From: a virus
DNA length: 64,000 nucleotides
Reading direction: 5' to 3' (one strand)
IMG/VR virus record: IMGVR_UViG_3300031132_000002
In this document: positions 1 to 64,000 of the stretch, piece by piece
Numbering within the stretch: the first letter of the stretch is position 1
Layout: each line of letters begins with the position of its first letter
Program-made: the position numbers and the translations under genes
The notes under the pieces: generated by a model
Told to the model about the DNA's origin: nothing
The model's input: only the letters and a program-made list of their open reading frames with translations
The model's database searches: none

Positions 1-46
1 TACTCCTCGTGGCTTTGCTCGGGCTGTGTTTTTGGAGAACAGCTAG
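1..46 (+). CDS. C-terminal fragment of probable phage DNA cytosine methyltransferase (5' partial)
   Basis: Frame 2 reads TPRGFARAVFLENS*, resembling the RSxTPRGFARAVFxxN tail of small phage Dcm-like methyltransferases; only 14 aa visible. Confidence 0.45.
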   Translation, partial: TPRGFARAVFLENS

Positions 47-216
47 TGGAAGGTGAAATCTTTGAACTTATTGGGCAACTGCTTGCTTTCATCTTTGAGC
101 TTGTGATAGAGTGCCCAAACTTACTGGAAAGAAAGGTCTTTAAGTGGATCTTTGCAATTCTCGTACTAATGATCCTTGCAGGCGGTGGTTTCCTGCTTTA
201 CTTACACTGGAGGTGA
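46..216 (+). CDS. small membrane protein
   Basis: GTG-start 56-aa ORF read by eye, with hydrophobic segment WIFAILVLMILAGGGFLLYL. Confidence 0.5.
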   Translation: MEGEIFELIGQLLAFIFELVIECPNLLERKVFKWIFAILVLMILAGGGFLLYLHWR

Positions 217-219
217 GAT

Positions 220-396
220 ATGTGGGCTATTTATCATAAAGAGCAGGATGGGCTGGCTTGGCGTAACGACAGCACTCAATTTTTGATTTTCACTTCTAAG
301 GCTGAGGCTTGGTCTTGCCTCCTCAATGAGATAGGGCCGCAAGTTCAAGATATATATAATTATGATGTTATTCAGATAAGGTGGACTAAAGCATAA
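220..396 (+). CDS. hypothetical protein
   Basis: GGAGG SD then ATG; MWAIYHKEQDG...; stop overlaps next start. Confidence 0.55.
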   Translation: MWAIYHKEQDGLAWRNDSTQFLIFTSKAEAWSCLLNEIGPQVQDIYNYDVIQIRWTKA

Positions 397-530
397 TGAA
401 ACAATTAGAATTAACAGAAGAGTTGCTTGAGTATCTTCGTGACGATAGTCATAATGGTATGGAACGTGTACTAGCTTTCGAAGTACTACGTCTACGTAAA
501 TTACTAGAGGAGAAAGAAGATGTTCGGTAA
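396..530 (+). CDS. hypothetical protein
   Basis: TAATG overlap; MKQLELTEELLEYLRDDS... Confidence 0.5.
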   Translation: MKQLELTEELLEYLRDDSHNGMERVLAFEVLRLRKLLEEKEDVR

Positions 531-648
531 GGGCTGGGAAGGATTTTTTATGGTAATGTTCATTTTCGCTGGACTTGGTGCTATCGCCAGTATCATTGGT
601 ACTGTTTGGCTGATCTATGAAATGATCTTACATATTCATTGGTCTTAA
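520..648 (+). CDS. small membrane protein
   Basis: AGGAG SD; MFGKGWEGFFMVMFIFAGLGAIASIIGTVWLIY, single TM helix. Confidence 0.5.
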   Translation: MFGKGWEGFFMVMFIFAGLGAIASIIGTVWLIYEMILHIHWS

Positions 649-695
649 TGCTTGACTTTAAGGAGAGGGTTTGATACCTTCTCCTTTTCTCGTTT

Positions 696-1370
696 ATGGA
701 GGTAAGTATGGATAAGATTTCAAGAGCTTTTGTTGTTACTGCTCCCGATTATGAAGAAGGTGCAGTTGTTGTGTTTGCTACTCACGGTTTACAGGCTCGT
801 CGCCTGGGCGCATCTAAAATGGGTTTTTACTATGATGAAACGCAATACTACGCAAAGCGTGAGCCTAAGTTTGACAAATGGGCAGAGTTAGGTTTTGTTC
901 CAGAGAAGGAATTTATCAACGAGGGCTGGTATATCTATAGTGAGTTTTGGCAATACCGCTTAAACGAACCTGTAACCCGAGAGCAATATGAAGAGATTGA
1001 AGAGGATCACGCTGGCTATATGGATGGACTCTATGTGCCAGAAGATCTGGTTGAGAGTCCTAACAGAAGGCACATCTACTTCAATATGAGAGAAGTGGAG
1101 GAAGAAGCATATTATCTCGAAGGATTCCGTCAAGCTGGGGCTAAGTTTAAGCAGTACGTGATCGATAACTTCCCTGACTACCATATCCTCAAGTGGAACA
1201 TTGACTATCCGATGATCACGAAGACTGCTGAGTTTATCTTCCCTGGAAGTAAGTTTGGTGGCACTATTCGTTGGTCAGATCACGATAACCCTATTGAAGA
1301 AGTTGAGGTTTATGTTGCCTACGGCGATCAAGAAGCGTATGACAAATGGAGGAGTGAATGTCTGAAATGA
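696..1370 (+). CDS. hypothetical protein
   Basis: 224-aa ORF; likely start ATG 708 after GGAGG; TTGACT-N17-TACCTT promoter upstream at about 652-680. Confidence 0.75.
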   Translation: MEVSMDKISRAFVVTAPDYEEGAVVVFATHGLQARRLGASKMGFYYDETQYYAKREPKFDKWAELGFVPEKEFINEGWYIYSEFWQYRLNEPVTREQYEEIEEDHAGYMDGLYVPEDLVESPNRRHIYFNMREVEEEAYYLEGFRQAGAKFKQYVIDNFPDYHILKWNIDYPMITKTAEFIFPGSKFGGTIRWSDHDNPIEEVEVYVAYGDQEAYDKWRSECLK

Positions 1371-1636
1371 AAACAAAATCTGAGATGTTTCGGTTACAAA
1401 AACTGCATCACGATTCTGGCCCTGCAACCTATATGGTGCAGAAGCGTAGGTTTGGGCTAAGTGCTCTTGCAGATATCATCACATACTTCACTGTATGGGT
1501 GGATGTTGTTGAAGTTTGCACTGAAACCGAAGCAAGACGTATCATTGCAATGAAATACTACACTTACCGTCAAGAATTTAGCGGTCGTGTTGTGAAAAAA
1601 GAAACTATTAATTTGGAGGAAAAGAAAGATGCCTAG
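1358..1636 (+). CDS. hypothetical protein
   Basis: ORF overlapping both neighbours, SD present. Confidence 0.65.
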   Translation: MSEMKTKSEMFRLQKLHHDSGPATYMVQKRRFGLSALADIITYFTVWVDVVEVCTETEARRIIAMKYYTYRQEFSGRVVKKETINLEEKKDA

Positions 1637-2384
1637 ACGTATTATTGTTATTTCAGGAGCGGGTATTAGTGTTGAAAGCGGTGTACGTGCCTTCCGTACA
1701 GATTCGGAAAGCGGAGTTGCTATGTGGGACGAATACTCTGTTGACCAAGTATGCAACATTCAAGCCTTTAACTTGGGCTTCTATGGTAAGACACACGATT
1801 TCTACAATAAGCGTAGACAAGAACTGGAAACAGTCGAACCAAACCTAGCGCATCTGCGCGTTGCTGAATGGTATCAACGCTATCCTGGTCAGGTTGTGAA
1901 TGTGACAACTAACGTAGATGACTTGCTAGAACGTGCTGGAATCCCTCATAAAGATGTTTTGCACCTCCACGGATATCTTCCAGAAGTTATTGTGCAACAA
2001 GAAGAGGGTGATAATAAGATAGTCAAGGATGTAGGGTACTCAGCTATCGACCCAGATGAATATCATTGGGCAAAACCTAACGTTATCTTCTTTGGTGAGT
2101 ATGCTCCGGCATACATTGAGCAGAATACAATTATGAGCAGCCTCACTACTCAGGATCTGGTCATTGTTGTTGGTTGTTCTGGTGTTGTTATCGATTTTGT
2201 TGATGAGCTTGTTCATTGGGAGAAATATGGCGGCTACAAGACTTGGGTTGTCAATCCTAAGCCCAATGCTCTTGAAGTTAAGTATGCAGATGAAGGTAAG
2301 ATAACCCTGTGGATTGCAGGTGCTGTGGAGACGTTTGGTAATCCCCATTTCATCCGGCAGGTAGAGAAACACTTAGAAGGATAA
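1629..2384 (+). CDS. Sir2/CobB-family NAD-dependent deacylase
   Basis: GAGISVESG..FR, TTNVDDLLERAG, LHLHG, KPNVIFFGE, VVGCSG, VNP motifs. Confidence 0.93.
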   Translation: MPRRIIVISGAGISVESGVRAFRTDSESGVAMWDEYSVDQVCNIQAFNLGFYGKTHDFYNKRRQELETVEPNLAHLRVAEWYQRYPGQVVNVTTNVDDLLERAGIPHKDVLHLHGYLPEVIVQQEEGDNKIVKDVGYSAIDPDEYHWAKPNVIFFGEYAPAYIEQNTIMSSLTTQDLVIVVGCSGVVIDFVDELVHWEKYGGYKTWVVNPKPNALEVKYADEGKITLWIAGAVETFGNPHFIRQVEKHLEG

Positions 2385-2389
2385 TACAA

Positions 2390-2412
2390 GGGAGCCGAAA
2401 GGCTCCTTTTTT
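2390..2412 (+). terminator. rho-independent terminator
   Basis: GGAGCC-GAAA-GGCTCC followed by T-tract, after Sir2 gene. Confidence 0.85.
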
Positions 2413-2511
2413 ATTGCCTACGATTCACAGGAGCTATTCTAAGAGGATTTATAGGGGTAAGGCGAGGAAATGTATTGGGAAGGGTTTATAGGCTCTTAGA
2501 ATGGCTTACAT

Positions 2512-2536
2512 AAAGGAAAGGAGCCTTTCGGCTCCC
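2512..2536 (-). terminator. rho-independent terminator of the leftward block
   Basis: Reverse complement of the same GGAGCC-GAAA-GGCTCC hairpin followed by TTTCCTTT. Confidence 0.75.
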
Positions 2537-2637
2537 TGTTGTTAAGTCCTTTTCCACCATTCCCACAAACAAATGATGATAATGATAAAGATTAGAACAT
2601 TTCCTACACCGAACAAATGAAACGACATACCTACCTC

Positions 2638-2877
2638 CTAAAATTTAAACAGTTCTTCAATCTCTTCTTTAGAGTTCAACAGTTCATCCTGAATCTTAGG
2701 GATATCTATTCTATGAATCTCTGTGTAACCCTCAAGCCCACTCGTTTGAATAAAATGAGAAGCAAGGGTACTTGTCGGGAACCAAGTAGGAATACCGTGC
2801 TCATCAATCACCATAAAAACTATATCACGCATACACACCTCCATTAGATCCCCAATAACGCTCAATCGTATCCTCAT
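2638..2877 (-). CDS. hypothetical protein (start probably internal)
   Basis: ORF in leftward operon; GGAGG before MRDIVF. Confidence 0.55.
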   Translation of the reverse strand: MRIRLSVIGDLMEVCMRDIVFMVIDEHGIPTWFPTSTLASHFIQTSGLEGYTEIHRIDIPKIQDELLNSKEEIEELFKF

Positions 2878-3085
2878 CTTCTGGTGTAACTCGACTCAGG
2901 TTTTCTTCGTGCAGGTATACTTCTTTGTAACCATCAACAGGGCAATCGTAGATGCAAAACCATACAGGGTTTTCATCGATGCGGTGCTGGACGTGAACTG
3001 TAGCTCCCATTGGGTACTCAGCATCTAGCCCAAACACAATTGCAACACAACCACCAAACACACAATCACCACTAACTGCTCTCAT
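2825..3085 (-). CDS. hypothetical protein
   Basis: ORF with AGGAGG SD. Confidence 0.65.
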   Translation of the reverse strand: MRAVSGDCVFGGCVAIVFGLDAEYPMGATVHVQHRIDENPVWFCIYDCPVDGYKEVYLHEENLSRVTPEDEDTIERYWGSNGGVYA

Positions 3086-3140
3086 ATTTCCTCCTAATGT
3101 AAAAAAGCCTACCGAAGTAGGCTATCAAATATTTTGCTAA

Positions 3141-3338
3141 TTAGCAACCACTATCTTCCCAATACTCTTCTGAGGACTCCCACCAATCTTCGGGGTCTTC
3201 TTCCACAGCAGGACGAGGAACGTTTACGACAACTTCAACACCACCTTCCAAGACAAAAGTATTTCGTCCTTCTGTCAGGTCAGGAGTGATTGAGTTGATA
3301 GCATCCTGGACAATCTTGCGGTTTTTACTAGTAGACAT
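3141..3338 (-). CDS. hypothetical protein, acidic WxxSxxxWxxSxC tail
   Basis: ORF coupled to upstream gene; followed by hairpin terminator at about 3100-3123. Confidence 0.65.
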   Translation of the reverse strand: MSTSKNRKIVQDAINSITPDLTEGRNTFVLEGGVEVVVNVPRPAVEEDPEDWWESSEEYWEDSGC

Positions 3339-3880
3339 TAATTACCTCCAATAATATTGATAATATGTTCTGGTAGCTCCTTTGTGGATAAACCAGAGTG
3401 GGTTAAGTTGTGATATGGTACACCAAGTTCTTCAAGAACGTCAATGAAAATTTTATCTAATTGCTTAGCTTCTTCTTCGGTTTGACTTCTACCGTAACCC
3501 TCATACTTTGCTTTACGCGGTAACATAATAACTGTGTTATCATACTCCCTGAAAAGTTGGAGAATCAGATTATCCAACACACTCGGTGTATTGTAGAAAC
3601 GATTGTACACGATACCATTAAGAAGACAAGCATCACTGATAACGAAATCAACTTTACCGATAAGACGATGTAGGGCGTGATTTTGAGTTGCGGTGAGAAG
3701 CAACTGATCTTGTAACATACCTTTGTTCTCATCGTATACGGCATCTTTAATAACCTCTGTTACCAACTCCACCTTGTAGGTCTGATCCAACTTCATATGA
3801 TGGAAGATACCAGCGGCTGTTGTTGACTTACCAGCACCTGGGCCTGCTACAAGAGATATTACTTTAGTTTGCTTCGTCAT
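3338..3880 (-). CDS. P-loop kinase/ATPase, NadR/Ttd14 (AAA_28)-like
   Basis: Walker A GPGAGKST; ELVTEVIKD; VISD; RSQTEEEA lid motif. Confidence 0.75.
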   Translation of the reverse strand: MTKQTKVISLVAGPGAGKSTTAAGIFHHMKLDQTYKVELVTEVIKDAVYDENKGMLQDQLLLTATQNHALHRLIGKVDFVISDACLLNGIVYNRFYNTPSVLDNLILQLFREYDNTVIMLPRKAKYEGYGRSQTEEEAKQLDKIFIDVLEELGVPYHNLTHSGLSTKELPEHIINIIGGN

Positions 3881-4328
3881 TTGGCACCACCTTAAATGTA
3901 ACCGTAATACTAATGTTATTATCTCTTACTGCTGCAACAATCGGATACCCGCCTGGCACAGCCCAGAAGATGATCTTTTGCATATCCTTAGGAGTACCAC
4001 TCTCGTGAAGATATTTAACTTCACTGTGTATTTGATTGTAAATCAGAGTTAAGGCTCTATCGAACAACGTGTATTCTTGGGGCATAAGCCCCTGAGCAAT
4101 AAATCCAAGGTCTCGAATATCCTGCTTATCTAACTCTGCATCAAACGTGTACTGAGTTAGCTGTACTGGTTCTTTGCCCAGAACAGGAACACTACTCGTA
4201 GATGAGAACTCAATCGGCAGGAAATGAGGAAGTCGATCATACAATAGTTTGCTCAACGCTGAACCATAATCAGAAAACTGCAAACGGTCAATGTTGAATC
4301 TTTTAGTTCGCTCTTTGTAACTAATCAT
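3864..4328 (-). CDS. hypothetical protein
   Basis: ORF; start reassigned to MISYKER, adjacent to upstream stop. Confidence 0.65.
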   Translation of the reverse strand: MISYKERTKRFNIDRLQFSDYGSALSKLLYDRLPHFLPIEFSSTSSVPVLGKEPVQLTQYTFDAELDKQDIRDLGFIAQGLMPQEYTLFDRALTLIYNQIHSEVKYLHESGTPKDMQKIIFWAVPGGYPIVAAVRDNNISITVTFKVVPNDEAN

Positions 4329-4329
4329 A

Positions 4330-4758
4330 TTAGCACTCCATAGAGCTTGAACACCAAGCGTAAGTCCCTTGGATATAATCGCAACAAGCGTCATTGCCGT
4401 TATACACTACCCCGTTAGACAGAATCAGGTTGTTTAGATCCAAGCCTTCAATACCTTTCAGAGCTTTTTTAATGCGTTTGTGAAGGTCTTCTCCTTCTTT
4501 GATAGCCGACTCGCTACGCAAAACACGATCATCCATCATTGAATCATAATCTTCAATATCGCCATACTCACTAAGGTATGCGCTCTCTTCTGGGTATTGT
4601 TCAATATGCTCTAAGATTGCCTCTGGGTCTAACCGCCAATTACGCAGAATGCTACTCGGGTCATTTTCATCAAGGCGCGTCTTAGTAACAGAGTCGTAGA
4701 CACAGATAAAAGCCTCATCACCCCAACGGTCAATAAATACTTCACCTAACTTAGACAT
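4330..4758 (-). CDS. hypothetical protein
   Basis: ORF with GGAGGAG SD. Confidence 0.7.
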   Translation of the reverse strand: MSKLGEVFIDRWGDEAFICVYDSVTKTRLDENDPSSILRNWRLDPEAILEHIEQYPEESAYLSEYGDIEDYDSMMDDRVLRSESAIKEGEDLHKRIKKALKGIEGLDLNNLILSNGVVYNGNDACCDYIQGTYAWCSSSMEC

Positions 4759-4759
4759 T

Positions 4760-5041
4760 TTACTCCTCCACTAAAGTAAGTTTAAACAGACTTTTGAAAA
4801 TGGGTTCTTCACTACCATCGTAAAGTTCCATAACACTTGTCTGACCCCAAATACCCAGATCAATCTGACCGCCTGCGGCTTTTACTTCTGCCTCTTTTTG
4901 ATACAATTCCTGTGGGAAGATACCTGGCTTAAGTTTAACATCGTAGAAGTACAGATCGCTTGTATCCATTTCATCCCAACCTTCCCAAGATTCTACGAAA
5001 CTAGCTTCAATACCATCTTCTGCAATTTTATGTTCTGACAT
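4760..5041 (-). CDS. hypothetical protein
   Basis: ORF with GAGGAG SD. Confidence 0.7.
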   Translation of the reverse strand: MSEHKIAEDGIEASFVESWEGWDEMDTSDLYFYDVKLKPGIFPQELYQKEAEVKAAGGQIDLGIWGQTSVMELYDGSEEPIFKSLFKLTLVEE

Positions 5042-5076
5042 TATTTATTCTCCTCTTAAAAGCCCCGAAGGGCTGG

Positions 5077-5796
5077 TTACATAACAGATTTAAGGAAAGC
5101 AAAAATCTCTTTCTTAGTTTTACCACGAATATTCAAGCACGGTACGCCATATTTCTTAGCTAGCATCCAAGCTGTTCGTGTTCCACCTTGTACATTACCA
5201 TCTTTATCTTCCTTACTGCAAGCTAAAAGAAAACGAGATGGAACTGGATTCTCTAGGCTCCTGCCTAACACTTGGTGACAGTTTCTTTGATGGAGCTTTA
5301 AACCCCCTGGAGAAAGTCTATCTGCGGCTGGATGGATTTCTCTGACCAACTTTAGAGAGATGCCGAAATCTACTGTCGAAGGTTTTCCAAGAGGGATTGT
5401 TTCTCCTTCCAACTCATTACCGTTGAACTTCTCCCACGGAGTGTAGATCTCTTTCATAGAAAGATCCCCTGCCAAGTTTACTCCACTCTCAAATGCGCTA
5501 TCACTTCCAAGAGCTTTACCGCTACGAAGAACATATCCTTGACCTGCTAACCATTTTGCAACGGCTTCCATCAAGTCGAATTCTTCATCACTTACATCCC
5601 GACTACCAACGCCAGTATAGGCTAGTAGATTACTTGGGCCTTCTTTGGACTGCTTTTCTTGGGAGTCGTTAAACTCCCGACTTAAACGGACAACCTCAGA
5701 AACAGCTTCATCGAAAGACAAGCTATTATTCTCAGCATATTTGTAGAGTAAGTGGTAGAGTTCTCTGATTTCTTCTGGTAGTTCACCAACTAACAC
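5077..5796 (-). CDS. SLOG/DprA-like nucleotide-binding protein
   Basis: YTGVGSR, LRSGKALGSDSAFE, RNCHQVLG, GGTRTAW motifs. Confidence 0.75.
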   Translation of the reverse strand: MLVGELPEEIRELYHLLYKYAENNSLSFDEAVSEVVRLSREFNDSQEKQSKEGPSNLLAYTGVGSRDVSDEEFDLMEAVAKWLAGQGYVLRSGKALGSDSAFESGVNLAGDLSMKEIYTPWEKFNGNELEGETIPLGKPSTVDFGISLKLVREIHPAADRLSPGGLKLHQRNCHQVLGRSLENPVPSRFLLACSKEDKDGNVQGGTRTAWMLAKKYGVPCLNIRGKTKKEIFAFLKSVM

Positions 5797-5806
5797 AAAT
5801 CCCTCC

Positions 5807-6028
5807 TTAGCAGGTAACAGTGAATGGTGCAGTAGGCAGTTTGTACTCCTCTGCTAAACGAACCATCTGCAACCAATCTGGATCAACATTACGGTTAGGA
5901 ACATCACTATCCACCGAAATAACATCGTTATGACGCAGAATAGCCAGTACCATATCTTTACTGTCTGTTTCTACTTCGACGGTAGTCTGAACTTCACCTA
6001 CTTTCTTAATTACTTTTAGTTTGAACAT
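5807..6028 (-). CDS. hypothetical protein
   Basis: ORF with SD. Confidence 0.6.
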   Translation of the reverse strand: MFKLKVIKKVGEVQTTVEVETDSKDMVLAILRHNDVISVDSDVPNRNVDPDWLQMVRLAEEYKLPTAPFTVTC

Positions 6029-6197
6029 TTCTGTATTTATCTCCTTCTACCGTTAATACGTGAGAATAGCACGAGCTACAATGATATTCATAGCTCGGAG
6101 GAGCACTTAGCTTAGCCAAGCATTGCTTGAAGTCAACCAAGCCTCCGCATTTTTGACAGTACTTATCCTCTTCTAGAATATTAGCGCCTATATTCAT
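6006..6197 (-). CDS. small zinc-ribbon protein
   Basis: CQKC...PPSYEYHCSSC. Confidence 0.65.
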   Translation of the reverse strand: MNIGANILEEDKYCQKCGGLVDFKQCLAKLSAPPSYEYHCSSCYSHVLTVEGDKYRNVQTKSN

Positions 6198-6952
6198 AGG
6201 TTCTCCATCTTAGTATCATAATACCAGATCTCTCCGTCCGGTTCGATAACCGCTACGGTTAGTTTTCCAGTGAAGATACCCCCTGTATCAATATATGCCC
6301 GATTACCGTGAATCACAGGATCTTTCACACCTGTATGTCCGTGGAAGATCATCTCTACTCCCAGAACATCAGGAAGAACATACCCTTTCTCAATTCCACC
6401 AATAATGGTGCGGTTCCAACAGAGCATTTCACCAATCTCTGCCTTAGCCTGCTCAAACTGATCAGGGTAGTTGTCCTTTAGTACTTGTTCCAATGCCAGT
6501 GGCGGGACAGATTCCAACTCCAGTGGGTACTCCGCGTGTGTAAAGGCATACATTCTGCCATTCACCTGCATATTAATTAGGTAGTAAGACTTATCTTCTA
6601 GCATAACTGCCAGACAAGTGCTTCCTTCCTCTCCCACTTCTTCCAGAACAGTTTTTCCACCATTCTGTAACCACCCAAGATAATTTCTCTGATCGCCTTC
6701 CAGCAAACCTTTGATCATCATATCATCGTGGTTTCCACGAACGACGAAAGAGTTTTTGGTGTTTGCGGCGTATTCAACGCACTTAAAGTTCTGCGTACCA
6801 CGATCTGTAAGGTCTCCGACAAACACTTTAATATCTTCGTCATTGATTCCTAAATCGTGAATTGCTTTTTGCACCAAATGCCAGGCACCGTGTACATCTC
6901 CAAAAACCAGAACACGTTTATCTTCGCCAGCTTGTACATTGAGTTGAAACAT
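6194..6952 (-). CDS. Ser/Thr protein phosphatase (lambda NinI/PphA-like metallophosphoesterase)
   Basis: GDVHG, VGDLTDRG, RGNHD, HGHT, IDTG. Confidence 0.92.
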   Translation of the reverse strand: MFQLNVQAGEDKRVLVFGDVHGAWHLVQKAIHDLGINDEDIKVFVGDLTDRGTQNFKCVEYAANTKNSFVVRGNHDDMMIKGLLEGDQRNYLGWLQNGGKTVLEEVGEEGSTCLAVMLEDKSYYLINMQVNGRMYAFTHAEYPLELESVPPLALEQVLKDNYPDQFEQAKAEIGEMLCWNRTIIGGIEKGYVLPDVLGVEMIFHGHTGVKDPVIHGNRAYIDTGGIFTGKLTVAVIEPDGEIWYYDTKMENL

Positions 6953-6965
6953 TTCCTACCTCCGT

Positions 6966-7553
6966 TTAACTAGTTGCCACCTCTACAGCATAAGACAATA
7001 GAGGCTCTCTTGCAAGGGTTCCTACCGTAATGGTGCATCCATTAGGAGTATCAAAGCAAATTACATTTCCAACCTTAATAAGGTTTACCCACACTTCAAC
7101 GCCTTCCCCTTCTTTCTCCGAGATAACGAAGTCGAGGTGTTTACTAGCAACACCGAGGGATAGGATAAAAGCCTTAACTTCGCTTACGATCTGAGGCAGT
7201 GTATTATGCCCTATATCAATAAGTTCTACACTAACCTCTGTAGAGTAGCACGTCATTCCTTCTACGTCTAGGTTTCTACCAGGTAAAATGCTAAAATAGC
7301 TTCCTGTCTTCGGCAGACGATTCATTTTGGACTGATTGATCAGTGCCTGCTTATGGGTAGTTACATAGAATGTATTCTCTGTTACGTTGTCCACATTGTT
7401 CCTGCGTACATACAGGTGCGATATGTGCTTCTGATATACACTATCAAAATCTACACACATTGGCAATGTAATTGGACTACGATTCTTTGAAGCCTGTACG
7501 ATAGCTTTTGTCAGTATTTCGGAACTGACATAACCACTTGCACTTAAGAGCAT
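6966..7553 (-). CDS. degenerate class II aminoacyl-tRNA-synthetase-like core protein (tentative)
   Basis: Motif order resembles the phage stand-alone class II aaRS-like family: V..hQ, G.YFSILPGR, VELI, EVWVNLIKVG, GTLAREPLLSYA. Confidence 0.45.
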   Translation of the reverse strand: MLLSASGYVSSEILTKAIVQASKNRSPITLPMCVDFDSVYQKHISHLYVRRNNVDNVTENTFYVTTHKQALINQSKMNRLPKTGSYFSILPGRNLDVEGMTCYSTEVSVELIDIGHNTLPQIVSEVKAFILSLGVASKHLDFVISEKEGEGVEVWVNLIKVGNVICFDTPNGCTITVGTLAREPLLSYAVEVATS

Positions 7554-7563
7554 TTATTACCCC

Positions 7564-7761
7564 TTATGAGGTGATAACACTGGTCTCTTCTTCTTTGGGT
7601 ACAACTTCACCGTCCACTGTGGAGCGTAGTGCGGCATATACAACCTTGTATTCAGAGCCTGTACTATCGAGTAAGATACGATCCACGTCCAAGAACTGCA
7701 TAAACGCTAAGGCTTTTGCTTTGGATGTGAAAGTTTGAACTATTTCTAGTTGTTGCTGCAT
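7564..7761 (-). CDS. hypothetical protein
   Basis: ORF with GGAGG SD. Confidence 0.6.
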   Translation of the reverse strand: MQQQLEIVQTFTSKAKALAFMQFLDVDRILLDSTGSEYKVVYAALRSTVDGEVVPKEEETSVITS

Positions 7762-7804
7762 TATTCCCTCCTAAAAAGCCCTCCCGAGAGAGGGCAAATA
7801 TCAC

Positions 7805-7996
7805 TTAGGTTGTTACAGGAGTATCCATCAGGGAGACGAATACTTTATCCTGAGAAACAGGTACACCGAACGCGGAAGCTAGTACTTTGCTGCCTTGAAC
7901 TTTTGCATCTGCTTCTGTTGTGCTCACAATACCTGCACCGATAGTGCTCTTTTGTGTAGCGCTGTAACCTACTAGGTAGTTCTGATATGAAGCCAT
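7805..7996 (-). CDS. hypothetical protein
   Basis: ORF with AAGGA SD; hairpin terminator downstream at about 7773-7795. Confidence 0.6.
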   Translation of the reverse strand: MASYQNYLVGYSATQKSTIGAGIVSTTEADAKVQGSKVLASAFGVPVSQDKVFVSLMDTPVTT

Positions 7997-8009
7997 TGTA
8001 TTTCCTTAA

Positions 8010-8531
8010 TTATACGACATATATCGATTTTTCCAATCCTAATCTTTTCTTCGGATCGTAGACAAACCAAGCGTAAGCTGTGCCATCTGTTTTTCCGTCT
8101 CCTGAGAAGGATGGACGTTTGCTGAGGACGATCAAATGATCCACCGGATATTTCTGATGGAACTCTTTACGTCTCACAGATTCTAAGAAGCCGAGTCTCA
8201 GGAGATAAATGCAAACATCTGCCTCTCCAATACTCTTCTCCAAGAATTCCATAGCTATTGAAAATGGAGGGTTAGTGATTATACAGTCTGGTCTTTCATT
8301 CCATTGCGACAGTAGATAATCTTTTCCTTCCGATAGCTCACAATACTCACTCCCGAAGGGTAAGTAACTGTAGATTGCCTTTGCTTCTCCACGACACGGT
8401 TCTGCAAATCGCCAATCCCTTACAATATCCTTATATCCAATAACTTCTAAGAGCGGCTGAATAGCCGATTCAGGAGTAGGATAATAATCGTTAACATTCC
8501 TTTCGGATTTCTTCTTTAAAGCTGCGGGCAT
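8010..8531 (-). CDS. DNA amino (N6-adenine) methyltransferase
   Basis: DYYPTP, AEPCRG (motif I), IITNPPF (motif IV). Confidence 0.85.
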   Translation of the reverse strand: MPAALKKKSERNVNDYYPTPESAIQPLLEVIGYKDIVRDWRFAEPCRGEAKAIYSYLPFGSEYCELSEGKDYLLSQWNERPDCIITNPPFSIAMEFLEKSIGEADVCIYLLRLGFLESVRRKEFHQKYPVDHLIVLSKRPSFSGDGKTDGTAYAWFVYDPKKRLGLEKSIYVV

Positions 8532-8941
8532 TCTACACCCTTACCTTCATAGGTTTCTTCATTGAAGTCACCGAGGAATCTAATGAGAGTAACACATCTT
8601 TCATCAATGTCAATGGATTCCTTGTCACCAAACTTAGCCAGCAGAGCTTCGAACATATCCTTACCTTGCATCGTTTGATCGTGGAAGTCCATCAAATTAT
8701 AGTTTACCACGGAAATCTTCTCCATTGCAAGAAGAGTATCTAGGATCTCTGTCTTTTTAGGATTATTCAATAAAGCCTCACCGAAAACGTTTGTATAGTT
8801 GTCGTAGAAGCCTCCGAAAATACCTTTGCCAGGCACCCAATACATTTTACTTGCCATAGCCTGCTTAAGATTGCGGCTTAGCTTAACCGTCTGTTCGAAG
8901 GAGAATAACTTCTCCTCCACCTCAGTTTTTGTGATTAACAT
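8516..8941 (-). CDS. hypothetical protein
   Basis: ORF with AAGGAG SD. Confidence 0.7.
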   Translation of the reverse strand: MLITKTEVEEKLFSFEQTVKLSRNLKQAMASKMYWVPGKGIFGGFYDNYTNVFGEALLNNPKKTEILDTLLAMEKISVVNYNLMDFHDQTMQGKDMFEALLAKFGDKESIDIDERCVTLIRFLGDFNEETYEGKGVECPQL

Positions 8942-9043
8942 AGCACTCCTTAGAATGGTAGGTATTTGTGCTCAGCGAAGCCTAAGTTATAGCCCTCACT
9001 GAATCCTTTCTTGTACGCCTCTTTCTCAATGTCTGCCATAAGT

Positions 9044-9688
9044 TCAGCCAACAGGCTCTTGGCTTCCTGTGGAAGGTTCAGGATCTGTTGTGCTTGCGGG
9101 TACAAAGATGTTTTCTGGTGTTCCAAGTGGGACTCCTGTTTTGATTAGGTTCATTAAGTCTTCCTTGCTCATTGATTGCATAACTTCATCCGTAAGTTCT
9201 ACTTTCTTGTCTTCTGGAAGTATTACTTCGAAGAATGTTGCTCCACCGGAGTATGCGTCTCTAAACTTAGCTACATCCATAGCTCGTTCTGGGGTTGCTC
9301 CAGCATCTAGTGCTGCCAAGGCATAGTCACTACCACTACCCACTGAATAATAATCCGTATCAATAGGATATGCTCGGGAAGGATCATTACCCTCGTGAAG
9401 ATATATCTCACCGTCAGGATGAACAACAAGAGCAACAAACTCTTCATCTTCTTTCTCTGGGTCAGTTTCCATAACCAAGGAAGGAAGTTCATCTTGCAGT
9501 CTTTCTGCCTTAATCTTCTGCTCCATCCAATCGAAGAATGTTAGGATAGAAGAAAGACGACCTGCACCACCGACAAGGTAGCCTTCAATCTTTCTTACTT
9601 TCTTGAAGTTGATGCTGTCCACACGACTATCGACAGTCACCATTCCATCACTATAAATTGCATCTCTGGTTGCAATAATTGTAGTCAT
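9044..9688 (-). CDS. HslV/proteasome-beta-like Ntn hydrolase
   Basis: N-terminal MTTIIA..SD, K-V, SVGSGSDYALAALDAGA, D..SGG. Confidence 0.85.
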   Translation of the reverse strand: MTTIIATRDAIYSDGMVTVDSRVDSINFKKVRKIEGYLVGGAGRLSSILTFFDWMEQKIKAERLQDELPSLVMETDPEKEDEEFVALVVHPDGEIYLHEGNDPSRAYPIDTDYYSVGSGSDYALAALDAGATPERAMDVAKFRDAYSGGATFFEVILPEDKKVELTDEVMQSMSKEDLMNLIKTGVPLGTPENIFVPASTTDPEPSTGSQEPVG

Positions 9689-9697
9689 TATTCCTCC

Positions 9698-10198
9698 TTA
9701 GTTTTCGTAATAGGTTTTAATCAAGTCCCTTCCACCGGAGGAATGCACGGAAAGATACTCTATAGCTCTCAACGTCTCTTTGTCTACCATCAAGGTAGTT
9801 GACTGCACCAACTGATGCTTGAACATATCACTACAATCACGCACGATTACTGCTTTACGATAGAAAACGTAACTCAGGAAGAGACGCTTAGCTTCTTCTG
9901 CACTGATTAAGAGTAGTTCAGGCTCAGATGTAGCAATATCAATGACACATTGAATCAAGTCACCCTTTGTCCCTGATAGCTTCTGATAAACACCCTCAAA
10001 ATATTCGTTGGTAAACAGCGCAGATACGACTTGAAATGGAGAAACACATTCTAACCTAAGTTGTACCTCTTTTGCAAGCAAATCCATAAAGATTTGTCTA
10101 AATTCATTAGGCTTCACCATACCAGCCTGATAGCAAGCCTCAATACCACTACGATCAATCTCAACTAACTGCATATGCTCTCCTTTTAGATAGGGCAT
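9698..10198 (-). CDS. hypothetical protein
   Basis: ORF; likely start MQLVEI after AAGGAG. Confidence 0.65.
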   Translation of the reverse strand: MPYLKGEHMQLVEIDRSGIEACYQAGMVKPNEFRQIFMDLLAKEVQLRLECVSPFQVVSALFTNEYFEGVYQKLSGTKGDLIQCVIDIATSEPELLLISAEEAKRLFLSYVFYRKAVIVRDCSDMFKHQLVQSTTLMVDKETLRAIEYLSVHSSGGRDLIKTYYEN

Positions 10199-10213
10199 CC
10201 CTGCCCATAAGTA

Positions 10214-10948
10214 TTAATAAAGTTCTGTGACGTACTGAGATAGACGTGAACGCTGGTTGTCCTCAGAGTCCAGGGTAATATACCCGATAAAGTCTTCCTT
10301 TGGAACTCCATCTTCGGTTACTCTACTTACAAAATCAGCCAGACCATTTTTACGGTTCTTGACTGCGTAGGTTTGACTAACATCACCAATCAGCACCACC
10401 TTCGTATCCTCTCCAGTACGCTCCAGCAGGAGTTTAATGGTTTGTGGAGACATAAGCTGGCTCTCGTCAATAATTACAATGGAGTGATCCCAAGTTGCGC
10501 CCAGCGCATAGTTTGGAACTTCCAGTTCAATCTTACCGTTAGCAATATCTGTTTCCAGTTTACCTGGAGACATAAAGCTGTGGAAGATTCTTTTTGTTGA
10601 AGCATAGTGGGCTGCAAGTTTATCCTTCTTGTCTCCCGAAAGGAATCCAATCTGGTCGTCACCAACTTCGGCAGGGTTTTTCAGGAAGATAATTCTCCGT
10701 GTGTCGCCTTGCTTTAGTTTATTGATTGCTGCCCATAGTGCGGTAGAGGTCTTGCCTGTTCCAGCTTTACCGTTTACAACAGTTAAATCGTTCCACTGCA
10801 TACTTTGAACAATCTGATTCTGCTTTTCTGTAGGAACAAAGTTCCCCAGCTTATAATCTGTCGTGGCTTCTGGATTCTTCTCTTGATATTTACTGCGAGG
10901 TGCGGAGGTATCAAAAGATTTACTAGACTTACGGCTACTCTTTCCCAT
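10214..10948 (-). CDS. phoH: PhoH-like ATPase
   Basis: GKAGTGKT, IGFLSGD, IIDESQ, LLERTGE, GDVSQ, RSRL. Confidence 0.92.
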   Translation of the reverse strand: MGKSSRKSSKSFDTSAPRSKYQEKNPEATTDYKLGNFVPTEKQNQIVQSMQWNDLTVVNGKAGTGKTSTALWAAINKLKQGDTRRIIFLKNPAEVGDDQIGFLSGDKKDKLAAHYASTKRIFHSFMSPGKLETDIANGKIELEVPNYALGATWDHSIVIIDESQLMSPQTIKLLLERTGEDTKVVLIGDVSQTYAVKNRKNGLADFVSRVTEDGVPKEDFIGYITLDSEDNQRSRLSQYVTELY

Positions 10949-10980
10949 TACTGCTCCTGAAAGGGGCGCTAGCCCCTTAA

Positions 10981-11481
10981 TTAGTTGTAGGCATCAAATG
11001 TGCCTGTTGTTAACACCTTAATAACACGTTCTGCTCTATTAGGCGTCTGACGATACCACTTACTTTGTCGCATATTAGTTCCAGCCAGTGCATAATTTTT
11101 ATTAGCAACCAGATTTAAACTGTTATGGAAAGAAGCAGTACCTGCTGCACCCATCTGAAATACCATATTGATCAGAGCTTGTTGCCTTACTCCATCGTAT
11201 TTCTTATAGATTGGGTTTAGTGTAGCGTCAGCCTGAATAGCTTTGATAGCAGCGCTAACATCGGACTGAAACACTTTTCGGGCTTCATCTTCGGTGATAG
11301 ACCCTTGGGTTTTTCTACCTACTTGAGAATCCAGAACACTGATTGCTACATCAAGAGAAGGCTTCTTAGTTAAAAGATGACCAATCCCCACAGTCCAGTA
11401 GCCCTCAGTGTCTTTATATACTTTCAGCTTCAAACCTTCGTCCAGCTTAAGCATACCGAAAACGTCTGATACGTTAGACAT
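10981..11481 (-). CDS. endolysin, T4 lysozyme family (GH24)
   Basis: DEGLKLKVYKDTEGYWTVGIGHLL, ALINMVFQMG, SKWYRQTPNRAERVI. Confidence 0.96.
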   Translation of the reverse strand: MSNVSDVFGMLKLDEGLKLKVYKDTEGYWTVGIGHLLTKKPSLDVAISVLDSQVGRKTQGSITEDEARKVFQSDVSAAIKAIQADATLNPIYKKYDGVRQQALINMVFQMGAAGTASFHNSLNLVANKNYALAGTNMRQSKWYRQTPNRAERVIKVLTTGTFDAYN

Positions 11482-11492
11482 TCATTTTCCTT

Positions 11493-11747
11493 TTATTTAA
11501 GGAAGTTTACCAGTTCAGTAAAACCTCCTACGTGCATTGTATCCGTTTCCTCTTCATCTCTTACGAAAATCTGAGGGAATGTAGAGGGACGGACTCCCGT
11601 TTTCTCAATAACCAGTTCGATAAGTTCTGGCACTGTGAAATCTTCATCCAAAGTCAGGTATACGAAGTGAATACCCTTGGAAATCAGTGTGTCTTTTGCA
11701 CGAGTGCAATATGGGCAATTTGGTTTGCCATAAATAGTGAATACCAT
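11493..11747 (-). CDS. glutaredoxin
   Basis: CPYC, TFPQIF, VGGFTEL. Confidence 0.93.
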   Translation of the reverse strand: MVFTIYGKPNCPYCTRAKDTLISKGIHFVYLTLDEDFTVPELIELVIEKTGVRPSTFPQIFVRDEEETDTMHVGGFTELVNFLK

Positions 11748-11755
11748 CTTTTCTC

Positions 11756-12580
11756 CTATAAAACCTTTTCCTTAGTTCTCAGAATACCTTCTTCCGTGTT
11801 ACTGGAAATACCGAAGGATGAAGCCAGTGCAGAATATGCTGGCCTCACTACGTCTGAGACTGTTTTCGTTGGAGAGACTATAACAGAATCATAGCCTTCT
11901 GTCAATAACTTTGTGAAGTCATACCAACTTAAAACTTTATCGCCTGAGAAGTGAATAATACCTGTCTCCAGGGAAAGATCACCAGTTGCGTAGTACTTAA
12001 AGATAGCTTCTGCAATATGACCCGCATACGTAGGTGTTCCCAACTGGTCGTCCACTACATTAAACTCGGTGACTCCCGAAGCAACCCTGTTCAGGATTGT
12101 TTTAGCGAAGTTATTCCCGAACTCACTATACACCCAAGAGGTGCGGATCACGAGAGGACTATACCACTTATGACCTGAGGCAAAGATCTCACCTGCTTCC
12201 TTGGTTACACCGTATACATTGAGAGGGTTAGTATCATCCCAAGAATTGTATGGTGCATTCTTCTTTCCATCGAAAACATAGTCAGATGAAATATGAATAA
12301 AGCGAATACATCTATCAGAACACAGTTTAGTTAGGATCGAAGGGCCAAGCGCGTTAATAGCAAATGCTTTATCTTGGTTTTCTTCTGCTCCATTAACATT
12401 GGTGTATGCTGCGCAGTTAATAACAACGTCCGGCAGTACTTCATCGATAATATCCTTCACCTTGAAGTAGTCGGTAATATCTACTCCGCTATCCAACTGG
12501 ATAACCTGAACATCAGAGGGTTTGTAATAAGCTAGGGCAGAACCTAGCTGCCCATATCCACCGAAGACTAAATACTTCAT
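11756..12580 (-). CDS. rmlD: dTDP-4-dehydrorhamnose reductase
   Basis: GGYGQLG, NCAAYTNV, ISSDYVFDG, YGVTK, DQLGTPT. Confidence 0.95.
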   Translation of the reverse strand: MKYLVFGGYGQLGSALAYYKPSDVQVIQLDSGVDITDYFKVKDIIDEVLPDVVINCAAYTNVNGAEENQDKAFAINALGPSILTKLCSDRCIRFIHISSDYVFDGKKNAPYNSWDDTNPLNVYGVTKEAGEIFASGHKWYSPLVIRTSWVYSEFGNNFAKTILNRVASGVTEFNVVDDQLGTPTYAGHIAEAIFKYYATGDLSLETGIIHFSGDKVLSWYDFTKLLTEGYDSVIVSPTKTVSDVVRPAYSALASSFGISSNTEEGILRTKEKVL

Positions 12581-13128
12581 CCAAAGATCTCCTTGAGTGA
12601 TTTAGCGTTACTGTCTTTTTCGGAAAGAGTGACTTTAAAATTCTTGCCCATAAGGTCAAAGCCCCAATCAATATTAACATCAGGATCATCCCACGCTAAA
12701 CTTACTTCTGATGCTGGATGATAGAACTGTGTGCATTTATATTCAAAGATTGCCTCTTCACTCATAACAACGAAGCCGTGAGCAAAGCCAGGTGGAATCC
12801 AGAAGATATCTTTATTCAGATCGCTAAGGAAAACACCTTCCCATTGCCCAAACGTGGGCGATCCTTTCCGCACATCCACAGCTACATCATATACACTACC
12901 TGACATAACACGAACAAGTTTACCCTGAGGATTGATGTTCTGAAAATGCATACCCCGCAGTACACCTTTTTTCGATTTAGATACGTTGTCCTGTACGAAC
13001 ACCTCATACCCGATATGTTCATCATACTCGGCTTGATTAAATGATTCGTAGAAGTATCCACGCTCATCTCCAAAGATTTTAGGACGGAAAAGTTTCAATC
13101 CCTCGATATCAAAACTCTTTACTTTCAT
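12577..13128 (-). CDS. rmlC: dTDP-4-dehydrorhamnose 3,5-epimerase
   Basis: [45 protein letters not shown]. Confidence 0.97.
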
Positions 13129-14006
13129 CTCAATGTCTCCCCAAAAAGTTTAAGAATGTAAGTTCCGTATTCAACCTTAGCCATTTGCTGCCCTTTAGCT
13201 AATAGTTGGTCACGACTAATCCATCCGTTTTTATATGCAATTTCTTCCAGACAAGCGATATAAGTCCCTTGCTGTCGTTGTAGAGTTCTAACATACCCTG
13301 CGGCTTCAAGTAAACTCTCGTGAGTTCCTGTATCTAACCAAGCAAACCCACGTCCTAAAATCTCCACATCTAATACTTCATCTTGAAGATATGAGTTATT
13401 AATATCAGTGATTTCCAATTCTCCTCGGTCAGAAGGTCGAACTTCCTTTGCACGATCAACTACCGTATAATCGTAGAAGTATAATCCTGTGACTGCACAG
13501 TTGGACTTAGGTTCGTCTGGTTTTTCTTCAATACTAGTTACTTTGTTTCTGTTGAAGCCTACGACACCGAAACGCTGAGGATCTTTAACTTCGTAACCGA
13601 ATATTACCGCACCACCTTTATGTTCTACTTGTTCCCTTGCTTTCCTTAACTTTCCGCTAAAGCCTTCACCGAAGAAAAGATTATCACCTAAAACAAGAGC
13701 AACATCATCTCCATCAATGAATTCTTCCCCAATAATGAAAGCCTCTGCAAGCCCATTAGGTTCACTTTGAATTGCATAGGAGATACTTAATCCCCAATCG
13801 CTACCGTCTCCCAGAACATCCTCGAATGCAGATTGATCCTTAGGTGTGGTGATAACTAAGACTTCACGAATACCTGCCAGCATCAAGACTGATAATGGAT
13901 AGTAGATCATTGGTTTGTCGTACACAGGAAGAAGCTGTTTACTCACTCCCTTCGTGACAGGATGGAGGCGGGTTCCACTCCCGCCTGCCAGAACAATTCC
14001 TTTCAT
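13125..14006 (-). CDS. rmlA: glucose-1-phosphate thymidylyltransferase
   Basis: [50 protein letters not shown]. Confidence 0.97.
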
Positions 14007-14995
14007 AGTTTGTCCTCCAACCATTCCCCATTATCAAGATACCAATCAACTGTTTTCCTGATACCCTCTTCAAAAGATTGCTCAGGTTTCCAGCCAAGTT
14101 CAGTCTGAATCTTGTTGCAGTTGATAGCATAGCGTTTATCGTGTCCCTTACGGTCAGGAACGTGTCTAATCAGGTTGCTAAGGTCTTTGCCTGTCCTTTC
14201 ACTAAGTCGGCTTAGAATGGCTCTCAGGACTTCTACGTTGGTCTTCTCGCTTAGTCCACCGATATTATATGTCTCGCCTTCTTTACCTTCCATTACAACT
14301 TTAATAAGAGCCTTTGCGTGGTCTTCCACGTATAGCCAATCACGGATCTGCTTACCATCTCCGTATACTGGAATAGTCTTACCGGCTAAGGCGTTAGTGA
14401 TGACCCTCGGGATTAGTTTCTCTGGGTACTGATACGGGCCATAGTTATTGGAACAGTTTGTGATTACTACGGGGATCTTATAGGTGCGACCCCAAGCACG
14501 GACTAAATGATCACTGGACGCCTTACTTGCTGAATACGGGCTGCTAGGAGAATAAGGATCGCTCTCTTTAAATCCGTCACTCCATTCTTCCCTGTCAGCT
14601 AAGTCACCGTATACTTCGTCAGTGGAAATATGGTGAAACTTTAATAAAGAGTTAGAACGGTTTCGTACTGCTTCCAGTAGGTTAAATGTGCCTACGATAT
14701 TAGAGTAAATAAAAGGTGCTGGATCTTCGATAGAGTTGTCAACGTGGCTCTCTGCTGCGAGATGCATAATGATGTGGGGATCGAAGTCTTCAATCATCGA
14801 ATTAACTCGGAAAGATGAAGCCAAATCGAACTCATAGAAAACCACCCGAGGGTTATCTAAGATGGGGGCGTTATTTAGATCAGAAGCGTAGCTCATTTTG
14901 TCTACTACTGCCAACTCGTGATCTGTTGTTTCTAATAGTTGTCGTACAACAGCACTACCAATAAAACCAGTGCCGCCTGTGATTAAAATTCTCAT
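14003..14995 (-). CDS. rmlB: dTDP-glucose 4,6-dehydratase
   Basis: [50 protein letters not shown]. Confidence 0.97.
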
Positions 14996-15036
14996 ACCTG
15001 CTCCTTAATCTAAAAAGGGGCCGAAGCCCCATTGCA

Positions 15037-15255
15037 TCACGAGGTTACTAACGTAAACTCTAAGTCGGCAGGCCCGTAAATGAAGGCTTGCGTATCTGTC
15101 ACCACCAGATAGTTCCCTGCATCAATATGAAGTGGAAACTCCAAGTCTTCACTCAAGAGTTCTGCGTCCTGAATGGCTGTCATAAAGAAGTCCTCTTGGA
15201 CTTCCAGATAATCGCCTTTCTTAATGTCAGACAACTTTACGATACTGTTCGGCAT
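15037..15255 (-). CDS. hypothetical protein
   Basis: ORF in operon. Confidence 0.6.
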   Translation of the reverse strand: MPNSIVKLSDIKKGDYLEVQEDFFMTAIQDAELLSEDLEFPLHIDAGNYLVVTDTQAFIYGPADLEFTLVTS

Positions 15256-15258
15256 ATA

Positions 15259-15519
15259 TTATTCCTCAACCGTCTGGTCTTTTACTGTGATGATGGTGGA
15301 TCTGTCTCCACCTGTATAAGTTCCATCTTCCAACTCGAAGATTAGATCTCCGTCATACCAAAGAGTCCCATACTTCTTTGTATCGATTGGAGAGTAAACC
15401 GTGAACGGCTCTCCTACAACCTTTTTGAATACTTGGTTTTCACCAGACTCATCTTCGGTATATAGGATCTCATCTCCTACGACAACATTGTATACAGGTT
15501 TCTGATAAACTGCTGCCAT
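15259..15519 (-). CDS. hypothetical protein
   Basis: ORF with AAGGAG SD. Confidence 0.65.
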   Translation of the reverse strand: MAAVYQKPVYNVVVGDEILYTEDESGENQVFKKVVGEPFTVYSPIDTKKYGTLWYDGDLIFELEDGTYTGGDRSTIITVKDQTVEE

Positions 15520-15528
15520 TACTACTCC

Positions 15529-16623
15529 TTAGAAATCAAATTCCTCATCTTCTCCGAAGTCTTGCTTCATCGAATTGAGTTTGTAGTTAGTAAGCTGAAT
15601 CTCTTGTGCCGCAGCCTGGGTTTTATCTGGGTTTGTCCAGAAGTCCATCCAAGGAGTCGGGTTCTGCTTAGGTGATTTGAAATCTGCCTTGAGTTTCAGG
15701 CGACGATAGATAGGAGCACAGTTGTAGTATACCCATTCCATCATCAACACTTCATTCAAGCCAACAACAACTCGACCTTCGCTAAACAGATATTTAGCCC
15801 ACTGTCTTTCTTGGTCAACAACCGTGTCCAAGATAAGTTTCAGTCTCGGTTTAGCTTTTTCATAAGCATCAGCCCAAACTGCATCTTTCAGCAACGCATC
15901 GATAATAGCATAATCCATACGGACGTGCAACATCTCGTCTAACATAATTTTCTGTACGAGTTTCGCAGCACCAATGAACAAGCCTTGCTCGGCAAGTGCA
16001 AACGTAGCTGAGAATGACGACATAAACTGGATACCTTCAAGTGCGATCAGAGCAACCATACCTTCCAGCAGTAGCTGTCGGATGTAGTCACCATCATCTT
16101 CTACGGTCAGCATACCTAAGGCGTATTTATGTCCTGCTGTTTCCAGTTCCGACATTACCTCTTCGACGATACCCATACGATTGAAGATACTATCATTTTT
16201 AACAATCTCGTCAATCACTTTGTTTGGATCTTTAACACACTGACGAACAATCTCTGAATAGGTAAGGGCGTGGAGCAACTCTACCTCAGACTGTTTCAGC
16301 ATCATAGCGCTGGCTTCGTTATTTGTCAGGAATGGAGCGAACAGAGTGATGATTGACTTAGCCAGAGAGTCGTTTTCCCACTGGAAGCTGAGCGTCTTGA
16401 TCATAACATCAAAGTTATTCTGAGAACAGGTAGCAAAGTCTTTACGCGACTGATCCAAGTCAACTTCATCTTCTGCCCAATCCTGTGCTTTCTGTTTCTT
16501 GTACAGGTCAAACATCTCTGGGTAGGCTTTGTTGATACTGTCGTAGATGCCTAACTGTTGCCCCAGGAATACTGGATAGATGCCGCTCTTGTAGCTGTCG
16601 TTTTTAAGGTTGATTGCTGCCAT
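15529..16623 (-). CDS. nrdB: ribonucleotide reductase class Ia beta subunit
   Basis: W..DEVDL, E..H..TY (radical Tyr), LEGIQFMSSF, DEMLH. Confidence 0.95.
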   Translation of the reverse strand: MAAINLKNDSYKSGIYPVFLGQQLGIYDSINKAYPEMFDLYKKQKAQDWAEDEVDLDQSRKDFATCSQNNFDVMIKTLSFQWENDSLAKSIITLFAPFLTNNEASAMMLKQSEVELLHALTYSEIVRQCVKDPNKVIDEIVKNDSIFNRMGIVEEVMSELETAGHKYALGMLTVEDDGDYIRQLLLEGMVALIALEGIQFMSSFSATFALAEQGLFIGAAKLVQKIMLDEMLHVRMDYAIIDALLKDAVWADAYEKAKPRLKLILDTVVDQERQWAKYLFSEGRVVVGLNEVLMMEWVYYNCAPIYRRLKLKADFKSPKQNPTPWMDFWTNPDKTQAAAQEIQLTNYKLNSMKQDFGEDEEFDF

Positions 16624-16778
16624 TAAATTAGTTCCTCCGCTTCTGCACTCTGTAAATATTTATACACTTCTTCTTGACTCTCTGTTAGCTGAATGCCGTG
16701 ATCCTGAGCCATTTCAATAAGGTCAATCAGAGAAGATAATTCCCCAATCGACAATTTTAATTCAATTTGTGATCCCAT
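16623..16778 (-). CDS. hypothetical protein (51 aa)
   Basis: AAGGAG SD; MGSQIELKLSIGELSSLIDL...; stop overlaps nrdB start. Confidence 0.5.
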   Translation of the reverse strand: MGSQIELKLSIGELSSLIDLIEMAQDHGIQLTESQEEVYKYLQSAEAEELI

Positions 16779-17244
16779 AGTGCTCCTTACATACAGTTCT
16801 TATTCTTTCTATTTCCTCGGTGATCCATTCATATTGATCCAGATAATGAACTTTAGGATTATCCTCTTTGCCATAGAAATAATAGTGGGTTAGTGGCAGG
16901 CTAGATTCTACCAACATTTTTAGCAGGTCTTTATTCTGACGTAGCTTGCAGCGGATAGCTTCTCTAAGCACATCTTTGTGCTCTTCTGTCATCCCGTCTT
17001 TATCAATCCTACCCTCTAGCTTTCTTCCGTGTTTCTTTGCTTCGAAACCGGACATAGACTTTAATGATTCGTCTTTACATCCCGTAAGATAATAATACCA
17101 GAATCCTTCGAGAGATGCAAACTTTCCATAACCATTTACATCAACTTTATCGCTTGACAAGTTAGTTAAACGCCTACCTAAAAGTGTCTTACCTTTAGTG
17201 TAAATATTAATGTGGTCTATACCGTCATTGATCGGCACATACAT
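16762..17244 (-). CDS. NADAR-family protein (T4 gp30.3-like)
   Basis: LTNL...FASLEGF...SGFEAKKHGR...KLRQN..L..L..S..L.H pattern. Confidence 0.65.
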   Translation of the reverse strand: MYVPINDGIDHINIYTKGKTLLGRRLTNLSSDKVDVNGYGKFASLEGFWYYYLTGCKDESLKSMSGFEAKKHGRKLEGRIDKDGMTEEHKDVLREAIRCKLRQNKDLLKMLVESSLPLTHYYFYGKEDNPKVHYLDQYEWITEEIERIRTVCKEHYGITN

Positions 17245-17281
17245 ATCTTGCTCCCAAAGAAAAAGGGCCGAAGCCCTTTAA

Positions 17282-19591
17282 TCACATTTTACACGCTTCG
17301 CAACCGTCATCTTCATCATCTGGTAGCTGGTCAAGTGCCGCAGGCTCCATACCTAACTCTTTAAGGTCTTGGTCAGCCATTGTCTCAGAGGACTTGGTAC
17401 GACTATTCATATAGTAGAGTGATTTGGCACCCAACTTAGCCATAGTAAGGATGAACTGGATTTCAGTTTTGTAAGACAGCTTACCATCTTCTGATGCTGT
17501 GTAGTCAGCCCATTCATCACAGGAGATACCCTGATCCATAAACTTAGTGAAGATGCCGTAACATTCAGCCATATGTCTATGTGGAACATCCCAGGCAATC
17601 TGGTACTTGTTTTTCAGGCGGTCGTAATCAGGAACGATGAACAGAACGTTACCTTTCTGACTCTGCTTGAACAAGATCGTATCACGCACAGGGTATAGAC
17701 TATTTGTTGTGTTACTCACTAAAGAAGATGATTCGTTAGGAGCTACAGCAGTCAGAACACTGTTACGGATACCTCCGTTATCAATGATCTCTTGACGCAG
17801 AGTTTCCCAATCCAGCTTCAACTCGAAGTCAGCAATTTTGTCTACTTCCTTAGAGTAAGTGTCAATAGGCAACCAGCCCTCAGGCCATTTTGTCTTATGC
17901 ATCCACTCTGCATTACCTTTCTCTTTACCTAAGCGAAGAGAGGCTTTAGCCAACCAGAAGTAATGGCGTTCAGCAAGTTCGTGCATCAGTACTTTACCTT
18001 TCTCGTCAGTATACGAGGCATCATTATCTGCCAAGTAATGAGCAAGGTTTGTAATACCAACACCGATAGAGCGACGAGCTTTCGCTGTGATTTCATTATG
18101 AAGGAAAGGATACACCATATCTTCGATAATGTTGTCAATGGTCAGTACTGTGTAATACGCAACATCTTCGTACTCCTCTGGGGTAACACGTCCAGCAACA
18201 ATAGAAGCAAGGAAACATAGAGCCAGTTCAGATGTGTCTGTATTCTCTCCGGTATCAAGATCACTCATCTTCTGGAAAGCCTTTGTAGGCAGGAAGATTT
18301 CTTGGCACAGGTTAGACTGATAAATCAAATCAAGGAACGGAGTGTGACGGTTTACGTTATCTGCGAAGAAGATGTAAATACGTCCTGTCTCTGCGCGTTG
18401 CTTGATGATCTCCACCAGCATATCACGAGCTTTGACAATAGTTTTCTTAATTCGCTTACGGCTAACCCGTTCGTAGACTTCCTCAAATTCCTCTTCTGGA
18501 GCGTACATCGCTTCATAGAGTTCTGGGGCATCGTTCACACTAACCAGCATCCAATCCTTGCCTGTAGCAGCACGGCGCAGGAAGGCGTTGTTGACTACGA
18601 CAGAGTAATCCAGCTTGTCTACACGTTTGTTATTCGGTGTAGTTGGGTTTTTCAGTCGAATCAGATCATCAAAGTCTGGCTCTAAGCAAGAGAATGTGAT
18701 CGTTGCACTACCACCGCGAGATGCCTGTTTAGAAGCACCAACACTAGCTTCCATCCAACGAAGATATGGCAGCATACCACCGTGAACGATACGGTTATTC
18801 TTAACGCCCTGACCTGTTGCACGAGTTGAGATGTTAACCCCAATACCTGCATTATTCAAGGTATATTCGTGAGCGATAGTATTCGCAATACGCTGAGACT
18901 GAGCGGTGTCATCTGCACGGAACAGACAGCAAGAAGCGCTACCCAGAATATTTGTACGTACTGTTGTCAGATACGGAGACGGAAGGTTGATCTTCAAGTC
19001 ACTCGTGTATGTGTACAGTTGGGTAACATCCAGCAGGCGTGTCTCTTTCGGCTGCTTCTCCATCACTCGCATTGCCAGGCCCATAAACAGGAACTGAGGA
19101 GTTTCGTGGACAACACCATTAATCACATCACGCACCAGATACTTATCTTCCATCTGGCGAAGAACACTGTAGTCATAACCCAGATTCTTTTCGTGGTTGA
19201 TCACTTTACCCAGAGCTTCGATCTCGGCGTCCGTGTAATCCATATCAGCCCAAAACTTACCCTTAACGCTATCCTTATAGAACTCTAGCAGAGAAGGGAT
19301 CTTAGTGAAACCTCCGTGTGCTTGTTTATAAAGGCGTCCGATCAGCAGACGTGCTGCAAAATCAGCATAAGGCTGAGTTTGTTTGCTGATACAAGCAGAG
19401 ATCATAGCATTATGCAGGTCGGAAGTGGGCATTCCATCATACCCACGTTTGACTGCTTCTAACTCGATCTCACTCCAGCTAACCTTACCCTTGTTACGTT
19501 TGATGTTCTTTGCGAACTCAGACCACTTACGGAGTTTCTCAGGGTTAAACGGTTCTTTCTTACCGTTAGCCTTTGTTACGAAATTAATCAA
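17282..19591 (-). CDS. nrdA: ribonucleotide reductase class Ia alpha subunit
   Basis: ATP-cone start VTKANG, ETPQ, ASCC, SNLCQEI, GVGITN, APNESSS, SLYY, C-terminal CEACKM. Confidence 0.96.
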   Translation of the reverse strand: MINFVTKANGKKEPFNPEKLRKWSEFAKNIKRNKGKVSWSEIELEAVKRGYDGMPTSDLHNAMISACISKQTQPYADFAARLLIGRLYKQAHGGFTKIPSLLEFYKDSVKGKFWADMDYTDAEIEALGKVINHEKNLGYDYSVLRQMEDKYLVRDVINGVVHETPQFLFMGLAMRVMEKQPKETRLLDVTQLYTYTSDLKINLPSPYLTTVRTNILGSASCCLFRADDTAQSQRIANTIAHEYTLNNAGIGVNISTRATGQGVKNNRIVHGGMLPYLRWMEASVGASKQASRGGSATITFSCLEPDFDDLIRLKNPTTPNNKRVDKLDYSVVVNNAFLRRAATGKDWMLVSVNDAPELYEAMYAPEEEFEEVYERVSRKRIKKTIVKARDMLVEIIKQRAETGRIYIFFADNVNRHTPFLDLIYQSNLCQEIFLPTKAFQKMSDLDTGENTDTSELALCFLASIVAGRVTPEEYEDVAYYTVLTIDNIIEDMVYPFLHNEITAKARRSIGVGITNLAHYLADNDASYTDEKGKVLMHELAERHYFWLAKASLRLGKEKGNAEWMHKTKWPEGWLPIDTYSKEVDKIADFELKLDWETLRQEIIDNGGIRNSVLTAVAPNESSSLVSNTTNSLYPVRDTILFKQSQKGNVLFIVPDYDRLKNKYQIAWDVPHRHMAECYGIFTKFMDQGISCDEWADYTASEDGKLSYKTEIQFILTMAKLGAKSLYYMNSRTKSSETMADQDLKELGMEPAALDQLPDDEDDGCEACKM

Positions 19592-19611
19592 TGTCTTTTC
19601 CTTATTCTAAA

Positions 19612-19857
19612 TTACAGTTCTACATCACTTCCTGGCTTTAAGTCGGTGTACAAACTATTTGCATACAAGAAGCCTTCAAAATGATCAATATCTTGGAAGC
19701 CTCTTTCTTTAGCTTTAGCATTTGCGAGTTTTCTACTCGGACTTAATCTTTCTGATGTATCTAAAATAACGGTAACGTCACAGTTCATATCTTTATCAAA
19801 ATACGTCTCAGTAACGCAACCAGCAAATTTATCTTTTGGTGTAGTATTCTTAGCCAT
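19612..19857 (-). CDS. hypothetical protein
   Basis: ORF coupled to upstream gene. Confidence 0.65.
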   Translation of the reverse strand: MAKNTTPKDKFAGCVTETYFDKDMNCDVTVILDTSERLSPSRKLANAKAKERGFQDIDHFEGFLYANSLYTDLKPGSDVEL

Positions 19858-20273
19858 TATTCCTCGGTATCGTCGGCAAAATTAGTGCCTGTTGGTGGCT
19901 GATGTTCGTTCCCGAAGTCAGCGAGTTTAGTGTGAATATCGCCCCATCCGTTGAACTCTTCATCGCCAACGTGGAGAATGTCCATTTTCTCATAGATACG
20001 CTTAAACTCATAGTCGCTACGCACAGGAAAACGGTATACGCTTGTTTTGAACACTACTTCACGCTCTTGGCTACGGATATAAATACCTTCTTCACGAGTG
20101 TATCCGGCTTTTTCTGAATCCCAACCAAGGAAGTGGAGAGCAAGTTTGAAGGTCTTACTGAATAGTTCACGAGGAATGTTACCGTGGTTGTCAGCAACCT
20201 CTTTCCAAGCTGGTGTCGCCTTGATGGTAGCCATACTTACAGAACCGTATACAGTGGTGTTAATCAGTGACAT
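19857..20273 (-). CDS. hypothetical protein
   Basis: ORF with AGGAG SD. Confidence 0.7.
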   Translation of the reverse strand: MSLINTTVYGSVSMATIKATPAWKEVADNHGNIPRELFSKTFKLALHFLGWDSEKAGYTREEGIYIRSQEREVVFKTSVYRFPVRSDYEFKRIYEKMDILHVGDEEFNGWGDIHTKLADFGNEHQPPTGTNFADDTEE

Positions 20274-20333
20274 AATTTGCTTCTCCTAATCTAAATAGTG
20301 GAGAGGGAAAGTTCCCTCTCAAAACGTGTGATG

Positions 20334-20363
20334 ATATTACTACAAAACCTACTTATTTGTCAA
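20334..20363 (-). promoter_or_regulatory. sigma70-like promoter for the nrd operon
   Basis: TTGACA with TAATAT-like -10 on the - strand. Confidence 0.6.
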
Positions 20364-20371
20364 CTACTTTC

Positions 20372-21358
20372 TTACCATTCCGAATGATTTTCCAGTAGCT
20401 GACGATGCTGAACAAACCCGCACAGATTTCCAGACCAGAACTGACCTTTATTATCTACGTGAGTATATCCAGGCAAGTCTCCATCCAGGAACCGTCCGAA
20501 GTCACCATAACACTCGGCAGAAGTTAAGATCATCGGTGTTGCCTGATGTTCGAATGGCGAGGCGTGAACCTTAGCGCCGGAAATCAGCTTACCGAAAATG
20601 TCTAAAGCCTTATCTTTAGTGTTGTTCAGTACACGATAGCTTACTTGAGCACAACAAGAAGAAGAAACAGCCTTAGCTTCTTCCACGCTAAGCATAACCT
20701 TGTTTCCATCTGTGCCTTCTACATAGTATCCACCAAATACAAAGACGTCATCACCTTCTAAGCCAACATTCTCATAGAAGTGCTCAACATAAGGTGTATG
20801 CCACTGCCCAGGCTCAAGCGCTTCCGGTTTGGAGTGGTCAATCGCTTTCTTCATTAGTTCTGCGATAGCTTTGATCGAAGGATCTGCATCTTTATCAATA
20901 CGCAGCCACCAGAAGTTAGCAAACTCTGTTGCAGTCAGAACAGTTTTAATAAACTGGAAAGGTTCCAATAAACGGTTTGCTACCTGCTTATGATAACCAG
21001 CGGCATTGAACTCTTCTGCAAAGCGAATAGCGCTAAGTGCAGCAAGATCCCACCACTCTACGGCAGAATATCCCGCGCCAAGTAGAGCATCAAAATCTAC
21101 ACCTTTATCCTGCATACCTGGCTGATTCTCTCCAAAACGGTAAGGACGTGCAGGTTTGTTACGGATGAGGTCGATGAGTTTTGTTACTGGAATCGCTCGG
21201 CTAGATGCGGCGTTTCGACTAAACAGGCGGTGAGTCATCATCTCTGAGTGAACCATTCGAGGGTAAACCAGTTCAAATGATGTGATACGCTTCCCTTCTG
21301 GGGAAATAGAGTCTGCAATAATCCTCGCAGAGTAGCCTTGGTCGTTAGTGAATTCCAT
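20372..21358 (-). CDS. thyX: flavin-dependent thymidylate synthase
   Basis: EMMTHRLFSRNAASSRAIP, HKQVANRLLEP, HASPFEHQA. Confidence 0.93.
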   Translation of the reverse strand: MEFTNDQGYSARIIADSISPEGKRITSFELVYPRMVHSEMMTHRLFSRNAASSRAIPVTKLIDLIRNKPARPYRFGENQPGMQDKGVDFDALLGAGYSAVEWWDLAALSAIRFAEEFNAAGYHKQVANRLLEPFQFIKTVLTATEFANFWWLRIDKDADPSIKAIAELMKKAIDHSKPEALEPGQWHTPYVEHFYENVGLEGDDVFVFGGYYVEGTDGNKVMLSVEEAKAVSSSCCAQVSYRVLNNTKDKALDIFGKLISGAKVHASPFEHQATPMILTSAECYGDFGRFLDGDLPGYTHVDNKGQFWSGNLCGFVQHRQLLENHSEW

Positions 21359-21368
21359 TAATCATCTC

Positions 21369-21956
21369 CTAAAATAAAATACTTTCAATATCATCCCACG
21401 GAGTTTCAATTGTGGTGATGTGTACATTTGGTTTGAGTGTCAACAGCATCAGTGCTGTGTCGTCATAGACAGTGTTGAAGTAAATCTTTTCGACACTATC
21501 TGGAAAGTTTAACAGGTTTTCTGCTCGGTCGTCAATCGCTATATCACAAGGAAGCAAATACTTTTCCTTTGTGGCAAAGAAGCCATTGCCGCTACCAGGC
21601 TCAAAGCTGTAATCGCTGGCAGTTCTTTTAACGTGACGGAACTTGCTACTGATATGACCGCCTCTTGTTACACTTCCTACGGAAAGGTTGTTCCCAAAAC
21701 GTGCCCACTTGTTTAGAACTCGGGCTGAACCTTCCACACTACCCATTGTATCATATAGGTGTGGGTTATCCCAATAGGACTGAGGATCAATTCCGTGCTG
21801 GTTCTTAAACCAAGAGAAGTACTCCCCCAGATTGTAATGAGTTGTCTTACCCTTCACAGGCATAGGGTCTTTTCTTCCGTCAATCTTGGCTAGCCAATCC
21901 CACCAACCAACATCCGTGGGAGCTACGCAAAGATCCCAATCACACATTATACGCAT
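21369..21956 (-). CDS. HAD 5'(3')-deoxyribonucleotidase-like protein
   Basis: DWDLCV motif I; K; IAIDDR..N motif IV. Confidence 0.8.
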   Translation of the reverse strand: MRIMCDWDLCVAPTDVGWWDWLAKIDGRKDPMPVKGKTTHYNLGEYFSWFKNQHGIDPQSYWDNPHLYDTMGSVEGSARVLNKWARFGNNLSVGSVTRGGHISSKFRHVKRTASDYSFEPGSGNGFFATKEKYLLPCDIAIDDRAENLLNFPDSVEKIYFNTVYDDTALMLLTLKPNVHITTIETPWDDIESILF

Positions 21957-21957
21957 A

Positions 21958-22509
21958 TTACCTTCCTTTCATAAAACATTTTCTGCACTGAGTTTCATAA
22001 ATATCTTCGCTGCCCAGCACCACTTGTTCTGTTGATTCAATCATTCTTCTATTGAACAATGCCTTTCTTCCGCACATACAGATGCTTTTCAGTTCTTGCA
22101 CCGAGTCTGCTAGTTCCAGTAACCTTTTACTACCAGCAAATAACTCTCCACGAAAATCTGTCTTTAATCCATAGCAGAACACAGGTATATCATAGTTGTC
22201 AACAATTGAAGCCAGGGCGTCAATTACCTCAGGAGAAAGAAACTGAGACTCGTCTACGAAAATTGCCTCAATGCTAGCCGGATCGATTGCATACTTCACC
22301 ACTTCGATATCAGCTACATCAGAGATACCCATAGCTTCACTCGAAACACCCAGACGAGAGGAGATAACACCCTCCCCATTCCTAGTGTCCAGTGCTGCTG
22401 TGAGAAGGAGAGTTTCTTTCTTCCTCTCCTTGTAGTTGTTCTTAGTTTGAAGTAAATGCAGGCTCTTACCGGCGTTCATTACGCTATGCCTGAAATACAA
22501 CTTTGCCAC
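21958..22509 (-). CDS. tdk: thymidine kinase
   Basis: MNAGKS, SSRLG, VDESQFL, YGLKTDFRGELF, C.CG, CRKC. Confidence 0.95.
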   Translation of the reverse strand: MAKLYFRHSVMNAGKSLHLLQTKNNYKERKKETLLLTAALDTRNGEGVISSRLGVSSEAMGISDVADIEVVKYAIDPASIEAIFVDESQFLSPEVIDALASIVDNYDIPVFCYGLKTDFRGELFAGSKRLLELADSVQELKSICMCGRKALFNRRMIESTEQVVLGSEDIYETQCRKCFMKGR

Positions 22510-22511
22510 TC

Positions 22512-23132
22512 TTACCCTCCTGTCATTAGAATTTTTATGATCTGTTCTCTTCTTTTTGCAATGGTGGACTCTGGTTCAACATTTCTTTCCTCCAGCCACT
22601 TTCTGTCTTGCTTACTGCCCACCAAACTGATCGCCTCTTTGATAGCTTTCGCTTCTTCAAAAGTAACTCCTTGCTTGTCTGAGTATGCCAGAATACTGTT
22701 GCATTTTTTGCAAACGATTCGTAAGTCTTTGTCATCAATGTATAAAAGACGAGTAATGAACCCAAGGATATCATCATACCCACGTAGAGACCCAGCAGCA
22801 GTTATGTGGTCAACCTCAAATTCTTTCTGAGGGCCAGTAATGCCACACATTTCGCACTTGCAATGCCAAACTTGCATCACACGTCCATTCTTGAAGTGCT
22901 TTTCTGCCTTGAAGCGATTAGCTGTAATCTTGGAAATCCTAAGAGGATGCTTACTCCAGCCTCTGCGTAGTAGACCACGCAACCATACGTAGAACTCAGA
23001 TTTAGTTCTCCAAGGTGTTCCCTCTCCCCAAACCTTCTTAGGTTCACCAGTAAGGTCTTCGATAACCTCAGTTAGGAGTGGCTTCTTTACAGCTTTCTTC
23101 CTTGTTACTTTCTTTCTAACAGCCTTAGCCAT
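22512..23132 (-). CDS. HNH endonuclease
   Basis: CEMC...EVDHI...LRIVCKKCN. Confidence 0.85.
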   Translation of the reverse strand: MAKAVRKKVTRKKAVKKPLLTEVIEDLTGEPKKVWGEGTPWRTKSEFYVWLRGLLRRGWSKHPLRISKITANRFKAEKHFKNGRVMQVWHCKCEMCGITGPQKEFEVDHITAAGSLRGYDDILGFITRLLYIDDKDLRIVCKKCNSILAYSDKQGVTFEEAKAIKEAISLVGSKQDRKWLEERNVEPESTIAKRREQIIKILMTGG

Positions 23133-23322
23133 TGTTCTTTACCTTAACTGCCCTGTAATCTCCAGGCGGTATATCATATTTGAAAAACAACATCCTGTCA
23201 AATGCTCTTTTGCAGAATGCTTCCTTGAGGGTTATATCGCACAAAAGGACGCCATTAGCGCCCTTTCTGTAGATCTTAACTTGATCACCCTCTTTGTAAT
23301 CTTGAGGGTTATTCTGCTTCAC
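23125..23322 (-). CDS. hypothetical protein
   Basis: ORF overlapping both neighbours. Confidence 0.55.
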   Translation of the reverse strand: MKQNNPQDYKEGDQVKIYRKGANGVLLCDITLKEAFCKRAFDRMLFFKYDIPPGDYRAVKVKNNG

Positions 23323-23698
23323 TTTCGATCATCGCCTCTACGTAGCGAATTGCTCTTTCATATTCGCCATTGTACATTGCTTTCAGTGCTGAACGGATTT
23401 CTGCTTGAGGAGTAAAGATTTCGATTAGTTTAAAAGCGAGTTCTGATTTGCTTGCATCGAATCCGAACGGATATGCTTCTGCCATAGTATTTGGATAACG
23501 GCTTTGCATCTCTTGTTCATATTTAACACAGTGGAGGGCTTTATTTAAGTTGATTAACTTATCGCCTTTATTGCGGGAAGCGTATTTAGCTAGCTTACAG
23601 AAGCCTGGAGTACCACCTACCATATAGGCTAGTTCCAGAGGTTGAAGTGACATCTCAGTGTAGTGCTTTCCATCAATCTGAGAATCGATTGCTGACAT
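23309..23698 (-). CDS. DUF3310 / T7 gp1.7-like protein
   Basis: QIDGKHY...QPLE...KY..RNK....L.KA. Confidence 0.7.
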   Translation of the reverse strand: MSAIDSQIDGKHYTEMSLQPLELAYMVGGTPGFCKLAKYASRNKGDKLINLNKALHCVKYEQEMQSRYPNTMAEAYPFGFDASKSELAFKLIEIFTPQAEIRSALKAMYNGEYERAIRYVEAMIESEAE

Positions 23699-23740
23699 AA
23701 TTATCTCCTCTAAATGAGAGGGCCGAAGCCCTCTTTGATA

Positions 23741-24703
23741 TTAAATACCGATGATAGTGTTGCCGCGTTTCTCTTTGCTGCGGAGGTTTACACGTCCACG
23801 AGAAAGGCTATCACACTGAGCACAACGGATAACTTCGAAGCTACTTACTGCGGTCTGGTGGAACTTGCCAGGAACAACAGCAACATCTGTGCTACCACAA
23901 CGTGAACAACGACAAGCATCGTCATTGTAGTAAGCTGATACGTTAGGGTGCTGAGGAATCCAGGCCAACAGTTTCAGGTATAGGTCACGTAGACTCAGAA
24001 CGTCACCATCGTTATAGGTTTGCATACGATTGAATGCATCACGATCTCCTTCGCAACAGGCTTTCCAGAGTGGGAATCCTTCGTTGTCCAACTTGAAGTT
24101 CTCAGTTTCAAAGTAGATACACATTTCTTTTAGTGCGTTAGAAGGTAGAGCAAACTGCTTCTTAGCGGCTTTCAGAGTATCAACCACAACATAAGGACTT
24201 GGTGGAACCATACCGTGATAAGCAAAGCGCTGATTGATATATGCACGGTCAAACTTAACACCGTTGTGAGCAATCAGAACATCTGCTTCGTCCATAATAC
24301 GCCACAGGTCTTGACACATATCGTAATCATCTGTGTGGTCGATATCAAACAGGTCATAGTCTGCCAGGCTCTTGCCTTCGACTTCTCCAGTATGCAGATC
24401 TGCAATAGAGTAAGAAAGCAGATAACCACGCTTAATCACTTGTTCTGGGGAAATGAAAGCCTTAAACCTACGGAAACTATACGCGATTTCTGGCGCTGTT
24501 TCAACGTCGATGATCTTAATAACAGGGCCGTCTTTCTTAATGGTCTGTACAGTGATAACTCCAGCTTCACGAGCCAGGAAGTCATTCACAGTGCTCTTGC
24601 GAGAACTGCTGCCTAAAACTAATGAAGCAATTGCGCGAGAACTGAATCCCTGCTCTTTACGTTCAAGGATTTCAATCTTTTGCTTTTCGGTTAACTTACT
24701 CAT
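23741..24703 (-). CDS. DnaQ/RNase H-like 3'-5' exonuclease with N-terminal HTH and C-terminal Zn ribbon
   Basis: IIDVETAP, AHNGVKFD, DTLK, YNDGDV, CSRC..CAQC. Confidence 0.85.
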   Translation of the reverse strand: MSKLTEKQKIEILERKEQGFSSRAIASLVLGSSSRKSTVNDFLAREAGVITVQTIKKDGPVIKIIDVETAPEIAYSFRRFKAFISPEQVIKRGYLLSYSIADLHTGEVEGKSLADYDLFDIDHTDDYDMCQDLWRIMDEADVLIAHNGVKFDRAYINQRFAYHGMVPPSPYVVVDTLKAAKKQFALPSNALKEMCIYFETENFKLDNEGFPLWKACCEGDRDAFNRMQTYNDGDVLSLRDLYLKLLAWIPQHPNVSAYYNDDACRCSRCGSTDVAVVPGKFHQTAVSSFEVIRCAQCDSLSRGRVNLRSKEKRGNTIIGI

Positions 24704-25827
24704 TATTTCTCCTGAAACCCTTGAAGCATACTTTCAAAGGTTGTATCATCATTATGTACACGTTTCATATAGACTAACTGGAAGATCGTTTCAATCCACT
24801 CGTCTGTTGACATTTCAATTTCCTTTCCTGTCCAAGAAGTAAACTTAACACCTTCTGGGAACCAAGTATGGAATTGAGTTTTGACTTTGCTGAATAAATC
24901 GTACTGAGATTCACTGTCTTTGATTAGGGCAAAGCAGGTGAGGTCTCCGAACTTAATATTGAAGTCTTGGTAAGGTCTTACTGTGTCCGTATCATCACCC
25001 ATTAGCATCTGATAAGCCAACCAGTAACTTCCCCAGCCCTTAACCTCTTTGGTAACTTTACCCTTAGAGTTAGTCTTCTCATTTACCCAGATATCACCAA
25101 TCGAATCATCAATAAAGATGACTTCTGGCTCTTTATAGACAGTTGAGCCTGGTTCTCTGTAGAAGTTTAGAAGAAAGCCTGGAGTGTGTAGACTATCTTT
25201 ATCCATCGATGCAATGATGCACGATGTTTTTCCAGTTCGTAGGTAATCGTTATATCCACCAAAAGCACGAATCTCCATAGCATCATCAGCTTCGATTTCA
25301 ACTACTACATCGCCGTAATGATGTTCTACAAGGAAGTCTTTGGTTTCTGCTAACTGAACTGGCTTTGTTTCTGCACGAGAGGATTTGTATTCTTTGGGAA
25401 GCTCTAAGCGATGACGGAATGTTTTTCCTACGCCGATAACGCCTGAATACTTTGTTAGCTTGAGGTGCTTAACAATTCCTTCGAGTTTGGATTTTGCTGC
25501 TTGGAAGGTATGGGAAATATCTTTTGCTGGAATCTGTAGATTAACAATCTCGAAATCTTCCTTAGCGAAAGTCTTTGCTCCTTTCTCTTCTCTTTCCTTG
25601 TTCTGGAGTGCCAACCATCCTCCGATAGCTTTTCCACCACCCCAAAACTCTGTTTTATGCTTAAACTGCTTTCTCCTGCCTGAGGCGATGTGTACAGCCT
25701 CGATTGCTCTCTGTTCTAATGCTGATGCACCTTGGAAAGCAATCTGATCATAGTCGATCACTACTTCCGTGTTCTCATCTACATATTTAGGCAGGTCTTC
25801 CAGTTTGATTGTAATAAAGCCGCTAAT
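24703..25827 (-). CDS. 5'-3' exonuclease (T7 gp6/T5 D15-like); probable ATT start
   Basis: IDYD, FR..L..EYKSSR, IEADD, DKD, MGDDTD; frame stays open 22 codons upstream of GTG 25761 to an ATT with AGGAGG SD. Confidence 0.88.
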   Translation of the reverse strand: MSGFITIKLEDLPKYVDENTEVVIDYDQIAFQGASALEQRAIEAVHIASGRRKQFKHKTEFWGGGKAIGGWLALQNKEREEKGAKTFAKEDFEIVNLQIPAKDISHTFQAAKSKLEGIVKHLKLTKYSGVIGVGKTFRHRLELPKEYKSSRAETKPVQLAETKDFLVEHHYGDVVVEIEADDAMEIRAFGGYNDYLRTGKTSCIIASMDKDSLHTPGFLLNFYREPGSTVYKEPEVIFIDDSIGDIWVNEKTNSKGKVTKEVKGWGSYWLAYQMLMGDDTDTVRPYQDFNIKFGDLTCFALIKDSESQYDLFSKVKTQFHTWFPEGVKFTSWTGKEIEMSTDEWIETIFQLVYMKRVHNDDTTFESMLQGFQEK

Positions 25828-25845
25828 AACATCCTCCTAGTGATG

Positions 25846-26043
25846 TTAATCGGCATCGAAAGTCTCCGTATGCCGACATTGTGAATTCTCGCTGACCTCA
25901 ACAGTCTCTGTATGGCTGGCATTAGAATATACACAATATTTGGCGTTACCGCTGATGTACTCTGCTTCAAGGATTAATGTAGTCTGTTGCGCTGCGGCAC
26001 AGAAGGAAGTCATTAATGCGATTGCGAGGATTGTTCGTTTCAT
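25846..26043 (-). CDS. small exported protein with signal peptide
   Basis: AGGAG SD; MKRTILAIALMTSFCAAA signal peptide; two Cys in the mature part. Confidence 0.65.
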   Translation of the reverse strand: MKRTILAIALMTSFCAAAQQTTLILEAEYISGNAKYCVYSNASHTETVEVSENSQCRHTETFDAD

Positions 26044-26117
26044 TGTGATTCTCCTAATAAAAAGCCCTTCGTTACTAGAAGGGCATATTAACATAACTAG
26101 ACTGAGCGTGTCAATGA

Positions 26118-26996
26118 CTATTTGCTAAAAGTTTCTTCTTTTAGGTCACTGATGACACCACGAAGCTCATTCACGATTGCAAGCACGTTTGCTTCGAAGG
26201 TTCCGTCTTCTTGGAAGCTCTTGTCAAACTTGATTGATTTCAGAGTAAACTCGGTGTCTACGACGAAAGTTAGTACCGCATCGTAATCCAGACCAATAGC
26301 CTGAACCTGCTTACCAGTTTCCAGAAGTTCAGATGCTTCTGACTGATACAGACTTTCTTTAGTCCAGACAACAACACCATCAGCATCAGCCAGTTTGATG
26401 TAGTTACCCAGAGCCAGGCGGGTAGTAATATCGCCTGTCAGCAGTTCTGCAAAACCAGATACCACTTTAGACTCGTCTTCAACAACGCTCTCTACAGGGA
26501 AGCTGTCGATCAACACACGAACGAAGTCGGTAAGTTTCTCACTTGCTTTCTTAGTTGTGTTGACGATGAACACTTGACTGTTATCTTTATCAATAATCAA
26601 CAGGTTCTGGAATTCATCAACCTCAGTCTCTGGCAGCAGAGAGAAAGTGATTTCCTCAGCGATAATATCTTTATCTTCCTTGCTAACCTTCAAGGTTTCG
26701 CCTGGGTTATTCTCGGCATACTGTGCCTGCATCTGAGCTACGCGCTCTTTCACCAGACGCTTGACTTTCTTCTTGTTGACTTTCTTAACACTGGAGCCGA
26801 TGTTGATCACTTGCAGTCCTGCAAACTCTTTAACAAACTCGCCGTCAATATGAATCAAGCCGATGCTCTCCTGCTCCCACTCACCCGCTGGAACGTATTC
26901 GAATGGGCGGTCAGTGATCTCGTTAATAACGTTCAGGTCAACTGCTTCGGTCAGGTTCAGGGTAACAACTGATTTGAAGTTTTTTGCGAATGACAT
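26118..26996 (-). CDS. RdgC-like recombination-associated protein
   Basis: FAKNF, ESIG, K.V.R.V.ER, KD.I.EEI...LLP, GKQVQAIGL.Y...LTFVVD.EF.LKSIKF. Confidence 0.7.
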   Translation of the reverse strand: MSFAKNFKSVVTLNLTEAVDLNVINEITDRPFEYVPAGEWEQESIGLIHIDGEFVKEFAGLQVINIGSSVKKVNKKKVKRLVKERVAQMQAQYAENNPGETLKVSKEDKDIIAEEITFSLLPETEVDEFQNLLIIDKDNSQVFIVNTTKKASEKLTDFVRVLIDSFPVESVVEDESKVVSGFAELLTGDITTRLALGNYIKLADADGVVVWTKESLYQSEASELLETGKQVQAIGLDYDAVLTFVVDTEFTLKSIKFDKSFQEDGTFEANVLAIVNELRGVISDLKEETFSK

Positions 26997-27040
26997 AATA
27001 TTCTCCTTTGTTAATTAAGGGTTGTCTCCAACCCTACACA

Positions 27041-27328
27041 TTATTTAACTACTTTTACGAAGTAGTTCACTTTCGAATAGACTACAGCATAATCAGGAAG
27101 TTTGCAACCTTTATATGCTTTATTCATCACTACTTGTGCAGTCGTTGCTTTGTTGCTTGGATTAGCCAACCATTGTTCTTCTGTATAGAAGTGAACAACC
27201 AGCTTACCGCGTTGAGAATGGGTTAAAGTCACATCCTCTGTGGTAATATCATCAAGGCCAGCATCTTTCAACTGCTTAATGATTTGAACCAACTGATACT
27301 GCATTGCTTGTGTTGCTGCGCTCATCAC
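27041..27328 (-). CDS. hypothetical protein
   Basis: ORF overlapping upstream stop. Confidence 0.6.
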   Translation of the reverse strand: MMSAATQAMQYQLVQIIKQLKDAGLDDITTEDVTLTHSQRGKLVVHFYTEEQWLANPSNKATTAQVVMNKAYKGCKLPDYAVVYSKVNYFVKVVK

Positions 27329-28062
27329 TTCACCATAAACGGAGTAAGATCTGCTGGGCTGAAAGTAGAAGGCTTCATATACTTGCCGTTACCATCAACG
27401 AAAGCATACACCTTAAACTCTTCATTGTAAACATAACCGAAGTCAGAATATTCGGTACGGTTTGCCTTAATCCATACCAGTTCTTCTGCCAGAACATCCT
27501 CTAATGGAGCATCAGGGAGTTTGTGGCTTTCACGAAGCGCTTCCTCGGTAGGAAACTTGCTGTCGTTGCTACGCAGAACTTCTGTCAAAGCACCTTTACC
27601 ATCGTGGACGGTCTTAACCAAAGAATCACGAGATGAGCGGAAGATAGCCGCCATTAGAAAGGCCATCTGATCAGAGGTATCCAGTACTTCGCGGGAACGG
27701 CACAGTGTTTCATACGGATCGCTAGCCAGATGATCACCAACCCCATACTTCATAAACTCTTCTGTGATATCTGCACCGAAGAACATATAAGTAAGGAAAC
27801 CAGAGACAACGAAGATATCTGCGGCTGCATCCAGCATTTCAACTTGATCGTTGTTTTGGAATGCATCACGGTATTCTTTTAGTTCTTCTTCCACCAGTTC
27901 AATCTGATGTGAAAACTTCTCGTGAGTAAAGCGCTTGGCAAACTCTTCAAAGTTATTCGGAGATTCGTTCATAGCAATTGCGTTCCACGCAATGACGTTA
28001 TTAACTGCTGAAATGAAGAATGCTGAATGGTTGCGTTGTTCTTTGTAAAACTTCTTAGACAT
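27325..28062 (-). CDS. MazG-like/all-alpha NTP pyrophosphohydrolase
   Basis: EEELKEY...EMLDAAADIFVV, SNDSK, GKYMKP.TF..ADL. Confidence 0.8.
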   Translation of the reverse strand: MSKKFYKEQRNHSAFFISAVNNVIAWNAIAMNESPNNFEEFAKRFTHEKFSHQIELVEEELKEYRDAFQNNDQVEMLDAAADIFVVSGFLTYMFFGADITEEFMKYGVGDHLASDPYETLCRSREVLDTSDQMAFLMAAIFRSSRDSLVKTVHDGKGALTEVLRSNDSKFPTEEALRESHKLPDAPLEDVLAEELVWIKANRTEYSDFGYVYNEEFKVYAFVDGNGKYMKPSTFSPADLTPFMVK

Positions 28063-28099
28063 TATCTCTCCTATATGAGGGCCGAAGCCCTCTATTTAT

Positions 28100-28279
28100 T
28101 TATTGTGCGATCCAGGTTGCTGCTTTAAGAATCCAATCTGCTGCGCCATATCCGGCAAAGTATGCGATAAAGATACTCAGGATACTAGCAAACGTGGTCT
28201 TGTGTTCTGTGTTGAGTACGTAGTATGCGAAAAACGCAATCCATACGATTGATAAAATAACTACTGCGGTAGTAAGCAT
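28100..28279 (-). CDS. small membrane protein (2 TM)
   Basis: MLTTAVVILSIVWIAFFAYYV... two hydrophobic helices. Confidence 0.6.
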   Translation of the reverse strand: MLTTAVVILSIVWIAFFAYYVLNTEHKTTFASILSIFIAYFAGYGAADWILKAATWIAQ

Positions 28280-29595
28280 TATTCTAATACCTCCCAAGTT
28301 GTAGGATTAACATCACGTTCTGTGATGCCTGATGCGAAGCTAGGCGCTCCGTCGTCTGTGTATGCCTGGAAACTGATGGTGATGAACTTACCTACCAGAT
28401 ACATACAGTTCATACGATACTGATGGGTGCCTTTCATCTTAACTTTGAACTCGACACCACTTTGAAGACGACAGTGTAACAGAACTTCCTCGTTCTTGTC
28501 AATCTCAAATCCAAAAACAAATGCTTCGGTCGTCTGGAAAATCTTCCATTTAATCAGGTCAGATGAACGTTGATTGAACTCATACACACCTTTGAAGTTA
28601 CGTACAATTACGCCTTCATAGTTTGATTGCATATAAATACCAATCTGTTCTTTTACTTCGGCTTCTGTGCTGAGGACTTTACCTCGTACAAAAACCAAAT
28701 GACTCATACCGCTCCCTTCCAGTTCGGTGAGCATCAAATCAGTTAGTCGGCAATCTGCCCATTTAATCTGATCTTCTGGTTTCTTGATGTACCATTGCTT
28801 TTTAGCGTCAGGAATATCAAAAATGTGGAACTGGAGATCAGCACTTTCATAACCGTTGTATCGATCAGTATCGCGTACTGGCTCAACGTCAACGCTTATT
28901 TCCCGCTTAGCAAAGTTCTTCCAAGTGGGTTCGCCTGATGCAATTGCCTTGGATCGACGCTTCTTGTCTGCCTCAAAGTCTTTATCAATCTCAACTTCAA
29001 TCTGAGCGTGAGTACGCCACTTTTTAGCCAGAGCTACAATCTTTTGCAGACTTAAACCGTGGAGATATACTTCACCGTCGAACATAGGAGTACGGTTTTC
29101 GAAGATTGTGTTTAGGGTTTTATCCCGTAACTCACTCAACTGCTCGGCTATTTTTCCTTGGATCGGATAGGTTTTGTTCCCTCGACTATTGAAAATAGGA
29201 TTGCCAGATACATCAAAAGTAACCAAGCAACGTAAACCATCCAGCTTCGGCTGAACATAACAAGGATACACAATATCGTGGCTGCGCTTGTTACCATCGT
29301 GGGCAAGCATAGGAGAAAATTGTTCAACTGTTTCCAGTTCTTCCGTAGATTCACGATATCCAGTACGGACTTGCTTTTCCCATTTAGAGATTGCTTCCAA
29401 TACTGCTTGCTCTTCTGCTGTCGTTTCATTAGCTCGACCTACATTCTTAGGCTTTGCTTCCGTGCGTTTGACTTGGATTTTTCCACCCAACTTTCCAAAC
29501 TCTACAACAATTGTGCTCCCAACAGTAAACACTTTCCACTGCTGAAAACTTTCATCTTTGTTCAGAGCATACAGAGTAGTTTTTACTTGGTGCAT
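28279..29595 (-). CDS. ATP-dependent DNA ligase
   Basis: QPKLDGLRC, SRGNK, FDGEVY, FHIFD, EGVIVR, LIKWK. Confidence 0.93.
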   Translation of the reverse strand: MHQVKTTLYALNKDESFQQWKVFTVGSTIVVEFGKLGGKIQVKRTEAKPKNVGRANETTAEEQAVLEAISKWEKQVRTGYRESTEELETVEQFSPMLAHDGNKRSHDIVYPCYVQPKLDGLRCLVTFDVSGNPIFNSRGNKTYPIQGKIAEQLSELRDKTLNTIFENRTPMFDGEVYLHGLSLQKIVALAKKWRTHAQIEVEIDKDFEADKKRRSKAIASGEPTWKNFAKREISVDVEPVRDTDRYNGYESADLQFHIFDIPDAKKQWYIKKPEDQIKWADCRLTDLMLTELEGSGMSHLVFVRGKVLSTEAEVKEQIGIYMQSNYEGVIVRNFKGVYEFNQRSSDLIKWKIFQTTEAFVFGFEIDKNEEVLLHCRLQSGVEFKVKMKGTHQYRMNCMYLVGKFITISFQAYTDDGAPSFASGITERDVNPTTWEVLE

Positions 29596-29780
29596 TGATA
29601 CTCCTCATCATTTAGAAAACGAAGAACAGAGTTGCTTACAGTGTTTGTCTGCAAGTCACCAACTAAGTTCATCCAAACTACTCGTGAACTACCTTCGTAA
29701 AGACAAAGAATAGTCATAGGAACACCGCCAGATTTAAGCTTGACGATATCCCCGATTTTGAAATCAGGGACTTTGTTCAT
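29583..29780 (-). CDS. YodC/DUF2158-like small protein
   Basis: FKIGDIVKLKSGGVPMTI. Confidence 0.75.
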   Translation of the reverse strand: MNKVPDFKIGDIVKLKSGGVPMTILCLYEGSSRVVWMNLVGDLQTNTVSNSVLRFLNDEEYQCTK

Positions 29781-30013
29781 TAGCCATTCATCTCCACAGA
29801 AAACTCACCAATATCGTTCACCAAGCCTTCAATATCCATATACCAGTAGTCACCACGAGTGGTACTGATAAGGAATTCCTCTAAAACGAAACCACGAGCT
29901 TCACGAACAAAATCTTCCATCTCACGACGAATGTTATACTGAGAAACATCATCATTGAAGGAAAACAGGTTCTGATCACCACGTTCACCACGTACATAGA
30001 TTGCTGTTGACAT
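29780..30013 (-). CDS. hypothetical protein
   Basis: ORF coupled by TAATG overlaps. Confidence 0.6.
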   Translation of the reverse strand: MSTAIYVRGERGDQNLFSFNDDVSQYNIRREMEDFVREARGFVLEEFLISTTRGDYWYMDIEGLVNDIGEFSVEMNG

Positions 30014-30246
30014 TATTCATCTCCTTCTTCTAGAACTACTGCTTCAAGTCTTTCGTGACCGCACCATTGAACCAATAAATTTCTTTCTAGGTCAATGGAC
30101 GCCAGTTTGTATTCAAATACACTATCACTAAAGGCATCTACCATCTTGACATCATACGGCACTTCTATGACCATCATTTTATTCTGGAAGAAGTCAGTGT
30201 CTTTGATGCGATATATTGTACCTGGTTTCAAATCTTTAATCAACAT
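30013..30246 (-). CDS. hypothetical protein
   Basis: Start MLIKDL after AAGGAG. Confidence 0.6.
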   Translation of the reverse strand: MLIKDLKPGTIYRIKDTDFFQNKMMVIEVPYDVKMVDAFSDSVFEYKLASIDLERNLLVQWCGHERLEAVVLEEGDE

Positions 30247-30256
30247 ATTTTTCTCC

Positions 30257-30661
30257 TTAGAGTTGAATAGTGCTTCTGATACGATCACGTTGTTTTGCTA
30301 AAGTGTCTTCGCTAACCTCGTGGATTGACTTACCTCCGTGTCGGTTTTCAACCACCAGCACCGTTGTAGTGTAGTCTTTCTCGTTTGCCAGGTCAATATA
30401 CTTTTGCATATCTTTTTGCTTAGCAGACGTATCGGACAGAATGATATTAGGTGTTCCCGCCTCCATCAAGTGATAGAGGTGGATAGCTGTTTGACGATGT
30501 GCCTCAGATACACCCTCTTTAGTCCAGATGTATTGGCCCTCAGTGTTATACAGTAACATATCTGCTTCTAAATGCGAGGCTCCAAGAGCCTCAGCCATTG
30601 TTTTAGCAAGAGTGGATTTTCCACTACCAGATACACCACGGATGATGTAAAAATTCTTCAA
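30257..30661 (-). CDS. P-loop polynucleotide-kinase-like protein (AAA_33)
   Basis: IIRGVSGSGKSTLA, EAD, H.V...L. Confidence 0.8.
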   Translation of the reverse strand: MKNFYIIRGVSGSGKSTLAKTMAEALGASHLEADMLLYNTEGQYIWTKEGVSEAHRQTAIHLYHLMEAGTPNIILSDTSAKQKDMQKYIDLANEKDYTTTVLVVENRHGGKSIHEVSEDTLAKQRDRIRSTIQL

Positions 30662-30670
30662 CTTCCCTCC

Positions 30671-31795
30671 TTAGTTTAAGGCATTACCTGCCTTTTCAAC
30701 ATAATTTAGAATCGTCTTAGAACGTTTCTCCAGCGGAGAAGAATTAAACACCTCAGACGGTTCTTTGTTTAGCTTTCTTGCTTGGAACAGTAACCAAGAA
30801 AAAGAAAGATCCTTGACAACGATAGCGAATTTCTTCTGCTCTTCAATGTCTTTAGCTACGTGCCACATAGCATCCGCTTGGTTGATAATCCAAGACTTAG
30901 CTTGAATCACAGGATCGAAATACTTCTTATCTTCTGGGAAGTAAGCCAAATACTCATCTTCTTCGCCAACAGCCACCAGATCTACAATTCGTTTCAGTGA
31001 TGGGATACCATTACCACGTAGATGATGAACAGCCACGTATGCTGGAGATTTAACTTTGCACACAGGGATGCCATCTTGATAAACAACATAACCTTCTGCC
31101 AAGTTAGGAAGTTTCTCTGCTGTCTCCTTACAGGCTTGAGCACTATCAAACTTATACTTCTTAACGTCAAGCCAGTTCATAACCCATAAAGAGTTACCTG
31201 GCACTGTTACATATTCGCCAGTATCATTCCGACGAGCACCTAAGAAGTGGAGATCATAACCCTCATATACCGTGACAACTCGGTTTTCACGACAAGTAAG
31301 TTCCAGGAGATATGTTACTCCACGGTCAAGGTCAGCCAGTTCTGCTGACGCCTCTACTTCTTCCATATAGTTAGCGTCAGAAGCTTTTACGCACAGATCG
31401 TGAAATGTGTATTCACTATTCATACATTGACTTTCAGCGAAGGCAGTACCACGAGTGGAGAAATGCCAAGCATCATTCCAATAATACAGCTTGATCAAGC
31501 TACCATCAATCTTATCTGCAATCTCCGCTATATCCCAATCTAAATGCGCCTGTGTCTCCGGCGCTTCATTGAGGTTGAAGAATCGGTCAAATGCACGAGC
31601 AACTACATTAAACTCCCTGTCGAGGATAAGTGCTCGGCACTCCATAACCAGAGGGTGCGTTTTAGGGCTATCGATCTGATCGTAGTTCAGGACATAAAGC
31701 CCTTCTTCTGGATACTCTTTCACCTTGATACCAGTAGATAAGGTTAACAGCGTCAGTGAGTTACCAGGTGTTTTCAGGAAGTCTGTTACTTGCAT
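30671..31795 (-). CDS. RNA ligase 1 (T4 Rnl1-like)
   Basis: ECRALIL, FDRFFNLNE, KIDGSLI, LLEL, EGYVV, KVKS..Y. Confidence 0.9.
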   Translation of the reverse strand: MQVTDFLKTPGNSLTLLTLSTGIKVKEYPEEGLYVLNYDQIDSPKTHPLVMECRALILDREFNVVARAFDRFFNLNEAPETQAHLDWDIAEIADKIDGSLIKLYYWNDAWHFSTRGTAFAESQCMNSEYTFHDLCVKASDANYMEEVEASAELADLDRGVTYLLELTCRENRVVTVYEGYDLHFLGARRNDTGEYVTVPGNSLWVMNWLDVKKYKFDSAQACKETAEKLPNLAEGYVVYQDGIPVCKVKSPAYVAVHHLRGNGIPSLKRIVDLVAVGEEDEYLAYFPEDKKYFDPVIQAKSWIINQADAMWHVAKDIEEQKKFAIVVKDLSFSWLLFQARKLNKEPSEVFNSSPLEKRSKTILNYVEKAGNALN

Positions 31796-31808
31796 TTTAA
31801 TTCTCCTC

Positions 31809-32831
31809 TTACAGTTTAGCCATATACCATTTACGAGATTTGTCAGAGATATTCTTACCAACATCTTTCATCGTCAAGCTGGATGCTTCCATAACATCAC
31901 CTTCTTCTTTAAGAATATCGGTGCTCATCCACTTAACAAACTCGCCAATCTTAGTCTTATCAAGGCCAACTTCACCCAGAGCCTGATTCAGGCGATTTTC
32001 AGTAACAGCGTATTCTACAAACTCTGTGATGTTTGCCATACGTTCTGGGTCAACACTGGCTAAGGTTTTGACCTTAGAGACAGAATGCTTATCACCTTTG
32101 ACTTTAAACCATAGTCCTGAATCAAGAGCTAAAGATTCATCTGCTGGTGTCCAAACAAAACCTTCACCGATACCGGAGATACCAAAGAACTTACCAACTG
32201 GACATTCTTTTTCAGCCTCTTCGGTGATCTGTACAAGCGTGTTCTGAATCAACTCTGGTTTTTCAAAGTCAATGTTCAGTGTGACGAAACCAAACTGCAA
32301 CACGTTAAAGATACGTGCTTCATTGTCATTTACGCTACCAATGATACCAGTAGGAAGCCATTTCAGACCACCGTTAGGGCGTTCACCAACCGCTACGCGG
32401 AACACAGTGAAGAAAGGATCTAGCTCAGTTACAGCAACACCTTTCTGGATGCCACGGCCTGCCCATTCGCCAGCGATTTCAACAGGGAACTCAAATGTGA
32501 TACCTTTCTCTTCACAGATATCTTTCACTTGGCCCAGAAGTTTAGCCATATCTTTCCGATGCATAAATGCTGCAAACCCAGCGTTGTCTTTACCGATATC
32601 CACCTGCTGCGCTTTAGACTGGAAGATAAACTCATCTTCTGAGCGGAACAGTACGCTACCATTTGTACCGTGGATTTTAACCGTACCGACATAAGGGATG
32701 ACGTAAGTTTCTGGAATCTTAGTGACGTGCTCCTGAGTTTCAGGATTGTAATGATCATACTCAAGTTGAGTTTTCATTGTACGTACAACCTGACGGAATT
32801 GATTTGTGCTCGGGTATTTTACATTGCTCAT
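31809..32831 (-). CDS. RNA ligase 2-family protein
   Basis: KYPS, VKIHGTN, GEWAG.GIQKG, EGFVW, FKVK. Confidence 0.85.
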   Translation of the reverse strand: MSNVKYPSTNQFRQVVRTMKTQLEYDHYNPETQEHVTKIPETYVIPYVGTVKIHGTNGSVLFRSEDEFIFQSKAQQVDIGKDNAGFAAFMHRKDMAKLLGQVKDICEEKGITFEFPVEIAGEWAGRGIQKGVAVTELDPFFTVFRVAVGERPNGGLKWLPTGIIGSVNDNEARIFNVLQFGFVTLNIDFEKPELIQNTLVQITEEAEKECPVGKFFGISGIGEGFVWTPADESLALDSGLWFKVKGDKHSVSKVKTLASVDPERMANITEFVEYAVTENRLNQALGEVGLDKTKIGEFVKWMSTDILKEEGDVMEASSLTMKDVGKNISDKSRKWYMAKL

Positions 32832-32832
32832 A

Positions 32833-33747
32833 TTAATTTCCTCCTACTTCGTGATGATCCCAGCTAACAATGCGTTTATTAGCCATAACTTTTCCTACTT
32901 CTGCCATAGAGACAGGGCGTAGGGATTTGGTGATACCTACAGTAGCATCTACTCCAACATCCATTGCCTTGCCCATATGTTGTTCCATTGCATTGCTACC
33001 GTGACAGTGACCAAACAGGTGCCAACTGTCTTTATGCATATCATCCCAACTTAAGATTGGGAAGTGACACATAGCAATCTTCTGCCCGTTCAGTGTAGTG
33101 CAAAAATAACTGCTGTCAACAAACTTTTGCTTAGGTAGGTTTACATCATAGTATTCCCACTCTTTTTCGCTGACGTGATTACCTTTCAGATGAATAATAA
33201 AACCGTTCAACTGCTCAAGTAGTTTCAAGCCTTTCGTCATACTACCAAGAGTGAGATCTCCCAGGTCAAACACTAAATCGTTAGGCTTCACCTGTTTATT
33301 CCACTCGTCGATAATCAACTGGTGCATCGTATCAATATCCGCAATGTGTTCGCGGTTATGTCGCAAAATGTTCTTATGAAGAAAGTGAACATCAGATACG
33401 AAGTGTACATTATCTTCCGAATAATGCAAGTCTTTCATTTGGTTTTTACGCAGAGCCTGTCTTTCTACATCAACAGCTTTTGCCCAATAAACATTACCTT
33501 TGATATAACCAAACCAAGGATAAATCCTGGCTAAGATAGGGCGACGACTTGGCTTACGGCCTGTTGACACGTAAAAATCAAACAATTCGTCAAAGATATC
33601 TCCGTCAAAGGACACCATCTCTTCGAAGATCATTACTGGAACCTTTCCAGTGAAAAGAGCCTTTCGTGCTAATACACGATCCATAGGTTCTTGTAGCTCT
33701 TCTCGGTAAGCCCTGAGGTAATCTAGTTTAATACTCACATCAGACAT
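32833..33747 (-). CDS. calcineurin-like metallophosphoesterase with N-terminal extension
   Basis: SDVHFLH, LGDL, GNH, CHFP, GHCH, DVGVD. Confidence 0.88.
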   Translation of the reverse strand: MSDVSIKLDYLRAYREELQEPMDRVLARKALFTGKVPVMIFEEMVSFDGDIFDELFDFYVSTGRKPSRRPILARIYPWFGYIKGNVYWAKAVDVERQALRKNQMKDLHYSEDNVHFVSDVHFLHKNILRHNREHIADIDTMHQLIIDEWNKQVKPNDLVFDLGDLTLGSMTKGLKLLEQLNGFIIHLKGNHVSEKEWEYYDVNLPKQKFVDSSYFCTTLNGQKIAMCHFPILSWDDMHKDSWHLFGHCHGSNAMEQHMGKAMDVGVDATVGITKSLRPVSMAEVGKVMANKRIVSWDHHEVGGN

Positions 33748-33757
33748 AATCTTCTCC

Positions 33758-34114
33758 TTATAGTGGTCTTCTCACAACGTCTACATCAAAGTGAGCTTTG
33801 AATGTACGAGATGCTAACATAAACTTATGAACTGCGCTAGGGTTTGATGAATGAACAGTTACTTTTTTCAGTCCTTCAAAATAACCCATATGCAGATATT
33901 CCTCAAGAATGCAGAAGCCGTGATAGCCTTCTTTCTCTTCCCCAAGGTCATTGTCGAAACTGATATGAACAATATTATCATCAGTCATATCCCAAATCAA
34001 GCGGGTAAGAGTATCTTCGAAGTCTTGGAAGTTTTTGATCCAGACAGCACCTTGCATATCAAAGTTGTTTGGGTCACGAACATCATCTAACCACAGGGTA
34101 GTGCCTGGTGTCAT
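33758..34114 (-). CDS. cyclic-phosphate-processing receiver-like domain protein
   Basis: LWLDDVRDP, ISFDNDLG, GY, VHSSNP. Confidence 0.75.
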   Translation of the reverse strand: MTPGTTLWLDDVRDPNNFDMQGAVWIKNFQDFEDTLTRLIWDMTDDNIVHISFDNDLGEEKEGYHGFCILEEYLHMGYFEGLKKVTVHSSNPSAVHKFMLASRTFKAHFDVDVVRRPL

Positions 34115-34123
34115 ATCTTCCTC

Positions 34124-34489
34124 CTAAAGTTTAGGTAATTTTAGTACAGCACGTTCTTTTGCGCAACAAGGAACGTGAGTCATTTTTCTTCTTTTTGCTT
34201 CGGGTAACATTTCAGTCCAAACAACCATCCAGTAGATCTCGTCCTTAGTGAACGGTTCTGCCATAGGATCTTCATCCTGTTTGTTCAGCCTATCCATTGC
34301 TGCTTCAATATGTTCGATTGGAGTGTTGAACGTAAATGCCTCCGTATCAAACTTACCTTTCTTCACAGGAACAGACTTAGCCACCTTTAAAGTCTTTGGA
34401 ACTTTTGGTTTAGCCGGAGCACGTTTCTTTGGAGCAGCCCTTTTAGGGGCTGCTTTCTTAATACTGCTCTTGCGCTGCGATAATTTCAT
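34124..34489 (-). CDS. basic Lys/Ala/Pro-rich protein
   Basis: KKAAPKRAAPKKRAPAKPK repeats. Confidence 0.65.
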   Translation of the reverse strand: MKLSQRKSSIKKAAPKRAAPKKRAPAKPKVPKTLKVAKSVPVKKGKFDTEAFTFNTPIEHIEAAMDRLNKQDEDPMAEPFTKDEIYWMVVWTEMLPEAKRRKMTHVPCCAKERAVLKLPKL

Positions 34490-34727
34490 TAATGTCCACC
34501 TCTTGCATACGCTCCTGGAAATCTTCCAGAGTACGGAAGAAAGGCATATGCTCTAACGAGTTAACGTCTTCGTACACAATGATGACACCTGTCTCACGAG
34601 AAGTACCCGCACCTCGTGCGCGTCCTACTGTACGATAAAGTCCACCTTTACCGATGCAAGTATAGAACATTTCTTTTGCTTCAAACACTGTCTCATTTGG
34701 CAGTGGGATTCGACCGTCGATACTCAA
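34458..34727 (-). CDS. DUF1653-like protein
   Basis: KGGLY..VG.A...IVYE...FFR..EDF.ER. Confidence 0.55.
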   Translation of the reverse strand: MSIDGRIPLPNETVFEAKEMFYTCIGKGGLYRTVGRARGAGTSRETGVIIVYEDVNSLEHMPFFRTLEDFQERMQEVDINEIIAAQEQY

Positions 34728-34887
34728 GTAACACCTCCATATCTTTGATTACTGTTACCGCCTGGTAAGCGGCGTCTGTTTGTTTAGTATATTCAATCCA
34801 AGAAAGAAACTTGGATTTAATCTCTGCATATGATAGCGAAGACTCTACTTTATGGTCATCCAAAAAGATTGTATAGATTGGATTCAT
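34693..34887 (-). CDS. hypothetical protein
   Basis: ORF with AGGAGG SD. Confidence 0.55.
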   Translation of the reverse strand: MNPIYTIFLDDHKVESSLSYAEIKSKFLSWIEYTKQTDAAYQAVTVIKDMEVLLEYRRSNPTAK

Positions 34888-35994
34888 TTATCCTCCTTGG
34901 ATAATTTTGAGTTTATCAATGATAGCCTTTAGCTTTCTGATAGGCTTAGCTCGCATATGTCGTTTGTTCTCTGAAAGGAATCCTTCCAAGAACTCGATTG
35001 GCTTGAATGTTAACACCTCTTCGATGCCGTTGTCAACCGAAAACTGTCCTTTTAGCAGGTGGAATAAACCGTCTGGCACTTCTACAGGGATATAACCCTT
35101 AGAAATGCAGGTTTCTGCTACTAATCGACGCTTACCATCCATCCAAGAACGGTTAATTGCCCAAGCGTTATTGCCGTGCTCCTCATAGAATAACTCTACA
35201 GCCCTATCCTCCATTGACTCTTTATCAGAATCACTGGTGTAATGGTTATGATACTTGAAGTGCTCAACATCTAAATACCCCGAGGCAGACATTTCCGCGA
35301 TAAGAAGGAACTGATTTGCCTTCATTAGAAGTTCACTTGCTTCCCAACGAACCTCAAAATCCTTTGCAGTGTTGCGATCACGGTCTAGGGTGAAGGCAGC
35401 AGGACGGAAGTTATAGTCATATTTGTACTTTCCTTCCACATTACAAACAAAGATCCCGTTGATATAGAGGTCACAGCCATCTGCATCCTTCTCATATGCT
35501 TCTCCGTTGTACGATTTGTGTACTGGAGTACGGTTTTGCAGTGGTAAAAACTTATCTTCCACCTCAGAAATCACATTGTTTGGGATATTCTTGATAGAAA
35601 TTTGCACCTCTCCTAAATTATCGGTAGATACAATGCCAATGGAAAGGCATTCTTCTTCAAAAGTATCATTGTACTGGAAGGCTGGATGCCATTCTTCGTC
35701 GTAGTTTTTAACCACAACCTCTGCACCTAATCTACCAAGAACCAAGAAGGCTAATTTCATACCTTCACCAAATTTACCAATAGTGGAATCGTCGTCCTGC
35801 TTGCCGGATTTACCCATAAGCAATGCACTCACAGGTATCTTTTCACCCCGAGAGATGATCGTGATCTCTGAGTCCTCCACCAGGACTTCATAATTTGCTG
35901 TATCCACAGCGTTTTGCAGGAGTTCTCGGACACCCTCCCACCAACTCCAATGGCTTACATACGACTTTGCAATACTCAATGGGATAATCTTCAT
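34888..35994 (-). CDS. GHKL (HATPase-like) ATPase domain protein
   Basis: VRELLQNAVD, G.SGK, IGKFGEGMKLA. Confidence 0.8.
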   Translation of the reverse strand: MKIIPLSIAKSYVSHWSWWEGVRELLQNAVDTANYEVLVEDSEITIISRGEKIPVSALLMGKSGKQDDDSTIGKFGEGMKLAFLVLGRLGAEVVVKNYDEEWHPAFQYNDTFEEECLSIGIVSTDNLGEVQISIKNIPNNVISEVEDKFLPLQNRTPVHKSYNGEAYEKDADGCDLYINGIFVCNVEGKYKYDYNFRPAAFTLDRDRNTAKDFEVRWEASELLMKANQFLLIAEMSASGYLDVEHFKYHNHYTSDSDKESMEDRAVELFYEEHGNNAWAINRSWMDGKRRLVAETCISKGYIPVEVPDGLFHLLKGQFSVDNGIEEVLTFKPIEFLEGFLSENKRHMRAKPIRKLKAIIDKLKIIQGG

Positions 35995-36012
35995 ACTCTA
36001 AATACCTCCTTA

Positions 36013-36195
36013 TCAGAACTTCTTACTAAACTTCATAGACTTATCCATATAGCCACCCTGCACCATACGAGGGGCAGTGATCTGCTGTTGGCATTCTTGT
36101 TCGCATTCAGGACACGGAGCATAAGATCGTTCAGAGATCTTCTTCATCTTTTCAAATGATCCGTGTTCTTCGCAGTTATAGTTATAGATAGGCAT
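36013..36195 (-). CDS. FmdB-family zinc-ribbon protein
   Basis: MPIYNYNC..HG.FE...CPEC. Confidence 0.8.
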   Translation of the reverse strand: MPIYNYNCEEHGSFEKMKKISERSYAPCPECEQECQQQITAPRMVQGGYMDKSMKFSKKF

Positions 36196-36589
36196 ATTAA
36201 TTCTCCAACAAATATTTAAACTTTTCAGGTAGATCAAGATGGTGCCAGGCTCCAACACTCACGCCGTTTTCGCAAACGCAATGGTACACTTCACCAAACA
36301 CCAGCTTACTAACGATAGTATACACCTAGCACCTCCTGTATCACATTCTAAGGCGTCATCTCATTAAAGACGATGAATCACCAAGGTTCACTCTTCAATA
36401 GCTTAGAATCGGTTTTATCCAGCTTAGCTTTATGCTTTGCTGCACCTCCTCTCTTAGCCTTTGGAGTAAGGTCTTTATTGTGCATCTCTAGAATAGACAT
36501 AGCAAGCGATTTATTAACTTTTTTCAATTGGGTTCTCCTTCGTCAAATCAAGCCTGCACTCTACACGATAGAATAAGACAAATCAAGCA

Positions 36590-36618
36590 TTGACTTCATT
36601 AACAGAATGTGATACCCT
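36590..36618 (+). promoter_or_regulatory. sigma70-like promoter (junction P1)
   Basis: TTGACT-N17 (ending TGn)-TACCCT. Confidence 0.6.
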
Positions 36619-36621
36619 ACT

Positions 36622-36850
36622 TACGAAGTATGGGAGCGAAGCGAACATACTGAGTATTAAAAGACTTAAATATTTATTCTTTTGTTGTTGACTTTTCTTT
36701 TGATGTGTGTTACCCTACTGATCTTCTACGAACGACCGAAGGGAGTGAGTAGTAATAACTTCTTTTGTTTTTAATGTTTTAGGTTGTTTTATCTTAACGA
36801 ACGTAGTGAGTTTAGATAACAGAGATGTTGTGACGCAGGAACAACAGATC
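36622..36850. repeat. cluster of four GNA-triloop hairpins with GAA/TGA tandem-GA internal motifs (candidate origin/ssDNA element)
   Basis: TAC-GAA-GTATG-GGA-GC-GAA-GC-GAA-CATAC-TGA-GTA; CTAC-GAA-C-GA-CC-GAA-GG-GA-G-TGA-GTAG; AAC-GAA-C-GTA-G-TGA-GTT; TGTTG-TGA-C-GCA-G-GAA-CAACA. Confidence 0.7.
36688..36716 (+). promoter_or_regulatory. sigma70-like promoter (junction P2)
   Basis: TTGACT-N17 (ending TGn)-TACCCT, same design as P1. Confidence 0.6.
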
Positions 36851-36880
36851 TATATAGAAGGATTATTTTTAAAATAGTGT

Positions 36881-36910
36881 TTGACAGGTAAAGTGGTTAA
36901 GGAGTACATT
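36881..36910 (+). promoter_or_regulatory. sigma70-like promoter for the NAD operon
   Basis: AT-rich UP region, TTGACA-N18-TACATT. Confidence 0.55.
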
Positions 36911-36938
36911 ACATCCATCGAAACAAACAGGAGGGAAT

Positions 36939-37166
36939 ATGTTAGAAATTAAACAAGTAGCCAAGAAAAATAAAACCAGCATTCTGCTCTTACCGATTGG
37001 TGGTTTATTCAAGTTTGAAGACTCTGTGTTTATGAAGACGGACGAGGTGGGAACAGGTCATTCATCAGTTTGTGTTGATTTAGCTACAGGCGATATCAGC
37101 CGTATCTCGCAGAGCCACGAAGTCACTCCTATACACAACGCATCAATGGAGGTATTCTATGATTGA
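36939..37166 (+). CDS. hypothetical protein (paralog of next gene)
   Basis: M.EI...G..F..(E/D)...(F/Y).K(T/S)DE....CV.L..G shared with 37159-37383. Confidence 0.75.
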   Translation: MLEIKQVAKKNKTSILLLPIGGLFKFEDSVFMKTDEVGTGHSSVCVDLATGDISRISQSHEVTPIHNASMEVFYD

Positions 37167-37383
37167 GATTGAACACAAAAGCCCTACAGTGAAAGAGAAG
37201 TTAAATCGAATTAAGTCAGGTTCTGTTTTCCTGATGGATAACGATTTTTATATCAAGTCGGATGAGACGGACGGATATGGTGATCCGCAATGTGTTCGCC
37301 TACGAGATGGCTGTCTTGTGTCACCAGACGAAGAAATGATTGTCCAGGTAGCAAATTCTGTTAAGATGGAGGTGTCATTATGA
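37159..37383 (+). CDS. hypothetical protein (paralog of previous gene)
   Basis: Shared motif pattern; GGAGG SD. Confidence 0.75.
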   Translation: MIEIEHKSPTVKEKLNRIKSGSVFLMDNDFYIKSDETDGYGDPQCVRLRDGCLVSPDEEMIVQVANSVKMEVSL

Positions 37384-38270
37384 GAATCACAATCCGCACT
37401 ATGTTAGGATTTAATCTTCAAAGTATCGAATGCCCGATTAAGAGTTTCACTTTCTCGGCTGGTGAGCAGCACGTAGTATTACCGAAAACACTTCAAGATA
37501 TCAGTTATGGCGATGAAGTGGTGATTGAAACTGAGATTCGTAGCGCAGAAGACTTTATGTTACTGGCTATGGTGAAAGACGCTATAACCCGCTGTGCGCA
37601 CTTCCACATTCCAGTTAAGCTGATTATGCTTTACGTTCCTTACGGTCGTCAGGATCGTGCCTGTGAAGCAGGAGAGGCATTCGGGCTTAAGGCTTTTGCT
37701 TCTATGCTTAACGCCTTGAAGTTTGACGAGGTTGTGATTGCTGATCCTCACAGTGATGTTACTCCGGCTCTGATTGAACGACTGACAGTTATCCCCCAGG
37801 AAGAGATTGTTAAGCAGATGCTTGGCGTTTACATTCCTAAAGAAGATTTCGCTATCGTTTCTCCTGATGCCGGAGCGTTGAAGAAAATCTTCAAGGTTGC
37901 TAAGGAATTAGGTGGTGTTGATGTGTATTGCGCAGAGAAGATTCGTGATACATCTACTGGTGCAATCAAACATACAGATATCTCTGTCAAAGATTTTAAA
38001 GGTCAGAATCTGATTATGGTGGATGATATCTGTGATGGCGGCTACACCTTCATTAAGCTGGCAGAACTGCTTCGAAGCCGCAACGCAGGACGTATCGATT
38101 TATACGTCACACACGGTATCTTCTCTAAAGGCTTACGTCCTCTAGAAGGAACTATTGATCGGGTTCACTCTCTCAACGTCTGGAAAGACAACATTGAAGC
38201 TGATCAGGATATCTTAGTGTTGAACCAAGGTATCAGTCGCAAAGTTTTACTGTCAAAATACTACAACTAA
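37380..38270 (+). CDS. ribose-phosphate pyrophosphokinase-like protein (probable ADPR-PP synthetase, Adps)
   Basis: FSAGEQHV, YVPYGRQDR, DPHS, SPDAGA, VDDICDGGYTF, VTHGIFS; adjacent to NAMPT-like gene. Confidence 0.9.
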   Translation: MRITIRTMLGFNLQSIECPIKSFTFSAGEQHVVLPKTLQDISYGDEVVIETEIRSAEDFMLLAMVKDAITRCAHFHIPVKLIMLYVPYGRQDRACEAGEAFGLKAFASMLNALKFDEVVIADPHSDVTPALIERLTVIPQEEIVKQMLGVYIPKEDFAIVSPDAGALKKIFKVAKELGGVDVYCAEKIRDTSTGAIKHTDISVKDFKGQNLIMVDDICDGGYTFIKLAELLRSRNAGRIDLYVTHGIFSKGLRPLEGTIDRVHSLNVWKDNIEADQDILVLNQGISRKVLLSKYYN

Positions 38271-38333
38271 GTATTGACAATAAGAAGGGAGGGTGTAGAC
38301 TCTCCCATATCAAAAACAAAGAGGAGAACAATT

Positions 38334-40037
38334 ATGGCTAAGCGCATTAAAAACCCACTGTTTAACACTGACGGCTACAAACCATCTCACATCGATCAGT
38401 ATGCCGATAATATGGATACGCTGTTTTCAAACTTCACTCCTCGTGGTGATAAGTATTTCACACACTACGCACCAAACGCACCGCGTGGCGTTATCTCTGC
38501 TGGTGTTCAGGGTGTTCTCAAAGAACGTCTGATTGACGACTGGAACGAAAACTTCTTCTCTCGTCCGAAGGATGAAGTGGTGGCTGAGTACTCGAAGTTT
38601 ATGACTCGTTACAACGGACGCCAGAACCGAACTGATCATATTGAAGCACTGCACGATTTGGGTTATCTGCCTCTATCAGTACGTGCGTTGCCGGAAGGTG
38701 TTCTGTGTCCTATCCAGGTTCCAGTGTATACAATTCACAATACCGTTAAAGGCTTTGCGTGGTTGGTGAACTATCTGGAAACTATGCTGAGTGCAGAAAC
38801 TTGGAAGACAATGAATAACGCAACCATTGCTTTCCAGTACCGCCTGCTTGGTGAACAGTACGCAGATTTGACCTGTGATTCTAAAGATCACCTAGCATTC
38901 CAGTTCCACGACTTCTCTGCTCGTGGTTTGTCTGGTATCGATGACGGATATCGCTCTGGCTTTGGTCACTTAATGTCATTCAAAGGTACTGATACTCTTC
39001 GTGCTGTTTGCTACGTAGATGATTTCTACTACGGAGAAGATACTTTTGTTGCTGGGAGCATTCCTGCATCTGAGCACAGTGTTGCAACAACTAATATTAG
39101 TGATATTCTCGCTAAACTGATGGTTGAAGTTGACGGCTTCGCAGCAATGAACATTGATGAACAACGATTCTTCTCTGAACTGGAGTTCTTGCGTAAATAT
39201 CTGACTCAGATTTACCCTGATGGCATTGTGTCTTATGTGGCAGACAGCTACGACTATTGGGCGCTGGTTACTGAGATCCTTCCAGTTCTGAAACAAGAGA
39301 TTATGGAACGAGATGGTAAACTGGTAATTCGTCCAGATAGCGGCAAGCCCCTGCATATTATCTGTGGATACTATGTTGAGACCTTTGCTTCTCGTGAGAT
39401 CTTTGAAAACTCAAGTCGTGCTCTTCTCACCGAAGTTGCATACATCGCAGATGAACAAGTTTACCTGCGTATTCAGGACAACGAGCAGTATGGTTACGAA
39501 GAGTACGTGGAGATTCCTCGTCACGAGGCCGTAGGTACTATCCAGGTGTTGTGGGAAGAGTTTGGTGGTAAAATCAACTCTAAGGGCTATAAAGAGTTAG
39601 ATTCTCATATTGGACTGATTTACGGCGATAGCATCACTGTTTCTCTGACCAAAGAGATCTTTAAGCGCCTGGAAGGAAATGGTTTTGCATCAAGTAACAT
39701 TGTTCTGGGTGTTGGTAGCTATACTTACAACTACAGCACTCGTGATACCTTCGGGTTTGCTTGTAAAGCTACAGGTTGTGTTATTGATGGTAACGAGATT
39801 CTTGTGAGCAAAGAGCCGAAGACTGATCCAGGTAAACGTTCTGCTCGTGGATTCTTAGCTGTTGTGGCAAATCCAGAAGGTGATTTGACTCTTGAAGATG
39901 GTTTGTCTTTGTCAGACGTTTCTCACCCTAAGAACGAATTGCTGGAAGTTTTCCGTGATAGTCTGATGGTGATTGATACTAATATTGATGAAGTACGAGC
40001 CACACTGGACGATACGGTACGTAAATATCTTAAATAA
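38334..40037 (+). CDS. nicotinamide phosphoribosyltransferase-like protein (probable Namat)
   Basis: TDGYK.SH, HDFSARG, GTDT, PASEHSV, DSYD, RPDSG, LIYGDSIT, RDTFGFA.KA; start after GAGGAG; own TTGACA promoter at 38274. Confidence 0.92.
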   Translation: MAKRIKNPLFNTDGYKPSHIDQYADNMDTLFSNFTPRGDKYFTHYAPNAPRGVISAGVQGVLKERLIDDWNENFFSRPKDEVVAEYSKFMTRYNGRQNRTDHIEALHDLGYLPLSVRALPEGVLCPIQVPVYTIHNTVKGFAWLVNYLETMLSAETWKTMNNATIAFQYRLLGEQYADLTCDSKDHLAFQFHDFSARGLSGIDDGYRSGFGHLMSFKGTDTLRAVCYVDDFYYGEDTFVAGSIPASEHSVATTNISDILAKLMVEVDGFAAMNIDEQRFFSELEFLRKYLTQIYPDGIVSYVADSYDYWALVTEILPVLKQEIMERDGKLVIRPDSGKPLHIICGYYVETFASREIFENSSRALLTEVAYIADEQVYLRIQDNEQYGYEEYVEIPRHEAVGTIQVLWEEFGGKINSKGYKELDSHIGLIYGDSITVSLTKEIFKRLEGNGFASSNIVLGVGSYTYNYSTRDTFGFACKATGCVIDGNEILVSKEPKTDPGKRSARGFLAVVANPEGDLTLEDGLSLSDVSHPKNELLEVFRDSLMVIDTNIDEVRATLDDTVRKYLK

Positions 40038-40138
40038 GGCTTAAAGGGTGAGGGGGTGAGTTAGATAGATTGACAACTCCCCTCCATTCGTGGTATATTA
40101 ACTCTTGCTAATACTCCCTCTGTGTATGAGCAATTACT

Positions 40139-40357
40139 ATGAATGGACACAGTTTTCATTTTAGATGTAAAGCGTGTAATCGGAAACTCCACAATAAGGC
40201 TTTTGCCTCCAAAGGTGGACTGATTAAAGAATCAGATTTATGTTCCGTATGTACAAGCCTAGCATCAGATGATTCAGAATATAGAGAGTATCAGCATCAG
40301 GATCTTACTGACGTTCTTACTCCCTATACACCCTCCCCCAATAATAACCTAGATTAA
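40139..40357 (+). CDS. small zinc-finger protein
   Basis: RCKACN...DLCSVC. Confidence 0.65.
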   Translation: MNGHSFHFRCKACNRKLHNKAFASKGGLIKESDLCSVCTSLASDDSEYREYQHQDLTDVLTPYTPSPNNNLD

Positions 40358-40366
40358 GGAAATACA

Positions 40367-40627
40367 ATGGCAACTAAGTCATACGCACTAACCGATACTG
40401 ATGGTTGGATTAAAGTGATTGACGGAAGCACTGTTTCAGTTGTTGAGGTACGAGTAGGTAACGTTTACTTGGCCTTTAGTGATACAATGCCTACAGCTTT
40501 TACTCACGATCATCACCGTCTGTCAAACTGGAGCACTATTGCCCCCGAGTTTGGCCCAGCGTGGGTTAGATCACAAACCGTAAAATCCGAAATTGTAATC
40601 TCTACAATGAACGGATCAACTACGTAA
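40367..40627 (+). CDS. hypothetical beta-rich protein
   Basis: ORF with AAGGA SD. Confidence 0.7.
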   Translation: MATKSYALTDTDGWIKVIDGSTVSVVEVRVGNVYLAFSDTMPTAFTHDHHRLSNWSTIAPEFGPAWVRSQTVKSEIVISTMNGSTT

Positions 40628-40809
40628 GGAGCATTTATGGCTCTTGAAATAGCAATCTCCGCACAGTTGATTTCATTACTTGTTGCTTTCGCTGTAGGTA
40701 AGCATCTTGGTAGCAAGTGTCGAAACCATACTGATCTTTCCTCTACATAACCAATAATCTCAGAGGGAGAAATAAATGCGAATTATTGAGATTATTTAAA
40801 TAAAAGGTG

Positions 40810-40839
40810 TTGACACGGCATCAAAAACCGTGTTAATAT
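40810..40839 (+). promoter_or_regulatory. sigma70 promoter opening the RNA cluster
   Basis: TTGACA ... TGn-TAATAT with AT-rich UP element. Confidence 0.7.
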
Positions 40840-40857
40840 CCTCCTCGTTGAAACAAT

Positions 40858-40978
40858 GATGCGTCTGGCGAAATAGGTAGACGCGGGGGAATAGGGAATC
40901 TACTACGGTTGAGCGCCGTAGCTTACCGGAAGCCGCCGATGACTCACACATTACAGGTTCGAGTCCTGTTACGCATCA
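40858..40978 (+). ncRNA. tRNA-like RNA (~121 nt), Leu-type D arm, anticodon region replaced by insert
   Basis: GATGCGT/ACGCATC terminal stem, GCG-AAATAGGTAGA-CGC D arm, ACAGG-TTCGAGT-CCTGT T arm; no encoded CCA. Confidence 0.7.
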
Positions 40979-40984
40979 ACTAAC

Positions 40985-41091
40985 GCCGGATAAGCCCTTG
41001 GGTAAGGGCGGGGCCATCAAAGCCCGAAAACAGCATTCACTTTTAGGGTGGTGTGAATACATAGGTGGTTCGACTCCACCATCCGGCTCCA
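40985..41091 (+). ncRNA. tRNA-like RNA (~107 nt), 6-bp D stem, UCA-centred loop, long extra arm
   Basis: GCCGGAT/ATCCGGC-T-CCA; GCCCTT-GGGT-AAGGGC; GGGC-CATCAAA-GCCC; GGTGG-TTCGACT-CCACC. Confidence 0.7.
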
Positions 41092-41172
41092 ATTTTGCTT
41101 AATGCTCTGTTCATTATTATAGTGAGCAGATTACTAATCAAAAATAAATAATTCTTAGAGGAGAATATAGAT

Positions 41173-41781
41173 ATGTCAGAAGTTAAAAAAGTAATCACCG
41201 TAGCAGACCGTTCTACCAAAGCACTGAACACCGCAGCAACTGGCCTGGTTAAAATTACTCAGGATCTGGCAGCAATCGCTGACCAAGCAGTTTCTCTGGC
41301 GACAGACATTGAGTACAAGCAGAATGACCTGGACAATCTGAATCAGCAGTTCGATACTAAATTCCGTGAAGCTTCCGCTGAACTGAAACTGAAAGTAATC
41401 GAAGACGAAGATAAAGTACTCGGCACTCTTCTGAAATCTCGTAGTCTGGTAACTATTGATCCTAAAGAACTGGCAACCCTTCGTTCCGATCTGGCTGTAG
41501 CTCAGGATTCAAATGAAGATGCGCTGGCAGAAGCCAAGTCAGCGGGTGAACGTTCAGCAGCCATCGCGTTTAACGCTCAGAAGTCTGCAATCGAATCAAA
41601 CCATCGCGTAGCTATCGCTCAGTTCGAAGCTAACGAGAAGTCGTTTGAACAGCGTATTGCCTTCCTCGAAGAGCAGAACAAAGATCTGAAAGGTCAGATT
41701 ACCGCAGAACGTGAAACCCGTCTGGAAATCGCTCGTGCTGATGCGCAGCGTCAGGGCGTTACCGTTAACAACGGCAAGTAA
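41173..41781 (+). CDS. coiled-coil protein within RNA cluster
   Basis: 202-aa Ala/Glu/Lys/Gln-rich helical ORF, GAGGAG SD. Confidence 0.85.
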   Translation: MSEVKKVITVADRSTKALNTAATGLVKITQDLAAIADQAVSLATDIEYKQNDLDNLNQQFDTKFREASAELKLKVIEDEDKVLGTLLKSRSLVTIDPKELATLRSDLAVAQDSNEDALAEAKSAGERSAAIAFNAQKSAIESNHRVAIAQFEANEKSFEQRIAFLEEQNKDLKGQITAERETRLEIARADAQRQGVTVNNGK

Positions 41782-41787
41782 TTTAAT

Positions 41788-41809
41788 AAGCCCCTTCGGG
41801 GGCTTCTTT
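41788..41809 (+). terminator. UUCG-loop terminator hairpin
   Basis: AAGCCCC-TTCG-GGGGCTT then CTTT. Confidence 0.7.
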
Positions 41810-41987
41810 AGAAGTGTTTTAATGTAGAGAAAATGCGGAGTCCGATCCGCTGCTTAGATAATGTGTGCTTAACTGCTACCTGAAAGACTGATCAATATAG
41901 TAGGAATACTTGAGAGATGGTATGACTTGGTGCCTCACGTTGGAGTTCGGAGCCAACTTCTCTAAATTAAAATATTTATCGGAGGTA

Positions 41988-42167
41988 ATGATGAAACCAT
42001 ATGGACATACAGAGAAAGATAACTCTATCTGTGGTTGGGGTTGCTGCTTCCATCCTGACCGCACCCAGCGACATTGGACTTGTCGTAAGATAATTGATAA
42101 AGCCAAAAGAAAGAAAGCTCGTCGAGAAGGGAGAAAAGAGATTGACTTACAAAAGACATTCGAATAG
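41988..42167 (+). CDS. small basic Cys-rich protein
   Basis: GGAGG SD; MMKPYG...CGWGCC...KRKKARREG. Confidence 0.55.
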   Translation: MMKPYGHTEKDNSICGWGCCFHPDRTQRHWTCRKIIDKAKRKKARREGRKEIDLQKTFE

Positions 42168-42327
42168 AATCAAAGCTAAATCACCTAAGAGAGTCTTAGA
42201 ATGGTGCGGTTGTGATCGTGCTCTTGTAGGCATAAATCAAAAATGTCCGGTATGTGGTGTAGTAAATGGAAATAAGAAGAAAAGATTTAAAAAACATATT
42301 GACTTCGATACCATTTCTGTAGTATAG
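42094..42327 (+). CDS. small basic zinc-ribbon protein (start uncertain)
   Basis: WCGCDRALV....KCPVCG. Confidence 0.55.
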   Translation: MIKPKERKLVEKGEKRLTYKRHSNRIKAKSPKRVLEWCGCDRALVGINQKCPVCGVVNGNKKKRFKKHIDFDTISVV

Positions 42328-42363
42328 TTACCTCACTGACCAACAAGGTTTAAAATAATATTT

Positions 42364-42440
42364 GCTCCGTTAGCGCAATTGGATAGCGCAAGAGATTTCT
42401 ACTCTCTAGGTTGGGGGTTCGAGTCCCTCACGGAGTGCCA
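42364..42440 (+). tRNA. tRNA-Arg(TCT)
   Basis: Cloverleaf; AGAGA-TT TCT AC-TCTCT; CCA encoded. Confidence 0.92.
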
Positions 42441-42637
42441 GTTTGCGTCTGGTATATGCGTTGATTTAGAATTGTAGCGTTTGTAGACTAGCCTTCTTGT
42501 CGAGCACAATCTAATGAAATATACAAGCCATCGTTTTTAAAAGTTATTGTAACTTTTTGTTTTCCGATCATAGTAAGTAACCCCGCTTGCGGCGACAGAG
42601 GGGTACAATTTCAAATAATCATATAAGGAGAGACATA

Positions 42638-42814
42638 ATGGGTAAGAAAGTAAGCGCAGTAGATAAGATCATTCAGCCTTTCCAGTTTGAGAGCAAGTCT
42701 ACTCAGACCGAAAGCAAGCCAGTAGAAATGACCATTAACGGCGAAGTGAAGAAAGTGTCTCACCGTATCCGTACTGGTAAAACGAAGCGTGAACGCGCTC
42801 GCTCTGGTAAGTAG
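42638..42814 (+). CDS. small basic protein
   Basis: AAGGAG SD; MGKKVSAVDK...RIRTGKTKRERARSGK. Confidence 0.7.
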   Translation: MGKKVSAVDKIIQPFQFESKSTQTESKPVEMTINGEVKKVSHRIRTGKTKRERARSGK

Positions 42815-42902
42815 TAAATAGTTTAAAATAGTTGTTGACAGATAATCAAATACGTGGTACATTGGTATTAAGTAGAGAAGATTGTTAGTTAACAACTACT
42901 TA

Positions 42903-42992
42903 GGAAGATAGGGTTTATGGTAAACAACTGGTCTTGAAAACCAGCCCATCGGTTAGTAGCTGGTGATGGTTCGATTCCATTATCTTCCTCCA
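42903..42992 (+). tRNA. tRNA-Ser(TGA)
   Basis: CTGGT-CT TGA AA-ACCAG, long variable arm, CCA. Confidence 0.92.
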
Positions 42993-42997
42993 AATTT

Positions 42998-43073
42998 GGG
43001 GATATAGTTTAGCTGGTAAAAATACTGGACTGTCACTTCGGAGCCACGGGTTCGATTCCCGTTATCCCCGCCA
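42998..43073 (+). tRNA. tRNA-Asp(GTC)
   Basis: CTGGA-CT GTC AC-TTCGG; G73; CCA. Confidence 0.92.
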
Positions 43074-43114
43074 ATTAAGATATTGAGTGAGAAATCACAC
43101 CAATAAGAAGTAAT

Positions 43115-43208
43115 GGAGAATTAACCCTAATGGTAAGGGAAGTGTTTGCTAAACACTCAGTAGTCGCGGAAACGCGGCGTATCAGTTCAAGTCTGATATT
43201 CTCCTCCA
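43115..43208 (+). tRNA. tRNA-Ser(GCT)
   Basis: AGTGT-TT GCT AA-ACACT, long variable arm, CCA. Confidence 0.92.
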
Positions 43209-43209
43209 C

Positions 43210-43286
43210 GCATCGCTAGCTAAACTGGATAAGGCATCTGACTTTTAATCAGAATACTGGAGGTTCGAATCCTCCGCGATGCACCA
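43210..43286 (+). tRNA. tRNA-Lys(TTT)
   Basis: TCTGA-CT TTT AA-TCAGA; CCA. Confidence 0.93.
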
Positions 43287-43354
43287 AACAAAAAGTAAAA
43301 TAAATCTTTACTTCTGAATACTTTTATGATAGAGTATTGATAAATAAGGTTTAA

Positions 43355-43436
43355 GGGGATGTGGCGGAGAGGCCGAACGCACCTGACTGTAAATCAGGCA
43401 TACCACGCCCTGGTTCGAATCCAGGCAGCCCCACCA
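43355..43436 (+). tRNA. tRNA-Tyr(GTA)
   Basis: CCTGA-CT GTA AA-TCAGG; CCA. Confidence 0.92.
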
Positions 43437-43441
43437 AATAA

Positions 43442-43527
43442 TGAAATCGAAATAAGGGAAGACGAGATGGCGTGATCTATATCACTCAGTCCTTCGGGGA
43501 TACAAGCTCGAAAAGTAGATTTCACCA
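43442..43527 (+). ncRNA. CCA-ended multibranch RNA, not a cloverleaf
   Basis: TGAAATC/GATTTCA-CCA closing stem; CGAG/CTCG enclosing GTGAT-CTAT-ATCAC and a CC-TTCG-GG hairpin. Confidence 0.55.
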
Positions 43528-43533
43528 AACAAC

Positions 43534-43609
43534 GATTCTATAGCTATAATGGTAGAGCAGTGGACTGTTAATCCACCGGTTGCAGGTTCGAGTCCTGCTA
43601 GGATCGCCA
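43534..43609 (+). tRNA. tRNA-Asn(GTT)
   Basis: GTGGA-CT GTT AA-TCCAC; G73; CCA. Confidence 0.93.
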
Positions 43610-43615
43610 AATAAT

Positions 43616-43691
43616 GCTTGTATAGCTCAGTAGGTAGAGCAGTTGCCTTGTAAGCATCAGGTCACGAGTTCGATTCTTGTTGCAAGCACCA
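43616..43691 (+). tRNA. tRNA-Thr(TGT)
   Basis: GTTGC-CT TGT AA-GCATC; CCA. Confidence 0.92.
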
Positions 43692-43705
43692 AATTATCAA
43701 GCGAA

Positions 43706-43756
43706 CGCGCCTGATGAGTCTTTGAAATAAGACGAAACGCTGTGAAGCGTAGCGCG
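43706..43756 (+). ncRNA. type I hammerhead ribozyme (predicted cleavage after GUA, position 43751)
   Basis: Stem I CGCGC/GCGCG; core CTGATGA; stem II GTCTT-TGAAAT-AAGAC; GAAA; stem III CGCT-GTGA-AGCG; U16.1-A17. Confidence 0.9.
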
Positions 43757-43767
43757 GAGTATCCCAA

Positions 43768-43876
43768 GAAGGGGAATAACTGGATACCAGTAGAGACTTC
43801 TCTAAGTATTTTCCAACGAGAATATTTAGAGCGTGGGTGTGCAATGTCTCTATATGCAGCACACAGCTAGCCCTTC
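43768..43876 (+). ncRNA. putative pseudoknotted structured RNA
   Basis: GAAGGG/CCCTTC; ACTGG-ATA-CCAGT; AGAGAC/GTCTCT; 14-bp hairpin 43800-43831; crossing pair GTGTGC/GCACAC. Confidence 0.6.
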
Positions 43877-43882
43877 AACATT

Positions 43883-43959
43883 GCGAGTTTAACTCAGTCT
43901 GGTAGAGTGTCTGCCTTCCAAGCAGTTCGTCATCGGTTCGAATCCGATATCTCGCTCCA
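43883..43959 (+). tRNA. tRNA-Gly(TCC)
   Basis: CTGC-CT TCC AA-GCAG; U73; CCA. Confidence 0.92.
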
Positions 43960-43965
43960 AATTAT

Positions 43966-44053
43966 ATCGTGGTATACAAATTGGCCTAAGTAACCAGACT
44001 TTCAATCTGGCGCAGTTTTCTGCTTACGGGTTCGAATCCCGTCCACGATACCA
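43966..44053 (+). tRNA. type II tRNA with TTC (Glu) anticodon on a Leu-like body
   Basis: ATCGTGG/CCACGAT-A-CCA; CCAGA-CT TTC AA-TCTGG; variable arm GCAG-TTTT-CTGC. Confidence 0.8.
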
Positions 44054-44058
44054 AAAAA

Positions 44059-44130
44059 GAAGCTATAGTTTAATGCAAAACTTGTCACTTCCGAGATTGA
44101 CAAATGAAGATTTATCTTCTAGCTTCACCA
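44059..44130 (+). ncRNA. degenerate tRNA-like RNA
   Basis: GAAGCTA/TAGCTTC-A-CCA; D arm GTTT/AAAC; TTGTCA-10-nt loop-TGACAA; T arm GAAGA-TTTA-TCTTC lacking TTC. Confidence 0.65.
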
Positions 44131-44136
44131 AATTAT

Positions 44137-44283
44137 CGGATAGATGCAATATGAAAGTGCAGCGTTAGGGTTCGCAAGTTGGCGCTTGTTTGACTAACAA
44201 AACATAATTAGTATGGGCATTTCAAGAATACATAGCCTCGCCAAAGGAGATGTAAGAAGGTTCGACTCCTTCCTGTTCGCCCA
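44137..44283 (+). ncRNA. tRNA-like RNA (~147 nt) with multi-stem insert
   Basis: CGGATAG/CTGTTCG-C-CCA; GAAGG-TTCGACT-CCTTC T arm; internal hairpins. Confidence 0.65.
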
Positions 44284-44289
44284 AATGAT

Positions 44290-44363
44290 TGGCCTATAGT
44301 GTAGAGGTAGCACAGGAGCCTTTGACTCTCCTAGCCCAAGTTCAATTCTTGGTGGGCCTGCCA
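44290..44363 (+). tRNA. tRNA-Gln(TTG)
   Basis: GGAGC-CT TTG AC-TCTCC; G73; CCA. Confidence 0.9.
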
Positions 44364-44395
44364 AATTTTAGTGCTTTCAATGAGAGCATTAATGT

Positions 44396-44472
44396 GTGGC
44401 TATATCATAATGGCTTAATGACGCTGCTTGTGATGCAGTTCTATGTGGGTTCGAGTCCCATTAGCCACCCCA
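44396..44472 (+). tRNA. tRNA-His(GTG)
   Basis: GCTGC-TT GTG AT-GCAGT; C73; CCA; genomic -1 base is T. Confidence 0.9.
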
Positions 44473-44540
44473 AAAAGCTTATTTACAACTCTAAGTAACT
44501 ATGCTATCATCCTTTTCATTACTAGAATAGGAGATGACGT

Positions 44541-44903
44541 ATGAAAAGTTGTGAGTATTGCAAGAAAGAATTTGAAGTAGTGCGAAAACACGGAGGAAAC
44601 AACAGAACATTTTGTTTTGATTGTGTTCCAGAAGGCTTAACCAAGAGCGAGAGAGCTAGAGTACATCAAGATATTCGTGGTATCAGATCTAAGCTTATGA
44701 AATTAGAATTAGGTTGTCACGTATGTGGTTATAAAAGATGTTCCGAGGCTTTAGAGTGGCATCACCCTACAAGTGATAAACTTCACGATCCTTCTAACGC
44801 TATTAAGAGATCTTGGGAAGCATATTTATTAGAGATTAAAAAGTGTATTCTTCTTTGCTCAAACTGTCACAGAGAAGTGCATTCAAATATTATCAGTCTG
44901 TAG
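44541..44903 (+). CDS. HNH (homing) endonuclease
   Basis: CEYC..CFDC; CHVCG...LEWHH...KCILLCSNCHREVH. Confidence 0.9.
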   Translation: MKSCEYCKKEFEVVRKHGGNNRTFCFDCVPEGLTKSERARVHQDIRGIRSKLMKLELGCHVCGYKRCSEALEWHHPTSDKLHDPSNAIKRSWEAYLLEIKKCILLCSNCHREVHSNIISL

Positions 44904-44970
44904 CGCAGCCAGGTAGCGTGATTCCTTTGGAAGGAATGGGTCGTAGGTTCAAATCCTACCGGACTGACCA
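44894..44970 (+). tRNA. tRNA-Pro(TGG)
   Basis: CAGTCTG/CGGACTG-A-CCA; ATTCC-TT TGG AA-GGAAT. Confidence 0.92.
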
Positions 44971-45004
44971 AACAATAGAAATCGAAGATGGTATCGGTTT
45001 CAAA

Positions 45005-45079
45005 GCGACTTTGACATAGACGGATGTGTGCTGCCCTGAAAAGGCAGAAAGGCTGGATCGTTACCAGCAGGTCGCACCA
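45005..45079 (+). tRNA. tRNA-Phe(GAA)
   Basis: CTGCC-CT GAA AA-GGCAG; atypical T loop ATCGTTA; CCA. Confidence 0.85.
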
Positions 45080-45083
45080 TTTT

Positions 45084-45156
45084 GCAGGTGTCCTGATGGA
45101 CAGGCAACACTCTACGAAGGTGTTTGTTCGAGGTTCGAATCCTTGCATCTGCACCA
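45084..45156 (+). tRNA. tRNA-Arg(ACG), compact non-canonical D arm
   Basis: GCAGGTG/CATCTGC-A-CCA; 1-nt connector; CCTG-ATGGA-CAGG; AACACT-CT ACG AA-GGTGTT. Confidence 0.8.
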
Positions 45157-45240
45157 TATCAAGGCTACGATTCCCTAATTGAAGATAGGATTCTGATAGG
45201 GCCGTGGATAATGCTTTTAGTTTAAAGCTGATTTAACAAT

Positions 45241-45322
45241 AGCGGTATAGTGAAACGGACATATAGATCACACTAGGCTCATACCCTAGTAATTGCGGGT
45301 TCGACTCCCGCTACCGCAACCA
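45241..45322 (+). tRNA. tRNA-Met(CAT), initiator-like
   Basis: A1/A72 mismatch; CTAGG-CT CAT AC-CCTAG; enlarged D loop; CCA. Confidence 0.85.
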
Positions 45323-45329
45323 AACAAAT

Positions 45330-45414
45330 GCTCTTGTGGCGAAATTGGTAGACGCACCAGATTTAGAATCTGGCGTTGAGAGACGTGTGAGTTCGAGTCT
45401 CACCAAGAGCACCA
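45330..45414 (+). tRNA. tRNA-Leu(TAG)
   Basis: GCG-AAATTGGTAGA-CGC D arm; CCAGA-TT TAG AA-TCTGG; variable arm; A73; CCA. Confidence 0.93.
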
Positions 45415-45420
45415 AACAAT

Positions 45421-45565
45421 GTCGTAGTGATACAAAGCGAAAGAAAGATGGTTACGAGATACTTCCTCGACGGAGGTGGTGATGTGATTAATCGCTGGAG
45501 TAATGAGGATCACAGGTGGAGTTGATCGCCTTCTCTGAGAGGTTCGAATCCTTTCTACGATGCCA
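45421..45565 (+). ncRNA. tRNA-like RNA (~145 nt) with multi-stem insert
   Basis: GTCGTAG/CTACGAT-G-CCA; AGAGG-TTCGAAT-CCTTT T arm; hairpins ACTTCC/GGAGGT, GGTGAT/ATCGCT, GATCA/TGATC. Confidence 0.65.
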
Positions 45566-45571
45566 ATCAAT

Positions 45572-45652
45572 GCGTGGGTCACTAATCCTGGTGGTCAGGA
45601 GACGGCTTCCAAACCCGTTAGTTCAGGTGTTCGAATCATCACCTACGTGCCA
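45572..45652 (+). tRNA. tRNA-Trp(CCA)-like, atypical 8/4 fold
   Basis: GCGTGGGT/ACCTACGT-G-CCA; TCCTG-GTGGT-CAGGA; ACGG-C-TT CCA AA-C-CCGT; GGTG-TTCGAAT-CATC. Confidence 0.7.
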
Positions 45653-45657
45653 AATAT

Positions 45658-45733
45658 GGGAATATAATTCAGTTGGTAGAATGCTCGACCGATAATCGAG
45701 TCGTCACTGGTTCGAGTCCAGTTATTCCCACCA
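45658..45733 (+). tRNA. tRNA-Ile(GAT)
   Basis: CTCGA-CC GAT AA-TCGAG (C33); CCA. Confidence 0.9.
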
Positions 45734-45870
45734 TATCCGCGCCAGCGGTGTAGATGTAAAAATCTACGGACACTTTATGTGTCCATCTTCGAAGACTAAT
45801 GCCTAGTTCCTTCAAAGAGTAGCCGAAAGGCAAGTTAGAGGGCTGCGACTCTTCAACGCAGGCAAAACTT

Positions 45871-45902
45871 AAGCCCCTGCCCTTTTAGGGTGGGGGTTTT
45901 TT
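45871..45902 (+). terminator. rho-independent terminator of the RNA cluster
   Basis: CCCCTGCCCT-TTT-AGGGTGGGGG plus T-tract. Confidence 0.85.
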
Positions 45903-45945
45903 ATTGTCTATTTTAGACTAACCTCCTACTTAAAGGAACCTCTAT

Positions 45946-46221
45946 ATGTCTGATACCCTACCAGATGTAAAATTACTTGGTGTAGAATACCAAGATCTGT
46001 ATGATGCAACAGGAATTACTCCTACCACACATATTGCCATTCAAAACAAACGTTCAGTAGCTGTTTATATTCAAGTTGCTCCAAATAAACCTTCATCCAC
46101 AAGCACAGATGGATATTTGCTTTTACCAAATAAAGTATGTATTGTCGTAGGAACAATCTCTAGGGTTTGGGCAATGGGGAGAAGCACAGTCTCAGTGCAA
46201 ATCGTGGAGGACAATAGCTAA
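45946..46221 (+). CDS. hypothetical beta-rich protein
   Basis: ORF with AAGGA SD, coupled to next gene. Confidence 0.7.
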   Translation: MSDTLPDVKLLGVEYQDLYDATGITPTTHIAIQNKRSVAVYIQVAPNKPSSTSTDGYLLLPNKVCIVVGTISRVWAMGRSTVSVQIVEDNS

Positions 46222-47162
46222 TGCCAGTAATGCCTTTTGAAATGTCAATGGATTTAAGTAGGGTAAAAGGTGGTGGTAGTGGAACACCAGGAAAGGATGG
46301 TAAATCTGCTTATCAGGTCTGGCTAGATTTAGGTAACGAGGGAACCGAGGAAGATTTTATCGATTCTCTTGAAGGCCCAGCGGGGCCAGAGGGGAAGCAA
46401 GGCAGGCAGGGTGATGCAGGGCCAGTAGGCCCAGCAGGATTAACCTGGAAGCATCAATGGAACTCCACTACTACCTACCAATCAGACGATGCCGTAGGCT
46501 ACGCAGGAGCCTCTTGGTTTGCCCTAAAAGAGAGTACAGGTAACGTACCTAATGAAGATGCAAGTGAATATTGGGCACTGCTTGCTTCTCAGGGAGCACG
46601 AGGCCCAGAGGGGCCACAAGGTGTACAGGGAATTCAGGGAAAGGATGGTAAAAGTGGAAGTTTTGAAGTTGACTCTTTAACAACTACACAACTCCAGAAT
46701 CTTAGGGCCAAATTAAAGACAGTAACACCTCAGAAGTTTTGGGCATATAGGGGTAAGATTCAAAGTGCTACCGGAGGATTAAAAACTTTCCCTCTGGCAG
46801 ATACGAATATTACTTTTCAAATCAAAACAACATCTGCTGATAGTGTTGAGTTTAGCATCTATGCTACAGATAAAGCAACACCTGCTCAGTATATGGTGAG
46901 ACGTTTCACTGTTTACGGGACAGCTTCACTAGAAGGTAAAGTCACCCCTAGCTACAGATACCAAGATTTAACAACGTCCACCTTCCAGATTGACGATTAC
47001 GATTATGCTGATGGAAGATCTCAGGTGATTATGAACATCATTGATTCGAGAAACAACCTTTTCTATTCGGTTACTCTCCAGATGGATGTAGGTGTTGATA
47101 CCGCTCGTTGGTTATATATGGAAGTTAATAAAGTAGGAGAAGACGGGTATATCTCGTTCTAA
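46221..47162 (+). CDS. collagen-like protein with carbohydrate-binding-like module (possible fibre/decoration)
   Basis: GKSAYQVW motif; G-X-Y repeats; W....TY...D.V.Y.G.SW (CBM5/12-like). Confidence 0.7.
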   Translation: MPVMPFEMSMDLSRVKGGGSGTPGKDGKSAYQVWLDLGNEGTEEDFIDSLEGPAGPEGKQGRQGDAGPVGPAGLTWKHQWNSTTTYQSDDAVGYAGASWFALKESTGNVPNEDASEYWALLASQGARGPEGPQGVQGIQGKDGKSGSFEVDSLTTTQLQNLRAKLKTVTPQKFWAYRGKIQSATGGLKTFPLADTNITFQIKTTSADSVEFSIYATDKATPAQYMVRRFTVYGTASLEGKVTPSYRYQDLTTSTFQIDDYDYADGRSQVIMNIIDSRNNLFYSVTLQMDVGVDTARWLYMEVNKVGEDGYISF

Positions 47163-47282
47163 CGGCTCCCGCTTCGGCGGGTTCTCTACTTACGATGGTA
47201 CTGTCAAAAAGATTTAACTTGTAAGGATCAGAGATACGTGCTATATTCAAGATAGAACACTTTCTAATCAACAGGTATAAAA

Positions 47283-47474
47283 ATGCATAATTTCCACATA
47301 GACCCAGATATATTGGAGTCTAGGCGTGATTGCTATCAGGCTATTGAGACCATTATAAACAATCCCGCTTTCATTACAAACTATCTCGCACCAGAACAGG
47401 GTCAGTTGAGAAATCTGGTTGCCATTCTTGAGAAGATGATCATCTCTGACGAAAGGCTTGACAGGAATCGTTAA
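47283..47474 (+). CDS. hypothetical protein
   Basis: ORF with weak SD. Confidence 0.5.
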   Translation: MHNFHIDPDILESRRDCYQAIETIINNPAFITNYLAPEQGQLRNLVAILEKMIISDERLDRNR

Positions 47475-47513
47475 ATATGCTAAGGTAAAGACAGGTAGTA
47501 AAAGGAGTAACCT

Positions 47514-47801
47514 ATGAAGAAGCTTAAGAGAAGTGTTGGACGTCCACCAAAAGAACTACAGCAAATTTACGCTATGGATGATGCTCAAGGTACAGTAAAA
47601 GAAATCTTTGCTGATAGATACCTCGAAGCTATGCGTTATATTGCGGATCTAGTGGTTGATGAAAAAGCTTCGCCTAACCTTAGATTTACCGCAGCCAAGA
47701 CGGTCAAAGACCAAGTTGAAGCCTGGCTCGAAGAACATCACGCCTCAATGGAAGCAGAAGACGATCAGGAAGACTCTGAATCTCAGGCCATTGTTATCTA
47801 A
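47514..47801 (+). CDS. putative terminase small subunit
   Basis: GRPPK start, helical, acidic tail; position upstream of TerL; TTGACA promoter at about 47458. Confidence 0.45.
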   Translation: MKKLKRSVGRPPKELQQIYAMDDAQGTVKEIFADRYLEAMRYIADLVVDEKASPNLRFTAAKTVKDQVEAWLEEHHASMEAEDDQEDSESQAIVI

Positions 47802-47902
47802 TTACCCTCTCTCCTCATTGCGCATTTGCGCCCTTTCTGTTATTGTTACAGCCCCTGTCTAAAAAGCAGGGGATTTTTTACATAAAGACAAGGAGAAATA
47901 AT

Positions 47903-48061
47903 ATGAGAAACTTCGTAGCTAAGAATGACTTTAACCGCGCTTCCACACACAGAGATCGTAAGAACGATTACAACCGAGAGTGGAACCTAGAAGATGAGTT
48001 AGATGATGAACCAAGAGACACTAATCCGGCTGTTGAAGACAGCCAATCCGATGCCGATTAA
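47903..48061 (+). CDS. small conserved phage protein
   Basis: AAGGAG SD; MRNFVAKNDFNRASTHRDRKN. Confidence 0.65.
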   Translation: MRNFVAKNDFNRASTHRDRKNDYNREWNLEDELDDEPRDTNPAVEDSQSDAD

Positions 48062-48108
48062 AAAGGTAAAGGATAACTCCCCACCCAAAGACATACAGGA
48101 TCTTATAG

Positions 48109-48531
48109 ATGCTAGAAATCGTAAAAGTAGCACTGACTAGTAAATATGTCAGGAAGGGAGTTTTAATCGTAGCTATTATTATTGCTTTGGTGGTCGGAGG
48201 AACGATCCTTCATCACCACATCTACGAGAATGGATACTCGGCTGGAGTTCAATACCAAACACAGGTGTTCCAGAAAGAACAGGATACAGCCAAGGCCAAG
48301 CTGGAACAACAGCAAATCCAGGCAGATAAAGATAGAGCAGGTTTGAATAACACGATCCAAACTCTAACTGACAAATCAAACGCTCTCCAGCAAAAGCTTG
48401 ATGAGAAATATGCCAAACAGAAACAAGAGGTAATTGACTATGCGAAATCTAACGAAGGTACTGGTACTTGCTTCCGTCCTTCTAGTAACGGGTTGCGCCT
48501 CCTCAATGAAAGCTTCCCCGCTAGTAATTGA
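48109..48531 (+). CDS. i-spanin (Rz-like)
   Basis: N-terminal TM, coiled coil, C-terminal Cys; overlaps lipoprotein gene. Confidence 0.75.
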   Translation: MLEIVKVALTSKYVRKGVLIVAIIIALVVGGTILHHHIYENGYSAGVQYQTQVFQKEQDTAKAKLEQQQIQADKDRAGLNNTIQTLTDKSNALQQKLDEKYAKQKQEVIDYAKSNEGTGTCFRPSSNGLRLLNESFPASN

Positions 48532-48766
48532 TCAGTGCAAGGTAGTAGCAACGGCTCCGGTAGCTGGCCCTCCTGATAAGTTAATGCAGCCTAAGTCAAT
48601 CCCAATAAAATACACCGATAGCCAACTTAAGAATGGGGTAACTCCTGGTGAAGTAGTGGCTAATCAAACCGATAATAATAAACTATGGGCAGATGATAGA
48701 GTCAAAGTCGATGGTTTACAGGAATATGTGCATACCCTACAGGAAAAGGGTATTGTAGCTAAATAG
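48440..48766 (+). CDS. o-spanin (Rz1-like lipoprotein)
   Basis: Lipobox LVTG-C, Pro-rich, overlaps the i-spanin 3' end in another frame. Confidence 0.75.
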   Translation: MRNLTKVLVLASVLLVTGCASSMKASPLVIDQCKVVATAPVAGPPDKLMQPKSIPIKYTDSQLKNGVTPGEVVANQTDNNKLWADDRVKVDGLQEYVHTLQEKGIVAK

Positions 48767-48776
48767 GAGTTTCCCT

Positions 48777-50861
48777 ATGGGAAGAGCAGCAGCTAAGAAA
48801 AAGATTAACGTAAATAACATCCATATTAATGCCCAAGAGGGTAAGCAAACTATCGCTATGGAAAGTATGCCTGATGTTATGATCTACGGTGGAGCGGCAG
48901 GATGTGTATCTGCTGAAACGGAATATCTCTCCGCTGACGGATGGAAACCAATCAAGTATTACGATAACGAAAAGATTTATCAATACAATCCTCGCAACAA
49001 GAAACTCGAACTGGTTATGCCATACTTCATTGAGATGGAAACCAAGAAAGATAACTTCCATAGAATCCAGAACGCCGCTGGTATTTTCCAAGAGCTAAGT
49101 ATGGAGCATAGGTTTGTATTTTACAAGAAAAAGAAATCCAAGAAGCATTTTGAAATTGCAGTTGGTGATCTTATTGCTTTGCAGCAGTCTGGCAATCCTC
49201 TAAAAGGATACGTAGAAACCTTCTTTGGTGAGAGAATTCCATTCAACATCAAAGGGAAGCCAAGCACTGCACTCAAGATCTACGAATCTATGCCGACAGA
49301 TGGATTGAAATATTGCTTTGAAACCCCATCATCATACCTGATTCTGCGTAGAGCAGGGCATACATTCGTCACAGGTAATAGTGGTAAGAGTCGTCTGTTA
49401 CTGCTTAAGGCTTTGAAGTTTGCATTCAAAGATCCTTTGTTTGAAGGTGTTCTTTTCCGTAGAACAACTAAAGCACACAGATCCGCTGGTGGACTTTTTA
49501 CTGAGGCCAAGAAATTATTCTCACCTCTGCAACCACACGTTCGTGAATCTTCTATGGAGATTGAGTTCCAAGCCACCAAAGGTGGAAAACTTAAGTTTGA
49601 CCATCTGGAGCTAGAATCTACCGCAGAACAGAACCATCAGGGTACACAGTACTCAATGGTAGGCTTTGACGAGCTTACGCATTTCAGTATCACTCAGTTC
49701 CTGTACTTGATTGGTCGTCTTCGTTCTGAATCAGAAACATCCAGCTTCTGTCTGGCAACCTGTAACCCTGATGCAGATAGTTGGGTATTGAAGTTTGTTC
49801 TTCCTTATTTGGACGAGAAAGGATTCCCAACAGATGAAATGTGTGGTAAGCAGTTATACTTCATCATCAACAACGATGAACCAGTATTCTCAGATTCAGA
49901 ACAAGAGCTAAGAGAATTATATCCTGATCTGTGTAGCCAGTACAACCAGAATACAGGGGAGACAATTGATGTTCCACCTAAGACTTTCGTTTTCATTGGT
50001 GGTACAATCTTTGATAACCCAGCGCTTATTCGCCTTAACCCAAACTACCTGGCTTCTCTGAAAGCACAGACTAAGGTTAACCGTGAACGTCTATTGGATG
50101 GTTGCTGGTATGCTCGTGAGCAGGCTTCTAGCTACTTCCAACGCGATTGGCTGAACAAGATTAGTTATGCCGAAATTCCTAATAATATGACTTATGTTCG
50201 TGGTTGGGATAAAGCAGCATCTATTCCATCTGAAAAATATAAGTACCCTGACTATACAGCCTCTGTTAAATTAGGTAAAGATAGTGATGGTAACATTTAT
50301 ATCTTCGGTGACTATGACTATGACGCAATCGACGAGAAGAGTAAGGTGTATGGACGCTTCCGTAGACTACCAGGCGACAGGGATAAGCTAATCCTTAACC
50401 AGAGTAAGGTTGATGGTACAGAAGTTACTGTGGTGCTTCCTAAAGACCCATCTGGTGCAGGTATCATTGAATATACTGAATCAGCTAAGAAGCTTATCGC
50501 ACAAGGATTCAATGTTAAACCTGATGCAATGCCAAACAACAAAAAGAAACTTCAACGTTTCGTTCCATTCAGCAGTGCTTGTCAGAATGGCTTTGTTTAC
50601 ATTGTAGAGGATTCATTTAACAACCAAGAGACCTTAGATCACTTCTACCGTGAACTGGAAGTATTTACTGGTGAGAGATCAAGCGCAACTATTAAGGATG
50701 ATTTACCCGATGCCGTTGCATCTGCATTTAACACAATCCAACGTGAGCAGGTATTCAACGCTATCAGCATTCCTACTATTTCTGCAAGTACTCGCTGGGG
50801 CCAATCTTCTCTAGGCAAGCCGTCTATGCCTAAGATGCCTTCTAAAATGCGTAGCTGGTAA
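48777..50861 (+). CDS. terL: terminase large subunit (intein-containing)
   Basis: YGGAAG/SGKS Walker A split by intein; GFDELTHF Walker B; ATCNPD; RGWDKA; KDDLPDA. Confidence 0.95.
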   Translation: MGRAAAKKKINVNNIHINAQEGKQTIAMESMPDVMIYGGAAGCVSAETEYLSADGWKPIKYYDNEKIYQYNPRNKKLELVMPYFIEMETKKDNFHRIQNAAGIFQELSMEHRFVFYKKKKSKKHFEIAVGDLIALQQSGNPLKGYVETFFGERIPFNIKGKPSTALKIYESMPTDGLKYCFETPSSYLILRRAGHTFVTGNSGKSRLLLLKALKFAFKDPLFEGVLFRRTTKAHRSAGGLFTEAKKLFSPLQPHVRESSMEIEFQATKGGKLKFDHLELESTAEQNHQGTQYSMVGFDELTHFSITQFLYLIGRLRSESETSSFCLATCNPDADSWVLKFVLPYLDEKGFPTDEMCGKQLYFIINNDEPVFSDSEQELRELYPDLCSQYNQNTGETIDVPPKTFVFIGGTIFDNPALIRLNPNYLASLKAQTKVNRERLLDGCWYAREQASSYFQRDWLNKISYAEIPNNMTYVRGWDKAASIPSEKYKYPDYTASVKLGKDSDGNIYIFGDYDYDAIDEKSKVYGRFRRLPGDRDKLILNQSKVDGTEVTVVLPKDPSGAGIIEYTESAKKLIAQGFNVKPDAMPNNKKKLQRFVPFSSACQNGFVYIVEDSFNNQETLDHFYRELEVFTGERSSATIKDDLPDAVASAFNTIQREQVFNAISIPTISASTRWGQSSLGKPSMPKMPSKMRSW
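48903..49379 (+). mobile_element. mini-intein (159 aa) in TerL
   Basis: Starts CVSAETEYLS..GW..I; block B S.EH; block F YCFETPSSYL; ends FVTGN before Ser. Confidence 0.9.
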
Positions 50862-50950
50862 TATCGCTTGACTTTTAGAATGTTTGGTGTTATATTGGGA
50901 TTAGGAGATCTTTGATCTCCTCTTCTTTTCAACAAACAATATAAGAGGTA

Positions 50951-52510
50951 GTGGTGGCTAAGAGACAATATACCAAAAAGTCCGACTACTGGAACTCAAA
51001 AACTTCGGTACAGAAAGCAGCACCCGTTCCGCAGAAAGAAGAGTCTAATCTAGTTCTCTCTCAAGAAATCGGTACATTGGGCCTAAGTTCAATTCGTAAC
51101 TTCACTGCATTTCTTCATAATCACGAGACTAAGTTCCCAGAGTCTATTCGCACATACAGAGAAATGGGCGAAGATCCAGATGTAGCAACAGCACTTGATG
51201 CAGTTTATACATTTGTTGATAGAGCATTCTTCGATTTCAGAATTGAGTGTAATACCAAATCAGCTAAATCTAAGAAAGCCGCTAAGTTCATCGACTTCTC
51301 TCTTCGCAATATGGAAGCACCATTACGTCAGTATGTTAGATCACTTCTTACATATAAGCAATATGGATTTGCTATTGCAGAGAAAGTTTTCGAAATCGAC
51401 GAAGATCCAAAGAGTCCTTACTTCGGTATGTACCGTTTACAGAAACTTGGATTCCGTCCACAAGATACAATTGATTTGACAACTCCATTCACGTACAGTG
51501 ATGACGGTCGTGAGATCATCTCAGTAAACCAGAACATCACAGGCAGTATGCTGAGTAAAGCATTGCCACAATCTTTGGTCGGTAAGAAGTCTATTCCGAT
51601 TCAGAAGTGTGTACTGGTTGGAAATAACATCACCGATAACAACCCTCTCGGCGTAAGTCCACTGGCTTCTGTATATCGTAGCTGGAGAGAGAAAACTCTT
51701 ATCCAAGAATATGAAGTTGTTGGTGTGAGCAAAGACTTAGGTGGTATGCCAGTACTGATGGTTCCAGGTACAATCCTAAACCGTGCATCTCTAAACCCTA
51801 ACGGGGAAGAGGCTCAGTCACTTCGCGTACTACAGTCGAACATTGCAAACCTACACGCTGGTGAACAGTCGTATATGGTGTTGCCTTCTGATATCTATGA
51901 AAACACATCTATGCGTCAATATGACCTAGTGTTTCAGGGTGTTCAGGGAAGCGGTAAGCAGTTTGACACACAGGCTCTGATTAAGCAACGCCAGCTTGAT
52001 ATCTTTAACAGGTTCGGTGCAGGTGTTCTTATTATGGGCGGCGGGGAAGGTGGTAGTCTATCTCTTTCCGATAACAAACAAACTCTACTTTCTCATTACG
52101 TAGAAAGAGATGTTGATACGATCATTGAAGCAATCCAGACACAGGTAATTCCAACAATGTTGAGAATTAATGGGATGTATCTTTCACAAGAAGATATGCC
52201 TAAGTTCTGTAGCGATGATATTGGTGATCCAGATATCGACACTGTATCTTCTGCAATCCAGAAAATTGTAGGTGTTAAAGGCTTGCCAATGACGCCAGGA
52301 ACTATTAACGAGTTCTTTGCAATGATGGGAATGAAAGAAAGGATTCCTGATGATGTAGCAGCAGACCCTGAGAAGTTTAAAGAGTATGTTGAAACATATA
52401 TGTCAGATCCTAGCTCTCGATCAGGAGATGGAATCGCCGCAGGAGCGGGTAATGGTACATCAACAACTGCTGCCACCCGCGATAATTCAGTAGCGAACGT
52501 AGCTAATTAA
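50951..52510 (+). CDS. portal protein
   Basis: Position after TerL; YGFAIAEKV, NPLG.S.L..VY..W..K, DLGGMP. Confidence 0.9.
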   Translation: MVAKRQYTKKSDYWNSKTSVQKAAPVPQKEESNLVLSQEIGTLGLSSIRNFTAFLHNHETKFPESIRTYREMGEDPDVATALDAVYTFVDRAFFDFRIECNTKSAKSKKAAKFIDFSLRNMEAPLRQYVRSLLTYKQYGFAIAEKVFEIDEDPKSPYFGMYRLQKLGFRPQDTIDLTTPFTYSDDGREIISVNQNITGSMLSKALPQSLVGKKSIPIQKCVLVGNNITDNNPLGVSPLASVYRSWREKTLIQEYEVVGVSKDLGGMPVLMVPGTILNRASLNPNGEEAQSLRVLQSNIANLHAGEQSYMVLPSDIYENTSMRQYDLVFQGVQGSGKQFDTQALIKQRQLDIFNRFGAGVLIMGGGEGGSLSLSDNKQTLLSHYVERDVDTIIEAIQTQVIPTMLRINGMYLSQEDMPKFCSDDIGDPDIDTVSSAIQKIVGVKGLPMTPGTINEFFAMMGMKERIPDDVAADPEKFKEYVETYMSDPSSRSGDGIAAGAGNGTSTTAATRDNSVANVAN

Positions 52511-52607
52511 AATATTTTTAAAAAATATTATAAAAGCTATTGACAAATCACCGTATATCCTATAGAATGAGATTTATAGGATATATGTTTTCAAAAGGAA
52601 CTACACT

Positions 52608-53096
52608 TTGAACCTATCTCCAGAAGAGTTTATCGCATTGTCTAAGGCATTGCAACAAGCTCCAGAAAAAGTTGAAATCGACAAGAGCGCACTCTCTGCC
52701 GACAAGACAGAAGACAGTTTACCTATTTTGAAAGTTGAGCAATTTGCAGAAGAGAAAATGCAGGCCATTGAGGTTATGTATTGTCCTCCAGAGTATGATG
52801 ACTTGCACGGCGAACGAATGTCAGAACTTGAAATTCGCAAAATGGTTGATAACTTTAATGAGAACATCAACAACGTTCAAGGTAACTTAGGTCACATCAA
52901 AAACACGAAACAGTTCAAACCAGTTAAAGCCTGGGTGAATGAAGTTGACTGTATGATTGGTGATAACCTCGTTACAGAAGGAACTCCCCTAGTTAAGATT
53001 CAATTCTACGACAGAGACTTGTTTGAAGCAAGAAAAAATGGCGTACTGAAAGGTCTTAGCATTGGTGCTCTCGGTCGCTCAGTCGCAAAGGAATAA
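52608..53096 (+). CDS. prohead protease (XkdF-like)
   Basis: P...DLHGE, N..H, G.L.GLSIGA. Confidence 0.8.
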   Translation: MNLSPEEFIALSKALQQAPEKVEIDKSALSADKTEDSLPILKVEQFAEEKMQAIEVMYCPPEYDDLHGERMSELEIRKMVDNFNENINNVQGNLGHIKNTKQFKPVKAWVNEVDCMIGDNLVTEGTPLVKIQFYDRDLFEARKNGVLKGLSIGALGRSVAKE

Positions 53097-53100
53097 CTTA

Positions 53101-54213
53101 ATGTCTAATACATATTTAGAAGATATCGACTTCTCCGCACCCGCATCCGATATCTCTTGTGGAGCACATATTGCTTACACATTCGCAGAACAAGGTGGTG
53201 CAGCATCAGGATTTAATACTCCTTTGATGTTCAAGAATAACGCGGCTGACGCTGAACTGTCATTTGAAAAGCTAGAGACTCTTAAATCTCTGGGTGAAGA
53301 TATTACAGAACTGCGTAAGTCTTATGTAAGTCAGATTATGGACTCTCTTCAATCTGCTGTCAATGATAAATATTCTGACGGTTGGAGTTGGGTGAGTGTG
53401 GTGGATGCAGACTTTGATAACAACCTTGTTGTCTTTGTTACAGACTTCGGACTGTATGCTGCCGGATTCACTATTAACGGACTTACTGTTGAGTTGGAAG
53501 ATACTGCTAATCCAGTGATGCCTGTCACAGATTATCAAGTTCTCGACGGAGCGGTTTTAATCTCTATCGATTACTTTGACGATATGATTGATGAAGCATT
53601 GGCTAGTCTGGTTAAGAGCACAATCAAACACTCTCACGTAAAAGAATTACTGGTTAAGGCTAAGGCCAAACCGGAAGAAAACTCTGTGAATGCAGAGGAA
53701 ACTCACGCAGGATCAACTGCAAACACAACCGATATCCAAAAAGGAGAACTCCCATTGGAACTTAATAAAGAAGAGTTTCTGAAATCAGCAGAATTCCAAG
53801 ATCTGATGAAAGCTCAAATTGCAGAAGCTGTAGAAAAGGCTAGCGCCGAAGCTAAAGAAGCTGCACAAGCCGAAGCTCAGGCTGAGATTGCAAAAGCTCA
53901 AGCAGAACTCGAAGAACTTCGTAAAGCTGAACAGGCTCGTGTCGAAGAAGATTACGCAACCGTCCTGAAATCTTATGGCTTCGTGTCAGAAGAAAAAGTT
54001 GACGTGCTGGTTAAATACCTAGTAGCAAACAGTGAAGTAGCTGATGCCATCGTTGAGTCTTTCGATAAGGCTAAAGACGAAGTAGCAACAATCAAAGCTG
54101 AGTTTGCCGCTGAAAAAGGTGCTTCTGTAGAGAATGCTTCTGCTGTAGTTAAAAGCTCAAGTGACCTGATCGCTCGTCGCGCTCAAGAAATGAAAGCCCG
54201 TAAATCTAAATAA
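53101..54213 (+). CDS. scaffold protein
   Basis: Acidic, Ala/Glu-rich coiled coil; position between protease and head genes. Confidence 0.7.
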   Translation: MSNTYLEDIDFSAPASDISCGAHIAYTFAEQGGAASGFNTPLMFKNNAADAELSFEKLETLKSLGEDITELRKSYVSQIMDSLQSAVNDKYSDGWSWVSVVDADFDNNLVVFVTDFGLYAAGFTINGLTVELEDTANPVMPVTDYQVLDGAVLISIDYFDDMIDEALASLVKSTIKHSHVKELLVKAKAKPEENSVNAEETHAGSTANTTDIQKGELPLELNKEEFLKSAEFQDLMKAQIAEAVEKASAEAKEAAQAEAQAEIAKAQAELEELRKAEQARVEEDYATVLKSYGFVSEEKVDVLVKYLVANSEVADAIVESFDKAKDEVATIKAEFAAEKGASVENASAVVKSSSDLIARRAQEMKARKSK

Positions 54214-54232
54214 TTTAAAAGGAATCTATTAA

Positions 54233-54625
54233 ATGGCAACATTTAAAACCTACTCTCGCGGCTTCGGTCGTTACAGTGACCTGGTACTTGGAAACGTATT
54301 CTCTTCTGATCTAGGCCATTGTGTTCGTGAAATCAACCTGGTTAAAACTGCCTCAATGCAACTTGGTAGTGTCCTGACCGCTGCTGGTGTTGAAGCTGCT
54401 TCTGCTAATGACGCTGCTACTGTTCTGGTATGGACTGACGTTACCTTTGACATTGCTGACGTTCCAGTTGGTGAAACCTTCACAGCAGTAGTCGCTAAAC
54501 GTGACCTGACCCTGAATCGCTTCAAAGTTGTTTACTCAGATGGAAGTCTGATTGATGACGCTGGTGTTGCGGCTCTGGAAGAAGTCGGTCTGAAACTGAC
54601 TGCTAAAGTCCTTGTGACTTCTTAA
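54233..54625 (+). CDS. head decoration protein
   Basis: 130-aa gene immediately before major capsid protein. Confidence 0.75.
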   Translation: MATFKTYSRGFGRYSDLVLGNVFSSDLGHCVREINLVKTASMQLGSVLTAAGVEAASANDAATVLVWTDVTFDIADVPVGETFTAVVAKRDLTLNRFKVVYSDGSLIDDAGVAALEEVGLKLTAKVLVTS

Positions 54626-54654
54626 TTTCTAACTTTTAATAAGGACGCTAAATA

Positions 54655-55671
54655 ATGGCTTTCGATTTTCAAACTGACCGCAAGGTTGACTTTACTCCAC
54701 TGATTGAACTGGCTCCAACTCAGAACACTCTGATCAGCAGCCTGGGCATCTTCGAGTCATACAACCACGCAACCACTGAGATCCGCGTTGATCGTGACGT
54801 TTCAAGTGACAAACTGATTCCTGCCCGTGTACGTGGCGGTGAGCGTAACTGGCTGACCACTCCTGGTCTGAACGGCGTTGCTGTGACCATTCCGTTCTTC
54901 CCACTTGACCACAACATCAAAGCTCAGGATATTCAGTCATTCCTTGACTTCCTGAACCCAGATGCAGATCGCCTGACTACTCAGGAAGCAGTTGTTAACC
55001 GTTATCTGAACCAGATTCGTCGTAACGTAGCCTTCACCAAAGAACGTATCCTTGCTGATGCAGTTATGGGCCGTGCTTACGTTGGTACTGATGCAGACGG
55101 TTTCCAGAACCAGAACCAGAACTACAACTGGTATGATGTATTCGGTGTTGCTCAAGAGTCAATCTCTATTGACTTCACAAGCACAACCATTGACCCAACT
55201 GAGGTTATCGAAGCTCAGGCTCGTGGTTACATCATCGACAACAAGCAAGATGGTAGCACTGTAAGTAACATCATCGCCCTGTGCGGTCGTCAGTTCTTCT
55301 CTCGCATCATCAGCAGCCCGTTTGTTCGCTCTGCATTCACTTACTACCAAGGTACTCCGAACCCGATTCGTGATCGTATCGGTGGAAACCTGGATGCGCG
55401 TGTTTGGAACTTCAAAGGTGTAACTTACATCGAAGATATCCACAACAACGTTCCAACAAACGAAGCGTTTGTATTCCCAGAGGGCATTTCCAATATGTTC
55501 CAGGAACACTTCGCACCAGCAGATGCTTACGCATACGCTAACCAACTGGCTCAGGATTTCTACCTGTTCCTGATCAACACTGACTGGCGTGTAATGTCAA
55601 TGCAGTCCGAATTCGGAATGCTGGCAGTTTGTACTCGTCCAGAACTGGTTGTTCGTCTGACCACTGCTTAA
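54655..55671 (+). CDS. major capsid protein (lambda E-like family)
   Basis: Size, position, biased codons; RGG, IPFFP, AVCTRPELV. Confidence 0.9.
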   Translation: MAFDFQTDRKVDFTPLIELAPTQNTLISSLGIFESYNHATTEIRVDRDVSSDKLIPARVRGGERNWLTTPGLNGVAVTIPFFPLDHNIKAQDIQSFLDFLNPDADRLTTQEAVVNRYLNQIRRNVAFTKERILADAVMGRAYVGTDADGFQNQNQNYNWYDVFGVAQESISIDFTSTTIDPTEVIEAQARGYIIDNKQDGSTVSNIIALCGRQFFSRIISSPFVRSAFTYYQGTPNPIRDRIGGNLDARVWNFKGVTYIEDIHNNVPTNEAFVFPEGISNMFQEHFAPADAYAYANQLAQDFYLFLINTDWRVMSMQSEFGMLAVCTRPELVVRLTTA

Positions 55672-55697
55672 TTGTAGCGGAACGATTGGATAATATC

Positions 55698-55729
55698 AAC
55701 CCCTGCCCTTCACAGGGTGGGGGTTTTTT
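55698..55729 (+). terminator. rho-independent terminator after major capsid gene
   Basis: ACCCCTGCCCT-TCAC-AGGGTGGGGGT plus T-tract; nearly identical to 45871-45902. Confidence 0.85.
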
Positions 55730-55743
55730 ATTTAGGAGATAAA

Positions 55744-56091
55744 ATGAATAACATTCTCAAGCATTACCACAGCACATACGATATGGTGATGGACTTTGCC
55801 ACTCTTAGTGATAAGATTGACGCAGAAGCTACACTGGCTCGTGCTCCAGAGTTTTCTTTCTATACCAAAGACGGGTCTATTCACCTCGGTGGAACATTCC
55901 TGATCTTCTTGGTTAAAGTCGTTGAAGCCACTGGCATCAAAATTCTTCCAATGTCTAGCCTAGAAATGCCTGGTGTATTTGCTGTTAGCTACGAAGATTA
56001 TTCTCCGGTAGAATCAGAAGCACAAGAGAAGATCGCAGTTAAGGCTGTAGATACTCCTGCTAAGAAAAGAGCTACCCGAGCTAAAAAATAA
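55744..56091 (+). CDS. hypothetical head-associated protein
   Basis: AGGAG SD; position. Confidence 0.65.
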   Translation: MNNILKHYHSTYDMVMDFATLSDKIDAEATLARAPEFSFYTKDGSIHLGGTFLIFLVKVVEATGIKILPMSSLEMPGVFAVSYEDYSPVESEAQEKIAVKAVDTPAKKRATRAKK

Positions 56092-56104
56092 ATAGGAGCG
56101 GATT

Positions 56105-56644
56105 ATGGCATTACAAGCTATTCAGCTTCTACCAACGATCCGTTTACTAACCTACAACCCTAGCCCAGAGACCATTTCAGATGATATTCTTCTGACAATC
56201 ATCCAGGGATGGATTGACATTCTGGGAGACGATGATAAGAACAAGTGCATCGTTTTGTGGAACAGCTTAGTCTCAGCACTAGAATATCTGTTAAACAGTG
56301 ATCTAATCAATCACGCTCAGCAGTCTGGAGGGGCAACCTCAAGGCTTGAGAAAGTTGGACAGGTTCAGGTACAGGTTCAGTACGGAGATGGTAGCAGTAG
56401 CTATACATCACCTTGGCAAGCTATCTACGATAACTACCTCAACGGTACGCTACAGATTCCAGGGTGTGCCATTTCAAATGGTATCGGAAGCAAAGTACTG
56501 ATTGGTGGTGTTAGCGCTACAGAAATTGACAGAGTGAACAGTAACCCTGACGCTGTTAATGGATTAGGTCGTGTCGCTAGTGTAGACAGAAAGACAAGAA
56601 ATATCAAATGGGATCAACCTAACAGGTTTGGTTACTGGTGCTGA
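56105..56644 (+). CDS. head-tail adaptor
   Basis: Position; EKVGQVQVQ.QY motif. Confidence 0.65.
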   Translation: MALQAIQLLPTIRLLTYNPSPETISDDILLTIIQGWIDILGDDDKNKCIVLWNSLVSALEYLLNSDLINHAQQSGGATSRLEKVGQVQVQVQYGDGSSSYTSPWQAIYDNYLNGTLQIPGCAISNGIGSKVLIGGVSATEIDRVNSNPDAVNGLGRVASVDRKTRNIKWDQPNRFGYWC

Positions 56645-56645
56645 T

Positions 56646-57122
56646 ATGAAAGTCAAAGTAACAAAGGGAACTGATGGTTCCCTTGACAGCATTTTCGCTA
56701 AGTATTTAGCACTAGAAGAGATGCAAGTTGAAGCAGGATTCATCACTCATAAGAAACACCCTGAGACGGGTATTGATATGGTGGAACTGGCAACTATACA
56801 GCAATACGGTAGCGTGACTAAGAACATTCCTGAACGCCCATTTATGACAGATGGTTTTGTTTTATCTCAGAACGAGATTAAGAAGGAACTGCCAGGCGCA
56901 ATCCATAGATACCTGAAAGGTACTAGTTTGAACGTTGCCCTTAAGCCAATTGCTGAAATCTCTAAAGAGAGTATCGTAAAAGCTATCAAGATGCAAAGGT
57001 TTACTCCATTGTCTCCGACAACTATCAAGAAGAGAAGAGAGAAGGGAAATAACAGTACAACCATCCTGATCGATACATCTTATATGATTAACAACATCGA
57101 GACCAAAATCTCTAAGAAATGA
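56646..57122 (+). CDS. neck/tail completion protein
   Basis: YG....IPERPF, PLSPTTI..R..KG....LIDT. Confidence 0.8.
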   Translation: MKVKVTKGTDGSLDSIFAKYLALEEMQVEAGFITHKKHPETGIDMVELATIQQYGSVTKNIPERPFMTDGFVLSQNEIKKELPGAIHRYLKGTSLNVALKPIAEISKESIVKAIKMQRFTPLSPTTIKKRREKGNNSTTILIDTSYMINNIETKISKK

Positions 57123-57166
57123 CTTGCATTTATTTTAAATCTGAGTTATACTGAAAGGAGAACGAA

Positions 57167-57583
57167 ATGTTACTTTCACAGTTTAAATTACTGGATTTGA
57201 CTCAGTATCAAGGACGCCGCAGAACTTATGTGGAAAACCCTGACGCTGTATTCTCAAACCAAGACAATTCCATCTTAACCGAAGACTTCATTATTGAATC
57301 CTCTTCTCTACAACCTATTGGTGGCTTTACGCTCCAGGCTGTTCCTGATGGTTATCGTTCTAAAGCACAATACACATTCTGGACAGTGACTGAGATTCAT
57401 CCCCTTATTCAAGGCAGCAGTCAATTGTCGGATCAGATTCTGATCGATGGTAAGTGGTATTCTATCTACGCTCTAAGCGATTGGACAAGAACTTCCTTCC
57501 TGCAACACACTCAGTGTGTAGCTATTTACGATGACCAGGATAACTCTTGGCACGAAGATGTAGATGGAGGAAACTTTGGCTAA
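57167..57583 (+). CDS. head closure protein
   Basis: SLQP...L..VPDG.R...D.I.IDG..Y. Confidence 0.65.
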   Translation: MLLSQFKLLDLTQYQGRRRTYVENPDAVFSNQDNSILTEDFIIESSSLQPIGGFTLQAVPDGYRSKAQYTFWTVTEIHPLIQGSSQLSDQILIDGKWYSIYALSDWTRTSFLQHTQCVAIYDDQDNSWHEDVDGGNFG

Positions 57584-58148
57584 TATTATGAATCAGATTG
57601 AGGCTTACGAAGATCATATTTTAAATAGCATCGGTGTTTTTGTAAAGACCGTGCTGGGGCTTCCGGTATATTTGAAAGATAAACCTTTCATTGCACCAGA
57701 GAATCCCTATGTAACACTCCGTGTCATCACTTCCGATAACTCGGGAGGTTGGGGCCAGAGGAACAAATTAGAAAATGAAATGTTCTCTTACTTCAACGAT
57801 AACACATACACGATTGAGATTATGGTGTATCGTGGCAGACCAATGGCTGCACTATCATATCTTATGTCGGCATTCAACAGTTTAGACGAGTTGAAATACC
57901 AAACAATGTATTCAAAAGGCGTTTCTTATTTATCGTCTTCTGATATCTCACAAGCAAATACTATTTTGGACGGAGATAAGACTCAGCTAAGAGCAAGAGC
58001 TATCTTCACATTCAATACCAGAATGCTTGTAGAGGACATTCCTACTACACCGATTGAGAGAGTATCACACTCAATCCATAGTTACAAAGGAACGTATGCA
58101 GATCCAGATCCTCTGTTAATCGATCATACCTTCGTCTACGTAACCTAA
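57564..58148 (+). CDS. tail terminator/neck protein
   Basis: Position before sheath; P..PYVTL. Confidence 0.6.
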   Translation: MEETLANIMNQIEAYEDHILNSIGVFVKTVLGLPVYLKDKPFIAPENPYVTLRVITSDNSGGWGQRNKLENEMFSYFNDNTYTIEIMVYRGRPMAALSYLMSAFNSLDELKYQTMYSKGVSYLSSSDISQANTILDGDKTQLRARAIFTFNTRMLVEDIPTTPIERVSHSIHSYKGTYADPDPLLIDHTFVYVT

Positions 58149-58191
58149 CCCAATCCCTATGGATATAGCTATAACCTAATCAGGAGCACAA

Positions 58192-59610
58192 ATGGCAACT
58201 TTTCGTGATAAGGTAGTTACCGTAACTCTAAACTACGGCGCTACAGCAATTAACGAAACTCAGTTTGACATTCCTCTGATTCTTGTAGGACATAACGTTA
58301 CCTCAGACGTTACTAACACCTACACGTCTACAGATGCAATGGTATCGGCTGGTTTCTCTGTAAACAGCGCAGCCTACAAAATGGCTAAATTACTTTTCGA
58401 TGGACTTTATGCTCCTGAAAGAGTGATTGTCGGTAAGCGTGATATTACCGCAACAGACTTCACAGTTGGTGAACTTGAAGATGGTGGAGTATATGCTATC
58501 ACCCTCAGACAAGGCAAGACTTCAAAGACCTTTAGCTACAAAGCAACAGACAACGCTACTGTTCAGGAAGTCAACGAAGGCGTAGCAAAACTGATTCAAT
58601 CAGACGCTACCTGGAGTGCCAAGATCACTGTAGAAGGTACTGAAACACAGATTCTGTTCTCTCCTGTTTCAGGTCAGAATATTACTGTCGAAGGATCTGA
58701 TAACTTTGTCGAGAAAGTTCAGTTTGCTCAAAGCGTACTGGAAGATATCACAAAAGTGGCAGAAGAAGATAGTTCATTCTTCTACGTCCTATCTGAATCT
58801 CACGCAAGTGCAGATGTTCTGGCTCTGGCTGGATGGGTAGAAGAACACGACAAGATTTATTTCTTCTCAAGTCAAGACACAGATATTGCAGATGATGTTG
58901 AAGGAAACCTGCTGGTTACTCTAGGTGACACAGGCTACAATAACACAAGCCTTGCTCTGTGGACAAGCACCGCTGATAGCACCTTCCCTGAGGCTGGAGT
59001 CGTTGGTAGCATTTGTTCTGCACAGCCAGGTACAACTCCGCTGCACGGTAAAACCCTTGTCGGTGTTACACTGGAGAAACTTAGCACAGATCGTGAGTCT
59101 AAGATCGTAGCTAACAACGGAAACATCTACCGTAAAGAACACGGACTTCTATTCTACCGCGATGGATTTATGGTGTCAGGACTGTTTGCAGACTACATCA
59201 TTCACGCACTGTGGTTCAAGGCCCGTCTGGATGAATCTCTGTTCACCCTGTTCAAGCAGCAGTCTATGCTAGGTGGTGGTGTTCGTGCAACAAGTTCTGG
59301 TATTGCTCTGATTCGTCAGGCAGTGACAGCTAACCCGATTCAGGTCGGTATCTCTAACGGTACGATTGCAAACGAAGTTGTTACTTCAAGCGATACAGGA
59401 ATGTATGTCAGCCTGAAACCAACTGTTTACATCCCATCTCGTGCGGATATGACTACTGCTCAGATCAACCAACGTCTCGTTGATGGTATGATTGTTGAGT
59501 ATGTATACGCTGGATTCTTCCACTACGTGAAAGTGCAGGTGAACGTTCTGACCAACAGAACTGGAACCACAAGCTCTGCTTCAAGCTCAGTAAGCACAAC
59601 ATCATCATAA
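58192..59610 (+). CDS. tail sheath protein
   Basis: 472 aa; F..PLI.G, YK.A..LF...PE...VG.R, KTL.GV, H.V.V. Confidence 0.88.
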   Translation: MATFRDKVVTVTLNYGATAINETQFDIPLILVGHNVTSDVTNTYTSTDAMVSAGFSVNSAAYKMAKLLFDGLYAPERVIVGKRDITATDFTVGELEDGGVYAITLRQGKTSKTFSYKATDNATVQEVNEGVAKLIQSDATWSAKITVEGTETQILFSPVSGQNITVEGSDNFVEKVQFAQSVLEDITKVAEEDSSFFYVLSESHASADVLALAGWVEEHDKIYFFSSQDTDIADDVEGNLLVTLGDTGYNNTSLALWTSTADSTFPEAGVVGSICSAQPGTTPLHGKTLVGVTLEKLSTDRESKIVANNGNIYRKEHGLLFYRDGFMVSGLFADYIIHALWFKARLDESLFTLFKQQSMLGGGVRATSSGIALIRQAVTANPIQVGISNGTIANEVVTSSDTGMYVSLKPTVYIPSRADMTTAQINQRLVDGMIVEYVYAGFFHYVKVQVNVLTNRTGTTSSASSSVSTTSS

Positions 59611-59647
59611 TTGAAGGGCTTCGGCCCTTCCTTAAAAAGGAATACAA

Positions 59648-60127
59648 ATGGATAAGATGCTAACTGGTGTAATGGCCTATGATCCATCTAACATCACGCT
59701 ATCTCTTGGTGGATGGGAACCTTACGGGTTTGCCTCTGACACTAAAATCGTTATCAGTAAATCTAACGATATCATCAACCCTTATGGCGGTACAGACGGA
59801 GACGTGTCACTTGCTCTGAGTCGTAATCGTATGGGTACAATGACAATCTCCCTACAGAGAACCTCTGAGGCTAACGAAGTTCTTTCAACTTACGCTCAGA
59901 CAATGTACTCTACTCGGCAGGTTGCCTTCCCTGTTTATCTGGAAGATCCACGCGGATATTACATCAGCACGATTGGATGGATTCAGTCACAGCCAGACGA
60001 CACAATGGGTGACACAATCACTACAAACGATTGGGTTATTGGATTGAAAGATGCTTCCCTGCTTCGCAACACTGCAACGCTAGGTTTGAGTGTCCTGAAC
60101 TCAATTACTGCCCTGACAATCGCATAA
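59648..60127 (+). CDS. tail tube protein
   Basis: YDP..I......GFA.D, G.DG, GT.TI.LQ.TS..N..L. Confidence 0.85.
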   Translation: MDKMLTGVMAYDPSNITLSLGGWEPYGFASDTKIVISKSNDIINPYGGTDGDVSLALSRNRMGTMTISLQRTSEANEVLSTYAQTMYSTRQVAFPVYLEDPRGYYISTIGWIQSQPDDTMGDTITTNDWVIGLKDASLLRNTATLGLSVLNSITALTIA

Positions 60128-60201
60128 AAAGATTGACTTTAATTTCCATCTGGGGTAACATATCGTTGTTACCCCTTTTTTATTAACTAGAGAAAATAAA
60201 T

Positions 60202-60681
60202 ATGCAAGAACAAGAAAATGTCATCGCACAATACGCGAAACCAGAAGTTAAAGTGGAACTGGAACTTGATACAGGTCGTAAAGTAGGATTCAGGATCATT
60301 CGTTGGAAACCTTCCAAAGTATTTGACCGCATCCCTGAATACGGCAGCATCTTCGCAGTTCCTATGGTGATGTATGGTACAGCCGAAGAACTTGCAGGAG
60401 AAGACTACGAGCAGAAGATTGCTATGTCTCTTATCCAACTATTCTCTGGACTTGATCAACGTGTCCTGTCTGACCTTCTGAAAGATATCTTAGACGAAAC
60501 TTACACAGAAGACAATATCTCCGTAGTCGAAAAGTTTGAAGAGTTATTTATGTTACACCCCTACCTTGTAGTTGATTTAGCAGCAAAGGTGCTTGAGGTG
60601 AACTATGGCCCTTTTTTCAAACGCGGTTTCGGAAAACTGTTGACCCAATTTCAAAGCGTACAGACGCTGAACAACAGCTAA
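60202..60681 (+). CDS. tail assembly chaperone (G)
   Basis: Position between tube and tape measure; ends VNYGPFF at slippery site. Confidence 0.8.
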   Translation: MQEQENVIAQYAKPEVKVELELDTGRKVGFRIIRWKPSKVFDRIPEYGSIFAVPMVMYGTAEELAGEDYEQKIAMSLIQLFSGLDQRVLSDLLKDILDETYTEDNISVVEKFEELFMLHPYLVVDLAAKVLEVNYGPFFKRGFGKLLTQFQSVQTLNNS

Positions 60682-60929
60682 ATCCCACTATAGCCAAGGC
60701 TATTGAGATTGCCCAAGAAACTGCGAGTTTCCGGTGGTGGGACTACCTAATCTACAGAATCACTACCAAAACGTCAGAAACACTTTATTCCTTGGACAAG
60801 TATAATATTGATTACTTGCTCAAGCAAGCGGAGATCATTGACCACGAAGACTATGTACGTGCATTGCACAGAAAGGATTCGGATCAGAAAGACGAGATGC
60901 GCCGTAAGTGGGAGACATTCAAGAAATAA
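60609..60929 (+). CDS. tail assembly chaperone GT, -1 frameshift extension
   Basis: C-CCT-TTT slippery heptamer at 60609-60615; -1 frame open 106 codons to TAA 60927-60929. Confidence 0.8.
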   Translation, partial: PFFQTRFRKTVDPISKRTDAEQQLNPTIAKAIEIAQETASFRWWDYLIYRITTKTSETLYSLDKYNIDYLLKQAEIIDHEDYVRALHRKDSDQKDEMRRKWETFKK

Positions 60930-60966
60930 TATATGCCCTTGCTAGCCAAGGACTTTGCGAGGTAAA

Positions 60967-62946
60967 ATGGCGGGATCGTCGTTAAATACACAGAAGCTAA
61001 CAAACGTTGTAGATTTTAAGGTAGACAAGAGATCTTTCAACGCAGCAAAGAAATCACTTGAAGATTTGAAGAAATTCTCTGAGGGAATTAAACCTTCTCT
61101 TAAGATGACACAAACCAAGAAAGATTTCAAGGAAATGGAAAAGTACGCCAAGAGCATCGCTAAGCATATGAATGATGCACGTAAAGGTGGCCCAAGACCT
61201 CCTGTACCTCCAACTCCCCCTCCAGCAGGAGGCGGTGGTCGTGGAGGAAGACGTGGTGGCGGTGCCGGAGGCGGTGGAAGAGGCGCAGGCGGTGGTCGTG
61301 GTGGAGCATCAGGAACACGAGCAGAAACAGCCCAGCTAAGACGCGAAAACTTTAACTTCCGTTCTGGTCAATTAGGCAATGTCAGTAGAGCAGGACGAGA
61401 GAGCGCTACTCGTGCAGTCGAAGATGTAACTAAGGCATTTGAAGAACAGCGTGTTAGTGCTTCAAAAATGAACCAGGTTATTGCTCATCAACTTTCTATT
61501 CTTCGTCAAGAGAACCGTGCAGCAAGAGAACGTTTGGAAATTGACAGAAGACAAATGCGCCAAGCGGAAGCAGAGGCACATCGGGAAGACGCTCGTAGGG
61601 AAAGAGAGAGACGCCAACAAGCAGCAGAAGATAGACGCCAGCGTGAGAGGGATGAAAGAGATCGTCGCCGCCGTAGAGAAGAACGTAGGGATAGATTTAC
61701 TCGTGCAGGCTTAGGACTAAGCCCAGGTTTGCTTTTAGGTGGAGTAGCCGGAGCCGCAGCCCTACAAGGTATTTCTCGTATCAAAGGTAATTTATCAGAT
61801 TCTGCTGACAGGATCAACTATGTAGGACAAGCCGCCAAGAACATTGAGGTTAACCCTAACGTAATCCAGGCTCTCACCGCTTGGGGCCAGAATAACGGTG
61901 TTGACTCTGCAAATATGACCAAGAGTGTTGACCAGATCAAAGATATCCGCGAAAAACTTGCGTCCTCTGTAACCACATCCGAACTGAACAAGAAAGGAGA
62001 GTGGACAAAAGGTAACGCAGGTGTCAACGAGATTATGAACCAGTTTGGTTGGAACCTCGATGATATTAAATCTATGCAACACAACCCTATCGACTTCCTA
62101 CAATCTGTTGTTGGCGCTGGTCAACAGAAAGGCTTAAGTGATGGTCAGATCGGTAACTTGCTGGAAAACTTAGGTGATGACTTGTCTCACTTTGTTCGTG
62201 CGTTTAAAAACAACGGACAAGAGTTATTAGATTCTAGTGCAAGCCTCGTTAACTCTGGTTCAAACCTAACAGAAAGTCAAGTTGAGAATGCTCATAAGTA
62301 TGTTACTATGGGACAAACTATGGATAAAATCGAAGAGGGACTTAGCAATAAATTCTTAGACGGTTTTGTTGGTAGCCTAGATCCTAAAGTGATGGACGAG
62401 TTCCAGCAGCATATCAAAAACCTTGGGCCTGCGATTGACGGATTAGGTAAGTGGATTGGAGATGTTGTAAACTACGGTACTCAATTCTCTAACTGGTTAT
62501 CTACCTTTAACGAAAGGTTCAACTTTAACGCTGATGGCACCCAGAAGACGCCAGGGCAGATTTACGGTACTGATCCTCGTCCTAGTACAGGCAATGCTAT
62601 TGCAGACGCCTACGGTACTGGTATGGGGGATGGTAGTGCTTCCTTCCTGCAACGTTGGGCTAACAACTTCGGTTGGGTAGATCCTGTTGGCTTAGGTAAT
62701 GCTCCAATCTCAGATATCGGTCAAGGATATAAGTATGGTTCATTGAATCAATCTGTATCTCAGCAACAGCAATCTGTGAATGGCGGCGGTGCTCCTATCA
62801 TTAATATTCCTTCGGATATTATTCGTGTGGAAGTAACGCCTAGCTCTACCTTCGGTGATATCCTGGATGTAAGAATTCAGGACAGTCAGAGATTTAACCA
62901 CAACTCTCTGATTCGGGATATTTCGTCTTCTAACAGCAGCAACTAA
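60967..62946 (+). CDS. tape measure protein
   Basis: Long helical ORF after chaperones. Confidence 0.85.
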   Translation: MAGSSLNTQKLTNVVDFKVDKRSFNAAKKSLEDLKKFSEGIKPSLKMTQTKKDFKEMEKYAKSIAKHMNDARKGGPRPPVPPTPPPAGGGGRGGRRGGGAGGGGRGAGGGRGGASGTRAETAQLRRENFNFRSGQLGNVSRAGRESATRAVEDVTKAFEEQRVSASKMNQVIAHQLSILRQENRAARERLEIDRRQMRQAEAEAHREDARRERERRQQAAEDRRQRERDERDRRRRREERRDRFTRAGLGLSPGLLLGGVAGAAALQGISRIKGNLSDSADRINYVGQAAKNIEVNPNVIQALTAWGQNNGVDSANMTKSVDQIKDIREKLASSVTTSELNKKGEWTKGNAGVNEIMNQFGWNLDDIKSMQHNPIDFLQSVVGAGQQKGLSDGQIGNLLENLGDDLSHFVRAFKNNGQELLDSSASLVNSGSNLTESQVENAHKYVTMGQTMDKIEEGLSNKFLDGFVGSLDPKVMDEFQQHIKNLGPAIDGLGKWIGDVVNYGTQFSNWLSTFNERFNFNADGTQKTPGQIYGTDPRPSTGNAIADAYGTGMGDGSASFLQRWANNFGWVDPVGLGNAPISDIGQGYKYGSLNQSVSQQQQSVNGGGAPIINIPSDIIRVEVTPSSTFGDILDVRIQDSQRFNHNSLIRDISSSNSSN

Positions 62947-62951
62947 TAACA

Positions 62952-62982
62952 ATCCCCTTCTCTTCGGAGTTGGGGATTTTTT
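62952..62982 (+). terminator. rho-independent terminator
   Basis: ATCCCC..CTC-TTCG-GAG..GGGGAT plus T-tract. Confidence 0.7.
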
Positions 62983-63093
62983 ATTATCCTTTGACTAGGG
63001 AAGGTATTTATGATATCATAGATCCCCCGAAAGTTCTTTACTTTTTATCACTAAAGTGGTATCATAAAAGATAGGACTATAGGAGGACGCCTA

Positions 63094-63837
63094 ATGGCAG
63101 CACCAATTACGCAAGCAGTGGGAACACCAACTAACGCTAATAAGTCTGTTAACAGCCGTACAAATGTCAACTCAAACTCTTCTCTTAAGGCAGAGAATGG
63201 CTTTTGTGTTTTGGCTAGTTTATACAATACAGCAAGCGACAGTTTCATTCAAAATTATCAGGCTATTGTTTTTGACGCAACAACTAACACTAGCATTAAT
63301 CATCAAGCGGAAGTATCTTCTTACGCGATTGAGGCAAGCAGTCAAACGAGCAGTAGTAACTCAAACACGAGTCAAGACAACTCAAAAAGCAGTGAAGTTA
63401 GTGATCATATCCAGATCAAGAACACCAAGATTGATATCTCTGGAATCATCAGTGAAACACCTATCCAGCTAAAGAAAGACCTTCTTTACAGTGGAGAACC
63501 TAAGGGTGACAGGGTTAGCCAGGCAATCACATATCTTACAAAGATTATGCAAGCTAGGCAACCGATCACTCTCATCACAGAGCACAAGGTTTTTAAAGAT
63601 TGTGTTTTGATTGGTATAGATTACAACTATAAATCTGAATATGCAATGCAATTCGATTTGAACTTTGAGCAAATCAGATTAGTCAAGGGAGCGACAGTTA
63701 ACGCAATCGCAGTTAAGACAGCTTCTACTTTGAACACAGGTAAGCAGGTTAAGAAAGCTGTTTACAAGCCTACTAGTGCAGATCTGGAACAACGTATTCA
63801 GAATCAGGCTGGTGGAGTAAATAACAAGACGGGGTAA
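63094..63837 (+). CDS. baseplate/tail tube initiator protein
   Basis: FDA....H.....Y.IE....SDH......I.G.IS.TP, FEQIR pattern; after tape measure. Confidence 0.7.
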   Translation: MAAPITQAVGTPTNANKSVNSRTNVNSNSSLKAENGFCVLASLYNTASDSFIQNYQAIVFDATTNTSINHQAEVSSYAIEASSQTSSSNSNTSQDNSKSSEVSDHIQIKNTKIDISGIISETPIQLKKDLLYSGEPKGDRVSQAITYLTKIMQARQPITLITEHKVFKDCVLIGIDYNYKSEYAMQFDLNFEQIRLVKGATVNAIAVKTASTLNTGKQVKKAVYKPTSADLEQRIQNQAGGVNNKTG

Positions 63838-63839
63838 TA

Positions 63840-64000
63840 ATGGCAATTTCAAATAACATTACATCGTTTGCAGAAACAACCAGAGCAGATACCGGAAACA
63901 AAGGATACGATAATGTATTCATCGATTCCGAGATGGGATATACGGCTTGGGCCTTACAAACACTTCAACATACGGATCACACTTATACAGTTACGCTGGA
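63840..64000 (+). CDS. probable baseplate protein (3' partial)
   Basis: ATG 63840 MAISNNITSFAETT..., open to window end. Confidence 0.55.
   Translation, partial: MAISNNITSFAETTRADTGNKGYDNVFIDSEMGYTAWALQTLQHTDHTYTVTL

Follow-up and report, generated by a model that had tools for sequence, protein, structure and literature searches.

Engineered tRNA scaffolds, the MALAT1 mascRNA and the tRNA-miRNA units of gammaherpesviruses all carry a tRNA-like module that lets host tRNA enzymes set the ends of another RNA. These systems are eukaryotic or synthetic; in the phage locus analyzed here, module and body form one molecule.

Irregular tRNA polycistrons, allo-tRNAs and the tRNA-Other of B. cereus provide a further comparison (Mukai et al. 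2017, PMC5389517). Like the units described below, allo-tRNAs and tRNA-Other are clustered tRNA-derived RNAs with non-standard cloverleaves, for which a regulatory rather than a decoding role has been proposed; however, they are of normal size, with the anticodon loop retained and a branch of the 8/4 or 9/3 kind, whereas the phage units have a 7/5 branch and bodies expanded to 104-147 nt. Phage T4 encodes RNA C (rnaC, species 1), seen on Northern blots as a stable late RNA of unknown function (PMC9697503, PMC3014915). Small self-cleaving motifs include type I hammerheads and the theta (HDV-like) ribozymes found beside phage tRNAs (PMC3088659, PMC10879173).

Our analysis concerns a 64-kb window (64,000 nucleotides, the whole stretch examined) of the IMG/VR virus record IMGVR_UViG_3300031132_000002. 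The phage tRNA operon that it contains is best explained, and we think probably so, as one in which tRNAs alternate with non-decoding tRNA-derived RNAs that are processed like tRNAs into stable RNAs.

Organization of the tRNA Operon

The operon lies on the + strand (40858-45899) and comprises about 19 tRNA genes alternating with seven tRNA-ended units (E1 to E7) and a complete type I hammerhead. ARAGORN identified 17 tRNAs in the array, and Rfam added a tRNA(CAU) at 45241-45319 (52.6 bits); in the array proper (42364-45733, + strand), 18 units exceed the Rfam gathering score for tRNA. These are tRNAs for Arg, Ser (two), Asp, Lys, Tyr, Asn, Thr, Gly, Glu (class-II-shaped), Gln, His, Pro, Phe, Arg, CAU, Leu and Ile.

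A sigma-70-type promoter (TTGACA, 18 nt, TAATAT with TG; 40810-40839, + strand), kept in relatives L002, L026 and L028, is located upstream of E1, E2 and a 202-aa ORF of unknown function (phrog_9325; 41173-41781, + strand) with which the two units are predicted to be co-transcribed; a hairpin and T-run lie 3′ of this ORF (about 41788-41809). Homologs of the 202-aa ORF anchor the tRNA regions of relatives. Promoters for the array are found at 42299 and 42835, and an ORF for an HNH endonuclease (phrog_2255, E = 4e-21; 44541-44903, + strand) sits within it. Downstream of tRNA-Ile is a structured spacer with five hairpins (45734-45870, + strand; fold z-score -3.99), followed by the intrinsic terminator that closes the operon (45871-45899, + strand). 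The odd units are thereby flanked by promoters and a terminator.

The same punctuation runs across the array: NCCA, 5-7 nt, then usually a U ahead of the next 5′ end. This pattern (NCCA AAYNAU, then G at the 5′ end) is common to odd units and tRNAs. Units are spaced 1-7 nt apart except where ORFs or spacers intervene, and whole-unit insertions and deletions distinguish the arrays of relatives.

Shared tRNA-End Anatomy

The original prediction listed at least six elements in the cluster with an acceptor-like terminal stem, mostly ending in CCA and often with a T arm. All six (E1-E6) are indeed closed by a terminal stem of 6-8 bp, and E7 can be added as a seventh. An N-CCA is encoded by E2, E3, E4, E5 and E6 and is missing from E1. 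The T arm is canonical (5 bp, TTCRANY loop) in E1, E2, E5, E6 and E7; E3 has none, and E4 has only a 4-nt loop. A mechanical scan of the 64 kb, which required a tail and a perfect 7-bp closure in addition to a T arm, returned 18 matches on the + strand, every one inside the array with NCCA, and two weak matches on the entire - strand, neither with CCA.

None of E1, E2, E3, E5, E6 and E7 matched the Rfam tRNA model RF00005, even at E = 10. Taking as canonical a tRNA that reaches the RF00005 gathering score (29 bits) and has a 7-nt anticodon loop, we rejected E4 as well: it scores 36.1 bits (44059-44127), but its anticodon loop is 10 nt long and its T loop 4 nt. The seven units fall into several classes rather than one, with independent origins and differing degrees of constraint.

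A Homolog of T4 RNA C

E5 (44137-44283, + strand) consists of an acceptor stem, a long arm A, an arm B, a T arm and C-CCA. Covariance searches identify it as a homolog, and local ortholog, of T4 RNA C, which turns the analogy once drawn between this cluster and the stable RNAs of T4 into a literal one for this unit. A model built from E5 alone (three close sequences within its own lineage) matched T4 (53.6 bits) and three other Tevenvirinae (NM4.3, 57.8; KaAlpha, 53.6; KM16, 39.4), and gave at most 25 bits or no match on tRNAs. A model built from T-even rnaC alone and searched over 189 kb matched solely E5 and its two orthologs, at 41-50 bits (E5, 48.3; L003, 49.9). The structure alignment (A9), whose fitting to the model biases pair counts towards structure, has 93% of its cells paired, as against 34-46% in partner-slid controls, and shows compensatory change at 29 of 43 pairs.

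The long-arm tip and the anticodon-like loop of E5 are joined by a 6-bp loop-loop helix, UUGGCG with CGCCAA in E5, L088 and L140 and UUGACG with CGUCAA in T4 and others (100% paired in seven sequences, with an A-U to G-C switch). Because its anticodon-like loop is sequestered in this helix, E5 cannot decode.

Like T4 RNA C (NC_000866 70908-71046, minus strand), E5 lies on the tRNA strand within a tRNA operon, measures about 140 nt and has an acceptor that starts with 5′ CGG..G; the two also agree in the order of their seven helices, the canonical T arm and the UUGRCG/CGYCAA loop-loop helix. E5 differs in belonging to a Vequintavirinae-type myovirus rather than to Straboviridae, in its low sequence identity (blastn gives no match), in its G3-U70 pair and in encoding CCA, as some Klebsiella T4-like copies do, where T4 RNA C has ACA. 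Indels among relatives are found in the 3′ acceptor strand and discriminator, and no rnaD-like partner was seen adjoining E5. A tmRNA, which requires a tRNA-Ala-like domain and a tag reading frame, was rejected: ARAGORN reports none in the window, and in a 17-codon frame inside E5 every difference between the window and L003 alters an amino acid.

A tRNA-Like Family of Vequintavirinae

E2 (40985-41091, + strand) has a 7/5 acceptor/T branch, a 6-bp D stem with a 4-nt loop, a long variable arm and U73-CCA; its "anticodon" stem is 4 bp, with the loop CAUCAAA. It is, on sequence and structural similarity, a full-length member of an unnamed tRNA-like family conserved across Vequintavirinae and one N4-like phage, with the same four stems, the GAAAA and AAUACAU linkers and U73-CCA. 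An alignment (A3) of 14 sequences from phages of two families contains 21 pairs, 9 of them compensatory and none broken, and 14 IMG/VR contigs, mostly 120-149 kb long, contain the motif. A description of E2-type elements as a family was not found in our literature search; relatives in Erwinia phages Hena1 and pEp_SNUABM_01 are annotated "tRNA-TERM / tRNA-sup(tca)", and in most records they are unannotated.

The tRNA-sup(tca) label in these two GenBank records, together with the UCA in the 7-nt loop of E2, speaks for the proposal that the odd units are unusual working decoders: E2 would suppress UGA or be of Sec type, E7 would be a tRNA-Trp (it has a CCA anticodon and G73), and E1, E5 and E6 would be tRNAs from which intervening sequences are removed (E1, E2 and E5 can be fitted by ARAGORN in intron mode). 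We consider this very unlikely. On the tRNA-Sec model (RF01852), E2 scores 36.5 bits, short of the gathering score of 47, and is outscored by the phage's own tRNA-Ser; only the 6-bp D stem with its 4-nt loop and the long arm agree. A tRNA-Sec or opal suppressor is further rejected because E2 combines a 7/5 branch and U73 in place of 8/5 and G73, and has A at position 33. Across the family the loop is only 5-7 nt long and varies (CAUCAAA, AAUCAAG, CAUCCA, CCUCAA, UUUUA, CAGCCA), with UCA not conserved, so E2 is not a decoder, and a suppressor label does not suit the family as a whole. For the other units, the inserts are much shorter than group I introns, and E5 has an interior conserved at the level of structure; TGA is the stop codon of 12 of 61 long ORFs.

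Lineage-Specific and Degenerate Units

E1 (40858-40978, + strand) derives from a tRNA-Leu: it has an acceptor stem, a D arm of the Leu type and a T arm, and its anticodon arm is lengthened by about 40-50 nt. Its acceptor, D and T stems are kept (15 pairs, 100% paired, 4 compensatory) around a replaced interior; the CCA position reads ACT in the window, and L002, L026 and L028 have A-CCA one register over. E6 (45421-45565, + strand; 145 nt) is an orphan, lineage-specific shell with an acceptor stem, one long arm (about 85 nt) and one short, a T arm and G-CCA, present only in the window and L002 (two close sequences).

E3 (43443-43527, + strand; 85 nt) has a terminal stem of 6-7 bp, A and CCA around a three-way interior with a UUCG hairpin, and an identical copy is present in L002. 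In E4 (44059-44130, + strand), the acceptor stem with ACCA accompanies the aberrant loops noted above. E7 (45572-45652, + strand) is tRNA-Trp-like, with its anticodon in a loop of 7-9 nt and five extra nt ahead of the D stem; it was missed by both ARAGORN and the Rfam tRNA model and could still be a poor tRNA-Trp. E4 and E7 look degenerate, as perhaps does E3, and the three are probably young or decaying units. The interiors of the elements had been described as unrelated; not all of them are unrelated cargo, since E2 and E5 belong to conserved families and E4, E7 and perhaps E3 look degenerate. In E1, E2 and E5, compensatory changes maintain the shell stems around differing interiors.

Free decay between close relatives, which the original prediction took as evidence against itself, is the behavior of E3 and E4, because in L003 (78% identical) E3 is absent and a 14-codon ORF with a ribosome-binding site takes the place of E4; it is not that of E1, E2 and E5, whose stems are held by compensatory changes. 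All the odd units might be functionless, decaying pseudo-tRNAs, relics of rapid turnover in an array shuffled by homing endonucleases. The state of L003, the HNH gene and whole-unit indels, the tRNA-like but defective arms of E7 and E4, the loss in the window of the CCA of E1 and the restriction of the E6 relative to one contig are all in keeping with such turnover. We nevertheless regard this reading as quite unlikely, given those compensatory changes, the persistence of E2 and E5 in phage families with almost no common DNA, and a 6-bp tertiary loop-loop match not expected of a decaying gene.

A Hammerhead and Its Predicted Product

A ribozyme had also been proposed in the cluster, and at the sequence level it is real. 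The type I hammerhead core (43706-43756, + strand) is predicted to cut after A43751; it comprises stem I (43706-43710/43752-43756), CUGAUGA (43711-43717), GAAA (43734-43737) and a GUA triplet ending at 43751, and thus has the CUGANGA and GAAA cores, the NUH cleavage triplet and the three stems, with stem I open, of its type. Stems II and III covary in six phages, in which N7 is U, C or A and H is A or C. Among Rfam models only the permuted Hammerhead_3 matches (29.1 bits; gathering score 48.5). Like the ribozymes known beside other phage tRNAs, this is a small motif, predicted to cleave itself, that lies on the tRNA-coding strand a few nucleotides from a tRNA; it differs from theta ribozymes in class, being a hammerhead and not HDV-like, and in being accompanied by a conserved pseudoknotted RNA. 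Since it lies 14 nt downstream of the CCA, it would not trim the tRNA 3′ end directly.

The accompanying RNA (131 nt; 43752-43882, + strand) extends from the hammerhead cut to the 5′ end of tRNA-Gly. In a MAFFT alignment (A4) of seven phages, 98.7% of cells are paired and 18 of 51 pairs are compensatory; the pseudoknot helix is 100% paired with two covarying pairs, and the fold z-score is -3.0. By their alignment, the hammerhead and its putative product recur as one unit in unrelated phages. Release of this RNA would differ from that of the tRNA-ended units, with the 5′ end produced by the hammerhead cut and the 3′ end by RNase P cleavage at tRNA-Gly.

Processing and Possible Functions

Substrate recognition by RNase P relies on the T stem-loop and acceptor stem together with the 3′ CCA (PMC11143913). 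The non-decoding units keep the coaxial acceptor-stem/T-arm half, usually with an encoded N-CCA, around a remodelled body; this retained half is the target of bacterial RNase P and 3′-trimming enzymes, so the units would be excised like neighboring tRNAs and may persist as stable RNAs of 85-147 nt. Besides the anatomy, punctuation, homology and covariation observed here, we infer transcription of the units, their processing by RNase P and CCA-dependent enzymes, and their stability. The suggestion that tRNA ends serve as a processing chassis is well supported by anatomy and the T4 precedent.

What RNAs processed in this way would do is more conjectural. The conserved units (E2, E5, perhaps E1 and E6) may be counter-defence decoys or inhibitors directed against tRNA-acting nucleases or sensors of the PrrC/RloC, PARIS AriB or PtuAB type. 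They are tRNA-shaped yet non-decoding and have spread horizontally among virulent enterobacterial phages, and phage tRNAs are known to counter such systems (10.1101/2023.03.15.532788; PMC13096335). Genes typical of counter-defence, for RNA ligases and NAD salvage, are found in the same phage; the RNA-repair-type genes noted earlier are present in the window (Rnl1-like and Rnl2-like RNA ligases and a phosphoesterase; 30671-33747, - strand), the ligases being tied to the odd RNAs solely by co-presence in the genome. We hold this role to be unlikely: none of our results points to decoys of anticodon nucleases or to inhibitors of defence proteins, any anticodon mimicry would fall to loops that vary in E2 and are locked in a helix in E5, which suits neither unit to mimicking a particular anticodon loop, and T4 RNAC is reported as late (PMC9697503), late for such a role. 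A looser guess, and a rather doubtful one, is that the conserved units act by occupying a protein, of the host or of the phage, to which tRNA-shaped RNA binds. The operon as a whole could be an RNA-based counter-defence island with at least four families that are independent of one another, represented by E5, E2, E1 and E6; each would be excised by host tRNA enzymes and would block a different host tRNA-acting nuclease or sensor. We rate this idea as improbable.

The T4 "species 1" RNA has been a mystery for fifty years, and because one of the units is its relative, the cluster offers new comparative material on the role of such RNAs. If the operon were a counter-defence island, T4 RNA C would at last have a function.

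Source Phage and Relatives

Judged from its sequence, the window comes from a large virulent myovirus related to the rV5/phi92/PVP-SE1/Hena1 group (Vequintavirinae). Its NAMPT-like protein is 52%–59% identical to the counterparts in this group, and both Hena1 and pEp_SNUABM_01 match its gene order of Prs, NAMPT, small ORFs, and tRNA array. Two adjacent NAD-salvage genes, one Prs-like and one NAMPT-like, occupy 37380–40037, directly upstream of the array and in synteny with Hena1. Megablast of the whole region against the phage collection matched single tRNAs only and found no close relative there; metagenomic contigs related to the window fall at approximately 90% identity (L002 = L027 = L051), 82%–90% (L026 and L028), and approximately 78% (L003 = L050). 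L002 carries two stretches missing from the window: an additional ORF between tRNA-Asn and tRNA-Thr, and an extra segment of approximately 320 nt (L002:12587–12903), helix-rich and without an ORF, between tRNA-Thr and the hammerhead.

Organization of the Array

ARAGORN predicts 17 tRNAs in the array, and Rfam 18 over threshold, including an extra tRNA(CAU) at 45241–45319. The transcription units are framed by promoter-like sites (40810, 42299, and 42835) and, at 45871–45899, by a strong terminator. Among the tRNA genes on the plus strand (40858–45899) are seven odd units with tRNA ends, designated E1–E7. The original prediction named six elements with a terminal stem; all six are closed in this way, as is the seventh, E7 (45572–45652). 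Tabulation of all units shows that the odd ones have the same linkers as the tRNAs, consisting of N-CCA followed by 5–7 A-rich nucleotides, with position −1 usually U. A mechanical scan for the shell (a 5-bp T stem, a TTCRANY loop, and perfect 7-bp closure) returned 18 sites on the plus strand, all 18 inside the array and all 18 followed by NCCA; the minus strand of the whole 64 kb yielded two weak sites, neither with CCA. Stem closure, common linkers, and the scan together establish that the earlier description was correct, far beyond chance.

Several neighbors of these units are themselves unusual. The tRNA(CAU) overlooked by ARAGORN (45241–45322) combines a D loop of 14 nt with an A1-A72 mismatch atop the acceptor stem. 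A tRNA-Glu(UUC) (43966–44053) is 88 nt long with a paired long variable arm, a class II shape that is kept in L002 and L003 and is unusual in bacterial tRNA-Glu. The 3′ spacer after tRNA-Ile (45734–45870) contains five hairpins (fold z-score −4.0), one of which has a loop 10 nt longer in L002.

A Homolog of T4 RNA C

RNA C (rnaC, species 1 RNA) is a stable RNA of T4; its function and that of RNA D, the second RNA of the T4 tRNA cluster, have been obscure since the 1970s (PMC3014915, PMC9697503). A literature search found no paper on RNA C function. E5 (44137–44283) is the local RNA C of the window. The T4 precedent for such an RNA in a tRNA cluster was borne out by covariance models working in both directions: a model built from three E5 sequences only matched T4 rnaC over its full length (53.6 bits) and the rnaC of three other Tevenvirinae (39–58 bits), with no tRNA above 25 bits, and the reverse model, built from eight T-even sequences only, matched E5 at 48.3 bits as well as its two orthologs, with no further match in the 189 kb searched, four Vequintavirinae arrays among them.

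E5 is 89% conserved in L003, against 78% for the neighboring protein gene, and wherever a change falls inside a predicted pair, pairing is kept. When E5 and the T-even sequences are aligned jointly on the E5-derived structure, 93% of cells are paired (34%–46% with slid partners) and 29 of 43 pairs have changed on both sides, a count biased toward the structure because the alignment was fitted to the model. In E5 the anticodon-like loop (CGCCAA) is a perfect complement of UUGGCG at the tip of the long arm; T4 has UUGACG/CGUCAA as the equivalent partners, and two T4-like contigs have UUGGCG/CGCCAA. This loop–loop helix is 100% paired, with one covarying pair. Since its anticodon-like loop would be held by the long-arm tip, E5 cannot present an anticodon.

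Blastn of E5 against 50,697 phage records gave no match, and an exact motif taken from E5 is confined to the L002 and L003 contigs; a loose scan for the RNA C pattern returned mostly noise, with three real matches after model filtering, all T4-like. Readings of E5 as a tmRNA or a mini-ORF were dismissed on the basis of ARAGORN and the comparison with L003. The intron-containing tRNAs that ARAGORN proposed for E1, E2, and E5 were dismissed as forced fits.

The E2 Family

E2 (40985–41091) is a conserved tRNA look-alike and not a suppressor. Full-length relatives were found by blastn in Henunavirus, Seunavirus, Mydovirus, and Vequintavirus phages and in one phage of the Schitoviridae. An alignment of 14 sequences contains compensatory changes in nine of 21 pairs and no broken pair; the constants of the family are a 6-bp D stem with a 4-nt loop, a long variable arm, two linkers, and U73-CCA. 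Most records leave the element unannotated, and two label it tRNA-sup(tca). Against its being a suppressor or a tRNA-Sec are the anticodon-like loop, which ranges from 5 to 7 nt and differs in sequence among members, the A at position 33, an Rfam tRNA-Sec score below threshold, and the use of TGA as the stop codon of 12 of the 61 long ORFs in the window. In the Schitoviridae phage, the N4-like podovirus Salmonella phage UTK0002 (L057:251–358), the full-length element adjoins tRNA-Asn, which indicates transfer between phage families. Two 6-nt loops of the family (CAUCCA and CCUCAA) are similar to CGYCAA, the arm-B loop of RNA C; in E2 itself, no loop able to serve as a kissing partner was seen.

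The Hammerhead Unit

A ribozyme had been proposed within the cluster, and the sequence at 43706–43756 indeed has all conserved hammerhead positions in a type I topology. The hammerhead and the 131-nt pseudoknotted RNA 3′ of it recur jointly in two T5-type metagenomic contigs, Pectobacterium phages Pappous and Taid, Dickeya phage Setonix, and an Enterobacter autographivirus. In a plain MAFFT alignment of this unit, 98.7% of cells are paired and 18 of 51 pairs covary, the pseudoknot helix included. In the window and in Pappous alike, the unit ends only a few nucleotides ahead of a tRNA, so the 131-nt RNA would be bounded by a predicted ribozyme cut and a predicted RNase P cut.

Units of Restricted Distribution

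E1 (40858–40978) has a D arm in common with the tRNA-Leu(UAA) at the equivalent place in L003 and an anticodon arm 40–50 nt longer. When L026/L028 are compared with the window, most of the E1 interior is replaced, yet the acceptor, D, and T stems are 100% paired by way of four double changes. In the window its encoded CCA is gone through one substitution, and a search with E1 returned nothing but a 30-nt chance match. E6 (45421–45565) matches RNA C in its four-way layout; blastn against 50,697 phage records gave no match, its covariance model found the window and L002 only, and an exact 22-mer occurs in one viral contig and zero bacterial genomes. The remaining units fit decay: E3 is identical in L002 and missing in L003, E4 (44059–44127; 36 bits by Rfam) is a degenerate tRNA with a mini-ORF in its place in L003, and E7 resembles a damaged tRNA-Trp.

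Processing and Function

Bacterial RNase P recognizes the acceptor/T-arm stack, the T loop, and the 3′ RCCA (PMC11143913). These determinants, with tRNA-type linkers, are precisely what the odd units retain, and the simplest reading is that they would be excised and stabilized like tRNAs. Pairs covary in E1, E2, and E5, and E2, RNA C, and the hammerhead unit have spread horizontally; both observations argue for a selected function in those RNAs. Nothing turned up that favors or counters the idea that they act as decoys, apart from the anticodon-like loops of the conserved RNAs being variable or paired. As for the RNA repair genes suggested to belong to the same system, the window does encode two ligases, one Rnl1-like and one Rnl2-like, along with a phosphoesterase, but nothing links them to the odd RNAs.

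Breadth and Significance

Unannotated long shells with the same punctuation are present in Hena1 (120 nt), SNUABM01 (147 and 122 nt), Mydo (101 nt), and T5-like contigs (130–220 nt); the phenomenon is therefore general. Together with the punctuation pattern, these shells suggest that stable RNAs with tRNA ends form a general class in large virulent phages, one that annotation often misses. The T5-like shells of 220, 150, and 130 nt (L008:9466–9688, L008:9050–9202, and L006:9514–9646) have a canonical T arm and closure, and the 220-nt shell is present in at least five contigs. Henunavirus arrays contain unannotated units of 120–122 nt (L055:11923–12045; L056:7489–7613) and 89–91 nt (L055:7414–7505) that end in A-CCA and have T-like loops of CGAUAC, not UUCGA.

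A literature search found no paper on tRNA-shell RNAs in Vequintavirinae. RNAs of this kind are not categorically new, being already known from T4; what is new here is the reach of RNA C beyond the T-even group, the definition of the E2 family, and the presence of several such families in one operon. Several rV5/PVP-SE1-type phages are therapy candidates, and the E2 family exposes an annotation error in this group, where a widespread tRNA look-alike is either overlooked or misnamed as a suppressor tRNA. An RNA C homolog in a distant lineage reveals which features have been selected, namely the tRNA-like top half, the order of helices, and the loop–loop lock, and the phage that carries E5 offers a second genetic system for RNA C deletion tests.

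Follow-up and report, generated by a model that had tools for sequence, protein, structure and literature searches.

A type I hammerhead ribozyme in a phage tRNA array and the conserved double-pseudoknot RNA that follows it

What would a hammerhead ribozyme do in the middle of a phage tRNA array? The question is raised by a 64,000-nt stretch of viral DNA (IMG/VR virus record IMGVR_UViG_3300031132_000002; the whole stretch is called here the window), in which an earlier note, made from the sequence alone, had recognized a complete hammerhead at 43706-43756 and had placed the virus among the enterobacterial myoviruses. Two roles had been offered there: to split the polycistronic pre-tRNA independently of host RNase E, and/or to create the 5′-OH end of a structured RNA located downstream. 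The assignment of the virus agrees with the gene content of the window, which includes PRPP synthetase, NAMPT, an HNH endonuclease in the tRNA array, tail fibre, spanin, large terminase and portal. Judged by its large terminase, the virus is nearest, among cultured phages, to Klebsiella phage 05F01 and to phAPEC8-like myoviruses (71-79% amino acid identity). Concerning the role, the data presented below indicate that the hammerhead is probably a part of a composite double-pseudoknot RNA gene, of which it would make the 5′ end, and not a tRNA device.

The hammerhead element and its setting in the tRNA array

The type I hammerhead ribozyme at 43706-43756 (plus strand) was recognized from its sequence, a descriptor search, relaxed Rfam searches, an alignment and its predicted fold. 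A re-reading of the sequence confirmed the positions reported earlier for the three stems, the core, the GAAA and the GUA triplet. Stem I, of only 5 bp, is formed by CGCGC (43706-10) and GCGCG (43752-56), and is followed by the core CUGAUGA (43711-17), by stem II (GUCUU/AAGAC, 43718-22/43729-33, with loop UGAAAU) and by GAAA (43734-37). Stem III is A-CGCU/AGCG-U (43737-41/43746-50, with loop GUGA), where the last A of GAAA (A43737) pairs with U43750. The cleavage triplet GUA, with H17 = A43751, sets the predicted cut at 43751/43752. The element thus displays the features of the class: the core residues C3, U4, G5, A6, N7, G8 and A9 together with G12, A13 and A14, the A15.1-U16.1 pair, an NUH triplet with A as H, and three helices with covariation support, the ends of the transcript leaving the junction via stem I. 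The location on the tRNA-coding strand, 14 nt past tRNA-Thr, was also borne out by ARAGORN and Rfam. The tRNA-Thr (UGU) occupies 43616..43691 (plus strand; Rfam tRNA, 67.5 bits) and is separated from the hammerhead by the 14-nt spacer AAUUAUCAAGCGAA (43692..43705, plus strand), and the tRNA-Gly (UCC) called by ARAGORN and Rfam at 43883..43959 (plus strand) starts 126 nt 3′ of the hammerhead.

A relaxed hammerhead descriptor (stem I of at least 4 bp, stems II and III of at least 3 bp, G-U pairs allowed) was run on both strands of the 64-kb window, where its sole match was 43706-43756; dinucleotide-preserving shuffles of the window gave no match (0/300). When the isolated hammerhead was folded, the minimum-energy structure was the three-way junction (-19 kcal/mol, z -2.1). 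The comparison with the Rfam hammerhead models proposed in the earlier note gave a divided result. In the search of the window at gathering score the hammerhead remained below threshold. Under relaxed conditions, sub-threshold matches were obtained: the core and stem II matched Hammerhead_3 (RF00008) with 29-32 bits (E 2e-5 to 3e-3; gathering 48.5), and a lambdoid homologue was matched full-length by Hammerhead_1 (RF00163) at 24.7 bits (gathering 34). The shortfall in score is due to the short stems and loops, the core positions being free of mismatches.

Hammerheads cleave fast at physiological Mg2+ when loop II makes a tertiary contact with stem I. No covarying partner for loop II was found in the alignment, where this loop varies across subgroups (UGAAAU, AUGAG, AGUAACGC, UAAU); the contact might be supplied by the attached RNA body. 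Self-cleavage after A43751 is predicted for the window element, but with a stem I of only 5 bp and no such contact found, its activity at cellular Mg2+ is only putative. Another feature of its fold concerns the spacer, in which UUAUCA (43693-43698) is complementary to UGAUGA of the core (43712-43717) and is paired with it in the full-length MFE fold. The spacer recurs in the relatives L009, L095 and L101, with a similar U(U/C)AUCA standing 5′ of the hammerhead despite different upstream flanks. The modelled pairing may represent a competing inactive fold of the hammerhead, a folding attenuator or a coincidence.

The conservation of the element was analyzed in an alignment of 18 distinct hammerheads, taken from unrelated phage contigs and representing both gene orders of the RNA described below. 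The 11 core positions and the A15.1-U16.1 pair were invariant in 18/18. The catalytic sites that vary are N7 (U, C or A) and H17 (A or C), exactly the positions that hammerhead catalysis tolerates changing. Outside the core, only 6 of about 40 columns were invariant, and compensatory changes occurred in each of stems I, II and III. Eight pairs showed double changes, versus 3.7 ± 1.1 in shuffles and no more than 5 in slid controls, and 95.8% of the cells were paired, versus 21-50% with the partner strand slid. The stems are thus kept and covary among the 18 homologues; a lack of conservation in relatives had been named in the earlier note as grounds for giving up the assignment. In about 1 Mb of retrieved loci, every match of the descriptor abuts the conserved GGAGUAUCC and none occurs elsewhere, the predicted cut position being constant at 5 nt before the conserved GGAGU. 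Changes in the window-type lineage touch only N7, H17, the loops and stem pairs that have been compensated, as selection for catalysis would produce. As far as can be judged from sequence, 43706-43756 is a genuine type I hammerhead of the active type.

The array in which the hammerhead lies has promoter-like sites upstream, at 42835 and 43521, and its only strong terminator-like site at 45871-45899, a layout that fits a single transcription unit. Several other elements of the region were observed. At 45241-45319 (plus strand), Rfam recognized a tRNA (52.6 bits; anticodon loop CUCAUAC) missed by ARAGORN, which is probably a tRNA-Met or tRNA-Ile2 with an enlarged D region. At 45421-45557 (plus strand) there is a tRNA-like RNA of about 137 nt, called by neither ARAGORN nor Rfam, with an insertion of about 60 nt, acceptor-like ends (GUCGUAG / CUACGAU-GCCA) and a canonical T arm (GGUUCGAAUCC). 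Between two tRNAs, a stretch of 160 nt (44128-44289, plus strand) lies just downstream of a weak tRNA match of 36 bits (44059-44127). On its 3′ side it contains the T-arm-like GAAGGUUCGACUCCUUC and then the acceptor-like CUGUUCGCCCA, without a recognisable 5′ half; a tRNA that is split, degenerate or interrupted by an intron may be present here. The HNH homing-endonuclease ORF inside the array (44541-44903, plus strand) encodes 120 amino acids (PHROG 2255, E 4e-21). About 2.3 kb upstream of the array, the adjacent genes of PRPP synthetase and nicotinamide phosphoribosyltransferase (37380-40037, plus strand) form an NAD salvage pair.

The double-pseudoknot RNA downstream of the predicted cut

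The predicted mature RNA that begins at the cut comprises about 131 nt (43752..43882, plus strand). Its structure was derived from alignment A1, which contains 13 window-type copies, with pair counts; an nhmmer search of the window gave a single match to the RNA body (E 1e-34). From 5′ to 3′, the first element is hairpin A (43759..43787, plus strand; GUAUCC 43759-64 / GGAUAC 43782-87), which is invariant in the window-type copies and whose helix covaries in hammerhead-less relatives. The loop of this hairpin carries the invariant GAAUAACU (43774-81) and, just before it, the strand GAAGGG (43768-73), which pairs with CCCUUC at 43871..43876 (plus strand) to give the pseudoknot PK1. The PK1 pairing is seen in the covariants GAAGGG/CCCUUC, GCCGGG/CCCGGC, GGCGGG/CCCGCC, GUAGGG/CCCUAC and GCCAGA/UCUGGC. 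Helix a (43791..43852, plus strand; UAGAGAC 43791-97 / GUCUCUA 43846-52), with compensatory changes in 5 of its 7 pairs, encloses hairpin b (43800-13/43818-31, plus strand; compensatory changes in 7/14 pairs of A1), the invariant CGUGGG (43832-37) and the 5′ strand of helix c. The latter helix (43837..43864, plus strand; GUGUGC 43837-42 / GCACAC 43859-64) crosses helix a, producing the second pseudoknot; two of its six pairs covary in A1, and all four outer pairs do so in alignment A3.

Over the whole structure, 95.6% of the cells of A1 were paired, and double changes were found in 20 pairs, versus 7.1 ± 1.7 in shuffles and no more than 6 in slid controls. Hardly any variation is seen in the unpaired joiners (CGYGGAG, GGGGAAUAACUGG, CGUGGG, UGCAG and A-N-CU-N-G). 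The signature blocks of the family, i.e., CGUGGG, CGYGGAGU and GGGGAAUAACUGG, are present at 43752-43882 together with both pseudoknots, in circularly permuted order, and one joiner of the window RNA is AGCUAG instead of the CAUCUNG type of the family. These family features recur in the at least 122 distinct copies described below, the hammerhead-less ones included.

Searches with Rfam 15, at gathering and at relaxed scores, gave no match to the RNA body in the window, lambdoid, hammerhead-in-loop or hammerhead-less copies, and no description of the RNA, either alone or fused to a hammerhead, was found in the searchable literature. An HDV-like or theta fold was considered for the RNA body and rejected because the topology differs: the order of elements, A(PK1)A′ a(b)c a′ c′ PK1′, is not that of HDV, with its nested double pseudoknot P1-P1.1-P2-P3-P4 cleaved at the 5′ end of P1, and P3/L3 would not fit into the 8 nt that separate PK1 from helix A. 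The HDV-family models gave no match in the window even at E up to 10. An association of drum RNA with hammerheads was also rejected, as the source paper describes terminator-linked motifs without a hammerhead link.

Gene orders, carriers and the purpose of the cut

In a scan of metagenomes and IMG/VR, the RNA was recovered in at least 122 distinct copies; the counts of the family are biased lower bounds because the pattern scans demand exact signature words. Among the matches listed, most copies have a split gene order, where the half containing CGUGGG, helix c and a′ comes first, followed by either a 3-5-nt loop or a hammerhead, and then by the half containing GGAGU, hairpin A and GAAUAACU, with a terminal helix in the place of hairpin b. 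This order accounts for at least 73 copies, with the hammerhead, if there is one, in an internal loop. The strict descriptor was passed by 38/73, and about 58/73 of the listed copies keep CUGANGA and GAAA, the others being hammerhead-less or decayed (U4 to C in L192; remnants in L161, L168 and L118). No cultured phage with the split order was found. The window-type order, with the hammerhead first, accounts for at least 39 copies with 12 distinct hammerhead sequences, and at least 10 more copies, mostly truncated or variant, are of unclear order, with 3/10 passing the strict descriptor. In the window-type order this descriptor was passed by 37/39, a proportion whose contrast with 38/73 does not consist of independent observations, since the window-type copies are closely related.

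In the hammerhead-less copies, a linker of 3-5 nt joins the PK1 strand to CGYGGAG exactly at the hammerhead site. These copies refute the notion that every form of the RNA depends on a nick or a 5′-OH at this point, and indicate that the cut is not universally required. From the comparison of both orders, the window gene is circularly permuted, its RNA being opened precisely at the linker/hammerhead loop, so that here the hammerhead would be needed for the 5′ end. The RNA can thus work with this loop closed, nicked or opened, and, as the contrast between the orders suggests, the hammerhead is kept intact where the 5′ end falls there.

Two copies with altered hammerheads were noticed apart. One viral contig (L185) contains two RNA copies 4.8 kb from each other (8571-8598 and 13389-13416), one with a canonical and the other with a degenerate hammerhead. 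In L118, an IMG/VR record, a copy on the minus strand (near 6697-6756) is directly flanked by tRNAs on both sides, and its linker holds a 17-nt remnant (AUCACGAGUCC...) that resembles a decayed hammerhead core.

The existence of hammerhead-less and decayed relatives (L161, L168, L192 with its U4 to C change, and L118), together with the short stem I and the sub-threshold Rfam scores, could also be explained if the hammerhead were an inactive or neutral passenger, i.e., the relic of a loop insertion that does not cleave in the window lineage. However, the core is perfect in the window, the changes among window-type copies keep to the tolerated sites, the loops and compensated pairs, and the gene order of the window offers no other visible route to the 5′ end of the RNA. 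A passenger is for these reasons the least probable of the interpretations considered.

A sensitive blastn search with 43695-43882 retrieved the hammerhead and the 125 nt downstream of it (about 73% identity) from four cultured, unrelated phages. They were the T7-like Enterobacter phage SDFMU_EhYP, which has the unit, without a tRNA, between its capsid and tail genes, the Pectobacterium phages Pappous and Taid, and the Dickeya phage Setonix. None of the cultured relatives of the window phage was matched by blastn, so that the four unrelated carriers were the sole cultured matches. In Pappous, and likewise in Taid, a tRNA-Met stands directly 3′ of the unit. The same succession of RNA and tRNA occurs in the relatives L009, L093, L101 and L102, and in two independent lineages a tRNA-Gly or tRNA-Met begins 2-6 nt past the RNA. 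Lambdoid prophages carry the unit (about 73% identity) in the late leader, without a tRNA, atop a long hairpin located downstream of tR′. Among complete E. coli genomes, 15/5426 contain the hammerhead-RNA unit, and PGAP has placed an annotation at the unit in 0/15. Three 19-mer matches in species-representative genomes were rejected as chance matches inside coding sequence.

As to phage lambda itself (L083, J02459), the same long closing hairpin is found at 388-463 of the locus (lambda 44787-44862), with a tip of only 37 nt. The tip contains UGAAGAGUC, a 9-mer identical to part of the core and stem II of the SDFMU_EhYP hammerhead. Lambda's 37-nt tip may be a deletion remnant of the hammerhead-RNA unit.

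The distribution of carriers bears directly on the first of the two roles proposed earlier, according to which the hammerhead would be a processing device of the tRNA operon, splitting the Thr/Gly pre-tRNA without RNase E in the manner of theta ribozymes. The hammerhead lies inside the tRNA array, on the tRNA strand, its cut would physically separate both halves of the array, and about 20% of the listed family members have a tRNA within about 250 nt. Against such a purpose, the same unit occurs between capsid and tail genes of a T7-like phage and in tRNA-less lambdoid late leaders. Conversely, the homologous tRNA array of Mydovirus lacks the hammerhead-RNA element, its tRNA-Gly following directly after tRNA-Ile, and the cultured relatives of the window phage are unmatched. 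In addition, the cut falls 60 nt past tRNA-Thr and leaves a trailer with a cyclic phosphate that still needs trimming, which brings no benefit for tRNA maturation, and it is the double-pseudoknot RNA, not a tRNA, whose conservation accompanies the cut site. So, splitting of the pre-tRNA finds no support as the purpose of an element that is present in phages and prophages without tRNA arrays, and this interpretation is very unlikely. The second role, a 5′-OH end for the downstream structured RNA, fits the observation that hammerhead and RNA travel together through unrelated phages.

A survey of the neighbourhood was made by clustering 3225 flanking ORFs from 121 listed loci, with Pfam and PHROGs assignments of the flanking ORFs. 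The commonest neighbour was the large terminase (18/121 listed loci), mostly just downstream and on the same strand, and small terminase, portal, lysis and lambdoid late genes were also recurrent. No conserved partner protein was found among the 3225 ORFs, nor a recurrent RNA ligase or RNA-repair gene in the 121-locus sample. According to its neighbours, the RNA is typically an element of late-operon leaders or of tRNA arrays.

These neighbours raise the alternative of a cis-acting leader cassette, where the cyclic phosphate and 5′-OH ends and the stable fold would alter the decay or expression of the late transcript, with no free trans-acting RNA. It would agree with the packaging genes (large terminase, small terminase, portal) that recur a short way downstream in the same orientation, with the location of the lambdoid copies in the late leader directly after tR′, and with the lack of a conserved partner protein gene in the survey. 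On the other hand, about 45 single-stranded or junction bases are invariant from marine to enterobacterial phages, which would be needless for a mere stabiliser, and in the window and in Pappous a tRNA lies directly 3′ of the RNA, so that RNase P should detach the RNA from the downstream sequence. A leader cassette is thus considered unlikely, although less so than a tRNA device.

Proposed maturation of the RNA and comparison with known systems

The preferred interpretation, in which the hammerhead makes the 5′ end of the double-pseudoknot RNA, can be formulated as a sequence of steps. The tRNA array would be transcribed as one unit. The hammerhead would fold once base 43756 emerges and would cleave after A43751; as all its parts are transcribed before the RNA body, it can cut co-transcriptionally. 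The products of this step would be the tRNA-Thr with a 60-nt trailer ending in a 2′,3′-cyclic phosphate, and the downstream RNA with a 5′-OH. RNase P, acting at the 5′ end of tRNA-Gly (43883), would presumably make the 3′ end and release the free RNA of about 131 nt (43752-43882). The freed RNA would then fold into hairpin A with PK1, the a/c pseudoknot and hairpin b.

Our best guess is a trans-acting RNA whose binding partner, in the late phase of infection, would be some component of the host or of the phage. A more far-reaching proposal, which is put forward tentatively and seems to us possible rather than probable, is that the RNA of about 131 nt represents a new and widespread phage class that either binds a specific factor or small molecule or is catalytic, at the onset of late expression or packaging, with the hammerhead as its maturation device. 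The many invariant unpaired bases and the two pseudoknots are hallmarks of RNAs with demanding functions.

To our knowledge, thousands of hammerheads have been found in bacteria and phages, almost none of them with an established job. The hammerhead studied here is tied to a specific product, the highly conserved double-pseudoknot RNA, and the family provides natural controls, with the hammerhead in a loop, absent, or at the 5′ end of a permuted gene. If the RNA does have a demanding job, this would give a defined biological role to a hammerhead of the bacterial world. Its purpose is directly testable in tractable hosts, namely the E. coli lambdoid prophages and the cultured Enterobacter and Pectobacterium phages. 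There is also an annotation gap, as the Rfam thresholds miss these hammerheads and PGAP is silent at the 15 E. coli copies. Three points are new for the window: its exact circular permutation, the difference between gene orders in how often the hammerhead is intact, and the neighbourhood of late-operon genes.

Type I hammerheads of phages and prophages are known from intergenic positions in polycistronic phage transcripts, with a proposed function in transcript processing (Perreault et al. 2011, PMC3088659). The window element shares with the bacterial and phage type I hammerheads (RF00163, clan CL00010) the core, the junction, the open stem I, the NUH site and the phage intergenic habitat. 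It differs from them in its sub-threshold score and in that no loop-loop or pseudoknot tertiary contact was identified. Moreover, the 3′ strand of its stem I belongs to a conserved larger RNA (CGYGGAG), and the hammerheads of this family are inserted in, or head, a double-pseudoknot RNA rather than flanking protein genes.

The HDV-like theta ribozymes abut the 3′ ends of gut-phage tRNAs, where trimming of the trailer has been proposed as their function, in a study in which hammerheads are unmentioned (Kienbeck et al. 2024, PMC10879173). In both cases a small self-cleaving ribozyme sits in a phage tRNA region and would produce an RNA end without a host nuclease. However, theta ribozymes are of another class, whereas the window hammerhead begins 14 nt past the tRNA, with its cut at 60 nt past it, and has a non-tRNA partner. 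The comparison is thus one of analogy only.

Other small, stable non-tRNA RNAs inside a phage tRNA array are the species 1 and 2 RNAs of T4 (rnaC and rnaD), and release by tRNA-processing enzymes is presumed both for them and for the window RNA. The T4 region differs in having no hammerhead, and rnaC in having a tRNA-like 3′ part. Homology with rnaC or rnaD was rejected, as the nhmmer profile of the RNA body matched nothing in T4 69500-74500.

Finally, circularly permuted RNA genes are known in the case of two-piece tmRNA and of permuted tRNA or SRP RNA (PMC10085705). The likeness to the family described here is that a single fold is encoded in two arrangements, one of which has its ends where the other has a loop. 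The difference is that this RNA family is uncatalogued, and that in the window the new 5′ end would be made by a ribozyme built into the gene.

Follow-up and report, generated by a model that had tools for sequence, protein, structure and literature searches.

Organization of the locus

The window, that is, the whole 64,000-nt stretch of viral DNA analysed here, has the gene content of a large tailed phage. Its structural genes encode a T4-type terminase, a Mu-type portal and a major head protein, and its metabolic genes a ribonucleotide reductase, a NAPRTase and a PRPP-synthetase-like protein. At 30.6–33.7 kb, a phosphoesterase gene is adjacent to genes for Rnl2-like and Rnl1-like RNA ligases. 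ARAGORN finds 17 tRNA genes, in an array of phage type, on the + strand between 42.3 and 45.8 kb. The element described here (43752–43882) lies in this array: on its 5′ side the 3′ trailer of tRNA-Thr leads, after a spacing of 14 nt, into a hammerhead motif, and on its 3′ side tRNA-Gly begins at 43883, as the initial annotation had proposed for both flanks (Table 1). The arrangement is identical in a close relative, a 141-kb viral contig (L010). DNA of the window was found mainly in phyllosphere and plant metagenome runs. Four RNA or possibly RNA libraries yielded low-depth contigs only, a form of material in which ends, strand and circles are not visible; no back-joined sequence occurs among them. 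A metatranscriptome contig of 155 nt (depth 2.2) corresponds to 43708–43862 and bridges the predicted cut site; it may derive from uncut RNA or from DNA.

Table 1. Features of the element and of its immediate flanks (positions in the window)
Feature	Position	Strand	Remarks
tRNA-Thr(UGU)	43616–43691	+	directly 5′ of the element; ARAGORN, Rfam tRNA 67.5 bits
Type I hammerhead	43706–43751	+	predicted cut after A43751
Hammerhead stem I, 5′ strand	43706–43710	+	stem I is CGCGC/GCGCG
Hammerhead core CUGAUGA	43711–43717	+	read from the sequence
Hammerhead stem II	43718–43733	+	GUCUU/AAGAC
Hammerhead GAAA	43734–43737	+	read from the sequence
Hammerhead stem III	43737–43750	+	closed by GUGA; cleavage triplet GUA
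5′ tail GCGCGGA	43752–43758	+	first 5 nt are the 3′ strand of hammerhead stem I
P1, 5′ strand GUAUCC	43759–43764	+	pairs with 43782–43787
Stem A, 5′ strand GAAGGG	43768–43773	+	pairs with 43871–43876; compensatory changes
A-rich joining strand GAAUAACU	43774–43781	+	nearly invariant in 40 sequences
P1, 3′ strand GGAUAC	43782–43787	+	centre of the hairpin supposed initially
CAG linker, P1 to C	43788–43790	+	conserved
Stem C, 5′ strand UAGAGAC	43791–43797	+	pairs with 43846–43852, 7 bp
Hairpin D, 14 bp	43800–43831	+	peripheral
CGUGG	43832–43836	+	invariant in the alignment
Crossing helix E, 5′ strand GUGUGC	43837–43842	+	pairs with 43859–43864
Loop AAU, E to C	43843–43845	+	conserved
Stem C, 3′ strand GUCUCUA	43846–43852	+	pairs with 43791–43797
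Loop UAUGCA	43853–43858	+	conserved
Helix E, 3′ strand GCACAC	43859–43864	+	pairs with 43837–43842
Joining strand AGCUAG	43865–43870	+	conserved; family consensus A-U/G-C-U-N-G
Stem A, 3′ strand CCCUUC	43871–43876	+	pairs with 43768–43773
3′ tail AACAUU	43877–43882	+	extends to the predicted RNase P site
tRNA-Gly(UCC)	43883–43959	+	ARAGORN; Rfam 60.9 bits

The motif in front of the element has the CUGANGA and GAAA segments of a hammerhead, three stems, the G10.1–C11.1 and A15.1–U16.1 pairs and an NUH cleavage triplet. Of 46 homologs, 39 likewise have consensus hammerhead features, and their stems covary; this covariation is found in stems II and III and in the first base of stem I. The Rfam Hammerhead_3 model scores 29–33 bits on the window (29.1 and 33.3 bits, E 6e-4 to 8e-6), below the Rfam gathering score of 48.5 bits for RF00008; the Rfam hammerhead model has no open stem I running on into a knot. 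Hammerheads are common in prophages, and those lying beside phage genes are thought to process long polycistronic transcripts (Perreault et al., 2011; PMC3088659). The role of bacterial and phage hammerheads has been obscure ever since the first reports (PMC3088659; PMC6765202).

A nested double pseudoknot

The initial annotation described the element as a single pseudoknot of five helices, and all the letters that it quoted are found where it placed them. Four of the five helices stand; one is wrong, and a second pseudoknot, formed by P1, had been missed. The closing stem A shows compensatory changes, as does the 14-bp hairpin D. Stem C covaries and is 7 bp long, one pair longer than first described. 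Covariation was sought in the crossing helix E and was found there: 36 distinct sequences contribute 216 cells, every one of them paired, and show 76 double changes, and the first 26 versions alone contain nine different E helices. The hairpin ACUGG-AUA-CCAGU, on the other hand, is rejected, as 74% of its cells are paired, which equals the shuffled mean, and it displays zero covariation; its central GGAUAC pairs instead with the GUAUCC that lies just after the 5′ tail, to form P1. This helix is paired in 98% of cells; the 40 sequences compared show 55 double changes, a value equalled in 0 of 500 shuffles, and the homologs that provided this evidence were fetched without fixing the 5′ block. 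Among its variants are GGAGCC/GGCUCC, GUGGUC/GACCAC, GUUCCC/GGGAAC and GCCACC/GGUGGC.

For the full model, 90% of cells are paired in 18 front-hammerhead sequences, versus 35–46% when the partners are slid, and the same sequences contain 32 two-sided pair changes, a number reached in 0 of 500 shuffles. As a guard against selection bias, the helices were recounted in 35 hits fetched by a pattern that does not require complementarity. In these hits E has 6/6 pairs in 35/35, P1 6/6 in 34/35, A 6/6 in 31/35 and C 7/7 in 33/35. The G–U pairs are compatible with the strand of the element only, and the single-sequence fold of the element gives z = -3.0 against shuffles. Since P1 crosses stem A and E crosses stem C, the RNA is, as judged from its covariation, a nested double pseudoknot.

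The core of this fold is about 100 nt long, and the family consensus reads N-CG(C/U)GGA - P1 - C-N-N - A - GAAUAAC-U - P1′ - CAG - C - [D] - CGUGG - E - AAY - C′ - URUGCA - E′ - A(U/G)CUNG - A′. Conservation extends to about 35 unpaired bases, although for CGUGG, AAY and URUGCA, which one collection scan held fixed, and for the GGAGUAUCCC and GAAUAAC blocks, which were fixed in two other collection scans, it is partly imposed by the search. CG(C/U)GGA is invariant in the family (46 versions), hammerhead-less copies included. Beyond stem A, CAAC follows in most front-hammerhead lineages, with CACC in L178. The A-rich strand GAAUAACU is placed as loop 3 of the P1/A pseudoknot; loops of this kind in other pseudoknots lie along the minor groove of the adjacent stem, and by analogy the A-rich strand may do so here. 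A tertiary pairing of the GGA of the tail with UCU of the strand joining E to A was also considered and is rejected, because the AGCU variant of the window carries no compensating change.

Front-hammerhead copies of enterobacterial origin have a 17-bp helix, P0, in which the 5′ flank pairs with the 3′ flank and which encloses both the hammerhead and the knot. It covaries, and in L135 a capped hairpin is found at its position. P0 joining the flanks in some copies and a cap closing them in another, we consider P0, D and the hammerhead to be peripheral loops of one fold, any of which can serve as the opening point of the chain.

Homologs and the position of the hammerhead

Copies of the hammerhead and element that are about 73% identical were found by blastn in taxonomically unrelated phages: Enterobacter phage SDFMU_EhYP (Koutsourovirus), where the copy lies between a small post-capsid gene and the gene for tail tubular protein A, Pectobacterium phages Pappous and Taid, and Dickeya phage Setonix. 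The Pappous copy is directly 5′ of a tRNA-Met gene. The full-length element is present in 15 complete E. coli genomes; in the one that was examined, the copy is unannotated and belongs to a lambdoid prophage, where the late leader carries it between the antiterminator Q gene and the holin gene. The identity of the lambdoid prophage copies is likewise about 73%. With pattern scans of viral and metagenome contigs, the set grew to 46 distinct versions; their contigs, from phages, prophages and metagenomes, run from AT-rich to GC-rich. A scan of one genome per prokaryote species returned zero exact pattern matches. The 14-mer GCGCGGAGTATCCC was discarded as a scan probe, its hits being chiefly chance hits in GC-rich contigs.

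The versions fall into three layouts. In the first (13 versions, including that of the window), the hammerhead precedes the RNA and D is a closed hairpin. In the second (26 versions), the RNA is circularly permuted and the hammerhead is inside one loop, the order being CGUGG, E, C′, E′, A′, a short spacer, the hammerhead, CGCGGA, P1, A, P1′ and C; D is then an open helix of 9–16 bp or is missing, and it is absent where tRNAs abut. The remaining seven versions have the permuted order without a consensus hammerhead. In its place there is a spacer of 3–15 nt in L130, L162 and L163, a small hairpin retaining stem I in L161 and L173, a decayed hammerhead core in L166, and a 44-nt spacer whose nature is unclear in L159. 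No other class of ribozyme was found to replace the hammerhead in these copies. The knot helices are intact and covary in the hammerhead-less L130/L136, L161, L162, L163 and L173. From the permuted and hammerhead-less layouts we conclude that the conserved unit is the knot and not its flanks.

Where a hammerhead is present, its graft point is constant, 7 nt before P1 in both hammerhead layouts, and the predicted cut forms the 5′ boundary of the element in 39 of the 46 versions. The 3′ strand of stem I corresponds to the first 5 nt of the tail with its invariant CGCGGA region. As CGCG thus doubles as a strand of stem I and as conserved core of the knot, the knot might be an accessory or regulatory domain that stabilizes or switches the hammerhead, which would make the whole a natural allosteric hammerhead; the fixed position of the graft and the requirement of fast hammerhead cleavage for tertiary contacts between stems I and II (PMC3088659) would agree with such a role. 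We nevertheless regard it as unlikely. The knot persists, with covarying helices, in copies devoid of a hammerhead. In front-hammerhead copies it is the hammerhead stems and loop II that vary freely, whereas the knot is nearly invariant, and a knot of 100 nt with 35 conserved bases is far beyond what a hammerhead needs.

Genomic neighbourhood

tRNA genes lie within 2.2 kb of the element at 22 of 57 representative loci, always on its strand, and at 16 of the 57 within about 400 nt. In L161 the element is placed exactly between two tRNAs, in an array that also contains a class A RNase P RNA. CGUGG follows 2–3 nt after the end of a tRNA in L175 and L185, and the hammerhead is still inside the element. 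A GOLLD RNA ends 16 nt before the hammerhead-less copy of L162. Intrinsic terminators follow the element in L178, L159 and L182. An int-alpA motif is found after the element in L187. No recurrent protein neighbour emerges from the 57 loci, the largest cluster being present at five of them, mainly in related prophages. Together with the nearby tRNAs, the terminators and the other stable RNAs of the arrays, this speaks for a free-standing RNA gene.

Several copies are located in mRNA leaders just before genes, namely those of L079 and L017, 35–75 nt before genes, and those of the E. coli prophages, and the EhYP copy precedes tail genes. Such positions also fit a role in cis, in which the element would be a cassette for transcript processing and the protection of ends: after a cut by the hammerhead, or by RNase III at the long P0 or D helices, the knot with its 5′-OH would shield the new ends of the neighbouring mRNA or tRNA precursor from decay. 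The covarying P0 helix around hammerhead and knot and the processing of polycistronic RNAs thought to be carried out by hammerheads beside phage genes (PMC3088659) are in keeping with this explanation. However, in tRNA arrays (L161, L175, L185 and the array of the window) excision at both ends would leave the RNA nothing to protect. Moreover, a simple hairpin would be enough for protection, yet about 35 unpaired bases are conserved from AT-rich to GC-rich contigs. We therefore consider a cis-acting cassette improbable.

RtcB and other RNA ligases

A gene for the RNA ligase RtcB is the immediate neighbour of the element in two independent lineages, whose RtcB proteins are 42–44% identical, and in a third lineage RtcB is encoded 6 kb from it. 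The ends left by a hammerhead, a 2′,3′-cyclic phosphate and a 5′-OH, are those that RtcB joins. The initial annotation had also suggested that the 5′-OH end would be a substrate for the phage kinase and ligase, and the genes of Rnl1-like and Rnl2-like ligases with their adjacent phosphoesterase gene are indeed encoded in the window, whereas a kinase was not identified. The element might thus be a substrate of RNA-repair ligases, the nick in the loop closed by stem A mimicking a broken tRNA loop; sealing by RtcB or Rnl enzymes would yield a circular or re-sealed RNA, or would titrate the repair system.

The distribution of RtcB speaks against this explanation. The element was found at none of 80 further phage RtcB loci (within 2.5 kb), and in L191, which encodes a 97% identical RtcB, it is precisely absent, as a clean indel of about 190 nt. 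RtcB is missing from the three records searched whole, i.e. the 141-kb relative and a complete 48.5-kb phage, both estimated to be 96–100% complete, and the Pappous genome. There is no annotated RNA ligase gene in the lambdoid and Koutsourovirus stretches examined. In addition, RNase P leaves a 3′-OH, which RtcB does not join. In conclusion, two adjoining lineages against 80 RtcB loci without the element, the L191 indel and the three whole records without the gene make RtcB an occasional neighbour of the element and not its regular partner, and we hold a role as ligase substrate to be very unlikely.

A probable free-standing RNA, proposed to act in trans

The initial annotation interpreted the element as a discrete RNA excised by the hammerhead on one side and by RNase P on the other. 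Part of this interpretation holds: the element is a discrete, conserved, pseudoknotted unit, its 5′ boundary coincides with a predicted hammerhead cut in most versions, and a tRNA abuts it in several lineages, which is most naturally read as excision by hammerhead and RNase P together. Apart from the erroneous hairpin, what has to be revised is the hammerhead as a device that only trims an end. We propose that the element is probably a copy of an undescribed and widespread family of phage RNAs, predicted to be excised as free-standing, stable RNAs that act in trans. In the window, the RNA would be transcribed inside a tRNA precursor. Cleavage by the hammerhead would free its 5′ end as a 5′-OH on G43752, and RNase P acting on tRNA-Gly would free U43882 with a 3′-OH, the 5′ maturation of the tRNA thereby creating the 3′ end of the element RNA. 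The predicted product is a stable RNA of 131 nt.

A role in trans, with no action on neighbouring genes, is favoured by the conservation of the RNA across base compositions, by the double excision predicted in tRNA arrays and by the lack of a constant protein neighbour. The RNA would bind a target shared by very different bacteria, which may be a small ligand or a conserved macromolecule of tRNA or RNA processing.

The hammerhead itself appears to be wired into this RNA. As it uses the invariant CGCG of the tail, its cut would be a built-in maturation or nicking step, beyond end trimming, that releases the invariant CGCGGA segment with a 5′-OH and lets it take up its place in the fold. The presence of the hammerhead inside even the tRNA-flanked permuted copies of L175 and L185, and the invariance of CG(C/U)GGA in hammerhead-less copies, indicate that it is more than a trimmer. 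The existence of permuted and hammerhead-less copies implies that a 5′-OH end is not universal, and since seven versions have no consensus hammerhead, a free 5′-OH is presumably not essential to the core function.

A more far-reaching possibility, which we regard as rather unlikely, is that the family is a new functional class of RNA with a universal target, working either as a sensor that gates the hammerhead or as a sponge or decoy in the conflict with host defences, the nick being an activation step. If it were a sensor, its ligand- or protein-sensing domain would make it the first natural allosteric hammerhead; if it were a decoy, it would be one highly expressed from tRNA arrays against a conserved host defence based on RNA targeting or signalling.

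The family offers the hammerhead a specific and testable partner, a conserved double-pseudoknot RNA into which it is wired at a fixed point. Because the RNA is carried by phages of E. coli, Pectobacterium and Enterobacter, deletion, mutation and probing are feasible in common laboratory strains. About 35 conserved unpaired bases is an unusual degree of conservation, typical of ribozymes and of ligand-binding RNAs. A new biochemical activity is therefore a realistic outcome, as is a new phage–host interaction.

Comparison with known RNAs

The initial annotation saw no tRNA features and no known family in the element, and no family of Rfam 15 matches it, the search being empty beyond noise even at E ≤ 10. 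Rfam does not match the permuted or the hammerhead-less copies either, and no description of the RNA was found in literature searches; the class thus appears to be new.

Some small ribozymes share features of its architecture. The twister ribozyme is a double pseudoknot that occurs in natural circular permutations. Its conserved bases differ from those of the element, the Rfam twister models do not match the element, and self-cleavage is not indicated for the knot. As regards the hepatitis delta virus (HDV) fold, a comparison of helix order shows that the crossing of P1 and A follows the strand order of HDV P1 and P2. Nevertheless, the element has no equivalent of P3, L3 or P1.1, and has the unpaired 8-nt GAAUAACU where P3 would be; it contains the additional C/E pseudoknot, and its predicted cut is made by a hammerhead 7 nt before P1 instead of lying at the 5′ end of P1. 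The HDV models RF00094 and RF02682 give no hit. HDV-like theta ribozymes, which are likewise small nested double pseudoknots directly beside phage tRNA genes, are described as adjoining phage tRNAs by Kienbeck et al. (2024; PMC10879173).

These resemblances, namely a compact conserved core folded as a nested double pseudoknot, which HDV-like and twister ribozymes also have, and the vicinity of phage tRNAs, raise the question of whether the knot could be a ribozyme of a new class, catalysing its own cleavage or another reaction. New self-cleaving classes have been discovered through their genomic association with hammerheads. Yet an RNA that cuts itself would need no grafted hammerhead, no conserved candidate cleavage site was recognized in the knot, and no Rfam ribozyme family matches it; we hold this explanation to be highly improbable.

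Other structured RNAs were considered as relatives. Y RNA (YrlA) is a structured non-coding RNA that is sometimes encoded beside RtcB, in phages too. A Y RNA/Rsr system is rejected, as no TROVE/Rsr gene was found in the five records searched and the element has no tRNA-like module; the YrlA model run on the window hits tRNAs only and not the element. The drum motif is followed by a terminator and is associated with DUF3800-type genes (PMC5737381). It was rejected too, because this published description does not fit the element and Rfam gives no hit.

In genomic context, the element recalls the species 1 and 2 RNAs of T4 (rnaC and rnaD), stable non-tRNA RNAs of 119–139 nt whose genes belong to a phage tRNA cluster and whose annotation, small stable RNA, names no function. 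The conserved segments of the family are missing from their sequences, and we consider them contextual analogues only; rnaC is tRNA-like with a T arm, unlike the element. GOLLD and ROOL are phage-borne, tRNA-adjacent and pseudoknot-rich RNAs whose cellular role is not established; they are five to eight times larger than the element, and the Rfam GOLLD model does not match it. To these few complex RNAs of phage tRNA arrays (T4 rnaC/rnaD, GOLLD and ROOL) the present family would be a compact addition. Finally, the motif in front of the element has the same core, three stems and GUA triplet as the type I hammerheads of phages and prophages (Rfam clan CL00010). Unlike plain phage hammerheads, it is followed by a conserved double pseudoknot of about 100 nt, which occurs also without a hammerhead.

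Genomic neighbourhood of the hammerhead and knot RNA

The cassette, composed of the hammerhead and the knot RNA (a conserved nested double-pseudoknot RNA family), acts as a mobile indel, because it is present in phage L079 and absent from phage L191, as a clean difference of about 190 nt (L191:2300-2520 versus L079:418-640) just upstream of RtcB RNA ligase genes that are 97% identical. In L079, RtcB is followed by an HNH endonuclease gene.

In Pectobacterium phage Pappous (L002), the sequence flanking the hammerhead on its 5' side, UAACCGGCAC (L002:2990-3000), is complementary to nucleotides 1–9 of the downstream tRNA-Met, GUGCCGUUA (3176-3184). This pairing resembles P0, the helix that joins the two flanks of the cassette in enterobacterial front-hammerhead copies, and would compete with the acceptor stem of tRNA-Met.

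Other structured RNAs occur near three knot RNA copies (see table). In the 81.8-kb viral contig L162, only 16 nt separate the end of a GOLLD RNA from a copy without consensus hammerhead (9792-9887), both being located within an array of more than 20 tRNA genes. In L187, a circularly permuted, hammerhead-bearing copy is followed about 28 nt downstream by an int-alpA motif. The 7.1-kb contig L161, made up almost entirely of about 28 tRNA genes, encodes an RNase P RNA that shares its array and strand with a hammerhead-less knot RNA. An RNase P RNA would be unusual if phage-borne, and this contig might be of bacterial origin despite its classification as viral.

Features located near knot RNA copies and in the window
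Feature	Location	Strand	Assignment
GOLLD RNA	L162:9282-9776	+	Rfam 174.5 bits (gathering score 150)
int-alpA RNA motif	L187:10439-10506	-	Rfam 53.6 bits
Bacterial class A RNase P RNA	L161:2968-3382	-	Rfam 266 bits
Three-gene block	window:30671-33747	-	phrog/Pfam
Phosphoesterase	within block	-	phrog_547
Rnl2-like RNA ligase	within block	-	PF09414, phrog_548
Rnl1-like RNA ligase	within block	-	PF09511
PRPP-synthetase-like and NAPRTase-family genes, adjacent	window:37380-40037	+	
tRNA, UUC (Glu) anticodon	window:43966-44053		ARAGORN; Rfam 53.8 bits
Weak tRNA-like sequence	window:44059-44127		Rfam 36 bits
Non-standard array member, ~147 nt	window:44137-44283		

Genes and unusual tRNAs of the window

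The three-gene block, which lies some 10 kb away from the tRNA array, looks like an RNA heal-and-seal set; no kinase domain was recognised. The PRPP-synthetase-like and NAPRTase-family genes, which could form an NAD salvage pair, are positioned just upstream of the array.

Within the array, the tRNA with a Glu anticodon has a long variable arm, a feature normally missing from bacterial tRNA-Glu. Two further members are non-standard. In the weak tRNA-like sequence the anticodon loop is oversized and the T loop reduced, and the ~147-nt stretch combines an acceptor-like stem with a T arm, without a standard interior; both recall T4 rnaC.

Follow-up and report, generated by a model that had tools for sequence, protein, structure and literature searches.

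A tRNA-Glu(UUC) of class II shape in a Stephanstirmvirinae-like myovirus and its phage relatives

Results and Discussion

The tRNA array and its phage

The window, by which we mean the whole 64,000-nucleotide stretch of viral DNA analyzed here, has a GC content of 42.6% and carries a 3.4-kb array of 17 to 19 tRNA genes. One of these, called by ARAGORN as tRNA-Glu(ttc), has a long variable arm with a stem of its own (Table 1). It lies 6 nt downstream of a tRNA-Gly and 5 nt upstream of a tRNA-like element. Neither ARAGORN nor Rfam found a tRNA-Glu of ordinary length in the window cluster, as the first-pass annotation had stated, and the long form is the sole Glu decoder in the array.

The virus is a myovirus with the gene order of the Stephanstirmvirinae (phi92/phAPEC8-like phages). 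PRPP synthase and nicotinamide phosphoribosyltransferase are encoded upstream of the array, and the large terminase, portal, major head protein, tail sheath and tape measure downstream of it. Genes on the opposite strand encode ribonucleotide reductase, thymidylate synthase, a DNA polymerase exonuclease subunit, DNA ligase and two RNA ligases. The RNA ligases are of the Rnl1 type (PF09511) and the Rnl2 type (PF09414) and adjoin a phosphoesterase. Enzymes of this ligase/phosphoesterase class are used by T4 to repair tRNA cut by the anticodon nuclease PrrC. The best terminase match was Klebsiella phage 05F01 (79% amino-acid identity), and when 20 kb of the window were searched by megablast, none of 50,697 phage records proved related at the nucleotide level. 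A near-identical stretch is present in many plant/phyllosphere metagenome runs from several studies. A diverged relative of the window phage was found in IMG/VR record G001 (locus L048; 141 kb, 96% complete), where all 17 tRNA matches lie in one array and a short tRNA-Glu is absent throughout.

Table 1. Coordinates of the tRNA array, the long-arm tRNA-Glu gene and its parts in the window
Feature	Position	Strand	Basis
tRNA gene array holding the long-arm tRNA-Glu gene	42364..45733	+	ARAGORN (17 tRNAs), Rfam (2 more)
tRNA-Glu(UUC), long variable arm, 88 nt, CCA encoded	43966..44053	+	ARAGORN, Rfam, family covariation
Acceptor 5' strand AUCGUGG	43966..43972	+	Partner 44043-44049 CCACGAU, 7/7 bp; ARAGORN bracket
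D arm, 3-bp stem UAC/GUA, loop AAUUGGCCUA	43975..43992	+	ARAGORN bracket, gltT alignment
Anticodon arm CCAGA-CUUUCAA-UCUGG	43994..44010	+	ARAGORN bracket and sequence
Variable arm C-GCAG-UUUU-CUGC-UU, 15 nt	44011..44025	+	Fold, ARAGORN bracket, family hairpin survey
T arm ACGGG-UUCGAAU-CCCGU	44026..44042	+	ARAGORN bracket, covariation
Discriminator A73 and 3' CCA	44050..44053	+	Sequence, ARAGORN bracket

Structure of the gene

The gene matched Rfam family RF00005 at 53.8 bits (E 6.4e-10), above the gathering score of 29, and its branch has the 7/5 form of a 7-bp acceptor and a 5-bp T stem. Free-energy folding produced the same stems as the ARAGORN bracket (-25.6 kcal/mol, z = -2.87). The acceptor begins with the pairs A1-U72, U2-A71 and C3-G70 and is followed by U8 and A9. 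In the D arm A13.A22 is unpaired, and the loop runs A14, A15, U16, U17, G18, G19 and then C-C-U-A, which by alignment places C at position 20a; its beta region is 1 nt longer than in the window tRNA-Leu. The anticodon UUC occupies 44001-44003 within the loop C-U-UUC-A-A (43999-44005), with A37 at 44004. A tRNA is of class II shape if its variable region has at least 10 nt and a stem-loop of its own, and here that region has 15 nt, a 4-bp stem and a UUUU loop; at its 3' end U48 adjoins the T stem.

ARAGORN, Rfam and folding thus bear out the features listed by the first-pass annotation, namely a perfect 7-bp acceptor, A73, a paired long arm and the loop CU-UUC-AA, and with them its description of a tRNA that combines a class II shape and a Glu anticodon. 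The ARAGORN bracket also confirmed that the anticodon stem CCAGA/TCTGG is identical in tRNA-Leu(TAG) at 45330. We also considered that the arm might be an intron and set this aside on general knowledge, the insertion being a 10-12-nt hairpin without a bulge-helix-bulge motif or group I features. We know of no splicing endonuclease in bacteria for such an intron.

Orthologs and conservation

A BLAST search with the 88-nt gene, in which the anticodon was unconstrained, returned full-length orthologs from Klebsiella phages phi1_175008, KP13-26, FKP3 and KP2025, from Citrobacter phage Tr1 and from a 642-kb uncultured phage. All of them have the anticodon UUC, the loop CUUUCAA and a long arm, and their stems differ by compensatory changes. 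The acceptor, which shows compensatory changes in several orthologs, is AUAGUGG/CCACUAU in FKP3, the anticodon stem is CUAGA/UCUAG in FKP3 and Tr1, and the T stem in orthologs is AUGGG/CCCAU. The ortholog arms differ in sequence and still pair (GUAG-GAAA-CUAC, GAGG-GAAA-CCUC, CAC-GAAA-GUG). The ortholog is unannotated in Tr1 and KP2025; long-arm Glu genes are handled inconsistently by annotation pipelines.

Distribution among close relatives is patchy. Stephanstirmvirinae phages that have any Glu tRNA have the long form, and a Glu tRNA is wholly missing from 05F01 and from E. coli phage alia. A search for a degraded gene remnant in the Gly-Gln spacer of alia gave no convincing alignment.

An unusual shape alone might point to an artefact or a dead gene: the sequencing or the assembly could be wrong, or a tRNA-Leu pseudogene could have mutated in its anticodon. 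We give this practically no credence. The Glu gene is letter-identical in contigs from four runs of four studies. It is also 100% identical in G001, where neighboring tRNAs diverge by up to 42%; the G001 array is a mosaic relative to that of the window, with Ile, Pro, Gln, Thr and Leu tRNAs only 58-81% identical. The first-pass annotation had allowed for a recent mutation or sequencing error and had proposed checking the anticodon in orthologs; this check found UUC in all of them, with covarying stems, and a Leu anticodon in none. Together with the identity across four studies, this refutes the error. Since every ortholog keeps UUC, the anticodon is not accidental. The long-arm Glu gene is real, its anticodon is fixed, and selection acts on all of its cloverleaf, the arm included.

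A family of long-arm tRNA-Glu genes in phages

We scanned IMG/VR with the pattern CTTTCAA, a gap of 20-32 nt and GGTTCGAATCC, with nothing else required, and 99 stretches matched. Among the fetched loci ARAGORN called 58 long tRNA-Glu(ttc) genes (at least 80 nt), at least 47 of them distinct. In 18 diverse members 99.7% of stem cells were paired and both sides had changed in 16 of the 20 pairs. The covariation score was 0.763; shuffles gave 0.213 and slid partners no more than 0.074. The variable region forms a hairpin of at least 3 bp in 43 of the 47 distinct members, although the sequences differ. The arms are 12-22 nt long, mostly with stems of 4-8 bp, and have linkers of variable length, usually 1 unpaired nt on the 5' side and 1-3 on the 3' side. 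GNRA-type loops are frequent (GAAA 13 times and GUAA 4 times in the 47 members). A73 is present in 44 of the 47, and the first acceptor pair is G.U in 31 and A-U in 9. In most members the D arm is plainly of the Glu type (GACU...AGGUC, U13.G22).

A short tRNA-Glu was also present within the fetched stretch in 29 of 52 IMG/VR loci with the long form, which suggests that the two forms are not equivalent. At 34 of the 52 loci ARAGORN called a further tRNA with a long arm that was not Leu, Ser, Tyr or Glu; these include Gln, Asn, Asp, Met, Cys and others, and a number of calls lack an assignable anticodon. A long arm on tRNA-Asn(GUU) was found in relatives of the window phage.

A narrower pattern matched 23 IMG/VR loci but only 2 places in cells (185,579 bacterial and archaeal species, one genome each), both inside dense tRNA arrays. 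The long-arm tRNA-Glu class is therefore essentially confined to phages and mobile arrays. A scan with a short-arm pattern gave at least 119 matches. A comparison of 60 long-arm with 64 short-arm loci over about 5 kb found no ORF family enriched near the long-arm genes that could be a partner protein. The commonest shared neighbors include GIY-YIG homing endonucleases, and the two largest ORF clusters have no Pfam match. Our literature search found no description of a long-arm tRNA-Glu or of long-arm class I tRNAs in phages, and the long-arm tRNA-Glu is apparently an undescribed, large and phage-restricted class.

Glu ancestry of the tRNA body

Raw pairwise identity of the core to known tRNAs did not separate Glu from Leu (0.68 versus 0.69), and we used profiles instead. 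Isotype HMMs were built from the phage tRNAs co-resident in the loci of the first scan, after excision of the anticodon loop and the variable region. On these profiles the window core reached 51.9 bits for long Glu and 28.5 for short Glu, ahead of Asp (21.8), Leu (20.0), Tyr (15.5) and Ser (11.5), and hence fits the Glu profiles of the phage lineage best. As a control, the true tRNA-Leu of the window scored 52.2 bits on Leu, and the correct isotype came first for 11 of the 16 other window tRNAs. With UUC in the orthologs and 20.0 bits on the Leu profile, the gene has neither the anticodon nor the core of a tRNA-Leu. The D loop of the window subtype does resemble tRNA-Leu. The Leu-like body described by the first-pass annotation is, however, only superficial, as the core fits short phage tRNA-Glu above Leu (28.5 versus 20.0 bits).

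A scan for the D and T arms that was blind to the anticodon (ACAAAYYGG, gap 28-50 nt, GGGTTCGAWYCCC) recovered 64 ARAGORN tRNAs, including 50 Glu(ttc), 48 of them short, along with 10 Leu, 2 Ser and 1 Arg. Gene order gives a similar picture: PVP-SE1 has Gly, Glu (77 nt), Trp and Gln where the window has Gly, long Glu, the tRNA-like element and Gln. Since synteny, the blind scan and the isotype profiles agree, a Glu ancestry is favored. The simplest history would be that a short phage tRNA-Glu gained a hairpin in its variable loop.

The short tRNA-Glu(UUC) of the PVP-SE1 type shares with the window gene a 3-bp D stem, A11-U24, A13.A22, a loop of the form AAAYUGG..., the T arm, the loop CUUUCAA and the array place Gly-Glu-x-Gln. 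It differs in its variable loop of 5 nt, in an acceptor that resembles the E. coli one (G1-C72, U2-A71, C3-G70) and in G73, whereas the window gene has a 15-nt arm, A1-U72 and A73. Short tRNA-Glu of this type also occurs on T5-sized IMG/VR records.

Codon use

GAA is the commonest codon in the 68 window ORFs (46.9 per 1000), and GAA and GAG together make up 7.3% of their codons. We aligned the terminase, the portal, the head protein and one more structural protein with those of 05F01, which has no long Glu gene. Window GAA or GAG codons stood opposite Glu at 90 of 131 aligned positions and opposite Leu at 1; GAA and GAG therefore mean Glu in the window phage, and their reassignment is excluded. 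Because these codons mean Glu, appreciable insertion of Leu or Tyr would damage nearly every phage protein, and heavy Leu misincorporation at GAA/GAG is implausible. The suggestion of the first-pass annotation that the tRNA might be mistranslating is accordingly unlikely, GAA being both the commonest codon and a Glu codon.

Charging

Identity elements were read by alignment with E. coli gltT, a sequence taken by its coordinates from E. coli, and were compared with the E. coli sets, which may not be those of the host (PMC9976931). A BLAST search of E. coli genomes with the PVP-SE1 tRNA-Glu did not retrieve the host tRNA-Glu genes. The strong determinants of E. coli GluRS are U34, U35, C36 and A37, with no requirement at position 73 (PMC9976931), and all four are present in the long Glu gene. 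Of the weak acceptor determinants G1-C72 and U2-A71 (PMC9976931), the gene keeps U2-A71 and has A1-U72 in place of G1-C72. The same set includes an augmented D helix (U11-A24, U13.G22..A46, residue 47 absent; PMC9976931), in place of which the gene has A11-U24, A13.A22 and the 15-nt arm. The short phage tRNA-Glu of the PVP-SE1 type likewise lacks the determinants of the augmented D helix.

E. coli LeuRS depends on A73 and on the tertiary core and requires neither the anticodon nor the arm; in selection experiments A20a was also required (PMC9976931). As the first-pass annotation had proposed, A73 and the tertiary shape of the gene would suit this enzyme: A73, the Levitt pair A15-U48 and G18G19 in the Leu-type position agree with the published rules (PMC9976931). 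Position 20a, however, is C in the long Glu gene. For bacterial TyrRS, A73 and U35 are critical, and a class II arm and G34 also belong to the identity set (PMC9976931). The gene has A73, U35 and the arm; its position 34 is U, its position 36 is C, and its core scored 15.5 bits on the Tyr profile. With A73, A15-U48 and U35, LeuRS or TyrRS might in principle mischarge the tRNA.

The arm of the window gene has a Leu-like geometry, with 1 unpaired nt on the 5' side and 2 on the 3' side. This 1/2 geometry occurs in 59 of 94 phage Leu tRNAs, and 1/3 in 29 of 43 phage Tyr tRNAs. Among the long-arm Glu tRNAs the geometries 1/1, 1/2 and 1/3 all occur, and this scatter argues against a synthetase that reads the arm.

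No GluRS/GlnRS (PF00749) was detected in G001, FKP3, Tr1 or a 476-kb record; the 642-kb phage was the only positive, with two. Since the 96%-complete G001 has no such enzyme, the long Glu tRNA must rely on a host synthetase. It is likely that the long-arm tRNA is charged with glutamate, given what the codons show, the fit of its core to Glu profiles, the Glu-type D arms in the wider family and the varied arm geometry.

Proposed function and alternatives

We lean modestly towards a working elongator tRNA-Glu of class II shape, derived from a short tRNA-Glu, charged by the host GluRS and belonging to a phage class. It would belong to a Stephanstirmvirinae-like myovirus from plant-surface metagenomes and be transcribed within the tRNA operon, with no need for CCA addition. 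A hairpin of 10-12 nt would have been inserted in the variable region of the common short phage tRNA-Glu body, and a class II shape with a class I identity would therefore result. Host GluRS would charge it with Glu mainly through U34-U35-C36-A37, and it would decode GAA and GAG. The arm may sterically shield the phage tRNA from host tRNA-directed defense nucleases or mark it off from host tRNA-Glu. A shielded tRNA could keep the commonest codon decoded while host tRNA-Glu is attacked. Given Glu charging, steric protection or marking apart is a plausible purpose of the arm, one that we hold with somewhat less than even confidence. The first-pass annotation had likewise offered, as its alternative to Leu charging, a Glu tRNA reshaped to evade a nuclease, and this stays plausible.

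One alternative is that host LeuRS or TyrRS charges the tRNA and Leu or Tyr is inserted at GAA/GAG, in a deliberate or tolerated mistranslation. The gene does have A73, A15-U48 and G18G19, its alpha region is 4 nt long, its D stem has 3 bp and its arm geometry is Leu-like; A73 and U35 are also the critical TyrRS elements. It lacks the D-helix determinants of E. coli GluRS, and E. coli LeuRS does not need the anticodon or arm (PMC9976931). There is also a precedent in the nematode nev-tRNAs discussed below. With GAA the commonest codon and Glu codons at 7.3%, however, a 400-residue protein would present about 29 risky sites, and these codons stand opposite Glu in homologs. The core is closer to the Glu profiles than to Leu or Tyr, position 20a is C instead of the A required in the LeuRS selection, the D arm of the wider family is plainly Glu-type (U13.G22), and the arm geometry of the family varies where that of phage Leu and Tyr tRNAs is fixed. 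As the gene is also retained across very distant phages, we consider such mistranslation very unlikely. A non-translating decoy, an RNA that soaks up a host factor (nuclease, toxin or modification enzyme) acting on tRNA-Glu, would fit the frequent presence of a short tRNA-Glu in the same array (29/52 loci) and the tRNA-repair-type gene set of the phage; the authors of a study of PARIS float the possibility that some viral tRNAs, if overexpressed, might inhibit AriB (PMC12409363). Yet selection has preserved the perfect acceptor, CCA, T loop and G18G19 together with a 7-nt anticodon loop that has U33 and A37, and these are the needs of translation and exceed those of a decoy. The gene is, moreover, the sole Glu tRNA in the window phage and in G001. 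Its anticodon stem differs from that of E. coli tRNA-Glu at 3 of 5 pairs, which would be poor mimicry, with the qualification that the E. coli stem may not be that of the host. A decoy is thus unlikely.

Another reading accepts an ordinary Glu tRNA and takes the hairpin as a functionless insertion that spread through the mobility of phage tRNA genes. The arms do vary in sequence, length (12-22 nt) and linkers, and no partner protein was found near the long-arm loci. GluRS is a class I synthetase, and such enzymes leave the variable region facing the solvent, which we count in favor of a neutral insertion. Against it, compensatory changes maintain the hairpin between distant members and across several subtypes of the body, and GNRA-type loops recur (GAAA 13, GUAA 4). 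A similar arm is also found on phage Asn, Gln, Asp, Met and Cys tRNAs and is nearly absent in cells, and a neutral trait is not expected to be so phage-specific. We regard a neutral insertion as a minor but real possibility, disfavored because of covariation, restriction to phages, recurrence on class I tRNAs, coexistence with short copies and patchiness. These five features argue for an accessory gene in an arms race.

The RNA ligases, the substrate preference of Cas13a, the AriB cut site and the long-armed Asn(GUU) fit steric escape from defense nucleases, the reading that we tentatively favor. We know of no defense system that is blocked by a variable arm, and to our knowledge tRNA-Glu is not a PARIS or retron target. 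Activated Cas13a has tRNA-Glu(UUC) among its preferred substrates (PMC11042736). PARIS AriB cuts at 40/41, and its contacts with the tRNA reach past the anticodon stem-loop and include the D loop (PMC12409363). The 40/41 site adjoins the variable region, where the arm emerges. Asn(GUU), long-armed in relatives of the window phage, is a PARIS target. A broader and more doubtful idea is that arms on class I tRNAs are a general, phage-specific form of counter-defense in which the tRNA stays usable while nucleases and toxins are blocked by its shape. This might extend, equally tentatively, from Glu here to Asn in the relatives and to Gln, Asp, Met and Cys elsewhere. The synthetase, EF-Tu and the ribosome would still accept such tRNAs, and attackers whose docking sites are the anticodon stem, D arm and core would be blocked. 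Escape would then come from shape and not from point mutation of the anticodon loop.

Relation to known systems

E. coli gltT shares with the window gene UUC, A37, C32, U2-A71, C3-G70, the 7/5 architecture and the T loop UUCGAAU. Unlike the window gene, it has a variable loop of 4 nt in which residue 47 is missing, a D helix of 4 positions (U11-A24, U13.G22), G1-C72 and G73. The bacterial class II tRNAs (Leu, Tyr, Ser) have, like the window gene, a paired long arm, a 3-bp D stem, A15-U48 and G18G19; A73 is common to the window gene and the Leu and Tyr tRNAs, and the arm size and linkers resemble those of tRNA-Leu. The window gene differs from all of these in its Glu anticodon, Glu-fitting core, beta region longer by 1 nt and C at 20a.

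Nematode nev-tRNAs are class II tRNAs with Gly or Ile anticodons and are reportedly leucylated in vitro; their bodies are derived from tRNA-Leu. Like the window gene, they join an anticodon for a class I amino acid to a class II shape. In contrast to them, the window gene is Glu-derived by score, is a member of a large conserved phage family and would decode the commonest codon. The allo-tRNAs are also long-armed, and their anticodons are mismatched to Ser- or Leu-type bodies. They are described as non-standard metagenome tRNAs with an 8/4 or 9/3 acceptor/T branch (PMC5389517). We rejected this identity because the branch of the window gene is 7/5.

The favored functional model is phage T5, in which tRNA variants evade PARIS AriB and retron-Eco7 (PMC11464382, PMC12409363, PMC11555353). 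Like the window gene, the T5 variants are phage tRNA copies that differ from the host version. The T5 escapes, however, involve point changes in the anticodon stem-loop or overexpression, and none is reported to come from an added variable arm.

Implications

Textbooks reserve long variable arms for Leu, Ser and Tyr (and Sec) tRNAs. Reviews likewise describe long variable arms in bacteria only in Leu, Ser, Tyr and Sec tRNAs (PMC7609411, PMC9976931), and for E. coli GluRS the identity determinants even include a shortened variable loop (PMC9976931). The cultured carriers of the ortholog are Klebsiella phages FKP3, phi1_175008, KP13-26 and KP2025 and Citrobacter phage Tr1. Either the tolerance of GluRS exceeds the rules drawn from model organisms, or the charging of this phage tRNA departs from its anticodon. 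The added arm is a candidate for a new route of evasion from tRNA-cutting defense systems, and one that is testable.

Atypical tRNA genes and tRNA-like elements

A degenerate tRNA-like element starts 5 nt 3' of the long-arm tRNA-Glu(UUC) of the window (Table). This element has a 7-bp acceptor stem (GAAGCUA/UAGCUUC), A73 and CCA, together with a 10-nt anticodon loop (CUUCCGAGAU) and a T loop of only 4 nt. ARAGORN did not call it, even with relaxed settings, and nothing was found at the matching position in Klebsiella phage FKP3. The further stretch with a tRNA-Sec match, its sole match, ends in a canonical T arm (GAAGG-UUCGACU-CCUUC) followed by CCA, and no anticodon arm was recognisable in it.

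The tRNA with a CAT anticodon has an enlarged D loop of 14 nt; ARAGORN made no call with default settings and miscalled it as Ser(act) with relaxed ones. The relatives phi1_175008 and alia carry a 79-nt tRNA-Met at the corresponding place. No stem was drawn by ARAGORN in the variable region of tRNA-Tyr(GTA). The sub-threshold Hammerhead_3 match was placed between tRNA-Thr and tRNA-Gly. Outside the array, three adjacent genes encode a phosphoesterase (phrog_547, no Pfam match) and two RNA ligases, one Rnl2-type (PF09414) and one Rnl1-type (PF09511), which together look like a T4-style RNA repair set.

Features of the window and of loci in other phage genomes or IMG/VR records
Feature	Sequence	Position	Strand	Remark
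Degenerate tRNA-like element	window	44059-44127	+	Rfam tRNA, 36.1 bits
tRNA, anticodon CAT	window	45241-45322	+	Rfam, 52.6 bits
tRNA-Tyr(GTA)	window	43355-43436	+	variable region only 10 nt
Hammerhead_3 match	window	43698-43743	+	Rfam 29.1 bits (gathering 48.5)
Stretch with terminal T arm and CCA	window	44174-44283	+	weak tRNA-Sec match, 14.5 bits
RNA repair genes (putative)	window	30671-33747	-	three genes
tRNA-Asn	window	43534-43609		76 nt
Long-arm tRNA-Asn(GUU)	L001	884-968
Long-arm tRNA-Asn(GUU)	L002	720-804
Long-arm tRNA-Asn(GUU)	L003	2335-2419
Long-arm tRNA-Asn(GUU)	L004	1232-1317
Long-arm tRNA-Asn(GUU)	L105	2788-2872
Long-arm tRNA-Asn(GUU)	L106	3097-3181
Glu/Tyr tRNA array	L005	2496-2932		642-kb phage LR756502.1

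Variable-arm length in other tRNA genes

A tRNA-Asn(GUU) of 85-86 nt with a paired variable arm, which covaries from phage to phage, was found in six relatives (FKP3, phi1_175008, PVP-SE1, Tr1, alia and 05F01), unlike the ordinary tRNA-Asn of the window. Two IMG/VR loci (L139 and L182) encode tRNA-Leu(CAA) and tRNA-Leu(TAG) of just 76-77 nt with short variable loops and the D-arm/T-arm body type of the phage tRNA-Glu genes. These are the converse of the long-arm tRNA-Glu, with class I shape and class II identity. Long-arm Glu(UUC), short Glu(UUC), Glu(CUC) and two tRNA-Tyr genes lie side by side in LR756502.1, which also encodes two GluRS/GlnRS-family proteins (L314 and L315).

Mosaic arrays

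Comparison of the window's tRNA array (42364-45733) with that of its 141-kb relative G001 (locus L048) shows a mosaic. The Lys, Tyr, Gly, Glu, Phe and Arg(ACG) tRNAs are 100% identical, versus only 58-81% identity for Ile, Pro, Gln, Thr and Leu. The Thr-Gly spacer measures 510 nt in G001 versus 191 nt in the window. This pattern suggests that individual tRNA genes are swapped like cassettes.
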